Source: a phage. From it: a stretch of 541 nucleotides of DNA. This document shows positions 1-541 of the stretch, piece by piece. The notes below the pieces were generated by a model that was not told the DNA's origin, searched no databases, and saw nothing but the letters and a program-made list of their open reading frames with translations. The DNA is taken from sequence record EF517040.1. The stretch is one strand, 5' to 3'. Position numbers and translations under genes: made by a program. Positions within the stretch are counted from its first letter, which is position 1, and every line of letters starts with the position of its first letter.

Positions 1-1
1 T

Positions 2-292
2 ACTGTGGAGGCAGGACGAGATGAGATGGCTGTAGGCTCTCACGCTAAGGGTTACAACCACAACTCTATCGGCGTCTGCCTTGTTGGTGGTATCGACGAT
101 AAAGGTAAGTTCGACGCTAACTTTACGCCAGCCCAAATGCAATCCCTTCGCTCACTGCTTGTCACACTGCTGGCTAAGTACGAAGGCGCTGTGCTTCGCG
201 CCCATCATGAGGTAGCGCCGAAGGCTTGCCCTTCGTTCGACCTTAAGCGTTGGTGGGAGAAGAACGAACTGGTCACTTCTGACCGTGGATAA
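2..292 (+). CDS. 3.5: T7 lysozyme (gp3.5), N-acetylmuramoyl-L-alanine amidase and T7 RNA polymerase inhibitor; 5'-partial, C-terminal ~96 residues, stop codon included
   Basis: Frame-2 ORF open from the window start to TAA 290-292. The translation TVEAGRDEMAVGSHAKGYNHNSIGVCLVGGIDDKGKFDANFTPAQMQSLRSLLVTLLAKYEGAVLRAHHEVAPKACPSFDLKRWWEKNELVTSDRG matches the C-terminal part of T7 lysozyme as I recall it, including the AHHEVAPKACPSF segment that carries zinc-ligand and catalytic residues of the amidase_2/PGRP fold. The M at position 5 in the ORF track is an internal GTG (Val) of the full protein, not a real start. Confidence 0.95.
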   Translation, partial: TVEAGRDEMAVGSHAKGYNHNSIGVCLVGGIDDKGKFDANFTPAQMQSLRSLLVTLLAKYEGAVLRAHHEVAPKACPSFDLKRWWEKNELVTSDRG

Positions 293-293
293 T

Positions 294-316
294 TAATTGA
301 ACTCACTAAAGGGAGA
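294..316 (+). promoter_or_regulatory. T7 RNA polymerase class II promoter (phi3.8), -17 to +6, predicted transcription start at G311
   Basis: TAATTGAACTCACTAAAGGGAGA aligns without gaps to the T7 consensus TAATACGACTCACTATAGGGAGA, differing at -13, -12, -11 and -2; the CTCACTA core and GGGAGA initiating sequence are conserved. Position immediately after gene 3.5 matches the known phi3.8 location in T7. Confidence 0.9.
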
Positions 317-350
317 CCACAACGGTTTCCCTTTGTTCGCATTGGAGGTC
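311..350 (+). promoter_or_regulatory. Structured 5' leader of the phi3.8 transcript; candidate hairpin, possibly corresponding to the T7 R3.8 RNase III processing site
   Basis: GGGAGA (311-316) can pair with UUUCCC (326-331) as a 6-bp stem with one G:U pair and a 9-nt loop; GACC (315-318) is alternatively complementary to GGUC (347-350). From memory, T7 has an RNase III site (R3.8) about 20-25 nt downstream of the phi3.8 start; exact structure not verified. Confidence 0.35.
344..348 (+). promoter_or_regulatory. Shine-Dalgarno sequence (GGAGG) for gene 3.8
   Basis: GGAGG at 344-348, 7 nt upstream of codon 356-358, which begins the in-frame HNH ORF at the position expected for the gene 3.8 start. 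Confidence 0.7.
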
Positions 351-355
351 AAATA

Positions 356-541
356 ATACGCAAGTCTTATAAACAATTCTATAAGGCTCCGAGGAGGCAT
401 ATCCAAGTGTGGGAGGCAGTCAATGGGCCTATACCAAAAAGTTATTATATAGACCACATTGACGGCAATTCACTCAACGACGCCTTAGACAATCTCCGTC
501 TGGTTCTCCCAAAAGAAAACTCATGGAACATGAAGACTCCA
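356..541 (+). CDS. 3.8: Gene 3.8 protein, HNH-family endonuclease-like (homing endonuclease-like); 3'-partial, and the codon at the expected start is ATA rather than ATG
   Basis: Frame-2 reading from 356 gives (I)RKSYKQFYKAPRRHIQVWEAVNGPIPKSYYIDHIDGNSLNDALDNLRLVLPKENSWNMKTP, open to the window end. It contains a classic HNH signature, DHIDGN-x2-N-x7-N-x3-LPKEN, at 449-520. Offsets from the lysozyme stop and the phi3.8 start agree with T7 gene order (3.5, phi3.8, 3.8). Absent from the ORF track, presumably because it has no stop within the window. Confidence 0.8.
   Translation, partial: MRKSYKQFYKAPRRHIQVWEAVNGPIPKSYYIDHIDGNSLNDALDNLRLVLPKENSWNMKTP

Follow-up and report, generated by a model that had tools for sequence, protein, structure and literature searches.

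Overlap of promoter phi3.8 and RNase III site R3.8 in a phage T7 variant: a conserved hairpin that spans the transcription start and probably takes two forms in phage RNA

RNase III sites of phage T7 shape the stability of the polycistronic mRNAs of the phage, and a hairpin located at the very first nucleotide of a bacterial mRNA protects it from 5'-end-dependent decay. In general, substrates of E. coli RNase III consist of two helical turns, and bulges or internal loops can confine cutting to one strand (PMC1540722). With T7 R1.1 and its minimal derivative as model substrates, the shortest helix with significant reactivity had 11 pairs between the cut and the loop; removal of one pair caused a 50-fold loss and removal of two pairs abolished cleavage (PMC1540722). 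For the proximal box, GC, AU/UA, AU, AU/UA is optimal, and for the distal box, UA/UG (PMC1540722). The phi3.8/R3.8 element is itself already known. R3.8 lies just downstream of the phi3.8 start (PMC6938266), and it appears as a strong site, redrawn after Dunn and Studier 1983, in PMC5592923. It matters as the point past which the levels of class II transcripts fall: read counts decrease downstream of R3.8 in T7 infection, where no terminator is present, and in a simulation, cleavage takes place downstream of the phi3.8 start, which gives phi3.8-started RNA the site as well (PMC6938266). Related phages have annotated counterparts. In the T3 record AJ318471, a stem_loop at 10616-10642 bears the label 'RNase III recognition site R3.8' and overlaps the end of 'T3 promoter phi3.8', and the phiYeO3-12 record AJ251805 has the same layout, with 11350-11377 labelled 'putative RNase III site R3.8'.

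The window analyzed here, a 541-nt stretch of phage DNA, corresponded to nt 10870-11410 of phage T7 with 98.7% identity across its full length; a T7 coordinate equals the window position plus 10869. According to T7 records, gene 3.5 (lysozyme) occupies 10706-11161, promoter phi3.8 is at 11180, and gene 3.8, encoding an HNH endonuclease, occupies 11225-11590. All features described below are on the plus strand. The ORF list, the T7 annotation, and the alignment placed the 3' part of gene 3.5 (lysozyme/amidase) at 5-292, with the stop codon TAA at 290-292. The T7 RNA polymerase promoter phi3.8 (TAATTGAACTCACTAAAGGGAGA, -17 to +6) follows at 294-316, and its start, 11180 in the T7 records, is G311. 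The start codon position of gene 3.8 is 356-358 by the T7 records and the alignment, and a Shine-Dalgarno (SD) motif GGAGG can be read at 344-348, 7 nt upstream of the T7 start at 356 (11225). Hence, the T7 alignment and records bear out the locus proposed in the initial annotation, namely the phi3.8 start between T7 genes 3.5 and 3.8.

Compared with T7 R3.8/phi3.8, the window represents the same locus: the promoter and both hairpin arms are identical, and the site is located just past the phi3.8 start. It differs in carrying a G322A change in the hairpin loop and ATA instead of ATG at the gene 3.8 start (356-358), and in having lost a second hairpin that is predicted for the wild type. R3.8 of T3 and phiYeO3-12 is formed by homologous hairpins that also begin at promoter position -4, with arms AAAGGGAGAC/GUUUCCCUUU and a GUUC tail, but their stem is one pair shorter, gene 4 follows directly without gene 3.8, and a lower stem CGAGAA/UUCUCG is predicted. 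The T3 stem_loop, UAAAGGGAGAC-UUAAC-GUUUCCCUUUG, is the homologue of window 307-335, where the T3 and phiYeO3-12 stem-loops align. The proposal, made before any such comparison, that the leader holds a candidate RNase III site R3.8 therefore agrees with the literature, which places R3.8 here, and with the R3.8 labels on the homologous stem-loops of T3 and phiYeO3-12. To this known element, our analysis adds a corrected structure, in which promoter bases form part of the helix and an SD-sequestering alternative is not credible; comparative evidence that T7-like phages have kept the promoter/hairpin overlap through compensatory changes; and a testable proposal that RNA initiated locally and RNA read through from upstream are handled in different ways. 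These points alter the current understanding of T7 R3.8 only a little.

In RNA started at G311, GGGAGACC (311-318) pairs with GGUUUCCC (324-331) to form 8 pairs closed by the loop ACAAC (319-323). The minimum free energy (MFE) was -13.7 kcal/mol for 311-350 and -14.4 kcal/mol for 311-360. Energy z-scores for the two segments were -1.9 to -2.0, with 7-10 of 200 shuffled sequences equally stable; energy alone is weak evidence for the 311-331 hairpin, which is modestly unusual by this measure. In partition function calculations, all 8 pairs had an ensemble probability of at least 0.99 in three RNA contexts, and this held for RNA from 311 and for read-through RNA from 241, in the window and in wild-type T7. 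The initial annotation had drawn the hairpin from GGGAGA (311-316) and UUUCCC (326-331) within the first 40 nt of the transcript. This pairing is real and longer than supposed, reaching 8 pairs up to C318-G324, but the helix is not confined to the transcript and begins at promoter position -4 (U307).

The 311-331 hairpin opens at the first transcribed nucleotide with no 5' tail, and the probability of its terminal pair G311-C331 was 0.99. Because of the G322A change, the first 22 transcribed nucleotides of the window (311-332, GGGAGACCACAACGGTTTCCCT) are identical to the T7 phi10 leader; phi10 and most close relatives likewise have A at 322. The phi10 (gene 10) leader of expression vectors has the same 22 nt and the same 8-pair 5'-terminal hairpin, but the read-through stem at phi10 is broken by a U-C mismatch at -2.

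With the upstream sequence included, the stem at phi3.8 gained A310-U332, A309-U333, A308-U334, and U307-G335, giving a 12-pair stem-loop at 307-335 (U307-G335 to C318-G324, loop 319-323) that is supported by the folds, the annotated homologues, and covariation. Pair probabilities were 0.99 for A310-U332, 0.94-0.98 for A309-U333, 0.86-0.93 for A308-U334, and about 0.6 for U307-G335, with an overall range of 0.56-1.0 along the stem. The fold of 285-360 had a z-score of -3.76, and 1 of 200 shuffles was equally stable. The full stem takes in promoter bases -4 to -1, which are present only in RNA read through from upstream promoters. At -2, phi3.8 has A in place of the consensus T, and this A permits the AAA/UUU pairing that includes A309-U333. 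The base at -2 hints at a trade-off between promoter strength and the hairpin. In three relatives (L022, L023, and L031), the consensus T at -2 produces a U-U mismatch in the stem.

We compared the two RNAs with the enzyme rules described above. The read-through RNA offers 11-12 pairs (A308/U307 to C318), at least the 11 that are needed, whereas the G311-started RNA has only 8. On the assumption that the cut is 11 pairs from the loop, G311-C331, A310-U332, A309-U333, and A308-U334 match the proximal box fully, and the G311-started RNA is without three of these four pairs. The loop-adjacent pairs C318-G324 and C317-G325 do not match the UA/UG of the distal box, a rule that was defined on a minimal substrate and from which natural sites vary. 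Thus, the read-through stem resembles R1.1 and its minimal derivative (PMC1540722) in having at least 11 pairs from the loop to the expected cut and an optimal proximal box, and differs in that its distal box is C-G/C-G instead of UA/UG, its internal loop and lower stem are ill-defined, and its 5' arm doubles as a promoter.

We consider it quite probable that this region is an overlapping promoter phi3.8/RNase III site R3.8 module of T7 that yields two forms of RNA. In the first form, a long RNA from upstream promoters would include bases -4 to -1 and fold into 11-12 pairs (U307/A308 to G335/U334), perhaps stacked on a weaker lower stem, and would serve as a substrate of host RNase III. A cut on the 3' side of the stem, at about 334-337, would leave the upstream mRNAs with a protective terminal hairpin, and the downstream product would begin with an unstructured 5'-monophosphate end. 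The second form, begun at G311, would have 8 pairs only, lack the three A-U pairs beside the cut site, and probably be a poor RNase III substrate; its 5'-terminal hairpin leaves no free 5' nucleotide and would be expected to slow 5'-end-dependent decay. From the 8-pair stem and the three missing proximal-box pairs of the G311 RNA, we infer that the read-through RNA is the substrate and that the phi3.8-initiated RNA largely escapes. The discrimination between the two RNA forms, the precise cut position, and the stabilizing roles are put forward here as expectations from the folds and the enzyme rules.

The expected cut falls within a conserved 3' tail, UUUGUUCGC (332-340), which is shared with relatives and in which the 11-pair rule (PMC1540722) predicts cleavage of the 3' strand at about 334-337. 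RNase III sites are not listed in the T7 GenBank feature tables that we examined. We take R3.8 to be given at 11203 in the T7 record (window 334), 2 nt from the position predicted by the 11-pair rule for the 3' strand. The same tail could be read differently, since a stem containing G + C is followed here by a U-rich run (332-337) and transcript abundance drops past the site in T7 infections (PMC6938266): the hairpin with UUUGUU might act as a weak intrinsic terminator or pause that attenuates read-through into genes 3.8 and 4. A terminator scan found none on the plus strand, the U run is broken by G335, and U332-U334 are paired with A308-A310, all of which make this explanation highly improbable. 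A small hairpin at the end of gene 3.5 (271-284, GGUCA-CUUC-UGACC), predicted in read-through RNA, was flagged as terminator-like on the minus strand; its sequence is conserved in most relatives, possibly only as coding sequence.

To learn how distinctive such a start-spanning hairpin is, we folded all 17 T7 promoters. Hairpins that span the start were also found at phi10, phi17, and phi13, the last from +1 only. In the T7 genome (L093), they are located at 22898-22933 (phi10, 9+3 pairs), 34560-34599 (phi17, 14 pairs reaching -6), and 27268-27314 (phi13), and scores from a covariance model of the phi3.8 hairpin were 60.8 bits at phi3.8, 33.2 at phi10, and 19.5 at phi17. A promoter-spanning hairpin is not a peculiarity of R3.8, as phi10 and phi17 have such hairpins too. 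Neither of these two is known to belong to the ten listed RNase III sites of T7. A hairpin by itself is therefore not diagnostic; it is on the literature and the annotated homologues that the assignment of R3.8 is based.

These observations raise the question of whether the hairpin serves only as a 5'-terminal stabilizer of the phi3.8 mRNA, of the gene 10 leader type, with no role for RNase III. Such a role would suit a hairpin that starts from the first transcribed base with a probability of at least 0.99, shares its first 22 nt with the phi10 leader, and has counterparts at phi10, phi17, and phi13 that likewise begin at +1. However, the pairs at -3 to -1 are conserved and the pair at -2 covaries (A-U to C-G), yet they are absent from phi3.8-initiated RNA, and both the literature and the T3/phiYeO3-12 annotation set an RNase III site here. 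We therefore regard the stabilizer role by itself as unlikely and retain the two-form module as the preferred reading.

The comparative evidence came from 80 loci in viral contigs that were collected with the lysozyme protein as an anchor; the sample is therefore independent of the hairpin sequence. A T7-type promoter followed by the hairpin was found downstream of the lysozyme gene in 79 of the 80 loci. The sole exception was L029, in which 1130-1330 contained neither a T7-type promoter nor a hairpin downstream of the lysozyme gene. The 79 loci comprised 27 distinct variants, and every one of the 27, folded singly, gave the same hairpin from promoter position -4/-3 to about +24. The arms differ among lineages: AAAGGGAGACC/GGUUUCCCUUU, ACAGGGAGAC/GUUUCCCUGU, AAAGGGAUGAC/GUUGUCCCUUU, AGGGAGG-CCACA/UGUGG-CCUCUCU, and GGGAGGACC/GGUUUCUCCC. 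Plain MAFFT alignments of the hairpins were out of register, and RNAalifold then returned 0 pairs; they were replaced by per-sequence folding and alignment to a covariance model, which was built from eight gap-free sequences and aligned 78 hits. In this alignment, 94.3% of the cells were standard pairs, compared with 37-61% in slid-partner controls, and the covariation score was reached by none of 500 shuffles; this alignment had been fitted to the structure, and few independent lineages account for the changes. Three pairs were changed on both sides, from A-U to C-G at -2, from G-U to U-G at +5, and from C-G to A-U at +7. The pairs at -3 to -1 were conserved, and that at -2 covaried. This conservation shows that the hairpin is not a product of chance.

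An inverted repeat could also arise as a by-product of constraint at the DNA level, either on the initially transcribed sequence or through copying between phi3.8 and phi10, and would then have no function in RNA. Its 5' arm is indeed the conserved promoter/initiation sequence GGGAGA, and phi3.8 and phi10 share 22 nt. But the two arms change together in several lineages (GGGAUGAC/GUUGUCCC, ACA/UGU, and GGGAGGACCACA/UGUGGCCUCUC), and pairing is lost in the slid-partner controls, so this is the explanation to which we give the least credence. Returning to the module with two RNA forms, the 3' arm was found to go with the promoter sequence: AAA/UUU in T7 and T3, and ACA/UGU in the Klebsiella Przondovirus group. 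A tentative extension, which is possible although we do not favor it, is that the proximal-box pairs inside the promoter (-3 to -1) represent a conserved design of T7-like phages, by which only read-through RNA would be cut and locally started RNA would keep a protective 5' hairpin, with the 3' arm tracking the promoter sequence. If true, promoter specificity and the processing-site sequence would co-evolve.

Part of the initial annotation concerned translation. It had suggested that GACC (315-318) might pair alternatively with GGUC (347-350) to hide part of the SD, and that exposure of the ribosome binding site of gene 3.8 could depend on processing or folding here. GACC and GGUC are complementary, but the probability of their pairing was about 0.000 in all contexts, and forcing it cost +7.4 kcal/mol in the window and +9.9 kcal/mol in wild-type T7. 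In the close relative phiA1122, the corresponding sequence is GGAGAUC, which breaks C317-G348 with no compensating change. The competing structure that SD sequestration would need is thus neither probable nor conserved, and the SD-hiding alternative has to be abandoned.

The predicted exposure of the SD was also insensitive to the origin of the RNA. In wild-type T7, the SD bases 345-348 were 0.9-0.99 unpaired for RNA from 311, from 335, or from upstream, which means that the SD is predicted to be equally exposed in initiated, cut, and read-through RNA, and this does not support control of the ribosome binding site by processing or folding. Wild-type T7 is predicted to form a second hairpin at 338-360 with 7 pairs, whose loop holds the SD and whose stem includes the AUG (probability 0.76-0.98), and the AUG was paired in this hairpin in all three RNA forms. 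A comparison of pair probabilities between the wild type and the window indicated that G358A abolishes the 338-360 hairpin (at most 0.005 in the window); in read-through RNA, the change also favors a fold in which 292-304 pairs with 345-357. In the close relative L011, which has A at 342, the second hairpin is disrupted as well. Finally, the promoter and hairpin module precedes different downstream genes in relatives and thus has no fixed link to the ribosome binding site of gene 3.8. For a translational switch of gene 3.8, acting through GACC/GGUC refolding or RNase III processing, one could still cite the complementarity, the partial pairing predicted for the SD region in every context of the mutant window, and the wild-type AUG within the second-hairpin stem. 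Against it stand the negligible probability and cost of the alternative pairing and its disruption in phiA1122, the open wild-type SD whatever the RNA start, the different genes behind the module in relatives (T3 has no gene 3.8), and the broken second hairpin of L011. We judge such a switch very unlikely, and the two-form promoter/RNase III module remains our reading of the hairpin.

Below the 12-pair stem, the predictions were inconsistent: the lower stem varied with the variant, and relatives use differing upstream partners. The tail GUUC(G) could pair with GAAC at 299-302, but this candidate lower stem (299-302/335-338) had a probability of 0.03-0.08. Another candidate, with its 5' arm at 292-304 and its partner at 345-357, was predicted by folding in the window only, where it formed part of the MFE fold with a probability of about 0.55-0.83; in wild-type T7 the value was 0.03-0.07, because the local 338-360 hairpin wins. 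The tail GUUCG of T7-like relatives that lack gene 3.8 finds its partner in upstream UGAAC, and UUCUCG of T3-type phages finds it in CGAGAA; promoter bases on the 5' side are bulged in either group.

What follows the module depends on the phage: the promoter, hairpin, and tail precede gene 3.8, gene 4, small ORFs, or a tRNA-like element. In L013, L017, L023, L020, and other loci, sequence divergence begins right after the hairpin or the GUUCGC tail. In T7, gene 3.8 has the appearance of an insertion between GTTCGCATTG and the ribosome binding site of gene 4; given this insertion-like placement, the conserved promoter and hairpin mark a module boundary. In Klebsiella Przondovirus-type loci, a tRNA-like element of approximately 66 nt follows the R3.8-like hairpin (L042 1221-1286; also L040, L043, L046, L048, L056, L060, L061, L066, and others). 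Its parts include an acceptor-like stem of 7 pairs, a perfect T arm (GGGUUCGAUUCCC), and an ACCA tail. ARAGORN called no tRNA for this element, and Rfam gave only a weak tRNA-Sec match (17 bits, E 0.68).

We also examined the window as a variant of T7. It differs from T7 at seven positions (214, 322, 358, 420, 440, 470, and 504), all of them transitions from G:C to A:T. The change at 214 is synonymous in gene 3.5, that at 322 is the G-to-A difference in the hairpin loop, and that at 358 converts the gene 3.8 start from ATG to ATA; the remaining four (420, 440, 470, and 504) are missense changes, all in gene 3.8. Six of the seven are at or past the phi3.8 start, and five occur in no relative carrying gene 3.8. 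A search of viral and metagenome contigs gave no exact match to the ATA variant. The single direction of the changes and their clustering in a non-essential gene suggest, as a speculation drawn from the nucleotide differences, a mutagenized or heat-stressed laboratory line of T7 in which gene 3.8 may be decaying. Both mutagenesis and heat-stress experiments with T7 are mentioned in PMC8923235.

An Rfam search of the window revealed no relevant family. The only match was a chance one to HAV_CRE on the minus strand, which scored 22 bits where the gathering score is 55. The matching region, 419-463, is an inverted repeat in gene 3.8 (GTCAATG...CATTGAC), to which C420T adds one pair. In addition, an in-frame GTG at 407-409, located after GAGGAGG (391-397), could be an internal start that, with the ATG lost, would give a gene 3.8 product shortened by 17 residues.

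Follow-up and report, generated by a model that had tools for sequence, protein, structure and literature searches.

What becomes of a phage gene if its Shine–Dalgarno sequence is in place and the codon at which translation should begin reads ATA? This question is raised by gene 3.8 in the DNA analysed here, a stretch of 541 nucleotides that is called the window in the following. An earlier note had recognised the gene as the one coding for the HNH endonuclease of T7 and had offered several options for the unusual codon, namely a very rare AUA start, a natural or engineered start-codon knockout or a sequencing error. The identity of the gene could be confirmed both by alignment to T7 and by a match of its product to an HNH profile.

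The window corresponds to positions 10870–11410 of T7 with 98.7% identity over its full length, gapless and collinear. Reference NC_001604 was used for T7 and the features of its RefSeq annotation were mapped into window coordinates; all of them lie on the plus strand. Positions 1–292 comprise the 3′ part of gene 3.5 (lysozyme / N-acetylmuramoyl-L-alanine amidase), i.e. its last 95 codons with the stop codon TAA at 290–292. The class II promoter phi3.8 (TAATTGAACTCACTAAAGGGAGA) follows at 294–316 according to the RefSeq annotation, with +1 at 311 (T7 11180), and shows the same letters as in the T7 reference. A 12-bp hairpin is predicted by folding at 307–335 (stem 307–318 / 324–335, loop 319–323) in the R3.8 RNase III region, which is annotated in the related record JQ957925 at the equivalent of window 295–343. 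The Shine–Dalgarno sequence GGAGG of gene 3.8 is located at 344–348 (predicted anti-SD duplex about -10.0 kcal/mol) and is separated by 7 nt from position 356, where gene 3.8 begins. Its first 62 codons fill the rest of the window (356–541; the T7 gene covers 11225–11590), and the 3′ end of gene 3.8 as well as gene 4A are beyond it. A position between genes 3.5 and 4A, downstream of phi3.8/R3.8, together with the high identity points clearly to the T7 gene 3.8 orthologue (Teseptimavirus). Wild-type T7 gene 3.8 (NP_041974), located between gene 3.5 and the primase/helicase gene 4A, has the same locus, promoter and Shine–Dalgarno sequence as the window. Genes 3.5 and 3.8 share one reading frame, with TAA 290–292 and 21 sense codons between them; read-through of the lysozyme TAA as a route to translation of gene 3.8 was considered and found implausible and without support. 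A scan of the window against Rfam returned only HAV_CRE as a sub-threshold chance match (22 bits vs 55).

The 62-residue fragment of gp3.8 matches the Pfam family HNH_3 (PF13392) over residues 14–56 with 53.3 bits at a cut-off of 24.8, and wild-type T7 gp3.8 reaches 56.0 bits. According to the alignment His34, N46 and N55 are kept in the window, the two asparagines being assigned to the H-N-N motif by inspection. H34 is an active-site residue, and the exchange H34A was used to inactivate T7_3.8 (bioRxiv 10.1101/2025.09.07.674715). Judged by its profile score and the retained His34, the fragment can be regarded as a member of the HNH_3 family. It shares 57 of 62 residues (92%) with wild-type gp3.8, including the HNH_3 domain and His34, and the window differs from wild-type gene 3.8 in ATG>ATA, A22V, G29S, P39S and A50V. 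No close solved structure for the fragment was found by PDB sequence search, and a PDB match to a designed repeat protein was discarded as spurious.

Direct reading of the initiation region gives GGAGG (344–348), the spacer TCAAATA (349–355) and ATA (356–358), which is followed by CGC AAG TCT TAT AAA CAA TTC, exactly as had been described before. Translation from 356 yields IRKSYKQFYKAPRRHIQVWEA and the N-terminus of T7 gp3.8 (NP_041974) reads MRKSYKQFYKAPRRHIQVWEA; in a shorter comparison IRKSYKQFYKAPRR of the window matches MRKSYKQFYKAPRR of T7 gp3.8, and thus the N-terminus RKSYKQF given in the earlier note proved correct. In the alignment to NC_001604 window position 358 falls on T7 11227; the reference has G there and the window A, which means that ATG was converted to ATA by a single G>A change. 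The in-frame codons from 293 to 355 (LIELTKGRPQRFPFVRIGGQI), between the lysozyme stop and the ATA, include no ATG, GTG or TTG, and the next canonical starts in frame are GTG 407–409 (codon 18) and ATG 530–532 (codon 59); in both points the first reading was right. At the SD-defined site of gene 3.8 the canonical initiation codon has been lost and is replaced by ATA, with the Shine–Dalgarno sequence and the spacer untouched. In the predicted local fold of the wild-type T7 RNA (338–360) AAUGCG at the AUG pairs with an upstream CGCAUU and the Shine–Dalgarno sequence is found in the loop. The change G358A takes out one G–C pair of this structure, and the small hairpin is absent from the predicted minimum-energy fold.

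Does the ATA represent a start codon typical of this gene? In the T7 reference, NC-A, YpP-R, Yersinia phage Y and Tarrare the gene starts with ATG, and the same is true for five of five T7 records from experimental lineages (T7+, K, K115, P and P82) and for 16 of 16 public contigs (IMG/VR, JGI/ENA metagenomes, GTDB genomes) that matched the flanks in a search with fixed flanks and a start position open to any codon. The earlier note had asked whether reference T7 and related phages also carry ATA here; all have ATG, and the gene 3.8 orthologues show this codon throughout instead of a conserved rare start. Among the 56 annotated genes of T7 there are 50 with ATG, six with GTG and none with ATA as start codon. 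Genuine initiation at a rare near-cognate codon is exemplified by E. coli infC with its AUU start. Genes of this type resemble the window in having a near-cognate AUN codon at the SD-defined position, but their rare codon is conserved and regulatory, whereas gene 3.8 has ATG in every relative.

A 36-mer containing the ATA had no exact match in IMG/VR, JGI metagenomes and GTDB genomes, two further variant-bearing stretches of the window had none in IMG/VR, and BLAST of window 320–400 against 50,697 phage records returned nothing closer than wild-type T7 with two mismatches. No record identical to the window was present in the collections searched. A protein search with the mutant 62-residue fragment produced three candidates, wild-type gp3.8 not being among them, so this search is too insensitive to count as a negative result. 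ATG>ATA at 11227 itself was found in no record, while its kind, i.e. inactivation of nonessential genes by single transitions in chemically mutagenised T7, is already known.

The start-codon change has company. The window differs from reference T7 at seven of 541 positions (1.29%), without indels, and all seven differences are G>A or C>T. One of them (214 G>A) lies in gene 3.5 and is synonymous (Val71, GTG>GTA), a second one (322 G>A) is found in the loop of the R3.8 hairpin, a third one (358 G>A) alters the start codon of gene 3.8 at 356–358, and the remaining four fall in gene 3.8 and lead to A22V (420), G29S (440), P39S (470 C>T) and A50V (504). NC-A, YpP-R, Yersinia phage Y and the more distant Tarrare (79% identical) all share A22, G29, P39 and A50 of gp3.8, the residues that are altered in the window. 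The assumption of an otherwise intact T7 context consequently has to be given up, since six more GC>AT transitions occur in the same 541 nt and four of them are missense at invariant residues of gp3.8. The change at 322 lies within the 5-nt loop of the R3.8/phi3.8 hairpin and leaves the predicted stem unaltered; A is found at this position in NC-A, YpP-R and Yersinia phage Y as well, reference T7 being the odd one out.

Natural divergence has a different spectrum. In the same stretch 18 differences from T7 were counted for the relative NC-A and 22 for YpP-R, of which only 33–36% are GC>AT, and under such a natural spectrum seven GC>AT changes out of seven have a probability of P ~2e-4 to 2e-3. 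The mutated G/C sites amount to 7 of 269 in the window (2.6%). At this rate about 1.5 hits per genome are expected on the G of T7's 56 start codons if unselected. The start-codon hit is real, yet no more than chance gives in such a background. Hits per base were more frequent in the gene 3.8 part than in the gene 3.5 part of the window region (Fisher P = 0.015). The sequence context typical of nitrosoguanidine (a purine 5′ of the mutated G) is found at five of the seven sites versus a background of about 52%, a sample (n=7) that is too small to carry meaning.

A matching spectrum and density are known from hyper-mutated T7 isolates. The experimental-lineage T7 records used for comparison are T7+ (AY264774) and the isolates K (AY264775), K115, P (AY264777) and P82, the four isolates together being AY264775-8. 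Isolates K, K115, P and P82 presumably stem from the experimental phylogenies for which Hillis, Bull and colleagues mutagenised T7 with nitrosoguanidine (Bull et al. 2003). Within the stretch covered by the window isolate K has eight changes (1.5%) and isolate P has seven (1.3%), all of them GC>AT. Over the whole genome K differs from T7 by 415 substitutions (93% GC>AT, 1.06% per bp) and P by 305 (94% GC>AT, 0.78% per bp). The window fits these isolates both in spectrum (7/7 GC>AT vs 93–94% in K and P) and in density (1.29% on an otherwise exact T7 backbone). Premature stops are found in genes 4.7, 5.7 and 5.9 of K and in genes 0.4 and 4.2 of P, all of them nonessential, and the depositors annotated these stop-bearing genes only as ‘similar to gene x’. 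The knock-outs of K and P thus share with the window the GC>AT spectrum, a density of about 1% and the inactivation of small nonessential genes by single transitions. They differ in the type of lesion: K and P lose genes via premature stops and keep ATG at gene 3.8, whereas in the window the initiation codon is hit. In whole-genome alignments no start-codon losses were found in isolates K and P.

Gene 3.8 carries mostly non-synonymous changes in K, P and the window alike. If the three are pooled, 12 of 14 changes in this gene are non-synonymous vs about 55% genome-wide in K and P. Together with the excess of hits over gene 3.5, these counts are consistent with the absence of purifying selection on gene 3.8 in such lineages. 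Regarding descent, 470 C>T is the only change of the window that recurs in P, and none of its changes recurs in K; with a chance overlap of P ~0.17 this one shared site does not suffice to place the window on the tree of that experiment.

Two further observations concern these records. Isolate P (AY264777) has G>A at 311 (+1) and 315 (+5) of the phi3.8 initially transcribed sequence (GGGAGA > AGGAAA); these changes may weaken the promoter, in which case a mutagenised lineage would have lowered its gene 3.8 expression in a second way, unlike that of the window. At 192–193 inside gene 3.5, T7+ (AY264774) reads GT in contrast to TG in the reference, the window, K, K115, P and P82; one record probably contains an error by which the two bases were inverted.

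On this basis we consider it likely that the ATA is a neutral, mutagen-induced knock-down of gene 3.8 in a laboratory T7 that was heavily G:C>A:T-mutagenised. A T7 genome would have been exposed to strong G:C>A:T mutagenesis, such as results from repeated treatment with nitrosoguanidine (Hillis/Bull lineages), and one of the random hits would have turned the ATG of gene 3.8 into ATA. The normal site should then initiate only at a near-cognate level of a few percent of AUG or less, leaving the HNH endonuclease gp3.8 largely or wholly silenced, and the coding sequence of the gene has also gathered the four missense changes at otherwise invariant residues. The lesion would be neutral because the phage can grow on laboratory E. 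coli without gene 3.8, and it would have been carried by drift and hitch-hiking. In E. coli reporters AUA initiation amounts to 1–2% of AUG, with a range of 0.02–3% across constructs (bioRxiv 10.1101/063800); synthesis of gp3.8 from its normal site would be lowered by roughly two orders of magnitude. As far as can be estimated, gene 3.8 has probably lost all or nearly all of its function, a loss that would be neutral under laboratory conditions.

Of the options of the earlier note the start-codon knockout thus fits best, with G>A at 358 as its cause, but it does not look like a natural or targeted change, since the GC>AT signature is that of heavy chemical mutagenesis. As no record with the exact window sequence was found, the provenance from a mutagenised laboratory lineage is inferred from the mutation pattern. 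Hydroxylamine, EMS or deamination would give the same G:C>A:T spectrum. Heat-adapted T7 populations (PMC8923235) were rejected as the origin of a GC>AT-rich genome, with only about 10 substitutions fixed per genome.

The neutrality of the lesion depends on the dispensability of gene 3.8, for which there is evidence from several sides. In about 20 viable clones filed with complete genomes as ‘Mutant Escherichia phage T7’ (e.g. MZ375241, T7_50L) nearly all of gene 3.8 is deleted, with codon 10 of the gene joined directly to the Shine–Dalgarno sequence of gene 4A. The clone names (T7_50L etc.) suggest that these are probably the picks of a CRISPR genome-reduction study, in which large- and small-plaque picks were taken every 10 transfers (PMC9825161). 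T7 without genes 2.8, 7.7 and 3.8 gives normal plaque numbers, and this triple-deletion phage is disadvantaged only on hosts with the GAPS4 defence system, which T7 homing endonucleases are reported to attenuate (2025 preprint, bioRxiv 10.1101/2025.09.07.674715). At least on laboratory hosts gene 3.8 is dispensable. Clones of the T7_50L type and the triple deletion combine viability with loss of gp3.8, as would the window, where this loss is deduced from the lesion; they are engineered deletions, whereas the window has a point mutation with the open reading frame in place. About 1.5 start-codon hits per genome are to be expected by chance, and a hit in a dispensable gene is one that should survive. 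Accordingly, the statement that a silenced HNH nuclease gene would be unusual and functionally meaningful cannot be maintained: the gene is dispensable, and comparable mutagenised T7 genomes each contain several knocked-out nonessential genes.

Could gp3.8 be made from another codon? Translation might move to GTG 407 behind an internal GAGGAGG, and a gp3.8 without residues 1–17 might keep some nuclease or DNA-binding function. A candidate fallback initiation site is indeed present at 391–409, where GAGGAGG (391–397), composed of the two AGG Arg codons 13–14, precedes the in-frame GTG 407–409 (Val18) with a spacer of 8–9 nt. For its pairing with the 16S 3′ end -11.8 kcal/mol is predicted, compared with the weaker -10.0 kcal/mol of the native Shine–Dalgarno sequence, and His34 with the remaining HNH motif lies downstream of it. 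The earlier note names the GTG but not the GAGGAGG in front of it; the site exists in wild-type T7 too. The SD-like motif is not conserved, as Tarrare has AGGCGA and the T7-like contig L032 has AGAGGA, which argues against a conserved internal start, and GAGGAGG is probably a by-product of the two AGG codons. In addition, some bases of the region are paired in the predicted fold of the mRNA, and the HNH_3 match starts at residue 14, so that the truncated product would be without the first residues of the domain. The GTG was also picked by automatic gene callers (P0001 and P0002), but such a choice reflects a start-like look and is not evidence of initiation. Altogether we regard any product from GTG 407 as unlikely, and its function as doubtful.

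The gene-caller predictions deserve a remark of their own. Gene 3.8 was begun at the internal GTG (Val18) both in a wild-type T7 fragment (P0001, L031 1450–1503) and in a T7-like contig (P0002, L032 1451–1503). Both calls were made despite an intact true ATG and Shine–Dalgarno sequence, and this is likely a systematic mis-annotation in automated pipelines. In L032 (Logan SRR18844957 contig, T7-like phage; 1501–1749) the called product loses all similarity to T7 gp3.8 beyond about its residue 53 (SGLK|VYRGKLV), which suggests a frameshift due either to natural decay of gene 3.8 or to an assembly error. The same contig has an extra open reading frame of 31 amino acids between genes 3.5 and 3.8.

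Alternatively, the AUA itself could be a working low-efficiency start from which fMet-initiated full-length gp3.8 is made at a lower yet sufficient level, the gene being down-tuned and not silenced. The native Shine–Dalgarno sequence and the 7-nt spacer are intact, AUA belongs to the four best near-cognate starts in E. coli (0.02–3% of AUG in vivo, bioRxiv 10.1101/063800), and according to one report mRNAs with AUA and AUG were equal in activity in one optimised in-vitro system (PMC5499595). Moreover, His34 is kept in a Pfam-supported HNH_3 domain, and for a nuclease few molecules may suffice. On the other hand, relatives and other T7 records have only ATG, so that selection for a weak start is not indicated; six unselected mutagen hits of the same type lie nearby, and exchanges at four invariant residues speak against maintenance of the protein. 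A down-tuned but still sufficient gp3.8 appears quite improbable to us.

We consider it very unlikely that the phage has ATG and that the A at 358 is a miscall from sequencing or assembly. It is a single base and no second record has the variant, but the other differences are of this G>A class as well, the density of mutated sites equals that of independently sequenced mutagenised isolates, and a random error at G would give G>A in only one third of cases.

There is very little probability that the start codon of gene 3.8 was knocked out by design or that the window comes from a natural T7-like isolate in which this gene is decaying. ATG>ATA is conceivable as a design, but six extra GC>AT changes in 541 nt would be unexpected in an engineered phage and published knock-outs of gene 3.8 are deletions or replacements. 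Natural decay is suggested by the possibly frameshifted gene 3.8 of L032, but the natural spectrum is mixed and the window is otherwise base-for-base T7. Finally, it is hardly credible that the ATA represents selected down-tuning of a mildly toxic HNH nuclease of which traces are still made, either full-length (AUA) or truncated (GTG 407), though if true, weakening of a start codon would act as an adaptive expression dial in experimental evolution.

With the neutral, mutagen-induced knock-down as the preferred explanation, gene 3.8 should be treated in annotation as a probable pseudogene or knock-down, and the sequence as that of a mutagenised laboratory derivative, not of wild-type T7. It adds a further example of T7 tolerating the loss of the gene 3.8 HNH endonuclease under laboratory conditions. 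The allele as such matters little, and would matter more only if it had been selected or on hosts where gp3.8 helps.

A minor observation concerns T7 lysozyme sequence in unrelated assemblies. Six contigs (L022, L026, L027, L028, L029 and L030) agree with T7 base for base as far as about T7 11298, equivalent to window 1–429, and then continue with vector sequence of the tet(C)/pACYC184 type. One of them is a metagenome contig and the other five are filed as ‘genomes’ of a Pseudanabaenaceae cyanobacterium, two Clostridiales MAGs, Pseudomonas peli and Bacillus sanguinis. This looks like contamination by a T7-lysozyme plasmid of the pLysS/pLysE type. The same junction of lysozyme and tet(C) is found in the E. 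coli ‘cell culture’ plasmids NZ_CP053598 and CP053596.

Follow-up and report, generated by a model that had tools for sequence, protein, structure and literature searches.

Organization of the gene 3.5–gene 3.8 junction

The stretch of DNA analysed here (541 nucleotides, hereafter the window) corresponds to positions 10870-11410 of the plus strand of phage T7 (NC_001604), with which it shares 98.7% identity. It comprises the 3' part of gene 3.5, the phi3.8 promoter, the leader of the phi3.8 transcript and the beginning of gene 3.8 (Table 1). Transcription from phi3.8 starts at window position 311, and the 5' end of the transcript was predicted to fold into an 11-bp stem-loop with an energy of -23.0 kcal/mol, the same in wild-type T7 and in the window, the predicted stability being unaltered by the G322A substitution in the loop. 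An A at position 322 is also found naturally in phages YpP-Y and 04922B, giving the leader GGGAGACCACAACGGTTTCCC. A scan of the window for sigma-70 promoters and terminators yielded none that exceeded the expectation from shuffled sequences.

A base-by-base comparison with T7 revealed that all seven differences in the window are G>A or C>T changes, interleaved and on both strands. Six of them are coding, and the five of these that are non-synonymous all lie in gene 3.8. The most consequential is the G>A change at position 358: the ATA at 356, which an earlier, sequence-only reading of this DNA had treated as a possible start of the gene, is indeed the annotated ATG of T7 gene 3.8 with its last base changed. 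Codon 1 is ATG in all T7 records and in all orthologues, and no carrier of the ATA allele was found by exact searches of IMG/VR and of metagenome and genome collections, nor by BLAST among 50,697 phage records. A published T7 heat-adaptation study showed no relation to this allele.

In T7 treated with nitrosoguanidine or hydroxylamine, GC>AT changes predominate (PMC6042481). Since the pure GC>AT spectrum of the window matches this pattern, we infer, from the spectrum alone, that the window derives from a T7 line that had undergone mutagenesis or mutation accumulation; as such a line should, it combines G:C>A:T changes on both strands with their enrichment in dispensable sequence. We also looked for a start codon that could replace the lost ATG from the 5' side, and rejected this candidate: the reading frame is open from position 293, yet up to position 356 it is devoid of ATG, GTG and TTG, and the only non-canonical codons that it offers are ATT at 296, ATT at 341 and ATA at 353.

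Table 1. Features and substitutions of the window (positions count from its first nucleotide)
Feature	Position	Strand	Details
Gene 3.5, 3' part (lysozyme/amidase)	2-292	+	TAA stop at 290-292; translation identical to T7, NC_001604 annotation
Substitution in gene 3.5	214		G>A, synonymous
Promoter phi3.8, T7 RNA polymerase, TAATTGAACTCACTAAAGGGAGA	294-316	+	annotated at T7 11180 = window 311
phi3.8 transcript 5' stem-loop, AAAGGGAGACC / ACAAC / GGTTTCCCTTT	308-334	+	fold prediction
Substitution in the leader	322		G322A, loop of the 5' hairpin
Gene 3.8 Shine-Dalgarno sequence, GGAGGT	344-349	+	-10.0 kcal/mol; GGAGG at 344-348, 7 nt before 356
ATA, annotated gene 3.8 start codon	356-358	+	inactivated by G>A at 358; T7 11225
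Substitution in gene 3.8	358		G>A, ATG>ATA, start lost
Gene 3.8 codons 1-62 (121 codons in T7), HNH_3 + AP2-like homing-endonuclease-type protein	356-541	+	
GAGGAGG, Shine-Dalgarno-like	391-397	+	last base of Pro12 (CCG) and tandem rare Arg13-Arg14 AGG-AGG; pairing with the 3' end of 16S rRNA, -11.8 kcal/mol
GTG, Val18 of gp3.8, proposed cryptic internal start	407-409	+	in frame; predicted hairpin-loop position in local folds
Out-of-frame GGGAGG (411-416), 6-nt spacer, ATG (423-425)	411-452	+	9-codon ORF MGLYQKVII, TAG at 450-452
Substitution in gene 3.8	420		A22V
Substitution in gene 3.8	440		G29S
HNH beta-beta-alpha-metal core (D33, H34 ... N46 ... N55, N58; D33-N58)	452-529	+	
Substitution in gene 3.8	470		P39S
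Substitution in gene 3.8	504		A50V

A strong Shine-Dalgarno-like sequence precedes an in-frame GTG

Once the ATG has been changed to ATA, the first canonical in-frame start of gene 3.8 is the GTG at 407. The sequence-only reading had pointed to this codon, noting that it follows a strong Shine-Dalgarno (SD)-like sequence and that initiation there would yield a protein about 17 residues shorter, and on these points it was accurate. The GAGGAGG, the 9-nt spacer (398-406) and the GTG in frame are read directly from the sequence, and the shortening is exactly 17 residues, as 407-356 is 51 nt and the GTG is codon 18 (...HIQVWEA...). The predicted SD pairing exceeds the median of the 57 annotated T7 starts (-10.0 kcal/mol) and ranks 4th among the 614 in-frame internal NTG codons of T7 genes.

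Such a site lends itself to the reading that it is a genuine alternative start, one that produces a shorter, active gp3.8, rescues expression upon loss of the ATG and possibly provides wild-type T7 with a second isoform. In favor of this reading, the SD pairing is on par with that of the proven internal start of gene 4B (-11.6 kcal/mol), and the same AGGAGG with a 9-nt spacer is found at the real start of gene 3.5. Local structure points in the same direction, the GTG being predicted to lie in a hairpin loop, with a probability of being unpaired of 0.41 in wild-type T7 and 0.67 in the window, while the SD-like sequence is about half open (long-context folds). An RBS-calculator-type score, home-made and crude, gave GTG407 +0.64 in the wild type and -2.06 in the window, compared with -0.01 for the native gene 3.8 ATG and a T7 median of -3.9, so that in this crude model the GTG equals or beats the native start. 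Furthermore, three independent automatic gene calls (in MG835568 and in contigs of P0013 and P0017) begin at the equivalent of GTG407 despite an intact ATG. These calls are likely to be N-terminally truncated mis-annotations caused by the SD-like sequence.

The gp3.8 orthologues annotated with 'MWEA...' starts are located at L007 324-638 (MG835568), L011 1501-1764 and L012 1501-1749, and in all of these records the conserved ATG and its 17 codons are intact. In P0013 and P0017, the C-termini are also frameshifted.

The open reading frame thus contains what a sequence-level definition of an internal start calls for, namely an SD-like sequence at a workable distance from an in-frame NTG. In E. 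coli reporters, AUA supports ~1-2% of the initiation observed with AUG, and GUG belongs to the 10-100% class (bioRxiv 10.1101/063800). Given the strength of the SD, its spacing, the accessibility of the site and the class of its start codon, cryptic initiation at GTG407 in the ATA mutant appears plausible, and we put the chance that initiation of any degree would be detectable there at close to even, if anything slightly below. A literature search found no ribosome profiling or N-terminomics of T7 infection, and the text of a T7 proteomics paper did not mention gp3.8.

Two further candidate explanations, which would tie the site to the window's own mutations, were rejected. That these mutations created the site is ruled out, as the motif and the GTG are unchanged in wild-type T7. 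That they specifically improved it was likewise discarded: the modelled opening of the local structure, by 2.7 kcal/mol, is within the error of the crude model, and is most simply taken as a coincidence.

The site occurs at chance level in T7 and is not conserved in orthologues

The motif is locally uncommon, yet at chance level in a scan of the T7 genome. The window contains one AGGAGG-N(4-10)-[A/G/T]TG, where dinucleotide shuffling predicts 0.06; at least one turned up in 12 of 200 shuffled sequences. Across T7 genes, 3 in-frame internal sites combine a workable spacing with an SD of -11.8 kcal/mol or stronger, where shuffling of synonymous codons leads one to expect 2.81 +/- 1.65 (P = 0.55), a count that speaks against a genuine start; synonymous shuffles of gene 3.8 alone yield such a site in 0.5% of cases. 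The GAGGAGG probably arose because gene 3.8 is heavy in the rare arginine codon AGG, which makes up 5 of its 13 Arg codons compared with 5% of those of T7 as a whole. The only two in-frame AGG-AGG tandems of T7 are both in gene 3.8, and a single synonymous CGG>AGG change at codon 14 would suffice to create the motif.

Comparison of orthologues showed a strong SD at codons 13-14 in T7 and in the near-identical YpP-Y only (AGG AGG in both, with pairing energies of -11.8 and -11.4 kcal/mol, respectively). It is missing from 04922B (AGG CAG, -3.9 kcal/mol), Tarrare, P0006, P0008, the Klebsiella phages (AGA GGA, -5.8 kcal/mol) and the Yersinia phages, those of the fPS group carrying CGT AAT or CGT AAG with a pairing of about 0 kcal/mol. 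Particularly telling against a genuine start are three orthologues that encode the identical peptide PRRHIQV and have lost the SD by synonymous changes, their codons 13-14 being AGG CGA, AGG CGG and CGA AGA with energies of -4.0, -6.9 and -1.0 kcal/mol, respectively. Nor is the start codon itself kept, codon 18 being GTT, GTC or ATC in several orthologues. Neither half of the site, then, displays the conservation expected of a selected internal start.

The other AGG-AGG of gene 3.8, at codons 110 and 111 (L001 1283-1298, T7 11552-11567, outside the window), served as a positive control, for it is the SD of gene 4A. This SD and its ATG were retained in all nine orthologous loci first compared, which span Teseptimavirus, Przondovirus and Helsettvirus, with pairing energies between -9.3 and -11.9 kcal/mol. 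The related loci retrieved from IMG/VR were mostly paralogues of 30-45% identity in other contexts, and as such unsuited to a nucleotide-level comparison of the site.

The upstream ATG of gene 3.8 was present in 16 of 16 orthologous loci examined. Codons 2-17 had a pN of 0.14-0.16, with synonymous sites saturated, similar to the remainder of the gene (0.18-0.22), a pattern that places these codons under purifying selection. Since the ATG is kept in every orthologue and pN at codons 2-17 is low, the 17 N-terminal residues are both translated and constrained, which speaks against a genuine alternative start at Val18. E. coli internal starts are in many cases strain-specific (bioRxiv 10.1101/520783), and a function specific to the T7 lineage would be compatible with the lack of conservation.

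Effect of a start at Val18 on gp3.8

T7 gp3.8 matches the Pfam family HNH_3 (PF13392) over residues 14-56 with 56 bits (E 3e-15; cut-off 24.8), and residues 18-62 of the window alone still score 49.2 bits. The C-terminal half of the protein (~65-121; L001 1148-1318, outside the window) is AP2-like, its profile matching the AP2 domain of WRI1 with an E of 6e-4, and PF00847 is present in the larger homologues. On the basis of these HNH_3 and AP2 matches, gp3.8 is best described as a minimal HNH-AP2 homing-endonuclease-type protein. Consistent with this, the family profile matches the homing endonuclease I-HmuI (PDB 1U3E; E = 1e-8), itself an HNH_3/AP2 protein, and the aligned part includes the segment N-terminal to Val18, with its invariant His; gp3.8, at 121 aa, is much smaller. 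A Foldseek search of the AlphaFold model of gp3.8 against the PDB gave no significant matches, only partial ones to AP2 domains in the C-terminal half.

The claim of the sequence-only reading that a protein initiated at the GTG retains the complete HNH motif held in part. The beta-beta-alpha-metal core does lie 3' of the GTG, which counts in favor of a genuine start, and D33, H34, N46, N55 and N58 are all intact in the window, though among the conserved core residues, which further include L49, the invariant A50 is replaced by Val. The HNH_3 domain, however, begins at residue 14, and the His15 shared by all 26 family members would be lost; Trp19, which is nearly invariant, follows the GTG. In the AlphaFold model (mean pLDDT 88), residues 14-23 form helix 1, and residues 1-10, which are modelled with low confidence, may be dispensable. 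A product starting at position 18, which cuts helix 1, would not be an intact structural or functional unit. From the positions of HNH_3, His15 and helix 1 it follows that a Val18 start would cost the protein its N-terminal tail, which is probably flexible, and also the initial turn of helix 1 with the invariant His; about half of this helix would be absent from the product.

Gene 3.8 is dispensable and carries missense changes in the window

Gene 3.8 is non-essential and serves as an insertion site (PMC6042481, PMC3737178), and most of it is deleted in many lab-evolved T7 genomes. The records MZ3752xx, OL964741 and PV223880 match the window only up to ~384-399, and in them gene 3.8 appears to have undergone recurrent deletions with similar left end-points; in MZ3752xx, the matched place carries a primase/helicase annotation.

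Of the sites in the window at which a GC>AT change would be non-synonymous, 5 of 57 are hit in gene 3.8 and none of 103 in gene 3.5, which is essential (P = 0.005 by Fisher's test; P = 0.02 for the excess of GC>AT changes at all sites), statistics that are based on 6 coding substitutions only and are thus supportive rather than decisive. The changes themselves hit conserved positions: A50 shows no variation among the 26 family members, all 14 close orthologues have Gly at position 29, and Ser was never observed at position 39. All four missense changes are 3' of Val18 and would therefore affect the full-length and the truncated product alike, which argues against selection keeping either of them active.

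These observations bear on the second suggestion of the sequence-only reading, that the GTG could rescue nuclease expression or yield a shorter isoform. It is not supported, whether as an evolved start or as a rescue of the nuclease: the SD and GTG are not conserved, codons 2-17 are constrained, the truncated product would lose the invariant His15, the gene is dispensable, and the window carries four further missense changes, A50V among them. It is unlikely that the truncated, multiply mutated product would be active as a nuclease.

Competing starts and effects on elongation

Residual gp3.8 in the ATA mutant could instead be mainly full-length, initiated at a near-cognate ATA (356 or 353) by way of the intact GGAGGT at 344-349, with the GTG contributing little. 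Initiation at AUA, as noted above, is weak and measurable in E. coli reporters, and the start region of the mutant is predicted to be more open (probability of being unpaired, 0.95). Ribosomes might moreover be captured elsewhere, for example at the out-of-frame ATG423, which, behind its GGGAGG, scores -3.7 in the crude model, better than GTG407, and is a potential ribosome decoy or competitor. Against this, GUG is in a more active class of start codons than AUA and has the stronger SD of the two sites, and long-context folds leave hardly any of ATG423 unpaired. We consider it quite unlikely that the ATA accounts for most of the product, and note that full-length initiation of this kind can coexist with the explanation that we favor below.

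A different possibility is that the AGG-AGG at codons 13-14, the SD-like sequence or both serve to slow or derail early elongation, by stalling, drop-off or +1 slippage, and in this way limit a potentially toxic nuclease. The confinement of the in-frame tandems of T7 to gene 3.8, in a phage in which AGG is a minor Arg codon, fits this idea, as do the other rare codons often found at this place in orthologues (AGA GGA, AGG CGA, AGG CGG, CGA AGA). The tRNA-Arg(CCU) that decodes AGG is scarce in the host, and tandem AGG codons are reported to lower expression and provoke frameshifts in E. coli (Spanjaard and van Duin 1988). The in-frame tandem and the scarce tRNA that such an attenuator would use are both in place; conservation is again wanting, the tandem being replaced by CGT AAT or CGT AAG in Yersinia phages and by AGG CAG in 04922B. 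In addition, the whole of gene 3.8 is rich in rare codons, so nothing singles out codons 13-14, and the other tandem already has an explanation as the SD of gene 4A. An elongation function is, in our judgment, decidedly unlikely.

As for the genuine alternative start, T7 does offer a precedent for in-frame internal initiation in the annotated pair 4A/4B; weighed against the synonymous loss of the SD, the selection on codons 2-17, the damaged product, the chance-level count of such sites and the dispensability of a gene mutated at an invariant residue, it is very unlikely. About as unlikely, and to our mind slightly more so, is that GTG407 is a start used specifically in the T7 lineage whose isoform is functionally active.

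Discussion

The explanation that we favor, and consider probable, is that GAGGAGG...GTG is fortuitous, at most a cryptic start in a dispensable, decaying gene, and neither a selected alternative start nor a rescue. According to this explanation, a single G:C>A:T change in a T7 lineage of the mutagenised type would have destroyed the ATG of gene 3.8, a gene presumably decaying under relaxed selection. The motif would be no dedicated element, consisting of ordinary codons for Pro12-Arg13-Arg14 (CCG AGG AGG) and Val18 (GTG). By sequence physics, the GAGGAGG site should nonetheless be able to bind 30S subunits, which would make GTG407 the likeliest site of residual in-frame initiation in the ATA mutant. 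Such a mutant would be expected to make a 104-residue product without residues 1-17, plus ~1-2% of full-length protein from the ATA.

The closest known mechanisms are in-frame internal starts. One is found in the same phage, only 0.5 kb downstream of the gene 3.8 site, where the 4B helicase is initiated at Met64 of the 4A primase-helicase. The two sites share an AGGAGG-type SD within coding sequence and an in-frame start, with nearly equal pairing energies (-11.6 kcal/mol for 4B and -11.8 kcal/mol for 3.8). Unlike the gene 3.8 site, the 4B start is an ATG with an annotated product, and its use removes a whole domain; the gene 3.8 site, by contrast, is a GTG that cuts inside the conserved HNH_3 domain, is not conserved itself and is predicted from sequence only. 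The internal starts of E. coli infB, clpB, mrcB, arcB and speA (bioRxiv 10.1101/520783) likewise combine an SD-like sequence with an NTG near the 5' end of the open reading frame. They were defined by initiating-ribosome peaks obtained with retapamulin, whereas the gene 3.8 site is known at the level of prediction, and many E. coli internal starts are of uncertain function (bioRxiv 10.1101/520783). Within gene 3.8 itself, the gene 4A SD is made of the identical Arg-Arg AGGAGG hexamer; this SD has a genuine ATG downstream of it to serve and is retained, while the copy at codons 13-14 is not.

Were the alternative start real, wild-type T7 would make a second, 104-residue isoform of gp3.8, which would also be the main product of the ATA mutant and would still bind or cut DNA. 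The AGG-AGG would then be a dual-use element, coding sequence and SD at once, like its twin serving gene 4A, and T7 would gain, in addition to 4A/4B, another pair of in-frame isoforms, this one encoded by an HNH gene that has been little studied. If the site is fortuitous, as we think probable, it carries a caution, namely that two rare Arg codons can generate a very strong SD with an in-frame GTG and mislead gene callers, and the gene 4A SD, the same hexamer a short distance away, illustrates how a selected embedded SD looks in an alignment.

Follow-up and report, generated by a model that had tools for sequence, protein, structure and literature searches.

The stretch of phage DNA analysed here (sequence record EF517040.1, 541 nucleotides, hereafter the window) ends within an open reading frame that follows a phage promoter, carries an HNH-like DH...N...N pattern, and lacks a canonical start codon. 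The locus therefore raises the question of what protein this frame encodes, whether the pattern is the catalytic core of a nuclease, and what has become of a gene that begins with ATA. An earlier note, prepared from the letters of the sequence alone, had assigned the frame to gene 3.8 of the T7 group and had read positions 449-520 as an HNH nuclease motif in a small endonuclease of undefined function. The HNH identity of gene 3.8 was already known; what is specific to the window is an allele of a mutagenised lineage, with a lost ATG and four residue changes. Here, we describe a computational analysis of the gene, its domain structure, its distribution among T7 relatives, and the state of this particular copy. 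We present evidence that the motif belongs to a two-domain protein of the homing type and that the window copy is at an early stage of decay.

Results

Identity and layout of the window

In the phage collection, no record matches the window more closely over its whole length than T7, whose positions 10870-11410 are 98.7% identical to it; together with the T7 annotation, this match upholds the assignment to gene 3.8. By comparison with NC_001604, the window consists of the end of gene 3.5, the promoter phi3.8, and codons 1-62 of gene 3.8 (Table 1), which this RefSeq entry labels 'HNH endonuclease' (11225-11590). The T7 protein gp3.8 (NP_041974.1, UniProt Y38_BPT7) is the product of the same gene at the same genomic position, flanked in T7 by gene 3.5 and promoter phi3.8 as in the window, and 57 of the 62 residues encoded in the window are identical to it. 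Translation of positions 311-541 in the frame of position 356 gives ...IRKSYKQFYKAPRRHIQVWEAVNGPIPKSYYIDHIDGNSLNDALDNLRLVLPKENSWNMKTP, without a stop codon; codons 63-121 lie past the window and could hold further lesions. The promoter stretch is identical in the window, T7 and relatives, and the hairpin at the beginning of the leader has a predicted stability of -13.4 kcal/mol, the same with G322A.

Table 1. Features of the window and its substitutions relative to T7 (window coordinates; residue numbers are those of gp3.8)
Feature	Position	Strand	Remarks
T7 gene 3.5 (lysozyme/amidase), 3' part	1..292	+	TAA stop at 290-292; NC_001604 annotation and ORF list
T7 RNA polymerase promoter phi3.8, TAATTGAACTCACTAAAGGGAGA	294..316	+	Start of transcription at 311, the T7 11180 regulatory feature
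5' leader hairpin of the phi3.8 transcript	311..331	+	RNA folds of T7 and window; G322A in loop
Native Shine-Dalgarno sequence of gene 3.8, GGAGGT	344..349	+	Intact; anti-SD duplex -10.0 kcal/mol
Start codon position of gene 3.8	356..358	+	ATG in T7 (11225-11227), ATA in window (G358A, M1I)
Gene 3.8, codons 1-62	356..541	+	Open to window end; full gene of 121 codons continues past window
Internal in-frame GTG, Val18 (407-409), after GAGGAGG (391-397)	391..409	+	Candidate secondary initiation site
HNH_3 nuclease domain, residues 14-56	395..523	+	
Beta-beta-alpha-metal core	446..532	+	Strand 31-34 (D33, H34), strand 47-50, helix 52-59 (N55, N58)
G>A	214		Synonymous, gene 3.5
G>A	322		5' leader hairpin loop
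G>A	358		ATG to ATA, gene 3.8 start
C>T	420		A22V
C>T	440		G29S
C>T	470		P39S (T7 C11339T)
C>T	504		A50V

The HNH motif is the catalytic core of gp3.8

In the frame of gene 3.8, positions 449-520 read IDHIDGNSLNDALDNLRLVLPKEN, residues 32-55. The peptide on which the HNH call had been based is thus present exactly; it lies inside both the HNH_3 match and the beta-beta-alpha-metal core, and contains D33 (452-454), H34 (455-457), N46 (491-493) and N55 (518-520). The codon of a further invariant asparagine, N58 (527-529), lies just beyond it. Against the window's peptide, the Pfam profile HNH_3 (PF13392) scores 53.3 bits (E 2.1e-14, residues 14-56), compared with a curated gathering cut-off of 24.8 bits and a score of 56.0 bits for wild-type gp3.8. 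The earlier note had named the lack of a significant family match as grounds for abandoning the HNH call, and the profile search gave the opposite result. PHROG 4578, 'HNH endonuclease', is matched at E 2.1e-29.

A loss of the conserved His/Asn positions on alignment was the other ground that the note had named. We aligned 28 database homologues with identities down to about 30%, among which D33, H34, N46, L49 and N58 are invariant and N55 is present in 27; H15, W19, G24, P27, G37, L47, R48, A50 and N55 are near-invariant. The His, Asn and Asp positions hold across this set and extend to the homing endonuclease I-HmuI (PDB 1U3E). Because a PDB search with the single sequence of T7 gp3.8 gave only spurious matches (a designed repeat protein and antibody Fab chains), detection of I-HmuI required a profile built from the homologue alignment, which matched it at E 8.5e-9. 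In this alignment, 'iDHidgn...NLRLAtpkensaN' of gp3.8 stands opposite 'VDHKDGN...NLRWVTQKINVEN' of I-HmuI, with the DH, NLR and N-x-x-N motifs in register, N46 corresponding to N(LRW) and N55 to (QKI)N. In I-HmuI, the aligned residues are D74, a metal ligand, and H75, the general base, followed by N87 with a structural role and N96, also a metal ligand. By homology, H34 of gp3.8 would be the general base, D33 and N55 would hold one divalent metal ion, and N46 would brace the hairpin.

Window positions 449-520 encode the beta-beta-alpha-metal catalytic core of T7 gp3.8, a known gene, and the profile and alignment results confirm that the HNH motif is no chance pattern. I-HmuI of the Bacillus phage SPO1 is an intron-encoded HNH homing endonuclease of 174 residues with an N-terminal beta-sheet domain and a C-terminal helix-turn-helix module, and it is a nicking enzyme with a defined site. 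In contrast, gp3.8 is free-standing, has 121 residues with almost nothing before the nuclease domain, and carries an AP2-type domain. We found no cleavage or homing studies of gp3.8, including reports of a cleavage target, in the searchable literature, and the terms 'nuclease' and 'homing' are applied to gp3.8 here on homology and distribution only.

Predicted fold and a second, AP2-type domain

The beta-beta-alpha fold that had been proposed for the motif appears in AlphaFold models of both the full-length protein and the window fragment. The full-length model was made for a protein 99% identical to T7 gp3.8 (P0001) with an alignment of 25 homologues as input, and has a mean pLDDT of 88.4. 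Its N-terminal half is predicted to consist of a helix (14-23), two strands (31-34 and 47-50) and a second helix (52-57), a beta-beta-alpha unit that carries D33/H34 and N55, with N46 directly before the second strand. The model of the window's own peptide (pLDDT 77.8) likewise shows a beta-beta-alpha unit; the first helix and both strands have the same boundaries as in the full-length model, and the C-terminal helix spans 52-59.

In the C-terminal half of the full-length model, a three-stranded sheet (72-75, 80-87 and 90-96) packs against a helix (99-117), and this half superposes on the AP2 domains of TEM1 and AtERF1 at 2.0 A. The homologue profile weakly picks up AP2/ERF chains, and several database homologues carry both PF13392 and PF00847; the AP2 part of gp3.8 itself is too diverged and falls below the Pfam AP2 threshold on its own. 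A Foldseek search with the full-length model returned nothing significant. The models thus suggest that gp3.8 is a two-domain protein of 121 residues, with an HNH_3 domain at residues 14-58 and a predicted AP2-type DNA-binding domain at about 66-118, past the window. This two-domain plan is shared with the HNH-AP2 endonucleases of phages and cyanobacteria, to which Magnani et al. in 2004 reportedly proposed that the AP2/ERF DNA-binding domain of plants is related. In such an arrangement the AP2 domain would position the nuclease on a specific DNA site.

Gene 3.8 is sporadically present at a fixed locus

The genomes of T7 relatives differ at this locus. In T7 and phiA1122, gene 3.8 is present and gene 4A starts with MDNSHDSDS. 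In UFV01, LNA7, Bas103 and WW2, the phi3.8 promoter and leader run straight into gene 4A (MELEQDS...), without gene 3.8. Phages 13a and HZP2 have at the same locus a different gene of about 160 codons, with an HNH_3 match in both and an AP2 match, below the Pfam cut-off, in HZP2 only. The product of this gene is about 40 residues longer at the N-terminus than T7 gp3.8 and is accompanied by a different N-terminal variant of gene 4A; that of 13a is 32% identical to the T7 protein in an alignment that runs through the AP2-like C-terminal part. In both types of gene, the C-terminus is ELHGQ(F/Y)ARF, and the 3' end overlaps gene 4A and supplies its start.

Free-standing homing endonuclease genes typically show such sporadic presence at one fixed locus between diverged flanks, and in this respect gene 3.8 behaves as a gene of the homing type. 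The resemblance to free-standing homing endonucleases suggested by the earlier note is thereby substantiated: the protein combines nuclease and DNA-binding modules in the model, and among collinear relatives the gene is present, absent or replaced at one locus. We envisage gene 3.8 as a homing endonuclease gene of the free-standing kind that sits between genes 3.5 and 4; its 3' end supplies the ribosome-binding site, start and first residues of the primase/helicase gene 4A. Since the start of gene 4A is supplied by the 3' end of gene 3.8, gp3.8 would most likely target relatives without the endonuclease gene, either at their 3.5-4A junction or at the beginning of their gene 4A. Indirectly in keeping with cleavage of the endonuclease-lacking allele and immunity of the phage's own genome, gene 4A has a different 5' end in genomes with gene 3.8 (MDNSHDSDS) and in those without it (MELEQDS).

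The window copy and the mutagenised T7 lineages

The window differs from T7 at seven positions (Table 1), and all seven changes are G:C-to-A:T. The relatives checked keep the T7 base at six of these sites, the sole exception being A at 214 in the distant Klebsiella phage SH-Kp 152234; the window states at these six sites are therefore derived. At the seventh, 322, every natural relative checked has A, as does the window. Viral and metagenome contig collections were scanned for exact copies of the window's variant sequences and yielded none. We considered an origin as a natural variant and rejected it, since 7/7 changes run in one direction and the five gene 3.8 changes occur in no natural relative checked.

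In the protein collection, T7 gp3.8 clusters with the gene 3.8 proteins of the T7 isolates K, K115, P and P82 (AY264775-AY264778), which we take to be nitrosoguanidine-mutagenised lineages of the Hillis/Bull experimental phylogeny; these lineages are reportedly the subject of 'Experimental evolution yields hundreds of mutations in a functional viral genome'. In K, P and P82 (AY264775/7/8), the changes are exclusively G:C-to-A:T, as in the window, with 9-10 in the 885-bp gene 3.5-3.8 stretch; roughly 1-1.3% of bases are changed across the region. Each lineage carries 3-4 gene 3.8 missense changes. Those of K are A11V, P25S, A43T and G89D; P has G37D and D45N besides a change shared with the window, and P82 adds S96N to these. 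The gene 3.8 protein of K115 is identical to that of K, and none of these isolates is the source of the window. Unlike the window, K, P and P82 keep the ATG start. The change C11339T (P39S) is common to the window, P and P82, one shared site being expected by chance about 17% of the time; the other changes of the window are not found in P or P82.

The mutational spectrum and the one shared site link the window copy to a T7 lineage that appears to have undergone G:C-to-A:T mutagenesis, and a sister-lineage origin with isolates K, P and P82 is plausible. A mutagenised origin, which the earlier note had not recognised, would account for both the loss of the start codon and the four missense changes. 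Heat also raises G:C-to-A:T changes (PMC8923235), and heat-induced deamination was considered as the mutagenic agent; on seven sites it is indistinguishable from alkylation.

Start codon, expression and predicted activity of the window copy

The start-codon anomaly remarked upon in the earlier note is real: the ATG of T7 is ATA in the window, leaving no canonical start (ATG, GTG or TTG) at the conserved position, while all natural homologues that have gene 3.8 keep an ATG/Met start. In E. coli, initiation at AUA amounts to 0.02-3% of that at AUG (bioRxiv 10.1101/063800). Full-length gp3.8 is thus probably made from the window copy in amounts of no more than a few percent of normal, and we estimate that any activity would be residual.

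Expression need not be zero, since an intact Shine-Dalgarno sequence precedes the ATA and a strong one precedes the internal GTG407. The sequence GAGGAGG lies 9 nt before this GTG, and its anti-SD duplex (-11.8 kcal/mol) is stronger than that of the native site. GTG407 was chosen as the start by gene callers in two database proteins (P0013 and P0017, 'MWEA...'), and a peptide started there still matches HNH_3 (E 4.2e-13). Such a product would lose residues 1-17, including H15, which is found in 26/26 homologues reaching this position, and part of helix 14-23. GAGGAGG corresponds to the codons of Arg13-Arg14, and homologues differ at residue 14, where N, G, H, Q or V is found; the family thus does not conserve the internal site, and from this comparison we regard it as incidental.

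Residues D33, H34, N46, N55 and N58 are unchanged in the window copy, and none of the four missense changes touches a catalytic residue. Four homologues have Val at position 22, two have Ser at 29, and various residues occupy position 39. The gp3.8 family shows no variation at A50, although the aligned residue of I-HmuI is Val, and A50V is the largest single contributor to a drop in the family HMM score from 94.3 bits in T7 to 87.4 bits in the window. The four changes look mild by these comparisons, and whatever protein is produced may well be active. The catalytic motif is thus intact on paper, and the most that the internal GTG might add is a product without residues 1-17.

Probable near-neutral accumulation of mutations in gene 3.8

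Gene 3.8 has 85 G/C sites in the window, of which 5 are changed, whereas a single one of the 157 such sites in gene 3.5 is changed (Fisher p 0.02). When mutations are pooled across K, P/P82 and the window, each distinct one being counted once, the ratio of non-synonymous to synonymous changes is 12:2 in gene 3.8 and 3:5 in gene 3.5 (p 0.05), an excess in gene 3.8 that, like the preceding one, rests on small counts (p 0.02-0.05). The non-synonymous share of 12/14 is no different from the neutral expectation of 0.67 (p 0.11). None of the six sites in the window stretch at which a G:C-to-A:T change would create a nonsense codon is changed. In P and P82, G>A changes are found at +1 and +5 of promoter phi3.8.

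Gene 3.8 is dispensable in the laboratory; viable T7 clones without it exist (MZ375241 and others). Relaxed purifying selection is the simplest reading of these patterns, although the counts are too small to separate it from selection for knock-down. A dispensable gene 3.8 would have taken changes at about the neutral rate, losing its ATG and acquiring four missense changes, and the window copy would then represent an early stage in the decay of a non-essential selfish gene rather than a new kind of enzyme.

Discussion

Taken together, the results are best explained by a gene 3.8 that encodes an HNH-AP2 protein of the homing type and that, in a mutagenised T7 lineage, survives as a decaying copy with an ATA in place of its start; we put the probability of this joint reading at roughly 0.85.

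The description of gp3.8 as a protein of undefined function holds in part. No report of a cleavage target was found, but the description is partly out of date, as a role against the defence system GAPS4 has been put forward in a preprint (10.1101/2025.09.07.674715). Plasmid-expressed T7_3.8 H34A, a catalytically inactive form, strongly reduced GAPS4 protection against lambda-vir (10.1101/2025.09.07.674715). T7 lacking genes 2.8, 7.7 and 3.8 formed smaller plaques on GAPS4 hosts, and the same triple-deletion phage was outcompeted by wild type only on GAPS4 hosts (10.1101/2025.09.07.674715). The authors propose that DNA binding masks breaks from the break-sensing GAPS4 (10.1101/2025.09.07.674715). 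This evidence is early: the phage-level effect is mild and was seen in the triple deletion only, the source is a preprint, and the protein expressed was H34A in the wild-type sequence, not the window allele.

The role of gp3.8 that matters biologically might be DNA binding and not DNA cleavage. A nuclease-independent masking of breaks, with the HNH motif as a relic whose integrity would not affect what the gene is worth to the phage, would agree with the H34A and triple-deletion results (10.1101/2025.09.07.674715) and with the confidently predicted AP2-type domain. We consider it possible but doubtful, as homologues with as little as about 30% identity retain the D-H, N and N residues with almost no exception, which argues for selection on catalysis in nature, and as the sporadic distribution at a fixed locus is a homing signature that needs cleavage; the phage-level effect, moreover, is slight, and nuclease and DNA-binding roles can coexist. 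That the DH...N...N pattern is a chance resemblance in a protein that is not an HNH nuclease is scarcely credible. The spurious single-sequence PDB matches and the empty Foldseek search are what such a coincidence would give, but an HNH_3 match at more than twice the gathering score and the I-HmuI profile match with D-H, N and N in register are not.

A different set of alternatives concerns the window copy. It is unlikely, in our judgement, that the copy still works, with a protein made from ATA or GTG407 retaining nuclease or DNA-binding function. The unchanged catalytic residues, the slight fall in profile scores (56.0 to 53.3 and 94.3 to 87.4 bits), the unchanged predicted fold of the mutant peptide, the strong anti-SD pairing before GTG407, the HNH_3 match of the shortened peptide, the choice of this start by gene callers in two entries, and the 0/6 nonsense sites changed are all compatible with a working gene; they are outweighed by the inefficiency of AUA initiation, by the loss of the invariant H15 and part of the helix before the D33/H34 strand from the GTG407 product, by the poor conservation of the internal site, and by a non-synonymous/synonymous pattern that fits absent selection. 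Still more speculative, and quite improbable, is that the ATA allele is alive in a narrower sense, its product without residues 1-17, which would retain the D-H/N/N core and the AP2 domain downstream of it, or residual full-length protein, keeping the nuclease-independent masking of breaks from GAPS4. If this were true, gene 3.8 would have two protein isoforms, and genetics could separate its 'selfish' nuclease from its 'useful' DNA-binding protein. Selection for the loss of the start codon, because a nicking enzyme or a useless gene is costly under alkylation damage or passage, is a similarly remote prospect. It would fit the observation that gene 3.8 or its expression signals are changed in every mutagenised lineage examined, with 3-5 missense changes in each and the phi3.8 promoter changes in P and P82, as well as the higher mutation density in gene 3.8 than in gene 3.5. 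An inactive H34A protein was used for plasmid expression, for which toxicity of the active enzyme is one possible reason, although the preprint is silent on it. Against such selection, the non-synonymous fraction is not above neutral, no lineage has a nonsense change or an altered catalytic residue, and K, P and P82 keep the ATG; in addition, replacement of most of gene 3.8 by a small insert had no measurable influence on UV survival relative to T7+, the only assay reported. Relaxed purifying selection accounts for the data.

Beyond correct annotation, the finding has little significance, and the window adds no leverage on the cleavage target of gp3.8. The comparison of relatives does narrow the putative target to one of two places, the 3.5-4A junction and the initial codons of the primase/helicase gene. 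The window copy itself, with only a synonymous change in the neighbouring lysozyme gene, would serve as an example of relaxed selection on a dispensable gene of the homing type.

Mutational changes in the expression signals of gene 3.8

All seven differences between the window and reference T7 are G:C-to-A:T transitions; they account for approximately 2.6% of the window's G/C positions. The same spectrum is found in the mutated T7 isolates K, P, and P82 (AY264775, AY264777, and AY264778), and the C-to-T change at window position 470 (T7 11339) is common to the window, P, and P82. The features discussed here are collected in the following table.

Coordinates of sequence differences and predicted expression signals around gene 3.8
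Feature	Window	T7	Remarks
Differences from T7	214, 322, 358, 420, 440, 470, 504		Sequence comparison
5' leader hairpin of the phi3.8 transcript	311-331		Contains G322A (T7 11191)
Promoter phi3.8 substitutions (+1 and +5, both G>A)	311, 315	11180, 11184	P and P82 (AY264777, AY264778)
Predicted small hairpin, reference T7 start region	338-361		GCAUU paired with AAUGC
In-frame GTG (Val18) preceded by GAGGAGG	391-409		9-nt spacing

In reference T7, the Shine-Dalgarno sequence of gene 3.8 lies in the loop of the predicted start-region hairpin. G358A, the change that turns the ATG start codon into ATA, removes one pair from this hairpin. For the leader stretch 311-375, the folding energy predicted shifts from -20.0 to -14.5 kcal/mol. 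At the internal GTG codon, the predicted anti-Shine-Dalgarno duplex is stronger than that at the native gene 3.8 site, and gene callers have placed the start of two database proteins (P0013 and P0017) at this codon. The promoter changes carried by P and P82 are a second, independent way in which mutation struck the expression signals of gene 3.8 in these lineages.

The G322A change falls in the loop of the leader hairpin and leaves its predicted stability unaltered. Since nearly all natural relatives checked have an A at this position, the one departure being a distant Klebsiella phage, it is the G of reference T7 that is the exception. The leader with A at 322, GGGAGACCACAACGGTTTCCC, is presumably identical to the phi10 leader of pET vectors.

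Other gp3.8 variants in sequence databases

In one protein (the P0043, P0013, P0044, and P0045 cluster), residues 1-86 of gp3.8 are joined to DCCNSLSILPTWKPSQTA; contigs encoding this fusion number 89 and come from JGI, Logan, and ENA. The fusion appears to derive from a cloning vector or an engineered strain carrying a T7 restriction fragment, and not from natural variation. Further variants of T7 gp3.8 occur in sequencing-run assemblies (P0039, on four Logan contigs, and P0001, also from Logan); among these, one bears D33G, at the metal-binding aspartate, and another G37A.

The junction of gene 3.8 with gene 4A

We compared the junction regions of several nucleotide records (L001, 2143-2260; L003, 1124-1240; L002, L005, L007, and L008, around 727). 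In T7-type phages and in 13a-type phages, which carry a different HNH gene at this locus, the 3' end of gene 3.8 overlaps gene 4A, which takes from it the ribosome-binding site, the ATG, and the initial residues (MDN...). In close T7 relatives without gene 3.8, gene 4A begins MELEQDS. The N-terminus of the primase/helicase has, in effect, been exchanged for one supplied by the inserted gene.
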